Assembly (NCBI GenBank): GCA_951406725.2
Contig: OX597816.1
Coordinates: 138,694,001 to 138,758,000 of the forward strand
DNA from: Octopus vulgaris
Taxonomy: Eukaryota
Direction: 5' to 3'
Length of the DNA: 64,000 nucleotides
Shown: piece by piece, positions 1-64,000 of the stretch
Layout: every line of letters begins with the position of its first letter
Position numbering within the stretch: position 1 is the stretch's first letter
Notes under the pieces: generated by a model
The model's database searches: none
What the model saw: only the letters and a program-made list of their open reading frames with translations
What the model was told of the DNA's origin: nothing
Program-made: the position numbers and the translations under genes

Positions 1-608
1 TGACTTTTTTATACATGCTAGGCCACTGGTAGGGAAATGTTTGAAAAAAAATCGCTACCCTATATTTTACGTATATATATGTATATATATATGAATATAT
101 ATATATATATATATATCGCTTTGGGATTTGGTTTGCAAGATTCTTTATATGACTTCGTGTGTTGAAGCATATTCTGTTGTGTCTGGGGAGAGTCATTTTC
201 TTTTTGTGCCTTATAATTTAACACACTCACCGGTAAAATTTCCACTTATTCCTTATTTTTATATTCTTAAAATTTTCGTTGCGCCTTGCAACCATTTCAA
301 TAGTCTTGGCTCTGTCCCTTATTTACACTGCGTTCCTTTTTGTTTGTTTGTGCGCATGTGTGTGGGTCAGTATGTGTATGTGTGCTTATGCATGCATGCA
401 TGTATGTATTTATGTACGTATGTATGCATGTTTATGTATATGTGTGTGTATGCATCTGTATATATGTATGTGTGTGCATCTGTATGTATATATTCTGCAT
501 ATTCATGTGCTTGCATGTCCGTGTTTGTGTGTTTTTTATGTATGTGTGCATGCGTATGTTTGTATATGAATGCACCTCTGTCTGTGTGTGTGTTTTGCAA
601 CTATGTAC

Positions 609-676
609 CATCCGTTTAATGTAAATAATGTAAATAATGTACATAATTCCTCATCTCTTCAATATAGAACTGTATT
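609..676 (+). mobile_element. 3' tail fragment of the hammerhead-bearing (Penelope-like) element seen at 27603-27753
   Basis: ATCCGT..AAATAATGTACATAATTCCTCATCTCTT(C/A)AATATAGAACTGTATT matches the reverse complement of ~27603-27662. Confidence 0.6.
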
Positions 677-759
677 CTTGCTTTCACTGATGTAAGTCAC
701 CATCTTTCTGTTACTACCTTTCCCTCAGACTAATACTTTTGCAACCTTCTTATTTTAAC

Positions 760-931
760 ATATAATTCGCTCAACGCGCCTGTGGGGACATATAGATTTT
801 TATTGAAAACCATTTAGCCTATTATTGAACTGAATGTTAGTGGAATATGTATGCAAGGTTTCGTAAATATTGGTTCGCTGGTTTAGGCACTAAGATGATA
901 ACAGACAGAAATTGCCATTTATATATATAGA
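760..931 (-). mobile_element. Helitron-like 5' end fragment
   Basis: Minus strand starts A|TCTATATATATAAA..TCTGTCTGT, the same 5' style as the Helitrons at 34846 and 36388; no matching 3' end located, left boundary approximate. Confidence 0.35.
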
Positions 932-2234
932 TATATACATTTTTAATATAATTAAAAACAATTTTTAATATAAATTACCTCGTTTGAAAACTCTTAATTT
1001 TATATGTGTATATATATATTATATATTATATATATATGTGCCTGTGTGTGTGTGTGTGTGTGGAATGTTCATGTTTTATGCTTTTAATTACGCTTGTGCA
1101 TTGTTTTCCAGTAGACACACATGTAAAACCAATCCTGCAGGAGTTAAAGAAACATCTTGTAATTTCAGCTTCAGTCGATAATTCAATAAAAGCCTCTCCT
1201 ATCTTTCACTCACAACTGCCACCTAAAATACATAAAAAAAACACGTTACTAGCCTGAATACTTTTTTTCATTTTAATTATTTATTCTATTTTTTTGTTAT
1301 TTATTTATTAGTAGAACCAGTTCTGTAATCCTTAAAATAAACCGTTACACCGATCTACACCTCGTCTGCTGTGAATACATAATAAATAATTATGACTATT
1401 AAATATGATTTAAGGGTGTTCTGTTTTGTAAGCCATTTGCGAGAAATGTTAAGCTGTTTTCATTATCAACCATATCGTATATCAGTTGGAGAGATTAGAT
1501 ATTAATTCAACATGAAGGGAGTGAAATATAGTTAATCTACTTAGAACGCCGTCGTGTTTGCTCGTCCATTTCCAAGTCTGAAGTTGAATTAAGAGCAAGA
1601 AATAGTTTGTGTATTTTTCACAGCAACTCTGTAGCCAGTCAGGTTGTGTTTCAAATTCCTGGGTCAGGGTTTACTTAGTATAGATATCTGGAGCGCTCAT
1701 AGGTTATTAGCTCTGCTGTTGGTGTATAATTTTAGCCTTAATTTACTAAATCATTTTTACATGCTCATAGCATATACAGTAAGTTAGAGGGAAGCTTATA
1801 AAATATCCGTGATCGTCATACGGTTTTGATTTCCCTCCATATCTTTTGCAATTCCCTCGTTGAGTTATATGAGAATGTATGACTGCAACAGAATTTCGCT
1901 TTCATTTCAAAGTATATCTAAGGAATTTGCACATTTATCAGAAACCTGTGTTTTTGTAAGATTTAAGAAAACTTATGCTTTATAAACTGTTGCGACACGT
2001 CTAGCTAACCTTCAGCTCACAATACTGCAGCACAGCAATGAAAATCCTCATGAATGACCTGATATAGCTGGCAGCCGCCAAAAACTTTACTTTATAGCAC
2101 GCCAGAAAAACTCTGTTCGTAACTAACAATATATCGATTACTTTACACATTTCTTAATAGTCATACATCCAACTGTACAAGCAATGTGTGTGTGTGTATA
2201 CGTGTGTATATACATATACATATACACACATACA

Positions 2235-2297
<63 letters not shown>

Positions 2298-2299
<2 letters not shown>

Positions 2300-2458
2300 T
2301 CGTGACCGACCAGGCTATCAGATGTTGCTACACATCACTGGTCATATTGCGCTTCGCATTGTTTTAGCTCAAATAAACACTCACAACGCCCGGTCTGGAA
2401 ATCGAAACCGCGATCCTACAACCGCGAGTTCGCTGCCCAAACCACTGGGCCATTGCGC

Positions 2459-2460
<2 letters not shown>
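2298..2460 (-). mobile_element. tRNA-derived SINE (family C), partial
   Basis: Minus strand AGGCGCAATGGCCCAGTGGTT..GGTTTCGATTTCCAGACCGGGCG has A/B-box-like motifs and matches the head at 59229. Confidence 0.75.
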
Positions 2461-2509
<49 letters not shown>

Positions 2510-2528
2510 CATATATATATATAAGTGA

Positions 2529-2750
2529 AGGCGCGTGGCCTAGTGATTGGGATGTTGCACTCACGATCGCTAGATCGCGTGTTCGATTCCTCGACTGGAC
2601 GGTGCGTTAAGTCGATTACATTGACCCAAATGTTCAAGTTGTACATAATTGCTCCCTTCGACCAGGGAGGATTGTTGGCCTACTCGTCTAGCCAGCAGGG
2701 TGGCGTTATTCGAATGCAAAAGCGCATTGTGACCTGCGATGCGTAACAAC
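2529..2750 (+). mobile_element. tRNA-derived SINE (family D)
   Basis: GGCGCGTGGCCTAGTGATT..GTTCGATTCC head; related copies at 26370 and 60137. Confidence 0.7.
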
Positions 2751-3084
2751 ATCACGTGTTATATACATAATATACATATATGTGTGTGTATGTATGCACA
2801 TAAATATACATGTGTGTATTTAAGCGTGTGTTTATAGTTGTGTGTGTGTTTGCCCCTCATTGCTTAAGAGCTGGTGCTGGTTTGTTTACTTCTCGGAAAC
2901 TAAGCGGTTCGTTAAAAGGGAAGGACCAAATAAGCACCAGAATTAAAAAACAGGTACTGAGGATCGAGTTTTTCGGCAAAACCCCATGGCCAAGTGAAAG
3001 TTAAAAGTTAAATGGACAAGAATTTTCTGTCATATCTATGGTTCAAGTGTTTAGTATTGAAACACCTCTGTACATCATTCGTAG

Positions 3085-3640
3085 GAGGGTTAAGTCGATT
3101 ACATTGACCCAAATGTTCAAGTTGTACATAATTTACCGATGCGAAAGGATGAAAGGCAAAGTCGACCGTATGGAATTAGAACTCAGATCCTAAAGATGGA
3201 CGAAATGCCGCTAATCATTCTGCTAACAATTCTGCCCGGTCACCGCCTTAATCTGAATAAATATTGGTTTCAAATTTTAGGCATAAGGCCAGCAAAAATC
3301 TAGGGAAGAGATTAGTCGATTACATCACCCCGAAAGGATGAAAAGCAAAGTCGATCTCGACGGATTTTGAACGCAGAGCGTAAATGCCGAAATGCCGCTA
3401 AGTATTTTGTCGAGAGTAGTAACGATTCTGCCTAATAAATATTCTTGTATATTCTCAATCTGAATGAATATTGCCTGCTTCTATTTTATATCATATTACA
3501 ACGATAACCGGGACGAAATGTTACGTAGCCAGTGATACCATCGTCTGCTAGAAATTACGTTCTGAGATTCAAATTACCTTTCGAGGTCGACTTTGCCTTC
3601 TCATCCTTTCAGGGTCGATAAATATAAGTATCAGTTCCCA
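3085..3640. mobile_element. Cluster of degenerate family B SINE fragments in both orientations
   Basis: Repeated GAAAGGATGAAAGGCAAAGTCGA / TCGACTTTGCCTT(T)CATCCTTTC core at ~3144, ~3332 and ~3588. Confidence 0.7.
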
Positions 3641-3768
3641 AATATTCTTGAGTCTCATGACAATAATCTTTATTGGCAGGCTTAGCATAACATTATGATG
3701 CCTAATTAAAGTGGCTAGCACGCTGATCTATAAACACGTCAGCAAAATGCTTAACGGTATTTCTTCAA

Positions 3769-3989
3769 GGCGGCGAGCTGGCAGAAGCGTTAGCACGCCG
3801 GACGAAATGCGTAGCCGTATTTCGTCTGCTGTTACGTTCCGAGTTCAAATTCCGCCGAGGTCGACTTTGCCTTTCATCCTTTCAGGGTCGATAAATCAAG
3901 TACCAGTTACGCACTGGGGTCGATGTAATCGACTTGATCCGTTTGTCTGTCCCCTCTATGTTTAGCCCCTTGTGGGTAGTAAAGAAATA
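3769..3989 (+). mobile_element. Young family B SINE nested in an older related copy, 13-bp TSD
   Basis: GGCGGCGAGCTGGCAGAA head, GAGTTCAAATTCC B-box-like motif, TSD GGTATTTCTTCAA at 3756-3768 and 3990-4002; host copy continues ~4003-4160. Confidence 0.9.
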
Positions 3990-4429
3990 GGTATTTCTTC
4001 AACCGTTACGTTCTGAGTTCAAATTCCGCCGAGATCGACATTACTTTTCATTCTTTTGGGGTTGATAAATTAAGTACTACCTGAGCACTGGAGTTGATGT
4101 AATGGATTAGCCCTCTCCTCCAAAATTTCAAGCCTTGTGCTTAAAGTAGTAAAGATTATGATACCTAACCAATTAGCACTGGTTTGGCCGTTTTTGAAAA
4201 ATGCGTCTGTGTAGCCATCCATGGAGATGCATTGTCAATTGAGACTCGTAGAATTTTAAGTAATGAAGTATACATTACAACGTGGGTAACTGTTGTGTGG
4301 GGAGTATTATTACACTGGTTACTACAGTATAGTTGTACCTAGCCACGGAGATACTTGTCAGTTGAAACTTGTAATAGTTTCATCAATGAAAGATATGTTG
4401 CAACGTTGCTAACTTCCAAATGGTTAGTA

Positions 4430-4446
<17 letters not shown>

Positions 4447-4460
<14 letters not shown>

Positions 4461-4823
4461 TGAAGTTGTGTGAGTGTCTGTCTCCTACGATTTAGATTCC
4501 TAACTACTCCCACATTTTGCGGTGCAGTTTAACCAAAACCGGGTATCTTATATCGTGATTCATATCGAGCCCTTCTGGGTATTAGCGCGCGTCTACGATG
4601 AGTCTACGATTTTTAAAATAATTTACCATAATTGTTTTCCATTTTAAATAAAGGGAAGTAACTTTCTAAAAATGTCTACGATGAGTCAACGATTTAAAAA
4701 AAAATTTACCATAATTTTTTTTCCATTTTTAATGCATTTTTTGCTGTTTTTTAGATATAACTCTCTAAATGCTTTATAGTTATTTCCCTTACAAACCCGA
4801 GCAACGCCAGGCGATACTGCTAG
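4447..4823 (+). mobile_element. Non-autonomous Helitron, copy 1
   Basis: 3' end CCCGAGCAACGCCAGG hairpin followed by CGATACTGCTAG|T; near-identical to 36388-36786; 5' end merges into (TA)n. Confidence 0.8.
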
Positions 4824-4834
4824 TATATATATAT

Positions 4835-7433
4835 GATTTTGATTTTGATTTTGATTTTTCCAGTTTCAGCTAATGAGCTGTGGCCATGCTGGGGCACCGC
4901 CATTTGGTTTGCTACACGGGTTTACCTCACGGATGCTTTTTAGCAAACGCCATCTGATGCATGAGAGAGTTCGATGCAGCTGCCCTCATATGCACCTCCT
5001 GCCGTGAAGTTGGTTCATCCGGGACACCTGACAGGAAGAGATCCAGTCCTACTTTAAAGACATCCGCATCTACACCATGCAGGTCCCTCAGGTTCTTCGG
5101 GAGGACATTGAAGAGCCGTGGGCCTCTGAAGCCCAGGCTATCACAATATCTTGTCCTACATCTTGATGGCAAATTTGGAGTCCTTGGTACTACGCAGTGG
5201 CGTCCGGTTCTGGCGTTTGTGTGACTCTCGATGCCAAAGTCTGGGACAAGACCTTCCAGGATCTTCCAGATATATATTATGGCATATCTTTCTCGCCTAC
5301 GCTCCAGGGAATAGAGCTTTAATCTCTTGAGTCTCTCCCAGTAGCTCGTATGCTGCACAGAGGCTATCTTCTTCGTGTAGCTTCGTTGGATCGCCTCAAG
5401 TTCTGTGATCAACTTGACACTGGATGGTGACCATAGCTGAGAGCAATAGTCAAAGTGGCTTAGGACAAGTGTCTTCCAGAGGACCATCATGGTTTCTTGT
5501 TCTCTTGTTCTAAAGGTTCTAAGAATCCATCCAGCCAGCCGTCTGCATTTCATTGTCAGTTTAGCAACATGTACATGAAAGGTCGCGTCATCACTCATGT
5601 GAATACCCAGGTCACGCACTGATTGTGCCTCTGGGATTGCAATCCCTCCGGGTCCAGTGTATTCATTGGGTATTGCATTCAGTTTTGCATGCTGATAGTA
5701 TAAAGCTTGAAACTTTTCAGCATTGAACTGCATGCTATTCTTTTCAGCCCACTTGTATATTTAGTCCAGCTCACATTGCAGGTGCTTAGTGTCTTCAGGG
5801 TTCTGTATTGCCTGTGAAACTTTTGTATCATCTGCATAACTTGTGATCGTGGCTCTCCGCGTGGCTGAGGGCATGTCTGAGAGGGCCATTATGAAGAGTA
5901 GTGGTCCCAAAACAGTGCCCTGTGGAACACCGCTCACTATTCGCGTGCTAATGGAAGTGGCCCCATTGGCTGCTACCACCTGACTTCTATTCTTCAGAAA
6001 GTCATGAAGCCATTCTCCTAGTTTTCCAACTATGCCAAGATCACGCAGTTTGTGACATATCATTCCATGATCGACTTTATCGAAGGCCTTTGCGAAGTCG
6101 AGATATATGACTTCCACATTTGAGTGATTGAGCAGTTGTTTCAGCACCCAGTCATAGTGCTGCAGGAGCTGAGTTAAGCAGCTTCTTCCTGGTCGGAAAC
6201 CATGTTGGGTGTCAGGCAGCAAGTCATTTTCTTCAAGGAAGGTGATTAGTTTCCTTCTGACTATTCGTTCCATGACCTTGCTGATGTGTGAGGTCAGAGA
6301 GATAGGTCTGTAGTTCTTGGCCTCCGCTCTGCTACCTCCTTTATGAATAGGGCATATTTTACCTTCCTTCAGTTTTCTTGGAAGTTTGCCAGCTGCAAGG
6401 AAGCTCTGAAAGAGGAACTGCAGTGGTCTTGCTAGGACTCTCTTACATACTTTTAGGAGGATTGCCGGGAATCCATCGGGGCCAATAGCTGAGTCTGTTT
6501 TCATTTCATCTATAGCCTTTATTACATCGTCTTCCTTTATATCGATGTAATTTATCGTCGCCGCCTCTGATTCTATATCTGCAGTGGTAAAGAAGTCAGT
6601 TGGATTGCTGATTTGGAAATGTCCAAGGGGTGGAGTGAAAACACTCTTGAATTGTTCATTCAGTATTTCACTTACCCTTATTGGTTTTCCTGTGAGTGTG
6701 CCATCCTTTTCAAGGAGTGGCCCTATCCTACAGTGCACCGTAGCTGTTTCTTTGGCATACCTGTAGAAAGCTCTGGGGTTAGTTTTTATGTTGTCTATAG
6801 CCCAGGCTTCTTTGTCTGCTCTCTCCTTCTCATGGGAGAGTTGCAGACAATTTTCAATTTCTAACAGTTTTATTTTCAGGCGGGACTTTTCACTGTTTTC
6901 AATTTGTTTGTTTAGGCGATTTGAAATTTTTGTACGCCGTCTCATTAAAATTTTCCTCTCTCTGGGGATTTTGTTCTTGTGTACAGTGGCCTTTCTCTCT
7001 GGGACACATTTGTAGCATATGGCTTGCATTACAGACATGAATTGTTGAAGTATCATGTCGATGTCCGGCGAAGAGAGACATTCAGGCCAGTTTTGTTTGA
7101 GGATCTCTTTCTCAATTTGTTTCCAGTTTGCCTTATTGAAGTTCAAGCTGGAAAGATTCTGAGGGTTTCTTGTAGGCTGCATGTCCGTGCTCTCTTTTGG
7201 CCCGTACATGGTCAGCTCTACCATGTTGTGATCCGAGAGTAGTGTCGGTGTCACTTTCACATTATGGATGAGATCCATATTATTTGTGAAGCAGAGATCC
7301 AGTGTGTTACCTGCTCTGGTTGGTTGGAGTATACTTGCTCCATGTACAGGGTGTTGATGAGGTACAGGAGGGACCTCGCCTGTCCTCGTTCACATCTTGT
7401 CATTCCTGGGAGAGAAAGGCCCTCGGGCCATCT

Positions 7434-7436
<3 letters not shown>
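4835..7436 (-). mobile_element. 5'-truncated CR1-group LINE (end of APE endonuclease + RT), frameshifted
   Basis: ORFs 5761-7278 and 4927-5733. Motifs PTRAGNTLDLCFTN, SDH, NYRPISLTS, QHGFRPGRSC, YLDFAKAFDKVDH, GVPQGTVLGPLLF, YADDTK, LERRRER. (AAAATC)n 3' tail at 4835-4860; flanked by (TA)n on both sides. Confidence 0.93.
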
Positions 7437-7510
<74 letters not shown>

Positions 7511-7859
7511 TGTTACGAATATAAAATTATATTCAAATAATTTCTCATTCGTACGACGCCGAATTAGAACATCACTCTCTGTTTTTGCAAGCAAATTGTC
7601 TTGCTGAGCTCGCTTACGGTCTTCCGAGATATCGGACACAGACAATTGGAGCCTGTTGGTGGTGTCGGGAAGCCGCGTGGGGCGTAAATACATACACACA
7701 CACATATATATATAAAATTGTTTACTGCACGATAACGGTATTTATCCATTGATTGTATTGCCTGTTATGATTTGTGGAAGCTTCAGCAATGAAAAATGTT
7801 TAAAAGTTGGTAATTGCCGTAGTATCATTATATATCAAATGAATTACTGCAGTATAACA
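7511..7859. mobile_element. Possible solo LTR
   Basis: ~350-bp block bounded by TGTTA...TAACA; no convincing TSD. Confidence 0.3.
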
Positions 7860-7950
7860 TCAATTCTCACAGTGATATATACGAAAATACTCACAGCTTG
7901 AATCACCCTGAAATATAAGTTCCTGCAACAAGCTATTCCTGGAGTGGTTA

Positions 7951-8402
7951 GGAGTGGAGTGGCTGTGTGGTAAGTAGCTTGCTTACCAACCAGATGGCTC
8001 TGGTTCAGTCCCACTGCGTGGCACCTTGGGCAAGTGTCTTCTACTATAGCCTCGGGCCGACCAAAGCCTTGTGAGTGGATTTGGTAGAAGGAAACTGAAA
8101 GAAGCCTGTCGTATGTATGTATGTATGTATGTATGTATGTATGTATGTATGTATGTATGTATGTATGTATGTATGTGTGTGTGTGTGTGTGTTTGTGTGT
8201 CTGTGTTTGTCCCCGCAACATCGCTTGACAACCGATGCTGGTGTGTTTACGTCCCCGTAAAATTGTGATTCGGCAAAAGAGACCGATAGAATAAGTAATA
8301 GGCTTACAAAGAATAAGTCCCGGGGTCGATTTGCTCGACTAAAGGCGGTGCTTCAGCATGGCCACAGTCAAAATGACTGAAACAAGTAAAAGAGTAAAAG
8401 AG
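7951..8402 (+). mobile_element. tRNA-derived SINE (family A) with internal microsatellite
   Basis: GGAGTGGCTGTGTGGTAAG head, GGTTCAGTCCC B-box-like motif, CORE-like ACCTTGGGCAAGT, internal (TATG)n/(TG)n, (TAAAAGAG)n tail; at least 7 related copies in the window. Confidence 0.88.
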
Positions 8403-10685
8403 TATCCTTTAGGTGTATTGCGTATATGAAGACAACTGATTCCTCTGAGAGTTTACGTGAGATCCTCTAAGTGGTCACTTGCTAGGCATCAAATAGGCAA
8501 ATCGCATCAAAATTACGCCGTACCCTTGTAAATGCATAATTTGGAATATGTATTTACTGATATACGAAAAATGCCCTTGGTTGTAGACTAGCTTGACTGG
8601 AGCTGGCCGGGATCGAGGCATCAACGTTAAAAGCACCTGCTCTCCCCTGAAAATTAGCGCCATTGCTACTTTAACACTTTCAAATGGTACACGACAAAGA
8701 AAATCCCTCGCAAGTTTTATAGTGCTGCCACAGCTTAAAGGCATCTGCGAAAACATCCTATGTTATCCGACTATCAGGTTATGTGAATTTGAACGTCGAT
8801 GAACGTTAAATGATACATCACAATACCAGTTAGAATTGCTGAACACTAGGCTTTTTCTGCAGTATTTCTTATCTCTCTTTTTTTACTATATGCAACTGTT
8901 ATTTTCTTGTTATATTTTCAAACATAAGAAAAATGTTCGTTTAAATGATGTCACAAATCATTCAAAATAGCAATGCAGTGCAACATGATTAGACACAACT
9001 TCTCTTTTCTGAATATTTTTGCTTTGTGCACCACAACGATAATAAAAAAACAATGATTGGGCACGTGCAGTTACTCAACATACATATTCTTTCTGACGTT
9101 AACAGAAAAGCTTTCATGGAATCACTCGACCTCCTGGAAATGACAACCAAATCTACTCTATTGTTTTGAAAAGAAGAAACGGTGATGACATAGGCTACTT
9201 AAATAAAAGATGAAATAGTTAAAAATAGAACGCCTTCGACAATAGGTCTGCTTGATAAGCTGGAGCTGAGCAACAACTGCAACACTATATTCATTGTAAA
9301 TAGCTTAATATAAACTTTACATATCGTCATTTTCTCTCGAGTGATTATCGATGAAAAATATATTTATCTCACATAATTTCTCACTAATCATATTCCCATT
9401 TTTAAACTTATTCAGCGCATCAATCCGGCTATTATACCAAGCCTTCTTTTATCGAACAACGTACAAATAAAGAAATATATTGTGAGCTGCTCGTCTGTAT
9501 AAACGAGAGAAAATAAATGGGTATATTTTCGTACTTAATCAATCAGAGTAACATTTTGATACGTTCGAAAGAACTACACATAAACCATAGAAAAATAAGG
9601 TTCAAATGCCAAGCTTTCATTTCGCTTTTCTCATTTGTTTTCTGCTTTTCGTCCTGTAAAAAGCAAGCCCAAATGTCAAAAGAAATCTTATTTTAACGAA
9701 GGTCAAATCTTTTGACCTTAACTATCTAATGCTATTTTCCGTCCGTTGCCAATTGCCATTTTCAAGGCATTTACACTTTGACGTTTTGGCAATTGATCAT
9801 AATATATTATCACTTCTCATCGTTCACCCTGATTAAAGTTTTCTCATGAATTCATCATTGAGAGATGGGCATGTAAAGAACCAATACGATACTGAAATGC
9901 TGAAGTTAGCAGTGGATATAGATAGCATCACTTAGGTTAGGTAGTAGCAATAAACCAACTGATGATAATGACAACGATAATGGCTAGCTATGGTAGTATA
10001 TATTGTGATAAACTGGCTGATTTGATAAGGTGCTGAACTAGCATTTTGCGGGTCGTGGGTTCATATCTTTTGCGAGAGTTTTGTTGAGTCACTGGATCAG
10101 GACATCTAATGCAGCCTATCTAGCTCTACGAGTGATAAATAAATACTAAATCATACGGAAAGTTCATTTGTGATATATTGGTATAACGTTAATGCCATTA
10201 CCTTTAACAGTTAGTCAATATGTAATAAATATTTTATTACATATTTTATAGCACATATAATATCATATTTGTTTATTTAGTAGTCGCATCGTATACCATC
10301 AAGTAGATGACACATATCATATCAGGTAATAAATACATGAAACGGAGGATATAATGTACAACCTAAAATGCTAGATATTACATAGTTAGTAATGATATAG
10401 CAAACATCATTATAAATGTATATAAAGTTATTAATAAGGAATTATCAACCCTAGCAAAATGCTTTTTTCATACTAATCATACTGATCATACTAATACACC
10501 AGCCTAAGAAATGTTTTCCGATTGGTATTGAACCCCAGGTACTCCTAAGATGTATGTATGTAAGACAAGATCTGGACTTGGAATTCATCGCTAGTCGACT
10601 TTGTAAGTCCATGTTTGCATTATCCTGCTAATATGGTATTTCACAGTAATATACAAAAATAAGCATTAATAATAGGCTTTCCATA

Positions 10686-11004
10686 TTTATTTATTTATTT
10701 ATTTATGCATCGTAGACTTACAGCTGTTTCTGATATATATATTATAGGTACGTTCATAGTTCAATTTACTCAATCGGTGGATTGATCGTTTGAAACGGCC
10801 CTAACGAGTTTGCAATTCAGTGCGCAGGTTCTGATGATGATAGCATTTGTTAAGACGCTTCAGTTTCTTCCATTGATCAATCGACCGATTGAGTAATCGG
10901 AATTATAATGTATATCACCTATAATGTATAATTATAAGGTATGGCACCTATAATGTATATCAGAAACAGCTGCTAGTCTACGATGCACAAATGAATAAAT
11001 AAAT
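10686..11004. repeat. Fold-back element with nested inverted repeats and hammerhead-like motifs
   Basis: Outer arms TTATGCATCGTAGACTTACAGCTGTTTCTGATATA..ATTATAGGT / ACCTATAATGTATATCAGAAACAGCTGCTAGTCTACGATGCA; inner arms TTACTCAATCGGT.GATTGATC / GATCAATCGACCGATTGAGTAA; CTGATGATG in the loop. Confidence 0.75.
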
Positions 11005-11015
11005 GTGTACAGCTC

Positions 11016-11077
<62 letters not shown>

Positions 11078-11842
11078 TATATAGATAGACAGAGAGAGAG
11101 AGAGAGGAATGTGAAAGAGAGATAGAGAGAGATAGAGAGAGAGAGGAAAGATAGGAAAGTATAACCATATTCAACGAGCAGGCCCTAATGTGAATATCTC
11201 AATGAAATTAATTGACTTGAGAACAAGAATGAAAATTGCATAAATTCTTACGCATTCCGTTTTTTTGTTGTTTTTTTTACCACATTCATCTTTTCTGATC
11301 ACCATAAGCATCCGTAAGATACCAGCAATTTAATTTCAAATGCTTGTATTTATTTTCACAACCAGGATATATTGCAGAAGTGATGAACTGCTGACTCTCT
11401 ACAAAGATAAAATAAGACTTGCTAAATAACTCAATATTTTTCAAATGAAATGATCACGGAGATAACGTTAACACGATATTTTTACAGTATACAATACTTC
11501 TTACTTATACAGGCCTTAAATCAATTTCAAACAAAACTGAATGATGAAAAAGCTGTAATTTAAGCTTCGCAGTAATATTTTAGTGCCAACGTAGATCATT
11601 ACAACCTACCTCTGACGATTTTCGTCTTCTTATTCATAGTATATTTAGCTTGACCCACTCAAACTATTGGTGATCTCTGCTTAATGAAATCGACCGAGAA
11701 AGGTTTATTAACTAAGATTTACCACTTTTGTTGAAGTTATTTCTACAGATTTCCTACTGAAATTATAGCCAGCAGTGATTTGTTATGACGTTTTGGTTCC
11801 GAGTACGCCTAATGTAAACAATCTTATTGTTATTTTCATTAG

Positions 11843-12341
11843 GTGTATTTGGATACGAACCATCATAACAAAATAAGTCCTGGCTATAAAATCCTAGTAT
11901 GCCAGCTTACTGAAGCAATTACGAAAGGCAGTCAAGACGAAACGCTTAAGAAAACTGACGAAAGGGGTCTTGTTTCATCAGAAAAATGCCCCAGCACACA
12001 AATCCTTGATTTCACTGGCTGCTGTGCATGACTTTGAACTGGTTCATCACTGTGCTTTTTCTCCTTATTTGTCCCCAACTGACTATCATCTGTTTCCCAA
12101 CATGAAAAAACCCTTGGCTAGGAGCCAGTATCACCGTGATGATGACGTCATCCTTGCTATTGATGACATTTTGATGTACATGATGGAAGCTTCCTCACTA
12201 ATGGAATCCAAGCACTGCAACAGCCATGGAAAAAGTATCAGGACTGCAAAGGGGAGGAATATATTGAGAAATACACCTCATTTACTTACATTCCTCTGGA
12301 GTATCTTGCTCAGCCTATGAACTATTCAGCCGACCTTCTTA
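11843..12341 (+). mobile_element. Mariner transposase 3' relic with probable right TIR
   Basis: LFHQKNAPAHKS..FSPYLSPTDYHLFPNMKK (HDNAPxH and YSPDLAPxD motifs, decayed); ends CAGCCTATGAACTATTCAGCCGACCTTCTTA. Confidence 0.85.
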
Positions 12342-12400
12342 TTCTACTCATTGATTTTAGGAAAACAAAATATAACGGAATTGTTTTTTGCCAAGCATGA

Positions 12401-12494
<94 letters not shown>

Positions 12495-12575
12495 GTACGT
12501 ATGTATGTATGTATGTATGTATGTATGTATGTATGTATGTATGTATGTATGTATGTATGTATGTATGTATGTATG

Positions 12576-12657
<82 letters not shown>

Positions 12658-12663
<6 letters not shown>

Positions 12664-13200
12664 CATGCAGGAAGTAAATAGACACACTCTAATTTTCAAA
12701 ATTTCTAATCTAAGCCCCTTAATGTTTTCAGCGGTCTAGAATTTACAATGTAATTATTCTTTTTCATTCCAGGTGCCATTATATTAAACATTTGCGAAGA
12801 GTAACTATGCCACGCACAAAAAATTCAGCAGAACTGTCGGATTTTCAAAGAAGTCGGATTGTTGGGCAATCTGAGGTTGGTCTTAGCCAGCGAAAAATTG
12901 CCGAAAATCTTCAAATTCGTCTTGCTACTGTTAACAGAATTATAATGCAATCCAAAAGCCAAGGAAAACAATCAACAGATTCTCATCCCGGCCGACCTGG
13001 GCCCTCGGAAAGGAAGCTAAGCTGTTTGAAGAGAATTGAGGAAAACGAGTCCTGTTCGAAGACTTCTGATATAGCAAAACAGCTAGAATTTAGTTCAAGA
13101 ACGTGTGTTACATATCTGCATAAACTTGGGTATTATGGACGAGCAGCTAGAAGAAAACCTCTCCTTCAACTAATTAATATCAAATAAAAGATTTTGAAAG
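12658..13200 (+). mobile_element. Tc1-like transposon 5' relic (paired-type DNA-binding domain)
   Basis: From ATG at 12807: [45 protein letters not shown]; catalytic domain absent; putative TIR begins after TA at 12658. Confidence 0.82.
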
Positions 13201-13372
13201 TTAATGACGTCTACTTCATGCATGTCTGTGTATGTATGTATGTATGTATGTATGTATGTATGTATGTATGTATGTATGTATGTATGTATGTATGTATGTA
13301 TGTATGTATGTATGTATGTATGTATGTATCTGTCTATTTATGTGTGTGTGCGTGTATGTATGTATATACACA

Positions 13373-13416
<44 letters not shown>

Positions 13417-13485
13417 TACACACACACACACACACATATATATATACATGTTTACGCATGCACACACCCATATATATTTCGATAG

Positions 13486-13563
<78 letters not shown>

Positions 13564-14859
13564 CATACATACTTACATATATATATATGTATACATATAT
13601 TCGTACGTATCTCCATATATACATATAAATGTTTAGAAATAATGGGCAGATAATACTGGAAATAATTCACAAGCTCTGCGTATGTGTATGCAAAGCCGAA
13701 TGCGTTTACATATTTGTGTTTGTGCTTTGAGTACTTGTGCGTGCGTATATTTGTCTCTGCAATTGTTTTTATTTTAATATTTTTTTCTTTGGAAAAGGCA
13801 TTTCTTACTGACAAAAACATAGAAAAACAATTTACAGAGGAAAGTATTTTGTGAACAAGCGAAGAAAGCATTTTGCCGTGTGTAAAAATACGTTTTCAAT
13901 CAGCTGGATTATTTCTCTCACGTATTCTCCCTTAACAGTGTTAAACAAACAATTGAACTGGAAGTAATCCAACTATTAAACAAGACGTTGTCTTCTATAC
14001 AGAAACAGAATTTTGAATTACTGTGAGTGGTTAATAGGTTTAAGACACTATCCTATGCACTGGTTCTTATCCCGAGGATTTTGGAACGATTACCACAATA
14101 TTTTAGCGTGAAAATCTGAAAATCCCTGAACTGAGTGACTTTGAATGGTGCAAAAAATACCGCCTACAGTTTCTTAGATTAGAATTAATAGCTTGCTTAT
14201 ACCATTGGTTTCATTGATCCAAAGCTTACCACTATCCTGTCGCACAAACAAGTAATATGCGTCGAGTAGATGTCAACAAGAAACACCCAATCTGTTTAAC
14301 TAAATTGCTAGAAATAGCCGCCAGACATCCCTCATATCACAAATATTCACCATGAATAAAATAAAGTTATCTTCTAAATATATGAAAATTACTTCATTAT
14401 AGGTTTGCTCTAGGAGTAGTAACTTAGGGCTAAAGAACATTCATTGGATACCTTACTTTTTATGACCATACATTAGAACAAGATCCACAAAGGGGGATAG
14501 CAATATGGCTCCTCATTTACTAAAATACTAAACATATGCCTCTGACCTCCATAGCATATTGGCAGTGACCTGGCATATTAACATTTAATTCCTTGAAACA
14601 CACACCTTTTCTTGTTTGGTATTTCGGTGGAGCGTCACGTATAAATACCCCATACATCCACTCACTTTCATTTTACATAACCTACTATCACTTACTTTTT
14701 ACTTGTCTTTTAACAGCCTCGTATTTCCACACTATTTTAGTTTAAGACCGCTAAAAATTACACAAAGATAATAATTATATATGGATATTAACAGACACAG
14801 CCTGTCCTGGTGTTTTAATTATTATTAAAATTTATACAGTTCGATAAATTTACATTACG

Positions 14860-15280
14860 GTTGAGGGATTACGAAGCTCGCTTTGCAACTATCTTGTTTC
14901 GGATTAACTCCTATAGCACAGCACATTGGGAAAGTGTCTTCTATTACAGCCCCAAGTCGACTAATGCCTTGTGAGTAAATTTGTTAGACGGAAATTGCTT
15001 GAAATCCGTCGTACATACACACACACACAAACAAACACACGATTATCTTATGAACTTCATTAGCTTCATATGTATATGTGTGTGTGCCTATATTTGTGTT
15101 TGTCCCTCATAATCTCTTGACAACTAGTGTTGGTTTGTTTGCGTCCCCGTAGCCTAAATGTTCGGCAAGAAAGACCGATGAAATTAGTATTGTAAAAGAT
15201 TTGTTCAATTAAATCCCTTAAGATGGTGACCCGGCGTGACAACAGACCAATAACTGAAATAATTAAAAGCAAAAAGATAA
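14860..15280 (+). mobile_element. Family A SINE, degenerate
   Basis: CATTGGGAAAGTGTCTTCTA..GCCTTGTGAGT..GTTCGGCAAGAAAGACCGAT. Confidence 0.7.
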
Positions 15281-15439
15281 TATAAATGGAATTTCAATTC
15301 TTGAATACTGATTTAATCACAATTGCACTACAGAAGATAGTTTAAACGTGCTTCATAAAAATCCGTAAAATACAACCGAATGTAGAACATAATTGGGTAT
15401 ACGGGTATTTTGAAAATACCTCAAGGAATGATGAACTGC

Positions 15440-15895
15440 ATAGTTAACGGCTGTACTCCGGTAAGGCATAGCACCCGTTCAGCCACCCTGCCAGGGATGC
15501 AATGAAGTCATGAGACTACAGCATAGTAGATTGTTAAGAGGTAGCGTAAGAGCTCAACTGAGCCAACGGTACTTCTTACATAGTTGCTGAGCGGAGGAAT
15601 TCTAGAAGATCAACGGTGAGGAGCGCCAAGCTCTATCAAGAGAGTAACTGCAACGTATCAATGGGAGCAGCATCCATGATTGTGTAATCAGCAAATGAAA
15701 CATTTACTATTGACTCAAGCTCCCGATTCAAATTCATAATAATGGAATTGGATGGCGACAGAGTGTCAGGGGAATCCACGAAAGAAGCGGGGAAAAAAAC
15801 TAGAGCATATAAGTCAAATGAGCTATGGTATTCTATTTGACAAGATGTGCCAAAATGCAAAATATTCAGCCACCGAGGTGCAACACTGTGACCTA
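15440..15895 (+). mobile_element. Highly degenerate LINE 3' fragment, probably RTE-like
   Basis: Broken frames resemble an RTE C-terminus (GAPKLY, WRQ, terminal C..SHR region); many stops. Confidence 0.35.
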
Positions 15896-16006
15896 CAAGT
15901 TCGAATATACACGCCATATTGACGTATGTTTACGTTTATAAATCATAGTGTATGCGTATGGCAATATATATATATATATGTATATACGTGTGTGTGTGTG
16001 TGTGTG

Positions 16007-16038
<32 letters not shown>

Positions 16039-16290
16039 CGTAGGTGTGTGGATGCATATGTATTATTTACGCCGAGGCAGTGGCTTGTTACTCAAGAGTT
16101 TCCTCGACATGAACTCTTTTCCTCCTTCGCTTAACATATAATACAGTATAATAGAATTGAATATATACAAATACACACACATACATGTTCATACATATAT
16201 ATATACATATACATACATACATGCATGTATTCATATATATATGTGTATGTATATATGAATATATATATATATGTATGTATATGTGTATAC

Positions 16291-16344
<54 letters not shown>

Positions 16345-16772
16345 ATGTATGTATACACATATGTGTGTGAGTAATTGTATATATATATATTATATATATA
16401 TATATACATACATATATATGTATATATATATATATTATATATATATATATACAGACACACACGCAAACACACACTTGCGTACGCAAATGACATACAAATG
16501 CAGATAAAATAATAACAAAAGCAACAATAATCATTTAAAAATATCAACAACAACAGCCACAATGATGTGCAATATATTTGTCTATTTGTCATACAGCAGC
16601 AACGACAATAGCAACACAGAGCAGCAACAGTGTGAGCGTAAAATAGACGAGACGCATTGAATCATAAGAATAATGATGGAGTCATGAACATGTGACCGTG
16701 CATCTGTATATACGTGTGTGAAGGTTACTTATCTGTAAGTGAATGTATGCGCGTGTGTGTGTCTCTATATTA

Positions 16773-16808
<36 letters not shown>

Positions 16809-17054
16809 GTGGGGAGATAACTGATGTTTGACTTCTGCTAACCTAACTGACAATATAGTTTCCTCCGGGGATAGCAAATTGGATGAATGTTTTCAATGTT
16901 TGACAGCATCCCGATAAAAACAACAGTGGAAAAAAAAATATTAGATGTCTATCTCATAAGCTAACCATGTCTCGACATTCTGGCTTCTCCTTCCTCGCCA
17001 TTCTGTCGCTCTCTTTTCCTTCTCCATTTTACACCATTTCATCTTGGCCTGCGC

Positions 17055-17111
<57 letters not shown>

Positions 17112-17372
17112 TATCATCATCATCATCATCATGATTCTTCTTCTTCTTCTTCTTATCCTCCTCCTCCTCAATCTTCTTCTTATTATTATCATTATCATCA
17201 TCAATGTCGTCGTCGTCGTCATCGCCATCATCGTCTTCAAGCTCACCACCACCATCACATCATCTTCACCACCACCACCACCACCACCACTACCAAAAGC
17301 AACAACAACATCCTCATCATCATGTTCATCATCATCATCATCATCATATTCATCATCATATTCATCATCATA

Positions 17373-17403
<31 letters not shown>

Positions 17404-17935
17404 ACATTATCCTCACCACCATTGCTGCTGTTGATGTTATTATCTGCTTCTTCATCATCATATTCATTTCCTTGTTTTCTTCTTCTTCCTTTTCTTCTTT
17501 TTATTCTTTTACTTTTTGTTTTCTTTCTTATTCCTCTTCCTCTTCTAGATTCTGCTGCTGTTACTGATCTTTTTGATTAGTCTTTTCTTTCATAGTCATC
17601 ATCATCATAATCATCATCATCATAATCATCATCCTCATCATCACCAAATTCACGTATCACCATCGATCTCATTATTATAATAATCACAGTCATGGGTATG
17701 ATCATCATCACTCCCTCCATCATCATTATCATCATCATCATCATTATGAGTATCATCACCACATCGTCATCATCAGCATCATCATTATCATAACCATCGT
17801 CGTCGTAATCCTCATCCTCATCATCGTCAATCATCATCATCCTCATCATCAGCATCATCGGCATCATCTTCACCAAACCACATCCGTCTTCATCACTATT
17901 ATCATCATCAGCAGCAGCAGCAGTAGCAGCAGCTG

Positions 17936-17971
<36 letters not shown>

Positions 17972-18172
17972 AACCATCGTCGTCGTAATCCTCATCCTCA
18001 TCATCGTCAATCATCATCATCCTCATCCTCATCATCAGCATCATCGGCATCATCTTCACCAAACCACATCCGACTTCATCACTATTATTATCATCATCAT
18101 CATCATCATCATCATCATCGTAATCCTCATCATCATCATCATCATCATCACCATCATCACCATCACCATCAC

Positions 18173-18211
<39 letters not shown>

Positions 18212-18240
18212 GGTCATCGTCGCAATCGCAATCATCAACA
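17055..18240. repeat. Compound (CAT)n/(CTT)n/(CAC)n array with an internal ~180-bp tandem duplication
   Basis: Direct reading; block TAACCATCGTCGTCGTAATCC..CCAAACCACATCCG recurs at 17791 and 17971. Confidence 0.9.
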
Positions 18241-18566
18241 AGTCCCTTCTCCGCCCCACCGTCAACACAAGCACACATTCCATCGTTCAACAAACAACAG
18301 CAACGACTACCAAAATCTTCAACCACACCAGTAAAATAACCAGTATTTAGAACCCTGTGTGTGTGTATATTCCCGTCCGTGTTATTTTACTCGTATCATT
18401 GGGTATTAATCCGGCGCTTCGGGTATGTCAGTGAGTACATGGAGGAAATAAAACAAAACAGGCCAGATTGTTTATAAGATATTTAGTGTAACGAAATATA
18501 TTATAAACAATCTCACATGTTATATATGTATGTACGTATGTATGCATGTGTGTGTGTGTATGTATG

Positions 18567-18603
<37 letters not shown>

Positions 18604-18611
18604 ATGTGCGT

Positions 18612-18651
<40 letters not shown>

Positions 18652-18872
18652 GTATGTATGTATGTATATATATATATATATATGTGTGTATATATCCATG
18701 AGGCTGAGTAAAGAAACGAAAGTAGCTGTCAACACATTCAGTTGGAGTTTCGTGTATTTAATAACAGTTTGACACCACATTACTTAAAGTTTAGTGGACG
18801 TGTGTGTGCAAGTGTACGTTCGTGTGTGTCTGCGTGCTTATCTCTCTCTCTCTCACTCTCTCTCTCTCACTG

Positions 18873-18913
<41 letters not shown>

Positions 18914-19122
18914 GTAATTAATGATGGAAGCCCAATTAGTTCAAAATAGCAATTTGTAAATCATACTTGTCGTAGATATATTTTTGAAAGCATTCGTCCC
19001 GAGAAAGCATCCCTTACAGGCATATAGTGTTGAAACATGTAGAAAAAATTAGTTATAGATGAAAGTCGTCGACTAGAAGCAGTGAAATCGCTAAATACGT
19101 ATTTCTACTTCATGTCTCTCTA

Positions 19123-19181
<59 letters not shown>

Positions 19182-19281
19182 GTATGTATGTATGTATGTA
19201 TGTATGTATGCGCGAGTGTCTGTGCATATGATATTTATACAGACATGCATGCAAGAGTACACGCATACATACATGCATGCA

Positions 19282-19315
<34 letters not shown>

Positions 19316-19374
19316 CATACATACATACATACATACATACATACATACATACATAGATACATACATACATACAT

Positions 19375-19683
19375 ACAAAACCAGAAAGGAGCAAGCTATT
19401 TCGAAGGCTACATATCCAATCCATCACTGGAGCTGTAAAAATCTGTTAAACCTTCCAGAAGTTTATCATTTCAATATATATGAGCATGTCTAGATATGTA
19501 GCTCTATGCATGAGAATCCATACATAAAACATACATCTGCACATACATACATACATACATACATACATACAAAAATACCCTGTTGTTGATGTTGAAATTC
19601 CAATGAAGTAACTTTGGATCTAGATTATAAAACGGTTCTTTCTGTATTGGCAAAAAATTTTGAAATATACTGAATAATGACAT
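19375..19683 (+). mobile_element. 3' end of an RLE-type non-LTR element in (CATA)n, copy 1
   Basis: KPERSKLFRRLHIQSITGAVKIC plus a 3' UTR ending AATAATGACAT; homologous to 50366-50772 on the minus strand. Confidence 0.7.
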
Positions 19684-20124
19684 GCAAATCCGATCAACGG
19701 AACAACTTGGCCATGGAATCTACGTGCAAGTGGCTAAGCACTTCACAGACACCTGTACTCTTAACGTAGTTCTCAGGAAGATTCTGCGTGAGACAGAATG
19801 CGACAAAGTCATTGAAGCCAGTAATTCAACACGGCTATTGTAAAGACAATGCCATTATCAGCTGATAGCGTTTTACATTCAAATATGATTTAGACTGGAC
19901 ACTTTTCGAGAAGTCAACATATATTACTGTCCAATAGTTTTGGTCTTACATCGACCGCCAACACTTTTTTCTGCAAAATATCGGTAGCTTGTCCTGTTCA
20001 AGCAATATTATTAGCATTATCCTGCGTTTAAGCAAGTATATGTGTTTACATACAAAAAAGGTCCGATTCACACAGAATACAAATGATATAGAGAATTAAA
20101 GGGGTTGAAGAAAAATATTACAAA

Positions 20125-20219
20125 TCCAACAGCTGTTTCTGGGAGGGGGGTCGGCGGTCCAAAATAGTGTTTCTAGATTGATTCCATTATAAGATGAGAC
20201 GACCTTCCGTCTTCAGGGA
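20125..20219 (-). ncRNA. Hammerhead-like motif with long stem II (Penelope-associated type)
   Basis: Minus strand TCC-CTGAAGA-cggaaggtc...gaccccc.ctccca-GAAAC-AGCT-GTT-GGA; stem I only 3 bp. Confidence 0.45.
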
Positions 20220-20361
20220 AGAGATCTTACATTTGAGGTGCCAAAGTTCAACGATGGAAACTTATATTGATCTGTCTAACATGCTTATCCCTACTTTTAT
20301 ATATATATATATATGTGTGTTTGTGTGTGTGTGTGTGTGTATATATATACATATATAAAAG

Positions 20362-20406
<45 letters not shown>

Positions 20407-20470
20407 GAATAATTGTACAATGTGAAGTCCTCCTTACGGAAAGAGGAATGCTTCCCGAAGAAGACTACGG

Positions 20471-20711
<241 letters not shown>

Positions 20712-21122
20712 TATAACAACACGCAACAGGGTCACTTAGTCAAACGCATATTAACACGCACACACACAAACACACACACACACATACACACACACAGAGT
20801 AAAAATTCGGGGTTGCCTCCTTTCCTTTTCTGACCAAAAAAATAAACAGAAAAGATAAGCGTTTCTTACAAATTTACGCACAAGGATATTAGCTTTGAGG
20901 GGAAGTATCGAATCCAGTACCAGAGCTTATTTCATTCATCGACCCGACAGGGATGAAAGGCGAAGCTAACCTCAGCGGGATTTGAATTCAGAATGAAACA
21001 AGCATTATTCCGAGAATATAAATCATTGATTCTCAACAGCTTTTTTGGCTATGGAACTTCCTTGTTTCTTATTTTATTCCATTGGACCACCATAGCCATT
21101 CGATGCATATAAAAATCCCTGT

Positions 21123-21381
21123 TATTCGTTTATTCTTTCACATGTTTCAGTCATTTTGACTGCAGCCATGCTGGAGCACCGCCTTCAAGGGATTTAATCA
21201 AAGAAATAAACACCAGGACTTTTACTGTGAAAGTCTAGTAATTATCCATCTGTTTCTTTTGCCGAACTGCTACGTTACGGAAACATAAACACACCAGCAT
21301 CGGTTCTCAAGCGATGGCAAGGGGACGAACAGACACACACACACACACACACACGCACACACACACACACACACACACATG

Positions 21382-21424
<43 letters not shown>

Positions 21425-21574
21425 GATGTGCTTCTTTCAGTTTCCATCTACCAAATCCAATCACAAGGCTTTGGTCGGCCAGAAGACACTTGCCTAAATT
21501 ACCACGCAGTGGAACTGAACCCGGAACCGTGTAGTTGCGAAGTAAGCTTCTTATCGCACGGCCACGCCTGCGCC
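21123..21574 (-). mobile_element. Family A SINE
   Basis: Reverse complement of the 7951 element, with (CA)n/(TA)n at the equivalent internal position. Confidence 0.85.
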
Positions 21575-22661
21575 TATTGTATTTTTTAATTAAATATTAT
21601 TAGGAATTGTATAAAAGATTTTAAAATATTTTGTGCATTGTAGATGCATAAGCAATTTCTTGTGTGTACCACCAATGGCCATATGGGCCCTGGACTAGCA
21701 GTATAGTTCAGCTTGTAAACAATACTGTCAGCCCGCCGCCTTTCGTAGACACTAATAAACTCAATAATGAACGATATGATTAAATCTAATTCCAATGAAA
21801 AAACCATCCGCAGTTATATATACACACACACACACAGACAAAAAAACACTGGCATAAACAGACATACACAAACACCGCGCACGCACACACGAATGCACAC
21901 ACACGCTTACATACATACATGTACATACATATAGATCATTGTACGTGTATAAGGTCGCGTAATATTGATCTACCCAAATGTCGGCAAGGATATCTATAGT
22001 TTATTTAACATTGAGACTGTTTATCCCGTGTTTGGCTTTACTGTTTGCTACTATTTGTATAATGGTTCCTCCATAAGAAGATTAAAAGTCGTTCATTCAT
22101 TCATTTATGTCAATAATTATTTGGATTGTCTAATTTCGTTTATTTTTATAGACATACCATAATATTTTATTTTAATCAACTGAAAAATAATAGATGTAAC
22201 CTAGAAAGCTGTCTCCTTCTGTTTGACCTTGTACATTTGCTACATATATGCATACATATGTGCACACACGCGTATGCACACACATATTTATTTATGTGTG
22301 TATGTATCTACGTATGTATATATATATACACATATATGTACATCTGCATATACACACATATATGTTTAATGTGTAAATGTGTGCGTACGATCTGCGTGAC
22401 CTAATGGCTTACTGCAAAATATAAATATATTGTGCGCTAACAAATGGTTATTCGCCACATCCAAACAGAATTGTTATATAATTATATATGTATATAAGAA
22501 GCTTGTTTTCCAACCATGTGATCTTGTGATCAGTTCCGCTGCGCAGCACCTTGGGTAGATGTCTTCTACCATAGCACCCGGCTGACCAAAGTACCAGAGC
22601 TCTCTGTGTTGTGAGTAGTTTTGAAAGACGGAAACAGAAAGAAGCCCCTCAAAAATACGCA

Positions 22662-22708
<47 letters not shown>

Positions 22709-22807
22709 TTAATCCAAACATGAAAGCACAAAAAAAAACACAACAACGCGAGGACGTGGAACAAATATAGTATTATTGGACGCTCAGGAAAGAAGGAAAG
22801 AAGGAGG

Positions 22808-22842
22808 GTTTAACGTTTCGAGCGGAGCTCTTCGTCGGAAAC
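22808..22842 (-). ncRNA. Minimal type-I hammerhead motif (variant core CCGACGA) within a ~190-bp element at 22705-22898 embedded in (TA)n
   Basis: Minus strand GTTT-CCGACGA-A-GAGC-TCC-GCTC-GAAAC-GT-T-AAAC. Confidence 0.65.
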
Positions 22843-22897
22843 ATAGGAGAAAGAAAGATCCAGGGAAGGGAAGACAGAGGAAAAAATCGCCAACGGT

Positions 22898-23037
<140 letters not shown>

Positions 23038-24030
23038 TCGTTCTTTTAACCGTGTATGTGTATGTTTATGATTACAGCGCTGTTCTGCGCAATAATTATA
23101 AACATACACATACACGATACAGACGCGCGCGCAGAGATATACACACGCAAACACGCACCCACCCACAATACTTACACTTACAGACGCGCTAAAATTGTTA
23201 GAATTTTGGATATTGTTAGTTACTCCTGCTGTTACTCATACTACTTCCAACACCACTTAATGCAAATAGCCTCCATGTATTCCCGCCACTCTTTTTATTT
23301 CTCTACCTACCTTTTACTCTCAGCTGACTCATGATCTCCTCCGTCTCTCTCTCCCCCCTCTCTCTCTCTCTCTTTCTGTATTGTTCTCAAACTAGTAGGC
23401 TAGTATTGTTCTTAACCAAATAAACTTCACCTTCTAGTTACTTGGGCTACCCAGTTTCCTTTTTGATGTATTAATCGCCCTGTCCCAACTGCAACACTCG
23501 ATCTATCCACCACCATCTAATCGTCCCCATTGCTTTCATGTATACAATGCATTTTCGTTCTCTCGGAATATTTCGCTTCACACAAAATCGTGCAATTTGG
23601 CTCCCAAGATGCTTCGTAATGATTTATTTTTAAATTTAATTTTTACTAGTGGCATATTTATGCGTATTTAATTTTCTTGCGAATCCCAGTTCTATGTGAT
23701 TTTCACACATTTGAAAGCATTCTCATTATTTGATTTGTCTACAAAAAATCTTTAATTATAGTTTCTAGTCAGATCATTTTCTATAAAAGTTCCAAGTTAT
23801 TTAAAGTTACATTTAATAACACTTTTATTCTATTCACTTGCTCCATCATCCAATATTATATTTTTTATATTTACCGTTGATTATTTCATCAAACTCGTTT
23901 ATTATATTCTGTATTTTTAATGTCTCATTGCTAACCAAAACAAATGCTACGAAGATAATCCGAGTCCGTTAAATCTTGTTTTGGTATGTCGACAACATAA
24001 GAAATTGCTGCTGTATATTAAAACATATGG

Positions 24031-24244
24031 AGATACAGATTCCGGAAAGGGCCATCAATTAGAAATAGGAAAGATACCGGAAGTGGCCATCAGTTTACAA
24101 CAGGGACAAGTATCGAAAGTGAGAATCAGTACATAGTAAGGAAAGACACCGGAAGTGACTCTCAGATCGTAATGGAAAGATGCCAGAAGTGGAGAGCAGT
24201 TAGTAATAAGGACAGATATCGCAAGTAGCTATCAGTTAGTTATA
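24031..24244 (+). repeat. Degenerate ~35-bp minisatellite, 6 units
   Basis: Consensus ~GGAAAGATACCGGAAGTGGCCATCAGTTAGTAATA. Confidence 0.75.
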
Positions 24245-24804
24245 GTAATTCGGTTAAAACTGAAAGCTAAGAAGAAGCAATGGATTACCAGTTTGATATA
24301 GACAAACTGGAAGACAACCGAATTAAAGATGAATTTGTCTGGAAATCGATCTGCAATGGTTGAAGCCATAAAGATGATGATATAGATATCAACGGCGTGT
24401 AGAATAGTGTAAGAAGTTATACAATAGCGAGGCCAAGCGAATTCTGGGCAGAAGAACGACAAAGGAAAAGTAAAAAAAAAAAAAAAGAAAACGGAATGAA
24501 TTTCGGCTGAAACTTGGCTCGTTGAGTCACGTAAGGAACAAAAGAGAATTGTTGGAAGATGGAGATGAATAAAGTTTTAACAGAAAAATGAAAATGTGTT
24601 CGGAAATGAAAGCTGATGAAATAAATAATTCGAGCAAAAGACAAGAGTGGAGTCAAAACTAATTGCGAAAGAACACACAAAACGACACGCAAAGTAAAAC
24701 ACACACACACACACACACAGAAACCTATGCACGGACACGCACGAACACATGTAAACATACAAGCACGGTAGGCTTTTGTACAGTTTCCGCCAGTCGAATT
24801 CCCC

Positions 24805-24874
<70 letters not shown>

Positions 24875-25034
24875 CACTTACTACTACTACTACTACTACT
24901 ACTACCATCACTGTTAAAGCATTATGACACGCTTGTCGTTATAATTATCATTACATGTTTCATAATGATAATATAATAAAAATAAAGTAGCTAGTGCTGA
25001 TGATGATAACAACGACGACGATGATGATGATGGA

Positions 25035-25329
25035 GAAGAAGAAGAAGAAGAAGAAGAAGAAGAAGAAGAAGAAGAAGAAGAAGAAGAAGAAGAAGAAGAA
25101 GAAGAAGAAGAAGAAGAAGAAGAAGAAGAAGAAGAAGAAGAAGAAGAAGAAGAAGAAGAAGAAGAAGAAGAAGAAGAAGAAGAAGAAGAAGAAGAAGAAG
25201 AAGAAGAAGAAGAAGAAGAAGAAGAAAAGAAGAAGAAAAAGAAGAAGAAAAGAAGAAGAAGAACAAGAAGAAGAAGAAGAAGAAGAAGAAGAAGAAGAAG
25301 AAGAAGAAGAAGAAGAAGAAGAAGAAGAA
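25035..25329. repeat. Long (GAA)n purine tract
   Basis: Direct reading; another (GAA)n at ~49399-49495. Confidence 0.95.
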
Positions 25330-25647
25330 TATGGAAAAGACGTAGAAGCGGAGGAAAAAATGTAGGGAAATAAAGTTTTAGATGATGCATTTAAAAAGAT
25401 GAAGGCAATGATGAGAGAGAGAACGGGGGGAGTAAAGAATGAGAGAAAGAGGGAGAGAGACAGTCAGACAGAGAGAAAGAAAACAGAGAGAGGGACGGAG
25501 AGAGAGAAATAGGAGGGAAGGGAGAAAGAGAAAAAGAAAGGGAGGGAGAGTACGAATAAATGGTTAAACAAATGCTACAGAATCAAATACCACCATCACC
25601 ACCACCACCACCACTACAACTGCTGCCGACACAATCGCATCAACACT

Positions 25648-25705
<58 letters not shown>

Positions 25706-26220
25706 CCCCACTACAACAAACAGCAATAACATAAATATCACCAACAAACGGAATTGTAAGAAATAAATAAGCGGTGTAGTGTTGAGAGATGGCGTTGAGT
25801 TTGAAAGATATGTGTGTAATAAGAAAAAAAAATAATGAAGGGGAACGTGGTAGGGTGTGCACGGTGATGATAGTAAGGAATATAATAGGTAAAAGGTGTT
25901 CAAATGCTGAAAGCTGCTTTATTAGACGGTTCCAAGAAATGAGAATATGTTAACAGAACGTTTGTAAACTTTAAGTTGCTTCTTTGGTGAATCTATAACT
26001 GGAATATTTTTGGTGGAGGGTAAAACGAGTGGAAAAAAAAATCACATGATGATAGAATTTTGTATGTACGTGGGTGTGAGTGGTGCGTGGTGTGTTGGTT
26101 GCGGTAGTGGTGCCTGCATGTGTGAGGGTTAGTGATGGCCGTTTTATCTGTGTATCTGGCTTCATGTTTCTGTATGAGACTGTATTTAAACAAGCATACA
26201 TACATACATACATACATACA

Positions 26221-26314
<94 letters not shown>

Positions 26315-26369
26315 AATACATGTATATATGCATATATGTAAATATATGTGTATGTGTGTGTGTGTGAGA

Positions 26370-26650
26370 AGGCGTATGGCTTAGTGGTTAAGGTGTTGCA
26401 CACACGATTGCAAAATCGTGAGTTCAATTCCCAGACCGAGCGTTGCGTGGTGTTCTTGGGCAAAGCACTTTATTTCACGTTGCTCTACGATCATCTAGAC
26501 ATGTGGCACTTGTTGCACCTGTACAGGTAATGTCGATCTAATGAACAGAGTGAGCTTATGTCTACACAAACATTTGATCACTATAAACAAATCATGTGTG
26601 GTTGTTCGGTAAGAAATTGGCGAATCCTCATACGTCGTCTAACGACTTGA
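26370..26650 (+). mobile_element. tRNA-derived SINE (family D-related)
   Basis: GGCGTATGGCTTAGTGGTTAAGG..GAGTTCAATTCCC..GTTCTTGGGCAAAGCACTT. Confidence 0.7.
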
Positions 26651-26806
26651 GAGTCCATGATATATATGCACATACGTATATGTATCAATGTGCATGCATA
26701 CATACATACATACATACATACATACATACATACATACATACATACATACATACATACATACATACATACATACATACATACATACATACATACATACATA
26801 CATACA

Positions 26807-26837
<31 letters not shown>

Positions 26838-26859
26838 GCATGTATGTATATATAAAAAT

Positions 26860-27080
26860 AAAAAGTTAAAATGCTACTCCCTAGAAAGAAGGCCGGAAAT
26901 ATATGCAATGATATAGACCTGGAAAATCCTAGAACTTATATCCAACACAAAGAGCAGAACAAGGTGCCACTGTATAGCACCAAAAACCCCAGCATTGCCA
27001 TCAAAATACAAGACCAGATACTGCAACAGTTGTGTTTCAAAGACCGTTCAATATCCTCCCCAAAAGCCTAAGAGACTTAA
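26860..27080 (+). mobile_element. Old CR1-type LINE 3' fragment
   Basis: Frameshifted KCYSLERRPE..WKIL..CHCIAPKTPALPSKYKTRYCNS..FNILPKSLRDL aligns by eye to the C-terminus of the 4927-5733 ORF. Confidence 0.8.
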
Positions 27081-27465
27081 ATTGAGTGAACGTAGGTATC
27101 TTCTAAACAAACTAGCTATATTTGGGGTGAAGTGTAAAACGAGTGGAAAATCACATGATGAAAGAGTTGTGGATGTACGTGGTGAGTGGTGTTTTGTGTG
27201 AGGTACGTTGTGTGTTAGCTGCGGTGGTGGTGGTGCGTGTATGTGTTCCTGTCAAAAGTTCCGGATGAACCTCCCTCGTAGCAAGAAACACGGGTGAGGG
27301 CAGCAACATCAGACTCCCTCATACACCAAATACCACATATCAAGGAAGGTTTAGTGAATGTGTGGCAGCTCTCGTCCTGAAATATGCGGGGGTGGGGTGC
27401 GTGTGCGTACGTGTGTGTGTGTGTGTGTGAGTGTGTGTGCATGTGTGTGTGTGTATGTGTGTGTA

Positions 27466-27784
27466 GGCGTAGACATGTCTGTATGGTAAGGGGTTTGCTT
27501 CCCAAACACATAGTTTCAGGTTCAATCCCAGAGCGTGGAAACTTGGGCAAGTGTCTTTTACCATAGGCTCGGTCCAACCAAAGCCTTCTAAGTGGATTTG
27601 GTAATACAGTTCTATATTTAAGAGATGAGGAATTATGTACATTATTTATATTTGACGGATATTTATCCTCATCTTGTTTGTTGTTAACACAACGTTTCGG
27701 CTGATATAACCTCTAGCCTTCATCAGGTGTCTAGGGGGAAATATCCAACCTTGGTGGATTTGGTGGACAGAACCTTAAAGCCGG

Positions 27785-27790
<6 letters not shown>
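27466..27790 (+). mobile_element. Family A SINE (5' half) interrupted by the insertion at 27603-27753
   Basis: ACTTGGGCAAGTGTCTT..AAAGCCTT..GTGGATTTGGT, resuming GTGGATTTGGTGGACAGAA. Confidence 0.75.
27686..27731 (-). ncRNA. Minimal type-I hammerhead ribozyme motif with intact core
   Basis: Minus strand GACAC-CTGATGA-A-GGCT-agaggttatatc-AGCC-GAAAC-GT-T-GTGTT; stem I 5 bp, stem II 4+ bp, palindromic AACGTT stem III. Confidence 0.75.
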
Positions 27791-27864
<74 letters not shown>

Positions 27865-29419
27865 TAATAAATAAAATAAAACATATGCATATATACATAC
27901 GTATATGTACGTACCTACCTCTACATGTATATATACATGCATATATGGGTACAGGACACCAAAAAAACGTCGAACACAATGAGAAACGGAAACATAAACA
28001 CAAAACTAAGGAAATGGACATTTTTCTTAAACAAAGAAAAAATAGAGTACAGGACATACAATACAAGGAAAATTCCCCTTCTTCAGTTGCCTTTGTTTCA
28101 TATACTCCGCGTTTCGAAGGTCAAGGCAAGGCACGACTTTATGAAGCATTCCTTCCCGCGAAAAGCAAATTAAATAAAATTTGAGATTTTTTTGTGGAGG
28201 GGTAAAAATGGTAACAAAAACAGGACAGTAACGACAGTACAAAATATAAACGGTAAAACACAGGACAAGGAGAATATACATGTGTGTGCATCTGTAAACG
28301 CATGCGTATAGCAGCGTGTAGACCGTGCGTGTAGCGTGTGTGCAAGCGCGTTTGTTGCTGTGTCGTTTTTAGGTGTATGGGTGTATAAAAACAGTCGGAC
28401 ATATGTGCGCATGTGTGTGTGTGTGTCTATGCGTGTGTATGCATGCATGTCTGTATGTGAGCGAGTGTGCATGTCCCTGTTATCAGTAGATGTGTGTATA
28501 CGGGACTGTTGGATAAAGTATGTGTGTGTGGAGTTATACACATATACTATACGTATTACACGCTAGATATACCATACTATATATTACATTTCAGTAATAC
28601 GTGGTATAAAATATATTACTGTCTAGAAATATTGAATTTGACATATTAAATGTACAAGCTAGAGGGAACCGTTAAATTTTAATCTGCTAGAAGTACCAAA
28701 AGAATCACTCCAAAACACATCGTACACCTTAAAAGGGGGAACATTAGTAACGACGGTTATGAATAAACAAAACGTCCCTGGTAAATGCAACTGAAACCCC
28801 TTTAAACATAGATCTTTTGAATCAAGTTGATATGGTTCAAAAGAGCATTCACGATATATTTGTTTTATTTTCGTCGCCATACATACCTGATAAAGTGAAC
28901 TGCTTAACTTCTTGTTATTGTGTTAATCGGAATCTGTTAATGGGTTATTTCGAAAAGAATAGGGAAATCGGTCATTGAATATACGTGAAATGATGTATCT
29001 CGAATCGGCATTTGGAATCTGATCCAAGAGTTCTATAACTTTAATATCATCACGTAGCTTTATATGATGAGGCCACTTCAAATCATAACAAAGACAGTAC
29101 CACAGAAGCAGGGAGAGCTTTTTGAATTTCTCTATTTGTACAGGTACCTTTGAAACAAGTATAAACGCCATATAATCGCACTTATTCCTCGTGTATCTGA
29201 GTATTTGTCTTTATGTATACACATACAGAAACACCTCTCATGCATAAATACATACTTATATAATTAAATAAATATCTGCATACATATGTATGCACACACA
29301 CACATATATAATTAACTTTAAAAAAAAAACGGAAAAAAAGAACAAAAATTTAAAAAACCACGCTAGGACGTGGTACATGGAAATTATTAATAAGACGCTT
29401 CGGGAAGGAAAGAAAGGGT

Positions 29420-29453
29420 GTTTTACGCTTCGAGCGAAGCTCTTCTTCAAAAC
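29420..29453 (-). ncRNA. Degenerate hammerhead motif in a relative of the 22705 element
   Basis: Minus strand GTTTTGAAGA-A-GAGC-TTC-GCTC-GAAGC-GT-A-AAAC; core substitutions present. Confidence 0.45.
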
Positions 29454-29676
29454 AAGAGACAGATGAAAGTCCAAAAGAAAAGGAAGACAGAGGAAAGAAA
29501 ACAGTTTACATGTGGTTAAATATTGGAATACATATATGTGTGTGTATATATATATTTTCGTAAACCTGCCTTCGTCTTTTGTTTATTTTCGTAAACCTTC
29601 CCGTTATGTTGAATCGTTAGCTCCCACACGCATTTTTTTTCTCTCCTTGTTTCTCTCCGTGTTTTTTTTCTGTGTA

Positions 29677-29714
29677 TCTTTCTGTTGAAGAGCGTAGGCT
29701 CGAAACGTAAAAGA
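29677..29714 (+). ncRNA. Minimal hammerhead motif with one core substitution (CTGTTGA), in a partially tandem-duplicated element 29555-29814
   Basis: TCTTT-CTGTTGA-A-GAGC-GTAG-GCTC-GAAAC-GT-A-AAAGA; ~44-bp direct repeat at ~29564-29607 and 29771-29814. Confidence 0.6.
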
Positions 29715-29810
29715 CTTGTTTTATTTCTATTCCTGAGCGCCATACTAATACAATTGTTTGTTTGTACTCCACCTGCCTTCGTCTTTTGTTTATTTTCGTA
29801 AAGCTTCCCG

Positions 29811-29868
<58 letters not shown>

Positions 29869-30588
29869 ACACACACACACATCTGTGTGTGGTTTCCATT
29901 TGTTAGCAGAGAGTAGAACTTGTAAATATATGCCTAACTCGGATCTCCTAAATCAACCACTTCAGGGGGCGCGCTGTTGACTCTTCACTATCATCTTACC
30001 TGGGACAGATTGATGTAGCTGAGGCCATTCCATTTTTTTTCTACCAAGCATTAGCATTGTGCAAGTCGCATTAAAAAAAAAAGGGAAAAAAACTACATTA
30101 ACAAGGATTAGACGACGCATTAAATTTGAGTTTCTGCACTTCCTCAATTCACTGTGACTCTTCCTTTAACAAACAATAAAAGTAAGAGAAAATAAAGGAT
30201 GAATTTCCTTTCTGTACAGCTGCAGGAGAATATTCCGTTATTCACTTGTTATCATTACTTCAGTCTCGTCATATTTTCATAATTGTCTTCTCGTTTAGAA
30301 ATTTAATACTTTGTATTTTGGCAGAAAGCTGAAGACTAATCAGCTTACATTTAAAGACATGACGTTTGAAAGCATTTCTTGAGGCAACTGTCAGAAAGGA
30401 AGCAGGATCAGCGATAATTTGTTGTGAAGAGATTAATTCTTCAAAAGGATATTGAAATGAGAAATTAATTAAATAGTATAAATTCCACTTATACGTAACT
30501 TTTTCCTACGAACAAGTATGGAATTCCGCTTAGATGAAAAAAATAATATGCAGGCTAGAAACAAACGCAAACGAAAGACTGTTAAGAC

Positions 30589-30625
<37 letters not shown>

Positions 30626-30881
30626 ATTGCATATAAATATGTGACTGTTATATATGTGTGTGTGTGCGTATATACATGTGTGCATGTACGTAATGTATGT
30701 ATGTATGTATGTATGTATGTGTGTGTATGTATGTATGTGTGTGTGATGTGTGAGTGTGTGCGTCAGTGTGTCGTTTCGTGCCTGCGTGTATGATTTGGTT
30801 ATGTCATGTCTTCAGATGTATATCAAGTTCACATCTAAGTAGAATATAATTTGTTACTTATAACTGGAAAATATAACTTTC

Positions 30882-30939
<58 letters not shown>

Positions 30940-30950
30940 CATACATATAT

Positions 30951-31013
<63 letters not shown>

Positions 31014-31035
31014 ACACATAGATAGACAGACAAAC

Positions 31036-31082
<47 letters not shown>

Positions 31083-31209
31083 AGGAATAACTTAGAAAGG
31101 TTTTGGCCAGTATTGGCCCAGGCCATGTCTAACTTAATAGCACCACCTTGTGAAGTCTTTCAATTCAGGATTTGGGCACCAAGGCCCATTCGAGCAGAGA
31201 GTTATTGTT

Positions 31210-31262
31210 TGCATCAGCCGGGAATCGAACCCGGGCCGCCCGCGTGGCAGGCGAGCATTCTA
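31210..31262 (-). pseudogene. 5'-truncated tRNA-Gly(GCC) copy
   Basis: Minus strand TAGAATGCTCGCCTGCCACGCGGGCGGCCCGGGTTCGATTCCCGGCTGATGCA has anticodon GCC and an intact T arm; first ~18 nt missing; no CCA. Confidence 0.9.
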
Positions 31263-31505
31263 TATATTAGAAAGGTTAAACAGAAAGAGCATGACGAAGG
31301 GAAACCTAGACGCAAACTGGGCAAAAATATAAAGGCTGTAAAAATAACGGACGGATAAGGAGACAAAGACACCATACAAAGGACATTCGCAGCGAATTTT
31401 TCTCATCAGTTGGCTTTCAAGACATCTTTGTGGTTTCGCACCATTTAAAACCAACACCACCATCATGTTGGAGACGTCGGACCATTACGCTTCAGGAAAA
31501 TTAAT

Positions 31506-31572
<67 letters not shown>

Positions 31573-34548
31573 TAATTCTTTAGTTTGATGATACTAAGGA
31601 GGAGGGGGGAGGAGGCAGAGGAGGAGGAACAAGAGAAGAAGAGGAACAGGAGGAGGAAAGTTTCTACTCACCTCCTCAGCAGCAACAACATAGAGAGCTA
31701 TGAAACTAACAAAAGAGCAGAAAGCGAAAGCACCGAAGTGTTGTCAGTAAAGTTAACTCAAGGTAAAAATCCAGCCTGCGTGAGCCCCAAGTTGAACACT
31801 GAACAGAAAACAAATTGCCTAAAACTAAGCACACAACAAAAATTGATTGAGCCTAGACTCAGAAGCACAAAGTTCAATGTGATTTTGTTGAAGGTTCCCT
31901 TCATAATTGCACGCCTCAGAAGATTAAACATTTCACACTAGGAAGTTGAAAAATGATATGATGAAGAGGTACATAAAAATTTAAAGCGGAGCATATGGTG
32001 ATTCTGAAGAGGCAATCAATCAAATAGTCCCTGACTGGTTAATCCTAGGATATGGCTGAAATTTGAATAAATATACATACATATATACATGGATACATAC
32101 ATACATACATACATGCATGCATGCATACATACATACATACATACATACATACATACATACATACATACATACATACATACATACATACATGCATACATAA
32201 TACATACATACATGCATGCATACATACATACATGCATACATACATACATACATACATATATACATACATACATACATACATACATATGCAGACATACATA
32301 TTTCGATATACACACATAGATACATTCATACACATACATACATATATACATAATACAAGCATAGATATATATTCATATATTTATATATAAATACATGCAT
32401 ACACGCATACATACATACATACACATACACACGCATTTATATATATACATACTTTATGAGAGCATTAAAAATTATGATATAATTATGGAATTCACGCAGA
32501 GAAATGGTTATATAAATACACATCTGGAAAAAAAATGTGCAAATGAAATATGCAAGGGTTCTCAATGACATGGATATTATTGGAAAGCACAGAACCATTA
32601 TCCTTAAGGATTATTGGATAATATATTTACTAAATAATGTGGTCGCAGTAGACACACGCTCGAGCCCACGCGAGCACACACACACACACACATACATATA
32701 TGTATAAGAGCTGGTAGCAAAAAGACAAGTGTTTCTAATTTAGACAAAAGACCAGCAAATTTGAGTGTTAGTCGATAACACCGATCTGTATATTTGACTG
32801 GGTTTTTTTTTTATCGATTCCGAAAGGATAAAAGACAAAGACTGAGCTGGCTAGGCTTGAAAGAAAGAAAAGAAAAGAAACGCCTTGGGACATTCTCCAA
32901 TCGCTGAGAATGGAACAAATTAAGCAGGATCTATATATACACAGGGACTCAATGGTTGCACGCCCATAAGACCCTAGGAATTTATATACAAATATAATAA
33001 TTTTATTAACAACTATACAGCAGAATATTAATATAACAGGGAAATGACATGTTTTAAACAACTTATATCTATTATCAAAATACACTTATCTCAGTTAAAA
33101 AGCTTATAAACCATTTTCTTAGGCAAACCATAGAGAACATGTTTTAATGGAGACCCCTCAAAACCGAGTTTCAAGAAGAGACTAACGCTATTGATACAGA
33201 GTAATGAATTTATTGTTCTCGAAAGGATGAAAGGCAAAACTGACCACGGAGGGATGTGAACTCAAAGCACGGAGACACGGCACGAATATGAAAAAGCTTA
33301 TCTTCCTCGCCTTTCTGGATCGTACGGGCCCCGATATACATGAATAATAGATGTGTATAATCTTCAACTTTTTTACACATTCTAAACATTTGACCACCTT
33401 TTCTCTACAAAAACAAAATATGAAGACACTTCATAAAAATCGCATAATTGTAGTAGTTACAGTAACAGTCATAATTGCATTTTAAAAGTTCAGCTAAAGC
33501 AGGAGTTTTTAACATCTTTCTTCCAGAGAACACCTTCATTACGACTGACAGTGTTGGTGTACTCTATGTGACGGATATAGTGTAAAATGGTTGGATACTA
33601 TAGATCATAAAGTAGATATGTAATATTTGATAAGTCTCTTTTAAATGTAAAGAGCTCAAATCCCGACGCGTTCAGCTATACATTTCATGGTTCCGGTATC
33701 GATAAAATAAAACACTCGTCAAATACTGATAGTGATATAATCAATATGGCATTGTGCTTTCATTTGATTGAATATTACATGCATTAGCATGGCTCTTTCA
33801 AACGAGTTATTTCTTCGTATTTTCAGAGAGGAACCCCACCTCAGATATCATTTTCAGTCGACATTCTTATACAACATCGTTTTTAGTCATGAACATCGTT
33901 GAAAACACTTGTTCATAGCAATAACTGGATGGGAACAGTAAGATACTATTCACGAGTTTCATTTAGTTGTTTGAGATTACTTCAGAAATTCTTGCGTATG
34001 TATAAACCTCGAGTATACTTGCATTTTCTCTTGGATATCCCTAAAGATACGCATATCCTGATTTGAGAACCTCTAAACTGTTACTAATCATCTAAAAAGC
34101 ATAAATACACTTGAATGATACTTATGCAGACGGACTTGTAAACCAGTTATCGCAATCTACATATTGGGTTTGCATTCCTACAAAAAAACGACCGAAAAAG
34201 TTTTCCATTGACCAAACCCGTACGTTTACTTGAATATCACTTCCGTGGCAAACGTCTTCCTGTTTCAGAACTGCTAAAAGCTAGCACTCGCTCATCTAAA
34301 CTAATTAAATAGGTGTTCCATAATCACCAAAACTAATTTAATGTATCTAACATTTCTGCTCATTCTACCAAGCGCATCTCGTTTACTCCCTCTTACAATC
34401 GATCTACATAGATTTCAAATGAATATCAATCTCACCCTATGAGGTATTTATTTATTCGGCGTGTTTCCTATATCGCATATTTTTTAAACTATAGTGTCGT
34501 TACTTACAAGATTCTAACAGGCCAGTTAGCGATTCACTGTATTTCTAG

Positions 34549-34846
34549 CTAGCAGTATCGCCCGGCGTTGCTCGGGTTTGTAAGGGAAATAACTATATAA
34601 CCATTTTTTAGAGAGTTACTTCCCTTATATAATAGCAAAAAATGCATTAAAATGGGAAAAAATTAAGGTAAATTTTTTTTTAAATCGTAGTCTCATCGTA
34701 GACGCGCACTAATACCCAGAAGGGCTCGATATGAATCACGACTATAAGATACCCACTTTTGGTTAAACTGCACCGCAAAATGTGGGAGTAGTTAGGAATC
34801 TAAATCGTAGGAGACAGACACACAACTTCACTTTTATATATAAAGA
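34549..34846 (-). mobile_element. Non-autonomous Helitron, copy 2 (shorter, lacks internal duplication)
   Basis: Minus strand A|TCTTTATATATAAAAGTG ... CCCGAGCAACGCCGGG hairpin, CTAG end. Confidence 0.85.
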
Positions 34847-34967
34847 TATCGAGGTTGAGCAAAGATATTCTATAAAACTCATACGGAATAAACGAAAAAA
34901 GCTTTTCAGAACGCGCACAAACTTATACACATACATATATCCATGCACATATAAACACAAGCATACA

Positions 34968-35075
34968 CATTCTACTTCGGCACTATATATACTAAAAGTG
35001 GAACGATACATAGAAGGTTAGCATGTCCCCTGCGCAAAGATGACACACGAATTCGTGAAGAGTTCCACAGTTTTT
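34968..35075 (+). pseudogene. U6: U6 snRNA pseudogene
   Basis: CTTCGGCAC..TATACTAAAAGTGGAACGATACATAGAAGGTTAGCATGTCCCCTGCGCAAAGATGACAC..ATTCGTGAAG..TTTTT follows U6 end to end; ACAGAGA box mutated to ACATAGA. Confidence 0.92.
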
Positions 35076-35656
35076 CCATTGGTCACAGCTTTAGGGCTCG
35101 AACATACAAAAGAATAAAAGAATAAAGGAATGTGCGTGTGTGTGTAGAGTGTTAGAAGTGGTGCACAGATATTGAATATTAAGAAAAGACGAGGTCGCCA
35201 GAATTTTGGAAAAAGTGTTTTTTTAAATCAAAGAATTCTTTTTCTAAAATTCTGGCGACCTCCGCTTTTCCCAATATATATATCTCTTATTATAAAAGGC
35301 AGATTTTATCTGCCTCCCTTTGTCTCTTATAGAAATCTACAATATAGGATTTCTTCAATTACAATTTACCTAGCATTTTTAAGAGCAGAATGCATCGGGT
35401 CGTGCCAGGTCCGGTTTTTAAAGTTTCAACCCCAATTAAGCAAAATTTAGAGAAAACTCACATTGTGGTGTCTAAGTCAAGTGCTTTTCTTAGTGTGGGC
35501 TATAGCATACGCACACGCACACACACACACAAAAAGGGAGCGATCTGATTCACTCACGCTATCACTCTAATTTCTACGACTTTCTCTTTGCAAGTGTGCA
35601 ACGATTAAAGTGAAAACAGTGAATCCGAGAGCTCCGACAGCGATAAAGAAAATTAA

Positions 35657-36279
35657 TTGGCACCTGAATGGAGTGAAAATTTAAAAACTGTTTCTTTCGG
35701 TGATTTTTCTGAAGAAACTGGACCAAGCCACAGACTTTCCCAGAAGAGTAAAGCCTTAGACTATTTCTTTTTACTTTTTCGAATGAGTCCATTTGAAATC
35801 ATTACGGCGGAAACGAACTGTTACGCTAAACGTAAACAAAGCGAAAGAAAGGATACTTTGTTATTTCCCACAACCTTAAATGAAATTAAGGCCTATTTTG
35901 CCATAAATATTATTATGGGTATCAGAAAGTTACCCAGAATAACAAATTCTATCGTAAAATTTTGTTGTATACCCAATTGAATATTAGCTAATAACCCATT
36001 TTCTATAGCGATGTTTGAACAAAATTTTAATAATTTTATATTTTGTGGAATTTACCTGTATCTATCTGCAATTTGAGTCACTTTGTGACAAAAATTATAG
36101 TATAGAATTGGTTGAGAACATTTCATTAAATTATCTTCCAAAATTCATGTTAATATATTGATAAATAAAAAAGTTATAGTTGTTTAATGAAACCAGATTA
36201 AATTTATGATTACGTTAGAAATTAATTGAAACACATAAGGGGTGTATTTTGGTCAGAAATATAGTAACGAAAGGGTTAA
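35657..36279 (+). mobile_element. piggyBac (PGBD-like) relic: N-terminal transposase fragment plus right terminus
   Basis: LDYFFLLF..FEIITAETNCYA..PTTLNEIKAYFAINIIMGIRKLP; terminus GTAACGAAAGGG|TTAA at 36264-36279. Confidence 0.75.
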
Positions 36280-36387
36280 GAAAAACCAAAAAATATTTTA
36301 TTCTTTATAAATGTTGTGTTCAAAATAACATTTTCTTTTAAGAATGTGTATATAACAAAGTATGTGTATATAACTACGTGGCATATA

Positions 36388-36786
36388 TCTGTATATATAA
36401 AAGTGAAGTTGTGTGTCTGTCTCCTACGATTTAGATTCCTAACTACTCCCACATTTTGCGGTGCAGTTTAACCAAAAGCGGGTATCTTAAAGTCGTGAGA
36501 CATATCGAGCCCTTCTGGGTATTAGCGCGCGTCTACGATGAGTCTACGATTTAAAAAAAATTTACCATCATATTTTTCCATTTTGATGCATTTTTTTCGC
36601 TATTATATAAGGAAAGTAACTCTCTAAAAATATCTACGATGTGTCAACGATTTAAAAAAAAAATTTACCTTAATTTTTTTTTCCATTTTTAATGCATTTT
36701 TTGCTATTTTTTGGCTATAACTCTCTGAAAATGCTTATATAGTTATTTCCCTTACAAACCCGAGCAACGCCGGGCGATACTGCTAG
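36388..36786 (+). mobile_element. Non-autonomous Helitron, copy 3, complete ends
   Basis: A|TCTGTATATATAAAAG start, CCCGAGCAACGCCGGG hairpin, CTAG|T end, no TSD. Confidence 0.88.
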
Positions 36787-36891
36787 TATATATATATACA
36801 CGCACATACATACATATATACACATATATACATATATCGATCTTATATGTGTATCTATCCATCTCTGTGTGTCTGTCTGTCTGTCTCTCCG

Positions 36892-36992
<101 letters not shown>

Positions 36993-37383
36993 ATATATGT
37001 ATGTATCTGTATAAGTATACATATAACTATGTTTGTATATACATAAAAGTCTGCAGAGTTACAAATATCTAATTTCTCTTCCAATGCATTGGATGACCCT
37101 AGCCTATGGTGCAAGATATGTCACTGTTCTATGCAATGAGACCGAACACGGATCGATATGGTTGCGAAGCGAACCTTTTGAACACAACGCATCTGTTCCT
37201 GTGCCTGTATCCTGTCCATACAGTAAGGTCTATTTATTCCTGTCCTGTTTCTTCAGACCACCTAATAAATGAAAAAAAAAAGAAAGAAAACATATATTTA
37301 TTCATTCATTTATGCTCTGCTATTACGCAATATAGTATTAATCACTACAATGATAATGATGATCCGATAATGATGATGACTTG

Positions 37384-37475
37384 ATAACAACATTAATAAC
37401 AACAACAACGTCAATAATAACAGCAACAGCAGCAGCAGCAACAGCAGCAACAACAGCAACAACAACAACAATAAC

Positions 37476-37522
<47 letters not shown>

Positions 37523-37560
37523 TGATAATAATAATAATATTAATATTAATAATAATAATG

Positions 37561-37633
<73 letters not shown>

Positions 37634-37635
37634 TG

Positions 37636-37729
<94 letters not shown>
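37384..37729. repeat. (CAA)/(CAG)/(TAA)n array
   Basis: Direct reading. Confidence 0.95.
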
Positions 37730-38240
37730 GTGTTATCATGGAAGTGTTATCATGTACATTGTTTTGTCTTGGTATAAAAGATGGGCTACAGCAAATATTC
37801 TGCTTAATACCACAGATTTGCTTGTCAGTTGTTTGACCTTAACCAGTTGAGCATGTCCCTTAGTGGCTGACGATATGTGCATCTCTGATCACGAGCAGAA
37901 GTAGTGGGGGAGCATCATAGCCATGTGTTGAGAGGGATTCTTTGGGGTTTGAATAATTCACCTCTGGAAACATGGGTGGTTCTTTCAACATCCTTGAACA
38001 ACCCTTATTCAGGGACCGTTTGAGCGGGATGGGCTACTCAACCTGAAGAAAATTCTAACTGGGCCCCACCTGCAAGGTCATGTGCTGTTTATCTTGATAT
38101 GAGATCACCATGTCGCGCACATATGGTTGTGATGCATGTGCCTGGTGTACCTTTATCAGACGGGTAGTCATGATGGGTATATTGGGCTTCGTATATTTTA
38201 CCCCGGTGTCACTTTGATGGCATGAACTGCTCTCTCACTC
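37730..38240 (+). mobile_element. Unclassified ~510-bp non-coding insertion inside (TAA)n
   Basis: Complex, higher-GC block with sharp boundaries and (TAA)n on both sides; strand assumed by analogy with the Dong-type ends. Confidence 0.5.
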
Positions 38241-38312
<72 letters not shown>

Positions 38313-38424
38313 AAGAAGAAGAATTGAAGGAACCCTGCCCTGGTAGTAGCTGGACGTGTCTTTCGCTGCTCTGATAAGTCAGCAGCTGAAGACACAGGAA
38401 TTCTACAACAACTGAAAAACAACT

Positions 38425-39120
38425 TTTAAAAACTGGAATATCTAAAAGTCTCCGTGAGTACCTAAAATCTCATTCTAATTAGCTTTAAAAACCTGATTAT
38501 CTACAATTCTCTCTGGATGAACACACAAACAATCATCTTTAAAAACTTTAATATCTACAATTTCCTATGAATACCCAAATCTCTTCTTTTCTCTCTGACT
38601 AGCCAAATATGTAAACATCCCTTTTTTTCTCTGCAAGAACACTCTTAGACGCCTCCGGTTATCCAACTGAAGCAATTTATATATATAGAAATTATATATA
38701 TATATATATATACAGACATTCTATTACAACCCAAAAACATTTTTTTGAAAGCTGAAGTATCTATAATCCTCTGTGAGTATTTAAAATCTCATTCTAAATA
38801 ACTTGACTATCTACAGTATTCTCTGGACGGACACACAAACGATCATCATTAAAATCTTTAATATCTACAATATTATGTGGAAAGTAAAACTTCCCGTGAA
38901 CACACAAACGATTATCTTTAAGAACTTTAATATCTACACTATACTCTGAATAGCCAAATATGTAAAAAATTCTCTGCAAGAGCACTCTTAAACGCCTCTG
39001 GCTATCTTTACTTAAACAATTTACAGGCTTAAAAACTTGATTATATTCAGTTTTCACTGGACGAACACACAAATGATCATCTTTAAAAACTTTAATATCT
39101 ACAATCTTATGTGAAAAAAA
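38425..39120 (+). repeat. Degenerate minisatellite of ~50-60-bp units
   Basis: Recurrent ACACACAAACGATCATCTTTAAAAACTTTAATATCTACA; resumes after the SINE at ~39553-39580. Confidence 0.8.
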
Positions 39121-39123
39121 AAT

Positions 39124-39543
39124 GCGCAGGAGTGGCTGTGTGGTAAGTAGCTTGCTAACCAGCCACATGGTTCCGGGTTCAGTCCAACTGCGTGGCATCT
39201 TGGGCAAGTGTCTTCTGCTATAGCCCCGGGCCGACCAATGCCTTGTGAGTGGATTTGGTAGACGGAAACTGAAAGAAGCCTGTCGTATATATGTATATAT
39301 ATATATATATATGTGTGTATGTGTGTGTGTTTGTGTGTTTGTCCCCCTAGCATTGCTTGACAACCGATGCTGGTGTGTTTACGTCACCGTCACTTAGCGG
39401 TTCGGCAAAAGAGACCGATAGAATAAGTACTGGGCTTACAAAGAATAAGTCCCGGGGTCGATTTGCTCGACTAAAGGCGGTGCTCCAGCATGGCCGCAGT
39501 CTAATGACTGAAACAAGTAAAAGAGTAAAAGAGTAAAGAGAGT
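39124..39543 (+). mobile_element. Family A SINE, full length
   Basis: GCGCAGGAGTGGCTGTGTGG head to (TAAAAGAG)n tail; highly similar to the 7951 copy. Confidence 0.9.
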
Positions 39544-39591
39544 AATTGCTAAACACACACAAACGATCATCTTTAATATAAACATTGTACT

Positions 39592-42500
39592 GTGGTTAAT
39601 CTGGAAGCGCGTCCCCCAGGGAAGAGCCAGCCTGGGATCGAAAAGTCATCAACTGGCACAAACTCTTCTCCGAATACGGATATGGATGGTCACTTGAACG
39701 GGAAATTCCCCAACTCGAGCCCTCCAAGTTCACCACCACAACCACCACAAAAAGAAAAAGGTAAGCGGAACAAATGGACCCGAGAAGAGTATAAAGAAGT
39801 AATATACGCTTATTACTATGCATTAGGTAGACCATCTCAAGAGAGACACACCGCAAACTCTTACAGTATATGGAGAACACGGAATCAAGACAGTAGACCC
39901 TATTTGAACGAGAACAAACTGGCAAATGTAAGACGGAATATCCTTAGAAATAATAGACTCACAGACATTGAAATAAGCGCGATCAAGCACGCAACGGAAA
40001 ATGACATAAATATAAGACACAAAGGAAATGAAGAATCAGATGAACAGAATAGCCCGCCACGAGGCTTAATTGAAAGACTGCCATCTGACCAAAGCACGCA
40101 AAAGCCTGAAGATACAAGAAATTCTATTGAACCTGTTAAAGATAGTCAGAAAAATGAAAAAACAACAGTAACTGAAGATCTCGCATTTGCTGAAGAACAC
40201 AGAGAGTCTCTAGCAGAAATGAGGCAGAAAATCCTGAATACGCTTGAAATTGTAAGACATACAAGTATGAATGATAGAGAACCACTTCATAAACTCTCAA
40301 ATACAAACCAAAATAAAAAACAAATCAAAATTGGCAACTATGTAACAAATGAAATAATACAAGAGTTAAAACCTGATTTTACTGAGTTAAATGAAATCAT
40401 TTACGCTTGTGCTAGGGCAATTGAAACCAGCTGTATGACCCGAAAAACAAGGAAAACCAAACCTGGGAAGATATCAAACCCGGAGAAGTAAAATTGAAAA
40501 AGAGATTGAATTTATGAGAGGGGAAATATCAATATTAAATGAACTAATATGTGGAAATGATGTAAGATCCAGAACAGGAAGAAAGATGAAGAGAAAATTT
40601 GGATCCTCACCTAGAGAAGAACTGATATCAATAAAAGAAACGCTGAAACAAAAAGTCCAAGCAAAAGCTCAAAGAATACGAAGATTTGAGAAGAGAAACA
40701 AGTTTTACAAGCAAAATAAGTTGTTCACATCCAATGCCAAAAAATTCTACAGAGAAATAGGTAAGGAGAAAGTAACCGTTAAAGACCCCCTCCCATGGAA
40801 GAAGTTAAAAACTTTTGGAAAAGGATTTGGAGTGACGAGAAGACGTACAACATAAATGCAGACTGGATTATACAAATAGAAGGATCCTACCAAAATTTAC
40901 AACAACAAGCATGGGAAGACATCACAATAGCAGACCTAAGAAAGGCACTCACGAAGGCCCATAATTGGAAATCCTCCAGTAAAGATAGGGTGCCGAATTT
41001 CTGGCTCTCATCGCTCCCATGCGCACACGGTAAGCTAGTTCAGCTGCTCAATGAAATTATGAGAGACCCAAAGAAAACAACTGAATGGTTAGCAAGTGGT
41101 ATTACTTACCTACTCCCAAAGGATAATGAGACCAAACTTCCAAAAAACTATCGGCCTATAACCTGCTTATCCACCACGTATAAAATCCTAACATCTATCC
41201 TGGTGGAGAAAACATATGCATTCATGGAGAAGAACGATATTTTCCCCACTGAACAAAAAGGGTGCCGCCGAGGCTCATACGGATGCAAAGATCAACTGCT
41301 AATTAATCGTATGATCCTTGAGAACTGTCACAACAAGCGCAGAAATCTCATCTCCGCATGGATTGACTATAAAAAGGCCTTCGACAGTATACCGCATTCA
41401 TGGATCTTGAAATCGCTGGACATCTTCAAAATTTCCCCTATGATTTCAAGCTTCCTGAAGCATAATATGTCGTTGTGGAATACGAATCTGCAATTATACC
41501 ACTCTAATGGAGTATTCGCCTCAGAGAATATAAACATCAACTGTGGCATTTTTCGAGGTGACTCACTTTCACCTCTAATATTCTGCATAGCCCTAATACC
41601 TATTTCTTTATTACCCACAAGGGACTAAACATAGAGGGGACAAACAAGGACAGACATAGGTATTAAGTCGATTACATTGACCCCAGTGCGTAACTGGTAC
41701 TTAATTTATCGACCCCGAAAGGATGAAAGGCAAAGTCGACCTCGGCGGAATTTGAACTCACAACGTAACGACAGACGAAATACGGCTACGCATTTCGCCC
41801 GGCATGCTAACATTTCTGCCAGTTCGCATAGCCCTAATACCCCTTACAAGTGAATTAAACAGAATAGGGTATGGGTATAAAATTGTCAATAAAAAAATAA
41901 GCCACCTATTTTATATGGATGACTTCAAACTCTATGGTAAAGAAGATAATGAACTTGAAGGCCTATTGCGCACTGTGAAAGCATTCAGTGATGATATCGG
42001 GATGGAGTTTGGGCTTGAGAAGTGTGCCAAGGCCACTTTCCAGAAAGGGAAAGTGAAGACCACAAATTCAGTCATGTTAGATGTTGGCATAGTCATAAGA
42101 GAGCTTGAGCAAGAACAAACCTACAAATATTTAGTGATAAATGAAGGCTCTGGTATTCAGCATGCAAGCATGAAAGAGAAGATCAGGAAGGAATGTTATA
42201 GGAGAGTTCGAGCAGTCTTGAAATCTGAACTAAATGCACGTAACAAGGTGTTAGCTATAAATTCCTTAGCAGCTCCAGTTGTTACTTATAGCTACAATGT
42301 GTTGAACTGGAATATGAGTGAAGTAAAGAAAATAGATAGGAAAATCGCAAGCTGCTGAGTTGTAATAGGATGCACCACCCAAAGGCAGACGTAGATCGCC
42401 TTTACCTCCCCAGAGCCCAAGGAGGTCGAGGCCTGATCCAATTTGAACTAGCTTACAAACAACCACAATTGGACTGGCCAAATATCTTGAAATAACGAAT

Positions 42501-43640
42501 GACTGGATGCTAAAGCTCGTGGAAAATCACGCGAGACGAAAGAAGCTTCATTCTATCATAAAGGAAAGCAAAAGATTTGCTATCGATCTCGTGTAGGATA
42601 CCCAAACTGAACAACCCGAGGGAAGTACGGCAACTATTGTTGCAAAGAAGGTGAAAATAATGGCAACGAAAAAAGCGCACGAGCAATTGGCTGATAGGTG
42701 GGAGGAGAACCTCTGCACGGCAAATATGTGGCCCGTAGCAAACAAGCTGATGTTGACCAGAAGCAATCCCATCAGTGGCTACGAAGCTCAGGGCTAAAAG
42801 CAGAGAGCGAAGGTTTCATCCTGGCTGCTCAAAATCAAAGCCTATTAACTCGGAACTACCAGGCCAATGTGATGAAAAATGGAGCAGACCCAAAATGCCG
42901 ATTCTGCAACGACATGATTGAAACAGTGGACCACCTAATCTCTGGATGTAAAGTATTAGCACCAGTGGAGTATACATTAAGACATGACAGAGTTGGCCAA
43001 TATCTACACTGGCTAATAAGTCGGCATTACAATATCAAAACTGCCGACAAGTGGTATAATCACCACCCTGAAGCTGTAACTGAAGAGAAAATGTAACGAT
43101 TCTGTGGGACTTTCCAGTACATACAGACGGAACCATCAAAGCCAATTAACCGGATATTGTTGTGAAAGACCAAAACAATAAAGTTTGCTTATTGATCGAC
43201 ATGAGCATCCCCTGTGATCATAATATCTCGGCGAAAAATTTGACAAGCTCAGAAAATATAAAGACTTGCTCATTGAAATTGAGAAAATGTGGCATCTCAA
43301 GATGGTTACAATACCAGTGATCGTAGGAGCACTAGGAATGATCAAGAAGGGAACCGAAAATTATATGAGAATGATCCCTGGCTTACCATCCCTGCAAGAA
43401 GTGCAAAAGATTGTCTTAACTGGTACATCACACGTATTGAGAAGAACATTGTCGATGTGAGAAGTATTACTACCGATGTATTTTAATTTAACTTTATTTC
43501 TATAAAAAAAACAAAAAAACGAACGGACTAGTGAGTTTAGTTTAATGGCCTACCAATGTATACAATGAACTTCTTTGCCCTAGGAGTCGGGAAGACACTC
43601 GGCAAGAAATGGAAGCAAATTTGAAAGAAGAAAAACCCAT
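39592..43640 (+). mobile_element. Near full-length R4/Dong-clade non-LTR retrotransposon (RT + CCHC + restriction-like endonuclease), pseudogenised
   Basis: N-terminal KWTREEYKEVIYAYY..LANVRRNILRN; RT NYRPITCL, EQKGC, WIDYKKAFDSIPH, GIFRGDSLSPL, YMDD; CRFC..ETVDHLISGC, RHD, PDIVV, KYKDL, PVIVGALG; stop at 43460; followed by (TAA)n. Confidence 0.92.
41601..41825 (-). mobile_element. Family B SINE inserted in the Dong RT, 16-bp TSD
   Basis: TSD GCATAGCCCTAATACC at 41585-41600 and 41826-41841. Confidence 0.92.
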
Positions 43641-43667
43641 AAATAATAATAATAATAATAATAATAA

Positions 43668-43736
<69 letters not shown>

Positions 43737-43797
43737 AGTAATAATAATAATAATAATAATAATGATAATAATGATTATTATTATTATTATTATTATT

Positions 43798-43834
<37 letters not shown>

Positions 43835-44207
43835 GTTCCGAAGCCATTAAAAAAAAGATTTGAAGTAGTGAAACAATTGAAGAGTGTTTGGTATGCTAAG
43901 CTAAGCTATTTCAGTTACCGTCATATAAAAATAAAGATTTTTGAAGATTACGGAATGGCTGGAGTGGGGCGGAGTTAGCCTTTGAGTGACATACAATCTA
44001 AATTATAGCACTTCTCCCTTCTTCATGGTCCTCACTCCAGTTCTTTTTCACTTACGGTAAACGCACATCTAAGCTACTACCTACACGCATACATCCATGC
44101 ACTCTGGAACACAGTCACTTAGAGAACGCATTTACAAACTTAATCATAACGACGTTCTTAGACACAAATACCACAAGCATACATACAAGCACAGACACAC
44201 GTACATT

Positions 44208-44265
<58 letters not shown>

Positions 44266-44308
44266 CAGTTATATACCTTCACATGCATATATATGAATAC
44301 ACACACAC

Positions 44309-44383
<75 letters not shown>

Positions 44384-45589
44384 TATATATATATATGCAT
44401 GCATGTGTGTGTGTGTGTGTGTGTGTGTGTATACGCACATTCACAAATATACAGATACGCACGTGCGCACACGTATAGTAGAACTACAGACGACAAGTGC
44501 ACGTTAATATGGCGGCAGGGATTAAGAAAGCAAAAATATGAAAAAAGAATGAGAGGAATAACAACAAAAGAAAACAACAGTAAGATGTATAAAGAAAGAA
44601 TGAAACAAATGAAGAAAGGAGGGAAAAAAATGAAACACTTTCTTCATTCAATGAAAGAGAGACAAATTTTGTAAGAAATGTTCTTAAAATGATTATTAAA
44701 AAAACTAAATCATTATAGAAATATAAACACTTGTAAAAATTGATGGGTAAAAGAAAATTAGAAAGAATAAGAACGAAAGAAAAGAACATTCAAATGGAGA
44801 TAAAAGGAGAAAGAGGGAGTCTATGAGAAGGAAAATTAAAACGGGTGATAAAGAAACAAAATGGCCGTAGGAAGATGGAGACAAATAGTAAAATGGCGTC
44901 TTTACCATTGCAGTTGTCAGTTTTCTTTCCACTGTATTAGATCTCTGAATAGCGGTACCAAATATAGCTCCATCCAGTGGCGCCAGTTTCCTTAAAAACT
45001 TCTCTTTCAAATTCCTTACATAAACCTAATTGCAATACAACAAGAATACTTCTACACCAGCGCCAATAAATAAACCATCAACGAATCAATGTAGAAAGGA
45101 GCCTTTAAGTGATCGCATGTCCTGCTAAAAATGGCAACTAAATCGCCCGTGAAGACACTATATTGTCTTGTTTTTTTTTACAAAATAAAAGAAGAAAATA
45201 AACATGTTATATAATGACGTCCGAGATGCACTATGTCTGAAAAGAAGCGGGATGGTCATTAGCTAGAAAATATTTTGATCGTAGATGTTCACGATCAAGG
45301 CTGACTCGATTCTGAAGAAGAACGACAGCAAGTACAATGATACTACCACCGTGACTGCTATCACTACCATCTCCATAACAGCCACCACAATTACCACCAA
45401 CAATAGTAATTCTACCTCTGCTATAATTACATAAACTCTCTTATAACCGTGGTAATAGTAGCAACAGCAGCAGTAACCTTGTTAGCCTTCGAGTACATAG
45501 TTGGTATGCGTATTACCTGAGAAATGTTCAGAGGGGCATCAACTCTTAGTCTGATTTGAGTGCACCTTGACCGTCAAACGATTTCGAGT

Positions 45590-45890
45590 TGTTGTTATTT
45601 GTTCTTTCCAGAGCCATGCCTGGCTGATAAGGGTCGGTTTCCCAGTTTCATTGGCGTATAGGTTCGCCACCTGGATGAGACGTCGGTCTGTCGAAGGTGA
45701 GCTGCTAGATGCAGGATGTAAAGAGTGAAAGTTATGGCCAAAGAATCAGAAGCTTGCCATTACCTTCTGCCGGAGCCGCGTGGAGTTTAGATGATTCGCT
45801 CATAAACACAACATCGCTTGGTTTGAGATTCGGTCTCGTGATCCCTCGACTGGGAGTCTGCTGCTCTAACCACTAGCCCACGTGCCTCCA
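45590..45890 (-). mobile_element. Family C-related tRNA SINE with (CAA)n tail
   Basis: Minus strand head GGAGGCACGTGGGCTAGTGGTTAGAGCAGCAGACTC; degenerate TSD AACGATTTCGAGT / AACGGTTTGGAGT. Confidence 0.7.
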
Positions 45891-47063
45891 CAACGGTTTG
45901 GAGTAGTGAATAAATTCATTGGCCGGACTAACAGCTATGTTGTGCCCTCTGTAGGTTAAATTAGTGACTAATCACAGTGGGGGATAGATAAATTTCGAGC
46001 GTCTATCATTGACTAGATCAAGGAAGGTTGAAATCACGTGACCTGGTGGTCTCGGCACAGGAGTTGGTAGGGTTTATCTCCCCGCTTATGATATAAACAA
46101 GCGGGCATTTTGCACCAAAAGCCTATATGAAGATCTCTCTCATGGTGTCTACCGCAGTAAAGTTTGTTTTAATAGAACATCAGCATTTAAGTGGGGATAA
46201 ACAAATGATATATTGCTCACAGTGATGGGATGATAAAGTTTGAGCTTCTGCAGCATTTGGGGGGAATAGGTCTATGGAGTGAATGAGAACTTTTTTTTTC
46301 TACTGACGATATGATGAGCTGTGATCAAAACGTCGCAACCCCACCGCAATAACATCCTTTAGCGAGAACAACATCATCATAATCAATTCCACTGCAACCA
46401 GCACATCAACACACCAAAAATCCAATAAACACTACAATCAACAAAAACTTGACACCATGACATCAACACCGCTACCGCCACAAATCCACTACTACACAAC
46501 CATTTCCTTAACGCAACCACATCAATCACCATGAACGACTACAACTAGCCCATCCCACCACCACATCCACCACCACCACCACCACCGCCACCACCACCAC
46601 CACCACCACATCAATACACTACAGGCAGAAAAGCCTCCACCAGTCCACAACAACAACCAACCGTAACCTCAACCATATCCATTCCGACCGCCACTACAAC
46701 GAACTACATAATCATCATCCTCAACATGAGCACCAGCGCCACCGCCACAACTACAACAGTAACGACACCATTATCACCACTGCATCACCAAACACCATCA
46801 CACCACCACCACTAAAGCCTTCACCATAATCACCACAACGTCAGCTGGTAACCGGTGTCAAAACCACCACCGCCACCACCACTAGCATACACATCGGCTA
46901 TCACTTAACTTATTGCTGACATAATAATCACAGTTACGAAGAATGAAAGACATGCAAAGTGTATGAGTTGATTTAAACTCAGAACATAAAAGGTCCTTCT
47001 TAAATACTGCAATGCATTTTCGTGCAGTGCTCCACTGGGTCTTCTCACTGGAATTAAAAATAA

Positions 47064-47064
47064 G

Positions 47065-47121
<57 letters not shown>

Positions 47122-47147
47122 GTAATAATAATAATAGTAGTGGTAGC

Positions 47148-47216
<69 letters not shown>

Positions 47217-47237
47217 TGCAGCAGCCGCAGCAGCAGC

Positions 47238-47288
<51 letters not shown>

Positions 47289-47289
47289 T

Positions 47290-47351
<62 letters not shown>

Positions 47352-47361
47352 TGCAGCAGCC

Positions 47362-47434
<73 letters not shown>
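47064..47434. repeat. (TAA)n/(TAG)n/(CAG)n compound microsatellite
   Basis: Direct reading. Confidence 0.95.
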
Positions 47435-47435
<1 letters not shown>

Positions 47436-47867
47436 CCCAATCGACATAAATGTATCTGTCAGGACCTACCAAGAACTGAGCAAGTATAAAGATCTTGAAA
47501 TAGGAATCGGCAAAATGTGGAACCTCAAAACTAAAACAATACCTGTTGTCATAGGTGCCCTAGAAATGATAGCGAAAGGGGTTGATTCCTACATAGCACA
47601 GATTCAAGGGAACCCCAAAATAGCAGAAATTCAAAAGAAAGTGCTCATGGTAACTGCCCATACCCTACGTAAAATACTATCGATGTAATCTCAAACTTAT
47701 AATTTTCTTATGATTTCTTAAACATTCTCTAGTACAATACTTTGTGGAAAACCAAGTGTATGACACCCTAGCCATAATACCAACTTGGACGTCTAACTTG
47801 TTGTCTCTTGAGGCCTCTGGGTGAGACTTGGAGTCAACTTGTACAAATATAAAGCAAACGTCAAACA
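47435..47867 (+). mobile_element. 5'-truncated R4/Dong-type LINE, second family
   Basis: PIDINVS..LSKYKDLEIGIGKMWNLKTKTIPVVIGALEMI..AHTLRKILSM*, then 3' UTR, then (TAA)n. Confidence 0.85.
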
Positions 47868-47889
47868 TATAATAATAATAATAATGATG

Positions 47890-47956
<67 letters not shown>

Positions 47957-47957
<1 letters not shown>

Positions 47958-48204
47958 CCTATCATAGTAGGTGCATTAGGCATGATAAAAAAATATTCAG
48001 ACAAATACATAACAAAAACACCAGGACTTACAAACACATATAACATACAGAAAATTGCACTAGTAGGCACCGCACACATCCTACGCAGAACACTTTCCAT
48101 ACAATAACCATCAGAGCATCACAACAAATCACAGCACATACCCAAGGCACACAGAGCTGCGCTCGGTAGTGAAGTGAAAGCACGCTATAAAAATAAAACT
48201 ACTG
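47957..48204 (+). mobile_element. 5'-truncated R4/Dong-type LINE, third family
   Basis: PIIVGALGMIKKYSDKYITKTPGL..IQKIALVGTAHILRRTLSIQ*, then 3' UTR; (TAA)n on both sides. Confidence 0.85.
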
Positions 48205-48454
48205 AATAATAATAATAATAATAACAAAAGATTGACGTAACTCTTCACAAAGGTAAACAGACAAGACGTAGAGCGCGATAACAACAAGCCTGTCTTTGTC
48301 GAGTTCAAAATAAAAAGTGATAAAAATCCAAAATTATAGAAATTCAGTTCCAAAGTATGAACGAGAGCAACCACCGTCCACATGTTGATGGAATGACATC
48401 ATCCGCCTTTAAGTTTCAATTTCATAACAGGTGAAAAGAAAAAGACAAAAAAAG

Positions 48455-49135
48455 GGGGAAAGGGATAGTCGATCACATCGACCCCATTTCTTCACTGGTA
48501 CTTAATTTATCGACTCTGAAAGGATGAAAGGCAAAGTCGACGTCGGTGGAATTTGAACTCGGAACGTAACGACGGGCGAAATACCGCTAAAAAGTTTCGT
48601 CCAGCATGCTAAAAGTTCGGCCAGCTGGCCGCCTTAACAACAACAAAAACAACACCAACAACAACAACAATAATAATAATGATAATAATAAAGCCAGAAG
48701 AAATGCTGCTAGCCATTTTGTCCGACGCACTAACGATTCCGCCAGCACACCACATTGACATTTTTGTTTTCTTTTCTTTCTGCAGTAGGTAGAAGCCTGA
48801 AATTTTGTGAGATGGGCAGGATCCCAGTGCTCAATTGGTATTTTAATTTATCGATCCGAAAGAATAAAAGGCAAAATCGACTTTTGTAAGATAGAACTCA
48901 ATGTAAACCCGGAGGAAATGCCGTAGTGTTTTATCCGGCGCGTTACCAGTATTGCCAGCTCAGTTATAAAAGTAATAATAATTACTGATCTCGACAACAA
49001 GGACAGCAATTTAAAGATAGGGTAAGGTCGATGCCTTCGACCTCAGTACTTGACTAGTACTTTGTTTTTGTTTTTTTGGTGACCCTGGTGGAATGAAAGG
49101 TAAAGTTGATACCGACAGGATTTGAACTCAGAACT
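48455..49135 (-). mobile_element. Cluster of family B SINE copies and fragments
   Basis: GAAAGGATGAAAGGCAAAGTCGA..GGAATTTGAACTC core at ~48518, ~48858 and ~49090. Confidence 0.75.
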
Positions 49136-50365
49136 TAATGATGATGAAGAAGAAGAAGAAGGGGAGGAGGAGGAGGAGGAGGAGGAGTAGGGGCATGAGA
49201 AGGAGAAGGAGATGGAGGAGAAGGAGAAGAAGTAGGAAGAGAAGAAGGATGAGGGGAGGAGGGGGAAGGAGAAGAAAGAGAAGAAAAAGAAGAAGGAGAG
49301 AAAAGAAGAAGTAGGAGGGGGAAGAGAAGGAGGAGAAGAATAAGAATAAGGATGAGGAGGAGAAGGAGGGGGAGAAGGAGAAGGTGGAGAAGGAGACGAA
49401 GAAGAAGAAGAAGAAGAAGAAGAAGAAGAAGAAGAAGAAGAAGAAGAAGAAGAAGAAGAAGAAGAAGAAGAAGAAGAAGAAGAAGAAGAAGAAGAGCTGT
49501 GAGACAGAGCTATATAAAGAGCAAAGGAAAGGAAAAGAGAGATTTGCAGAAAGTGGGCGTGGTAGTGACGGATAAAGAGAGTGAAGAATTACCCCCGAAA
49601 TATAAGCGGGATATACATACATCTTCTCCTCACTCAGCGATGGCGGAACCCCCATCATTGCTGCCACTACCACCCTGCCTACCCAGAGCCGTTATCGCCG
49701 ACAACACCAGCACCACACACACACACACACAAAAAAAAAACATAAACACATGGCTGTACTCTCTGACGCCGGGCAAGGAGTAACATTAAGTGGGAGGGGG
49801 TACTACTGATGATGGAGTGATGTTACAGGGTGCAGTATAGGATGTTGTTGGTATTAGGATGGTAGGGTGTTTTGAGGTAGTGTTACACGGTACACACTGT
49901 CTAGCGTCTAGACTGAAGACAGAAGGGGCCATTTCAGACTTCACTATTGGAGAACTGATGCTGTCAGAATCCCTTCTGTTACAAGAGGCTTCATGATTAT
50001 GGCAGCGGCGGCAGTGCTGCTGGTGGTTTGATGTTGTTGTGGTTGTTGTTGTTGTTGTTGTTGGTAGTGGTGGTGGTGGTGGTGGTGGCGGCGGCGGCGG
50101 CGGTGGAGGAGTTGCTGGCGGCGGTGGTTGGCGGTGGTGGTGGTGGTGGTTGTGGGCGTTTTAACCGTTCTTTTAACTTCTATCATACTTCATTGCTGGA
50201 ACTGTTGCAAATAGTTTTGTCATAAAAACACATAATTCTTCAGTTCCTTTGGACCATCACCGCAATCCCTGGAACACTGTATGCACAAACACACACACAA
50301 ACATACACACATACACACACGCATTCACTCACGCACGCACATAAATGCTTGTGGGTGTGTGAATA

Positions 50366-50772
50366 TGTATGTCATTATTCAGTACATTTCAAGATTTCTT
50401 GCCAATAAAGAACCGGTTTCTAACCTAGATCCAAGGTTCCTTCATTGGAATTTCAAATTTCAACAGGGTATTTTCGTATGCATATAAGTATATATGTACG
50501 TATGTATGTATGTATGTATGTATGTATGTATGTATGTATATGTATGAATGTTTGTATGTTTTATATATGTTATTTTCATGCATATAGCTGCATGTCTAGA
50601 CATGTTCATATATAAAATTTTACAGATTTTTACAGATCCAGTGATGGATTGGATCTGTAGTCTTCGAATTAGCTTTCTCCTTTCTGGTTTTGAGAAGTCT
50701 AAGTTCACAAGATTGGTATTTAAAAAGTGTGTTACATATCCCAGGGCCTCAATTATTACAGTTATAAACCTG
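50366..50772 (-). mobile_element. 3' end of an RLE-type non-LTR element in (CATA)n-like sequence, copy 2
   Basis: YRFITVIIEALGYVT..LDFSKPERRKLIRRLQIQSITGSVKICK resembles the PVIIGALG RLE C-terminus; 3' end AATAATGACATACAT. Confidence 0.72.
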
Positions 50773-50924
50773 TATGCATGCATTTGTGTATGCATGTAAG
50801 TATGTTTTTATAGTGATGGTTCTCATTAAATTTTAAACTCTATAACTACAAGGTAAAATCCATAGATGTTCATCTATCTATCTAGCTACCTGGCTATCTG
50901 TCTATCTTTCTATCTATCTATCTG

Positions 50925-50993
<69 letters not shown>

Positions 50994-51003
50994 ATATATA
51001 TAT

Positions 51004-51049
<46 letters not shown>

Positions 51050-51100
51050 GTCTATCTATCTGTTTATTTGTGTGTCTTTCTGCCTGTCTATTTCTATGTG

Positions 51101-51165
<65 letters not shown>

Positions 51166-51924
51166 TATTAAATTTTAAACTTTACAACTATTACTATGCA
51201 TGCTTTCCGAGAAAACGTATATGCATATGTATCTGCGCGCGCGCGTGTGTTTTTACCTGCGTGCGTGTCTGTCTCTCTGTCTGGGTGAGTGTGTATATGC
51301 GTGTGTGTATATGAGTGTGAGTCTGTGTTTGTGCGTGTGTGTGTGTGTGTAGAAATGGGAATAAACAGAGAGAACGTGTCCTTTAACCCATTTAGTTCAG
51401 AGGAAAGGCAAATAGCATCTAAATTTTCTCTTACCTAACACCAGCTTCAAAGACTTTACTTCTATCACTCTGTCTGTTTGTCTGTATGTTTAGCTATCTA
51501 CCTAACGTATATTACTGCGAAATATACGAGTATGTATGTGTGTGTATGTTTGTGTGTGTTTGTGTGTGTGTGTATACATATATCTATATATACATAACTT
51601 TATATACATATATATATACATATGTACGTGTGTGTATAAATGTGAGTGTATGTATGTATGTGTGCCTTTTTTATGTTATCGTCCACCATCCGTATGTTGT
51701 GTTATGTTTGATTCCCGCATGTTTTGTTATTTTTGTCCTACCTTTGATATATATATGTATATAGTGATGAACTATATGGTTATGGACGTTGTGTCTAGTT
51801 TCGGCATATTTGGTATTAGAAAATTTTTTTCTTTTGCCCTTGTTTACAAATTTAACCTTTAAAGGTATTTTTTAATATGCTGGCCATTGATAGAAATTTT
51901 TTCGAAACATTTTATCCTATATTA

Positions 51925-52000
<76 letters not shown>

Positions 52001-52215
52001 TTCAGCAAAATTTAGATTCAAATTTAAGTTAGATGCACCAGAATTTTGTATGGTGTTATCCATATAAATCCATGGGTGGTTATAATCAAAATAAGCCACA
52101 AGAATAACTTCGGTAATTTGGTACGATCGTTTCACGCTACATCATTTTATTAGATGTTGTAAGTATTACAACAATTTTAAAATGCTGAGCACTCATCACT
52201 CCGTCTTCCGTATCA

Positions 52216-52492
52216 ATAATTTTCATATCAATTTATAACATTATAGAGAAGGTAGATATATAGACAAAGATGTGGATTTAAATTTTAGAAACATTAAGGT
52301 AATGGAGTTTATCAGCTGACTGATTTGTTCATTCTTCCTAAAACCTTCTAGCAGTTCAAAACAACTGAATTTTCTGAATATTCTTCAGTCAGCTGATAAA
52401 CTCCACTACCTTGATGTTCCTAAAATTTAAATCCACATCTTTGTCTATATATCTACCTTATCTATAATGTTATAAACTGATATGAAAACTAT
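52216..52492. repeat. 108-bp inverted repeat with 61-bp spacer
   Basis: Arms 52216-52323 and 52385-52492; 6 mismatches by eye. Confidence 0.9.
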
Positions 52493-52655
52493 GTATTAAT
52501 GGTGGCCAGTAATAAAGTCACAAGAAAAATAGTCACAATTAATTTATAGGATCCGGACAAAAACTCCCTAGGACAAACCTCTTCGGACAAAAACTCCCCG
52601 GACAAACTCCCTGTGGCTTTTTCCTGTGGTCTTTTTCTGTGACTGTTCTACCTGT

Positions 52656-52717
<62 letters not shown>

Positions 52718-53079
52718 TCGAAGCCTATTATGTCACCTGATGAGGTTTTGTCTGAACTGTGGAGTGCATTCGATTTCAATATATCGTTCATCACACTAGG
52801 GAACAGTGCAGAAGTATGTCGAAACGATCGTTACGATAAATAAAGTTTCCAATACACTCCGTCTTCCGTATCAATAGTTTACAATATACACAACGTGCGG
52901 CGAGGAATTCCTAACATAGATCCAGCGATGAAACTGCATTCACCACGGATGACGCCTGTTAGTCCTAAGTAGTGAATGTGCTCTGCCAGCACACTACTAG
53001 GGACATACACAAAATAAGGCTTGAATGTTAAATTTTAAAATTTCATATATAAAATCTTTCAATTATAACCTATATAAGA

Positions 53080-53343
53080 TGACTGGTAATAAAGTCGCAG
53101 TAAAAGTCACAATTTTGGCTAGGTTAAAAAAGTCACAGGAAAAAAATTATAATTAATTTATGGTGGCCAGTAATAAAGTCACAAGAAAAATAGTCACAAT
53201 TAATTTATAGGATCCGGACAAAAACTCCCTAGGACAAACCTCTTAGGACAACCCCCCCCCCCCCCCGGACAAACTCCCTGTGGCTTTTTCCTGTGGCCTT
53301 TTTCTGTGGCTGTTCTACCTGTGACTTTTTTTTACCTGGATTC
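53080..53343. mobile_element. MITE/fold-back-like DNA element with subterminal AAAGTCACA and GGACAAA repeats; part duplicated at ~52500-52658
   Basis: AAAAAAGTCACAGG versus CCTGTGACTTTTTT in inverted orientation; ~160-bp direct copy upstream. Confidence 0.55.
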
Positions 53344-54460
53344 ATATACGTATGTATGTATGTATGTATGTATGTATGTATGCACGTATGTATGTGTGTG
53401 TATGTACGTGCGTACGCGTGTGCGTGCGCGCGTGTGTGTGTAAGCCTACATTTTATATGATATTTAGTATACAAATATGTTTAGTCACTGTAATATAAGT
53501 AGGTGATTGTCTGATCTTTACTCATCTACAGGGGATTTTCCATGACACTTGTCACTTATATGTAAGACCTGAAAGAGCTGAAAATTAACTACACTATTGG
53601 AAGATCGATGCCATACATCAAACGGTCAAGGAAATGCAGGCCTTGCACGAAAGAAAAGGCAAACACCTTATAAACAATTGAAAACTCAAACACTGCCTAA
53701 AAATCAGATATGAAATGTTCTGTGAATGCCCTCACATAATAAATTCCTCCTATTCCAGTGGAAAAATCTAGCTCTACGAGAGTAGCCTCCAAACACACTC
53801 TGTATTTATCATTTTAACTCCTTTACACGCTTCCCCGTTGCACATACTGGAGAGAGGTTTTTGTGTATCACAGGCCACTCAAGAACATACATATCAGAAG
53901 ATGCATATATGGAAATACACGCTGAGAGATATACAATGGCGTATGCATGTGTTAATCTAAATTTATTTTTTCGAAATTCTCTTCCATTCTCTAAATTCTC
54001 TTTACGGTCGTAATGTATATTTTTGAGGTTAATTTTTGCTGATTTTTTAAAGATTAAGTGATTGCATACAAGCTTCGGCGTTATATGAAACGTATCCTGG
54101 AATTTAGTATATACGACCGAACAGAAGAAACAAACCAATGATATTTGATATGGTGCTCTGTTTAATTTCAATGAAACTTAAATGATATTAGTAACAATAA
54201 GAAAGTGGATGTCAAGAGTAGGAAGTAGTTCATAATGTGTACTAAAACTAGCAGAGTTAGTTGGAAAGAAAGGCTGAGAAGAAATGTGAGAGAAACTCTC
54301 AGCTAGATGGATTATCTTTTTCATTACAGTTTAGTCAGAGAAGGACAACGCCTATAACCCTCTATCTTTAGGGCCTTCGAGATCATTGAGGGAGGACATC
54401 TTAAACTCGTACGAACTTAATAGGGTTTGTTTCGTATGTGTATGCATGCATTTATGTATG

Positions 54461-54494
<34 letters not shown>

Positions 54495-54938
54495 TGTATG
54501 TATGTATGTATGTATGTATGTATGTATACGAACGTACATATACAGAGACTGATTGATAAATAGGTAGATGGATAGATAGATAGATATCTAGATAGATAGG
54601 TAGATAACTTTCTTTATTGGCAACACAGGGCTGGACACAGAGGGGACAATTACAAATTGTCCCCTCTGATAGATAGGTAGATAGATAGGTATGTAGATAG
54701 ATAGATACATACATACATAGAGAGATAAATTAAAGCATCACAACTGTGGTATTATGCATCGAGAATTCGCCCCCAGGCGAATAGTAAGTTATATTCTAAA
54801 ACAGAGATCCGGTATGACTGCTTGCAACAGTGTGGCCCGTATTAAAAGCAAACAAGGAACAGAATTTGTGTTAAAGCAGACTATAATACAGGAGATCAGA
54901 ATGCGATGGGCTGGAACAAAGAGTGTAAGATATGAAAA

Positions 54939-55445
54939 TACGAGGCGGTATCAAAAAGGTTCCGGACTAGTTACGTTTAAAAAAATAAAAAACATTTCTT
55001 TACATAAGTTTTAACATCTTCTCCGTCGAAATAGTCACCTTGCGCAGCGATATACCGATCCCAGTGTTCCTGCCACTTTTGTAATCCGCCCTGGAAATCA
55101 TTTTCCGTAAGCGAGTCGAGGACCTTTTGCGATCCACTCTGGATCTCGAGAACGGTGTTAAAGCGGCGGAGCTGCATTTTCATTTTGGGGAAGAAATAGA
55201 AGTCTGGCGAATAGTGCGGATGCAGAAGCGATGCCATCTTGGTTTGGGCCAGAAACTCACGAGTGAGGAGAGCTCGGTGACAGGATATATTGTCGTCGTA
55301 AAGAATCCAATTCTTCGCGCTCAACAGATCCGGTCGCTTCCGCCCAATGTCCTCCCTCAAACGCCTCAAAACGTCGAAATAGAACTCACGATTGACAGTT
55401 TGGCCCGGGGGGCGAATTCTCGATGCATAATACCACAGTTGTGAT
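54939..55445 (-). mobile_element. Mariner transposase 3' relic with TIR and TA
   Basis: GIMHREFAP..GQTVNREFYFDVLRRLREDIGRKRPDL..WILYDDN..HPHYSPD..FFPKMK..WDRYIAAQGDYFDG; terminus TA|CGAGGCGGTATCAAAAAGGTTCCGGACT. Confidence 0.9.
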
Positions 55446-55763
55446 GCTTTAATTTACCTCTCTATCTATGTATGTATGTATCTATCTATCTATCTACTTA
55501 CCTATCTATCTAGATATCTATCTATCTATTCATCTACCTATTTATCAATCAGTCTCTGTATATGTATGTTCGCATACATACATACATACATACATACATA
55601 CATACATACATACATACATACATACATACATACATACATACATACATTGATAAATTCATGCATACACATACGCAACAAACCATATTAAGTTCGTACGAGT
55701 TTAAGATGGAGACGCTAGAGTGGGTTAGTAACAGAATACAGAAGATAGAAAGAAAGAAAGGAA

Positions 55764-55801
<38 letters not shown>

Positions 55802-56209
55802 ATGAAATAAATAAAGAAAGAAAGATCAAGGTAAGATGGGAAGAGGGATAAAAATAATCTGGATATATACAGCTTGTGTGGGAGAAAAAGAAATAAACAG
55901 AGAGCGTAAGCATGAGAGAGAGGTGAGTGTAGATAAGAACACAAAAACAAACATGGTTATTGTTGTTGGTGTTTTTGTTGTAGCTAGCTGTTTTTCTTTC
56001 TATATCTCCTAGTGAACTCAATGGCCAGAAGATCAGAGGTATCACTCTTTGATATATTTTGCCAGTAGAGGGCAGTACACAGATCTTAAAGAAACAAACA
56101 CCGATTTTCTTTTTCGAAACTTCCCAACTAGATTTTGTTTTAGCTTCTTATTTATTTATTATGTCTGTGTATAATGTGAATATATGTATATAAGAATACA
56201 GAAACACAC

Positions 56210-56245
<36 letters not shown>

Positions 56246-56361
56246 TGACATACATACACACATACAAACACATGTATATGGGTATATATACACATATACG
56301 TATGTCCATAATTCTGTGTGTGTGCTTCTGTGAGAATATATATATACATATATATATATAT

Positions 56362-56411
<50 letters not shown>

Positions 56412-56419
56412 ATATAGAT

Positions 56420-56464
<45 letters not shown>

Positions 56465-56530
56465 TATATACATGGATGGACGAATGTATTTGTATATACA
56501 TATATCCACACAAATATGTGTGTGTTTTTG

Positions 56531-56562
<32 letters not shown>

Positions 56563-56855
56563 TATTTATAGATAGATGAACAGCTACACACATGCATAAT
56601 ACATACATACACACATACATATATATATATATGTATATATGTATATTTTATATCATATATGTGTACTGTATATGTGCGAATATGTCTGTGTGTGTGTGTG
56701 TGTGTGTGTTACTGTGTGAACGTATATCTATATACCTTTCTCCATATTGGTATGAGTGTAATGTGTATGCGATTTACTTCTTGTGCGCATGTGAGTGCGC
56801 GTGCCTCTGTGCCTGCAAGCACACGTGTGTATGTGTGTGTCTGCATGGGTATCCC

Positions 56856-56892
<37 letters not shown>

Positions 56893-57457
56893 ATATAGTA
56901 AAAACAAATGAAAGAGCTGAAAGAAACTGAGGAAAATGGGCAGGCAATCGCAAGTAATTTTTCTTCTTTTCTCTTCGTAAATTTTGCTTCACTTGACAGT
57001 GAGTGAATACTTTGAAATATCTCTCGTCTCCGAGACTATGTTTATACTGACAGGCTCTTTCTGTCTGTCTGTCTGTCTGTCTCTCTGTCTGCCAGTATGT
57101 ATGTATGTATGTAAGGGTATTTGTGTATGTATGAATGTATGTAAGGGTATTTGTGTATGTATGAATGTATGTAAGTGTATTTGTGTGTGTGTGTGCGTGT
57201 ATTGGGTGAGAGGTGTGACAGATATATGTATATACATACACATGCACATACACACTCAGTCATAAACCTTACTGAATACCCCGTATGCACATAGAGTTGC
57301 GGACAATGTCCACACACACACACACACACACACGCACACGTATATACATACATACAAAAATACACACACATATATGTGTGTGTGTGTGTATTTATATATG
57401 TACAAGTACATACACTTGTACATTATATACATATATGTGTGTGTGTATGTATGTATG

Positions 57458-57488
<31 letters not shown>

Positions 57489-57511
57489 CATATATATATG
57501 GCGTTATTTAT

Positions 57512-57572
<61 letters not shown>

Positions 57573-57573
57573 G

Positions 57574-57632
<59 letters not shown>

Positions 57633-59228
57633 CGTTTGTCGAGTTGGCGGTGAAATGTGTTTATGGTAGTGCGTATTTGAGTTAGGAATGCATTGATGTG
57701 AATATCTGTGGAAGACGTTATGTCAACTGCTGAAGTTATCAGCGAGAGAATACATAATTCACAGTTGCAATTCTTTACTCGTGAAAGTTTACACTACGTT
57801 TATTCTATATTTCATCAACGTTCTCATGGTTAGACACAGTATATCCATTGATAGTGCTGCTGCACCGCACAGCGAAAGGGAGCCAAATAGAAAGACTACG
57901 AAGGAAGAAAAAGCAGGAAGGTAAGAAGGTAAGCGAGGTAGGAAGAAATAGTGAAGGAAAAGAAGAACATATGGGAGGAAAGTAACAACATGGAAATAAT
58001 AATGGATGTTGGTTGGCAGAGAAGATCGTAATTGTACACATGAAGAAGGGTTTACACAGATCATGTGGTCATCAACCAAACATAAGCTCACAATTGTTTT
58101 CTACCTCACAGCTCAGTTCAGTTGATTAAATCTTTTGCAATGAAGCAAAAGATTAAATCGCATGCGTGGTATCCATAGAAACGAAATGATGATGATAATG
58201 TATATATATGGATTGGAAGATTGATCAAGTTTGCAAGTTAACCAATCTATTATTCAAATCCGACCAAATTTAAATCCAGTGTTGTTTGTTATAATAGTCT
58301 TAATTCAACTGGATTAATTAGTTAAAGGTATAACTACATTTAGTGATTTCCTATGTTTGGAAGGTCTTCCACAGTGATCAATCATCCTTTTTTGCTCCTT
58401 GGTTCTTGTTAATGGCAATTAACTGAGCGAACTAACGACAGGAATTGCATCTTCGCAAAGCATTGCAGGCAATCTTCCGACCGAAGCAAGGAAATAGTTT
58501 CAAGTGAATTTTTCCCCTCAGTTTCTCATACTTTCCTATCGGTCACTACTTCTGGTACAAGAGTTATATTCCTTTTCCTTCTTTTTTTTCCTTTTCCTTT
58601 TTTTTTTTCTGCCTCGGTGATTTGAGAGCAAATTTGAATTCAGGAGATGCAGAACCAGAACAAACACAGTAAGGCATCTTCTTTGACGTTCTCACAATTC
58701 TGTCATTCGCAACCCCAAACTGGTATTTTATTCATCGTCCTCAAAAAGACGAAACTAAAACTAACATCGATAATATCTAAACTCAGTGTGTAGAGTTCGG
58801 AGCAAGCTCTGTTGAGCATTCTTTCCAGTGATATAACAAATCTACCAATTCGCAATCGATACAAAGAATGCAATAAGTGAGGTTTTCCTTGAATGTATTT
58901 TAAGGAACTTGACACATATAGTTACCACCAATATACTCTAGAAGAACTCTGCTGCAGATTTATATCCACGTATCGATAAGTACTCCTGCATGAGATAAGC
59001 CTACAATGGAACTTAAGTACTCGACGTACAGGAAATAACAGCGTAATTTCCTTCATTTCATCGACCAACTGGATAGTGTATTCATAAATTTATAGAAGAT
59101 GATCATGGGTGGAAGGTTTGCTGGATCAGAGCTGATTTACGGTTCTACACCAACAGCAACGGTAAACAACAAGAACAACATCAGTAACAACAACACAACC
59201 ATCAACAACAGCAGCACCACCAGCCACA

Positions 59229-59583
59229 GGAGGCGCAATGGCCCAGTGGTTAGGGCAGCGGACTCGCGGTCGGAGGATCGCGGTTTCGATTCCCAAACCG
59301 GGCGTTGTGTGTGTTTATTGAGTGAAAACACCTAAAGCTCCACGAAGCTCCGGCAGGGGGAGGTGTCAACCCCTGTTGTACTATTCGCCCCAACTTCCTC
59401 TCACTCTTTCTTCCTGTTTCTTGTCCCCGACTTCCTACGCAACCGCTGAGCCTGGATGCTCATTCATCCATCCGTCGATGCTCTCGGTGTCGGGGGTTGA
59501 CCTGCTTTCTCTTCTGCGGGTCTTACGAATAGCAAAGGACCACGTTTCGGACTTCTCCCACTGGGACGAAGACCGCTTCGCTC
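59229..59583 (+). mobile_element. tRNA-derived SINE (family C), full length
   Basis: GGAGGCGCAATGGCCCAGTGGTTAGGGCAGCGGACTCGCGGTC..GGTTTCGATTCCC head; CAA/CAG-type tail. Confidence 0.82.
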
Positions 59584-60136
59584 AACAGCAACAGCAACCA
59601 GCAACAACAACAATAGCAACAGTAGCGGCGGCGGCGGCAGAAACAACCTATCTAGATATGTAGCGAAACCGTGCTGAAATACTGCTGAAATATTGTAAAA
59701 TTTAGTTGGCAGTCTTTATAAAATACCGAAACATTTTTAGCGATATTATAACGCGACAGGGAAAAAGGGAGAGACGAGATAGAACTGGAGTTGAAAATCT
59801 CCAAAGCTAACAACAACTTTCCACCAACCTCACGTCAATATATGACACCTAGTTGTCAAAATATCCAGTAGCGTGTCATTCCGATTCTTTTATTGCTGCC
59901 ACAAAAACATAAATCTAGCAAAAATAAAATAAAAGAAAAGAAAATAACAAGCATTGGTGCTAAGAGATTTCCTCAACAATATATAATATAGTACTCACAA
60001 TGTTCCAGCTTTCTGAACCAGTCTTAAAAACATGTGGCTTAGAATAAAATTGCCCACCTTACGATGTTGTGCAAGAAAGTGTCGGCCCTTGAGTCACATT
60101 TATAGCCTACACTGCTTTACGCTATATTTGTGACTG

Positions 60137-60380
60137 GAGGTGCGTGGCTTTGTGGTTAAGTATGTTGAATTCGTGATCGTAAGATTGTGGTTACGATTCT
60201 TGTAGCGGGCGTTGAGTTGTGCTGTGAACCAAAATACTTCATTTCACATTACTCCAGTCCACTCAGCTGGCAAAAATGAGTAATCCTGCAATGGACGGGC
60301 ATCCCGTCCAGGTGGGGGAACATATACGCCATGGAAATTGGGAAAACCGGCCCTGTGAGTCAATATGACTATAGAACGAT
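60137..60380 (+). mobile_element. Family D-related SINE
   Basis: GAGGTGCGTGGCTTTGTGGTTAAG head; CCAGTCCACTCAGCTG..CTGCAATGGACGGGCATCCCGTCCAGG body. Confidence 0.7.
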
Positions 60381-60408
60381 CTTTATTGAAGTTATATTTA
60401 TCCCATAA

Positions 60409-60584
60409 CTTACATGTTTCAGTCATTTGTTTGCGCCCATCCTGGAGCACCGCCATTAGTCGAGCAAATAGTTTAATACTTATTCTATCGGTCTCCTTTG
60501 CCGAACCACTAATTTACGGGGACACAAACATAGCAATATCGGTTGTCAAGCGATGGTGGGAGGACAAGCACAGATATATAAACA

Positions 60585-60642
<58 letters not shown>

Positions 60643-60859
60643 TACATATATATATATTATATACATACAATGGGCTTCTTTCAGTTTCTGTCTACCAAAT
60701 CCACTCACAAAGCTTTGGTCGGCCAGAGACTATAGTAGAAGACGTTTGTCCAAGGTGCCACGCAGTGGGACTGAACCTGGAACCATGTGATTGGTAAGCA
60801 AGCTACTTACCACACACCCACTCCTGCGCCCATTCTTACCATACAGCTACTCCTGCGCC
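60409..60859 (-). mobile_element. Family A SINE with tandemly duplicated 5' end
   Basis: Reverse complement of family A; CTTACCA..CTCCTGCGCC occurs twice, ending at 60830 and 60859. Confidence 0.82.
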
Positions 60860-60934
60860 TATATATGTGTGTTTGCGTGTGTGTGGGTGTTTGTGTGGAA
60901 AAAACTGGCATTCTGTCGTTTAAGATTACAAAGG

Positions 60935-61215
60935 TTCCGGTTGATGCGAGCAATGGAACAGCCTGCGCGTGTAATTAACGTGCAAATGGCTGAGCAGTCC
61001 ACTGATACGTGTACGCTTAACGTGGTCCTCAGGGAGATTCAGCGTGGCACAGAATGTAGCAAGGCTGCCCCTTTGACTTACAGATACAACTTATTTCTAC
61101 CAACTGAGTTAAGTGAGGCACCGTGAAATAAAGTGGCTTACTCAAGGAAACAACCTCGCAAGGGAATCGAACTCATGACCGTAGAATTGTAAGCCGAATA
61201 ACCAAAACACTAACC
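60935..61215 (-). mobile_element. tRNA SINE (family D-related); body also present at ~19690-19810
   Basis: GGGAATCGAACTC B-box complement; shared ACGTGCAA.TGGCT.AGCA..CTTAACGT.GT.CTCAGG block. Confidence 0.6.
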
Positions 61216-61462
61216 TAGGTCACAATAAAATAACAAAGAGAAGAATTGTAATTATTTTAGTCTCTACTACTTACGAAAATTTGCTAAAATATTGTAATGG
61301 TGTATCCAGAATGTTGGAAATCTATATGGTCTTATGCGACCGAGGAGAGCGTTTTTTGGTTTTTGTTTTCAAATTCATGTAATGATTTCAATGATCAATT
61401 AAATGTTATTGCTTGAAACAGCTGTACTGCACTGATAGCTGGACATTCTTGTTACTTATATT

Positions 61463-61511
<49 letters not shown>

Positions 61512-62132
61512 TACTTGGGAATAGGTGCGTAGCGTTCAATTGAATACATAAATAAATAATATATATATATGGGTATGTATATATAGTTATATATATATGG
61601 GCGGAGGAACTCTTGAGTGTCAACGGCCATCCAATAAATGTCTTAAGGATGTATCATGCGCAGGGACATAGAAATAATCGGACTGAATACCCGATCACGT
61701 GGTTAAACCATTGGGAGTGAAGGACTCTTAGCCTTTGTTAGGCCATCCTTCTAGGAGAAGGTAACTCAGGTAACTGGGATAACTCCGACATAAAACCTGC
61801 GGCTCAGTGGTTACCGATGATGTTGACTTGCTCTTCTTTTCGGATTATGGCTTCTGTTGCTTAGTAAGTGGGATTGACTCAGTGCACAGCCTTTCCTCAC
61901 TTTAAAAAAAAAATCTTCTTGCACAGGTATTGCACGATAACAATATTGATTAAGCTTCGTGCAATGGTCATACTCGATAACGAGGTGGCAGCCATCATAT
62001 ATGTGGGTACATGACTCCACGAATAACATACACATGAGAAATAGTTACCAAGACGTGGACTGTAATTACAGGACAAAAATGAGTGAAATACGTAAACAAT
62101 GGGAATGTATATATATATATATATATAATCCT

Positions 62133-62289
62133 TGTGTGGTAAGAAGCTTGCTTCCGAACCACATGGTACCTGGTTCAGTCCCACTGCGTGCTACCTGGGG
62201 TAAGTGTCTTCTACTCTCGTCTCAGACCGACAAAGGCCTTGTGAGTGAAATTGGCAGACGGAAACTGAAAGAACCACGTCGTACATACA

Positions 62290-62337
<48 letters not shown>

Positions 62338-62398
62338 TGTGTGTGTGTGTGTGTTTGTGTGTGTGTAGATATATATATATATATATATATAGATATAT

Positions 62399-62469
<71 letters not shown>

Positions 62470-62690
62470 TGTACTTTTGTCTTTGTGTATGTGTTTGTCC
62501 CCCACCATCGCTTGACAATCGATGTTGGTGTGTTTCTGTCCCCGAAACTTAGCGGTTCGGCGAATTAGACCAATAGAATAAGTACTATGCTCACAAAGAG
62601 TAAGTCTTGAGGTCGATTTCTTCGCCTAAAATGGCCCTTATGGTGGTTCTCCAGCATAGCCGCAGACAAATGACTGAAACAAGTGAAAGA
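62133..62690 (+). mobile_element. Family A SINE with expanded internal (GA)/(TG)/(TA)/(GATA) array
   Basis: Both SINE halves are recognisable around 62285-62490. Confidence 0.85.
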
Positions 62691-62739
62691 ATATATATAT
62701 GTGTGTGTGTATAAATATAAATATATGCGTGTATATTTG

Positions 62740-62772
<33 letters not shown>

Positions 62773-62788
62773 CACCACCACCACTACC

Positions 62789-63019
62789 TATTTCTTTATT
62801 ACCCACAAGGGGCTAAACATAGAGGGGACAAACAAGGACAGACATAGGTAATAAGTCGATTACATCGACCCCAGTGCGTAACTGGTACTTAATTTATCGA
62901 CCTCGAAAGGATGAAAGGCAAAGTCGACCTTGGCGGAATTTGAACTCAGAACGTAACAGCAGACGAAATACGGCTACGCATTTCGCCCGGCGTGCTAACG
63001 ATTCTGCCAGCTCGCCGCC
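62789..63019 (-). mobile_element. Young family B SINE, full length, inside (TAC)n
   Basis: Nearly identical to the 41601-41825 and 3769-3989 copies. Confidence 0.9.
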
Positions 63020-63031
63020 TTACTACTACTA

Positions 63032-63067
<36 letters not shown>

Positions 63068-63618
63068 TTACTACTCACTCGCACACATACTGGAAAAGAT
63101 ATACGTACTAACCTCGAGCAAAAGCAGAAAAAAAAACATAAACCGCACTGAATATACACCTACAATATGCACCCACGCACACACACACATACACACATAT
63201 ACACACAACTATTCTGACTCCGTGTACCAAGCAGCTATATTTATAAATACATTTTTTTTTCATTTTTACACGAATGACATTATGCACTTTCTCATGCACT
63301 CAAGATATTTTCAAACATGTTATTAACCGTATGTAAACACGCAAGCATGCCACCCGCTTACTGTCAGAGCTGTATTTAATGCTTCATTAACACTACCCCA
63401 GTACAGATTAATTACCCGTGAGAAGGCTCGAGTGATGACGGCATAGCCAAGTTTGCTCTTAGACTGCAAATAAATATAGAATTTTTCACAATGACCCCGA
63501 TACTCTTTAGCAGAGACAGTTTAGAGAAAGAGGGTACGAAGGAAATAATATTAAGTCAAGATGGTGTACTTGTGCATGTATGTCTGTATGTTTGTATGTA
63601 TCTCTATATGTACATATC

Positions 63619-63729
<111 letters not shown>

Positions 63730-64000
63730 ATTAATCAATATAGGGTGGCAAAAAATTTTGTAGAATTTTTTTGCCACCAGCAATAGCGGGAAAAAATTAA
63801 ATAGTCATAGACCATTTATAAGTTCAACATCACGATCAAGGAACAGCCATAATAGGCTATTCACCCACTAGAAATAACAGCCAAAGCCTCAACTGCAAAA
63901 TAACATCAATTCCGTAAACAGGAGAAAATTAAAAAAACGTTTACCCTGCAATTTCTTATACGATGCACCGTTTCGTCTACTGTTTAATGGTAAAACTAAC

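Follow-up and report, generated by a model that had tools for sequence, protein, structure and literature searches.

A truncated Penelope/Poseidon-type end repeat within an octopus SINE and a recurrent three-nucleotide gap at the predicted hammerhead cut site of its family

Analysis of 64,000 nucleotides of the Octopus vulgaris genome (contig OX597816.1, positions 138,694,001 to 138,758,000; hereafter the window) indicated that a 151-bp insertion carrying a hammerhead ribozyme motif is the 5'-truncated end repeat (pLTR) of an abundant, decayed retrotransposon of the Penelope/Poseidon type, and not a separate unit. Very probably, the enzymes of this element inserted its last 151 bases into a pre-existing SINE. 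The insertion itself is ordinary; what is new is a gap of three nucleotides that recurs at the predicted hammerhead cut site in other copies of the family. We lean towards the reading that this gap marks hammerhead cleavage of the RNA within cells in the course of retrotransposition, after which the reverse transcriptase (RT) jumps the break; this would happen anew in approximately 11% of the arms.

The insertion and its host SINE

The insertion occupies positions 27603-27753 on the minus strand; in full-length copies, the same region also forms the start of the ORF. An identical 11-mer, GTGGATTTGGT, flanks it on both sides (27592-27602 and 27754-27764, plus strand), the probability of a random exact match of this length being about 2e-7, as calculated from base composition. 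The left copy of this target-site duplication is part of the host SINE, and the first 2 nt of the right copy also match the element, as microhomology at the 5' junction. The element match spans 27602-27755 and so extends into the duplication at both ends, by 1 nt (3' junction) and 2 nt (5' junction). Alignment with other SINE copies delineated a 5' part of the host SINE (27476-27602, plus strand) and a 3' part plus a (CA)n/(TA)n tail (27754-27860, plus strand). Upon removal of the insert and one duplicate, the flanks aligned without gaps through the site with the four intact SINE copies of the window at 7960, 39133, 60678, and 62133 (72-80% identity). Both the coordinates and this alignment bear out the original prediction of a 151-bp insertion in a SINE with an exact 11-bp duplication, and an insertion younger than its host is likewise supported. 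An orthologous empty site was not seen in the contigs of four runs, the assemblies of which were dominated by family members; the joints skipping the insert in these contigs had differing letters and were derived from other SINE copies.

A second, shorter 5'-truncated copy of the Penelope element, comprising the tail only and no hammerhead, is located at 609-676 (plus strand). Recurrence of the tail at this place had been predicted, and positions 627-676 are identical to the tail of the insert at 48 of 50 positions. A duplication flanking the 609-676 copy was looked for and not found. This copy carries an extra 9-nt unit; the unit is in frame, lies beside the inner of the two start points discussed below, and is present in two or three copies (at 609-676 and at many loci), both forms being common. 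As to other features of the window, the sole Rfam match was a full-length U6 snRNA at 34969-35074 (plus strand; 85 bits), with several substitutions, which may be a gene or a pseudogene. Broken LINE-like RT reading frames were located at 4930-7389 (minus strand) and 39577-42355 (plus strand).

The parent element

The parent Penelope element that had been proposed for the insertion was retrieved. Nearly all of the 29 other best matches to the 151-mer extend 5' into common element sequence, via an (AAT)n tract to a tRNA-like head, and one locus reaches beyond the head to the terminal part of an endonuclease ORF. Similarly, 24 of the 30 loci chosen by the end of the endonuclease ORF (query locus included) carry the 151-mer downstream in the same orientation. 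Furthermore, three loci (L105, L101, and L121) contain the 151-mer or its 3' part ahead of the ORF and continuous into it, in a partial tandem pLTR-ORF-pLTR arrangement. In L105, the 151-mer occurs at 802-949 and again from 3353, giving a unit of about 2.55 kb. The presence of the 151-mer before the ORF and at both ends of L105 means that the insert represents the end of the pLTR and the first codons of the ORF at once.

The element has a single ORF, retrieved as pieces in decayed copies, with an RT followed by a C-terminal GIY-YIG endonuclease. The RT was recognized by a Pfam match to RVT_1 (E=1e-10). A Pfam match to GIY-YIG was not obtained in the element; this domain was called from its motif and from the nearest atlas clusters, in which GIY-YIG is present in 12-27% of the members (score 0.96-0.97). 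Inspection of the translations by eye revealed no CX2-5CxxC finger between RT and endonuclease, a feature that separates Neptune and Nematis from Penelope/Poseidon (PMC8557442). Domains, layout, and absence of the finger together point to membership of the Penelope/Poseidon group. None of the 149 RT matches scored had an intact ORF, the longest open frame measuring 572 aa, so that the enzyme cannot be assigned to one source copy.

The hammerhead in the insert

Sequence, fold, and the published description of such motifs (PMC4209133) identified positions 27686-27731 (minus strand) as a minimal type I hammerhead without helix III. Stem I consists of 5 bp (27731-27727 with 27690-27686), followed by one unpaired base before stem II (27718-27713 with 27704-27699); a palindromic ACGU for dimer pairing takes the place of helix III. 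The core comprises CUGAUGA (27720-27726, minus strand) and GAAAC (27698-27694) followed by GUU (27693-27691; together 27691-27698, minus strand), with an intact predicted cut site between 27691 and 27690. Thus, CUGANGA, GAAA, UH, stems I and II, G10.1-C11.1, and a palindromic remnant of stem III, which define the minimal type I motif, were all present. Rfam returned no hammerhead match for the insert, in line with the absence of helix III. In full-length copies, the hammerhead lies within the first codons of the ORF. The original prediction of an unmutated hammerhead with a GUU site holds for the core (CUGAUGA/GAAAC/GUU) and not for the rest: comparison with the majority sequence and the fold revealed a G-to-A change at 27714 (minus strand) by which stem II loses its fifth pair and the ORF frame acquires a stop codon, and the insert as a whole differs from the family majority by 8 substitutions and 1 insertion (approximately 6%, near the family median of 5.8%).

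Throughout the family, the core contained 17 substitutions versus 30.4 expected from a matched background (P=0.006), in a comparison where the core is also coding and the copies are not independent. N7 was the variable core position, with T in 57 and A in 14 of 72 copies. An intact core was present in 59 of 106 copies, 21 of which also had all stems. The hammerhead fold of the window copy amounts to -6.5 kcal/mol versus -12.0 kcal/mol for the majority-type copy L139, its stem probabilities are near 0 in the 151-nt context, and the ACGU dimer duplex is weak (-1.7 kcal/mol). Cleavage by the hammerhead is predicted to require a dimer. Minimal hammerheads of PLEs are retained in nearly all animal Penelope elements, and are reported to be inactive as monomers and weak as dimers, with little cleavage in vitro (PMC4209133, PMC11167929). 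The broken stem II pair, the median age, and the need for a second hammerhead make the window copy, with its weak fold and a core that is commonly intact elsewhere, a poor choice for the biochemical testing for which it had been put forward as the best candidate; a tandem of a majority-type copy would serve better. As a separate observation, one family locus (L018) contained, about 520-580 nt upstream of the match, another repeat resembling a hammerhead, the core of which reads UUGACAA (U3-A8 covariation); such covariation has been reported in Schistosoma PLEs (PMC4209133).

Copy number and mode of insertion

Genome-wide, 4,141 exact matches were found for a 27-nt word of the tail and 1,352 for a 37-nt word of the hammerhead, with 0 for the reversed controls, so that a search for further copies of the 151-mer, as originally suggested, yields thousands of relatives. 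Among 70 loci picked by the tail word alone, 25 displayed duplications of 9-15 bp, one of these being a TA microsatellite, compared with 12 of 1,650 mismatched pairs; the two subsets gave 14 of 30 and 11 of 40 loci versus 7 of 870 and 5 of 780 mismatched pairs, respectively. The existence of further copies with target-site duplications, which had been named as a test of mobility, is thereby supported, while 45 of the 70 loci had no duplication by the criterion applied. An inverted 5' arm was present in 45 of the 70 loci, and most of these arms stop about 30 nt before the full 3' end. Hence, most insertions are head-to-head pairs in which the inverted arm is 5'-truncated and a tail of 30-40 nt is optional, a pattern that has been described for PLEs (PMC8557442). 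Loose read ends occurred at both 3' end points, which are approximately 30 nt apart. On the basis of these read ends and of the ends of inverted arms, the tail between the two preferred 3' end points was placed at 27603-27635 (minus strand) in the window. In the case of Poseidon_Ac of the green anole, the tail and the inversion were explained in vitro by initiation at two internal sites together with priming of both strands (PMC11167929).

The 3' end of the window copy coincides exactly with the preferred outer end point of the family. The 5' ends of the copies are spread across the pLTR, and 8 of 14 truncated inverted arms start inside the hairpin at the apex of which the window copy starts. 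The latter copy is devoid of the inverted arm present in most insertions, and its target is not AT-rich, as most family flanks are. Insertion probably involved the element's own GIY-YIG nuclease and RT, acting by target-primed reverse transcription: a staggered cut of the target would yield the 11-bp duplication, synthesis would begin at the outer start point and halt at the apex of the small hairpin, and the end would be joined through 2 nt of microhomology. As the insert spans the cut site intact, the template was either uncut or sealed without loss. The template RNA was likely uncut at the hammerhead, the ribozyme being a passenger in the window copy. Target-primed insertion, part of the original prediction, is thus supported by a duplication within the 9-15-bp range of the family, as a mechanism read from sequence. 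Mobility of the 151-mer itself was not supported, since it is the end of a longer element of which other copies run further 5', nor was an insertion driven by the ribozyme, given the intact cut site in this copy.

Two other origins of the insert were weighed against insertion by the element's own enzymes. Capture as a templated patch during DNA break repair, without the Penelope nuclease, is improbable: it would account for the microhomology at both junctions (1 and 2 nt), the target that is more G-rich than usual, and the missing inverted arm, but not for a 3' end exactly at the preferred end of the family or for a duplication inside the family range. That the 151-mer would be an independent ribozyme-bearing mobile unit, resembling retrozymes or SM-alpha, is still less probable, for although the insert has a clean duplication and an intact core, and the family includes a short, highly amplified form beginning at the tRNA-like head, this form measures about 280 nt and not 151, nearly all of the other best matches continue into element sequence, the 5' ends are scattered over the pLTR, the 151-mer forms the ORF start of a protein-coding element, and a tandem array of the 151-mer, for which a search had been advised, was not encountered among the loci examined, where copies are dispersed, solo or head-to-head.

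Preference is therefore given to the truncated end repeat, which nevertheless shares features with non-LTR retrozymes and with the SINE-like SM-alpha repeats of Schistosoma, namely a small type I hammerhead in a Penelope-linked repeat and, for SM-alpha, a promoter followed by a hammerhead (bioRxiv 10.64898/2026.07.22.740005, PMC6765202, PMC7229834). In contrast with those, the insert is neither a tandem repeat nor a non-coding family of its own. Classification as a non-LTR retrozyme, i.e. tandem non-coding repeats with a hammerhead per unit, was rejected, as the copies are scattered fragments of a coding element, either solo or paired head-to-head.

The tRNA-like head of the family

Family-wide, the pLTR starts with a tRNA-like head and the (AAT)n tract (e.g., L139:1472-1550 and L025:1376-1460). 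The head contains what we take to be A and B boxes, identified by eye. ARAGORN with a lowered threshold made a call in 7 of 30 heads, and Rfam returned no tRNA match in the heads. An exact 20-mer of the head occurred 5,148 times, compared with 1,080 times for a 20-mer approximately 45 nt upstream. Moreover, the 5' end lies between -12 and +7 of the head start in 24 of 30 copies selected by the head; L154 was removed from this set, since it is continuous with the ORF end. In the parent element, the head is preceded by a GCCC-AC-GGGC hairpin. The pile-up of 5' ends at the head may stem from transcription by pol III or from arrest at this hairpin, and the short copies are possibly a pol III-driven, SINE-like sub-population; the window insert has no tRNA-like head. 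Searches of the openly accessible literature, in which the only hits were reviews, gave no report of a Penelope pLTR with a tRNA-derived head or of a pol III-driven Penelope SINE. In two loci (L011 and L012), another repeat is located within the (AAT)n tract of the pLTR, upstream of the match, suggesting an element that targets microsatellites.

A recurrent gap at the predicted cut site

In copies that were not chosen by their hammerhead, by far the commonest deletion comprised 3 nt abutting or spanning the predicted cut. It was found 16 times, plus four times with CpG decay, among 193 unique copies, about 171 of which cover the site. A GT microhomology of 2 nt accompanies the gap, which leaves the reading frame unchanged. 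When all 30 possible deletions of 2-6 nt with a microhomology of at least 2 nt were considered in the approximately 171 copies, the others occurred 5, 1, 1, and 1 times and 25 were never seen. Tail-selected arms carried the gap in 6 of 50 cases. Exact genome-wide searches yielded 410 gapped versus 3,272 intact sites (26- and 29-nt patterns, respectively), i.e. about 11% of the arms, compared with 39 for a 5-nt deletion that overlaps the gap and has longer homology, and with 68 for an in-frame tandem AAC deletion (33-nt pattern). Seven gapped-hammerhead matches, six of them at a spacing of about 215 bp, were located at one place (G000:C2:2734247-2736003), which represents a tandem array of a pLTR fragment. 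A published description of a cut-site gap in Penelope copies was not found in the openly accessible literature.

Whether the gap is inherited was assessed with head-to-head pairs, starting from 90 gap-selected and 40 intact-selected loci that were sampled from the first 100 listed places each of the 410 and 3,272, all on contigs 1-3, and excluding the tandem repeats at one locus on C2. Among the matches listed, the two arms shared lineage marker one (11 pairs with both, 8 discordant, and 33 with neither; p=2e-5) and lineage marker two (10, 8, and 44, respectively; p=4e-6). Since arms usually share lineage markers, most pairs stem from one source, and some, such as those among the 8 of 52 pairs with discordant markers, from two RNAs. 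The gap was not shared in this way: the partner arm was gapped in 7 of 42 cases for a gapped index arm versus 4 of 14 for an intact one, among the matches listed. Gapped and intact copies among these matches had the markers equally often (23/88 versus 9/39 and 17/90 versus 7/39) and the same divergence (5.4%), and five gapped copies were scattered on a poorly resolved tree. Shared markers with an unshared gap indicate that the gap arose anew arm by arm, around the time of insertion or thereafter. Descent of the gap from a deleted source subfamily was rejected on these grounds, i.e. equal markers in both groups, a gap unshared by the arms, and no grouping on the tree.

The gap may result from cleavage followed by a template jump. 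The RT would copy the 3' cleavage product up to its first bases, GU, after which the end of the cDNA, the complement of GU, would anneal to the GU within the terminal GUU of the 5' product, so that exactly 3 nt would be dropped. The size of the gap fits such a jump. Trimming and ligation of the cut RNA ends would be another route to an identical gap.

Alternatively, and quite possibly, the gap says nothing about cleavage and arises from slippage of the RT at a folded, uncut hammerhead, from slippage at the DNA level at a later time, or from a source lineage that carried the deletion. The GT microhomology and the preserved frame agree with this, as do several results at the cut site. A pile-up of 5' ends there looked promising in 30 loci and was not significant in 70 (4/32, P=0.10; 2/14, P=0.25). 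Three RNA-seq runs of one study, the species label of which may not be that of the window, showed no common read start or end at the cut site, fragmented libraries being a weak test. These runs contained 5,616-7,785 family reads each, with both strands equal and 86-87% continuing into unlike sequence; the gap was present in approximately 10% of the reads, the same share as in DNA, and the RNA reads thus add nothing on cleavage. In addition, one CpG site was linked to the gap (20/82 versus 1/35, uncorrected p=0.004, among the matches listed), and weak links to two other sites in an earlier, smaller sample were gone in the paired-arm sample. Slippage is however countered by the rarity of the other microhomology deletions, both in the 171 copies and genome-wide, including the one with longer homology, and a source lineage by the paired arms, which share markers and not the gap. 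Slippage at the uncut fold stays quite possible all the same; cleavage with a template jump remains the reading towards which we lean.

Comparison with known systems and significance

The octopus element resembles Poseidon_Ac (PAc) of the green anole (PMC11167929) in its ORF with RT and C-terminal GIY-YIG, its pLTR, an ORF start overlapped by the hammerhead, a tail of 30-40 nt set by two internal start points, priming of both strands, and uncut RNA as the main template. It differs in the tRNA-like head and (AAT)n tract with which its pLTR opens, in a hammerhead core located wholly within the open frame, in the decay of the family, and in the recurrent 3-nt cut-site gap, of which the accessible text of PMC11167929 makes no mention. 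Similarly, the octopus hammerhead shares with the minimal type I hammerheads of metazoan PLEs (Cervera and De la Pena 2014, PMC4209133) a 5-bp stem I, the unpaired base, G10.1-C11.1, the palindromic 15.2-16.2 without helix III, and the occurrence of thousands of solo copies from truncated elements, whereas its stem II counts 5-6 bp in the family (4 in the window copy) versus 7-8 bp in the latter.

For Poseidon_Ac, hammerhead cleavage needs protein, insertion in vitro proceeds without cleavage, and no RNA reads were found to end at the cut site (PMC11167929); evidence for in vivo cleavage by PLE hammerheads was stated to be absent (PMC4209133). This leaves the puzzle that hammerheads are widely kept, yet are poor cutters in vitro and dispensable for insertion in vitro. 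A recurrent, non-inherited gap exactly at the cut site would constitute indirect evidence that they do cut inside cells, and that they do so on the RNA serving as template. If true, hundreds to thousands of copies would preserve a fossil record of a PLE hammerhead cutting in vivo and of a Penelope RT jumping between templates, and the gap would provide a simple assay by which such cleavage becomes testable.
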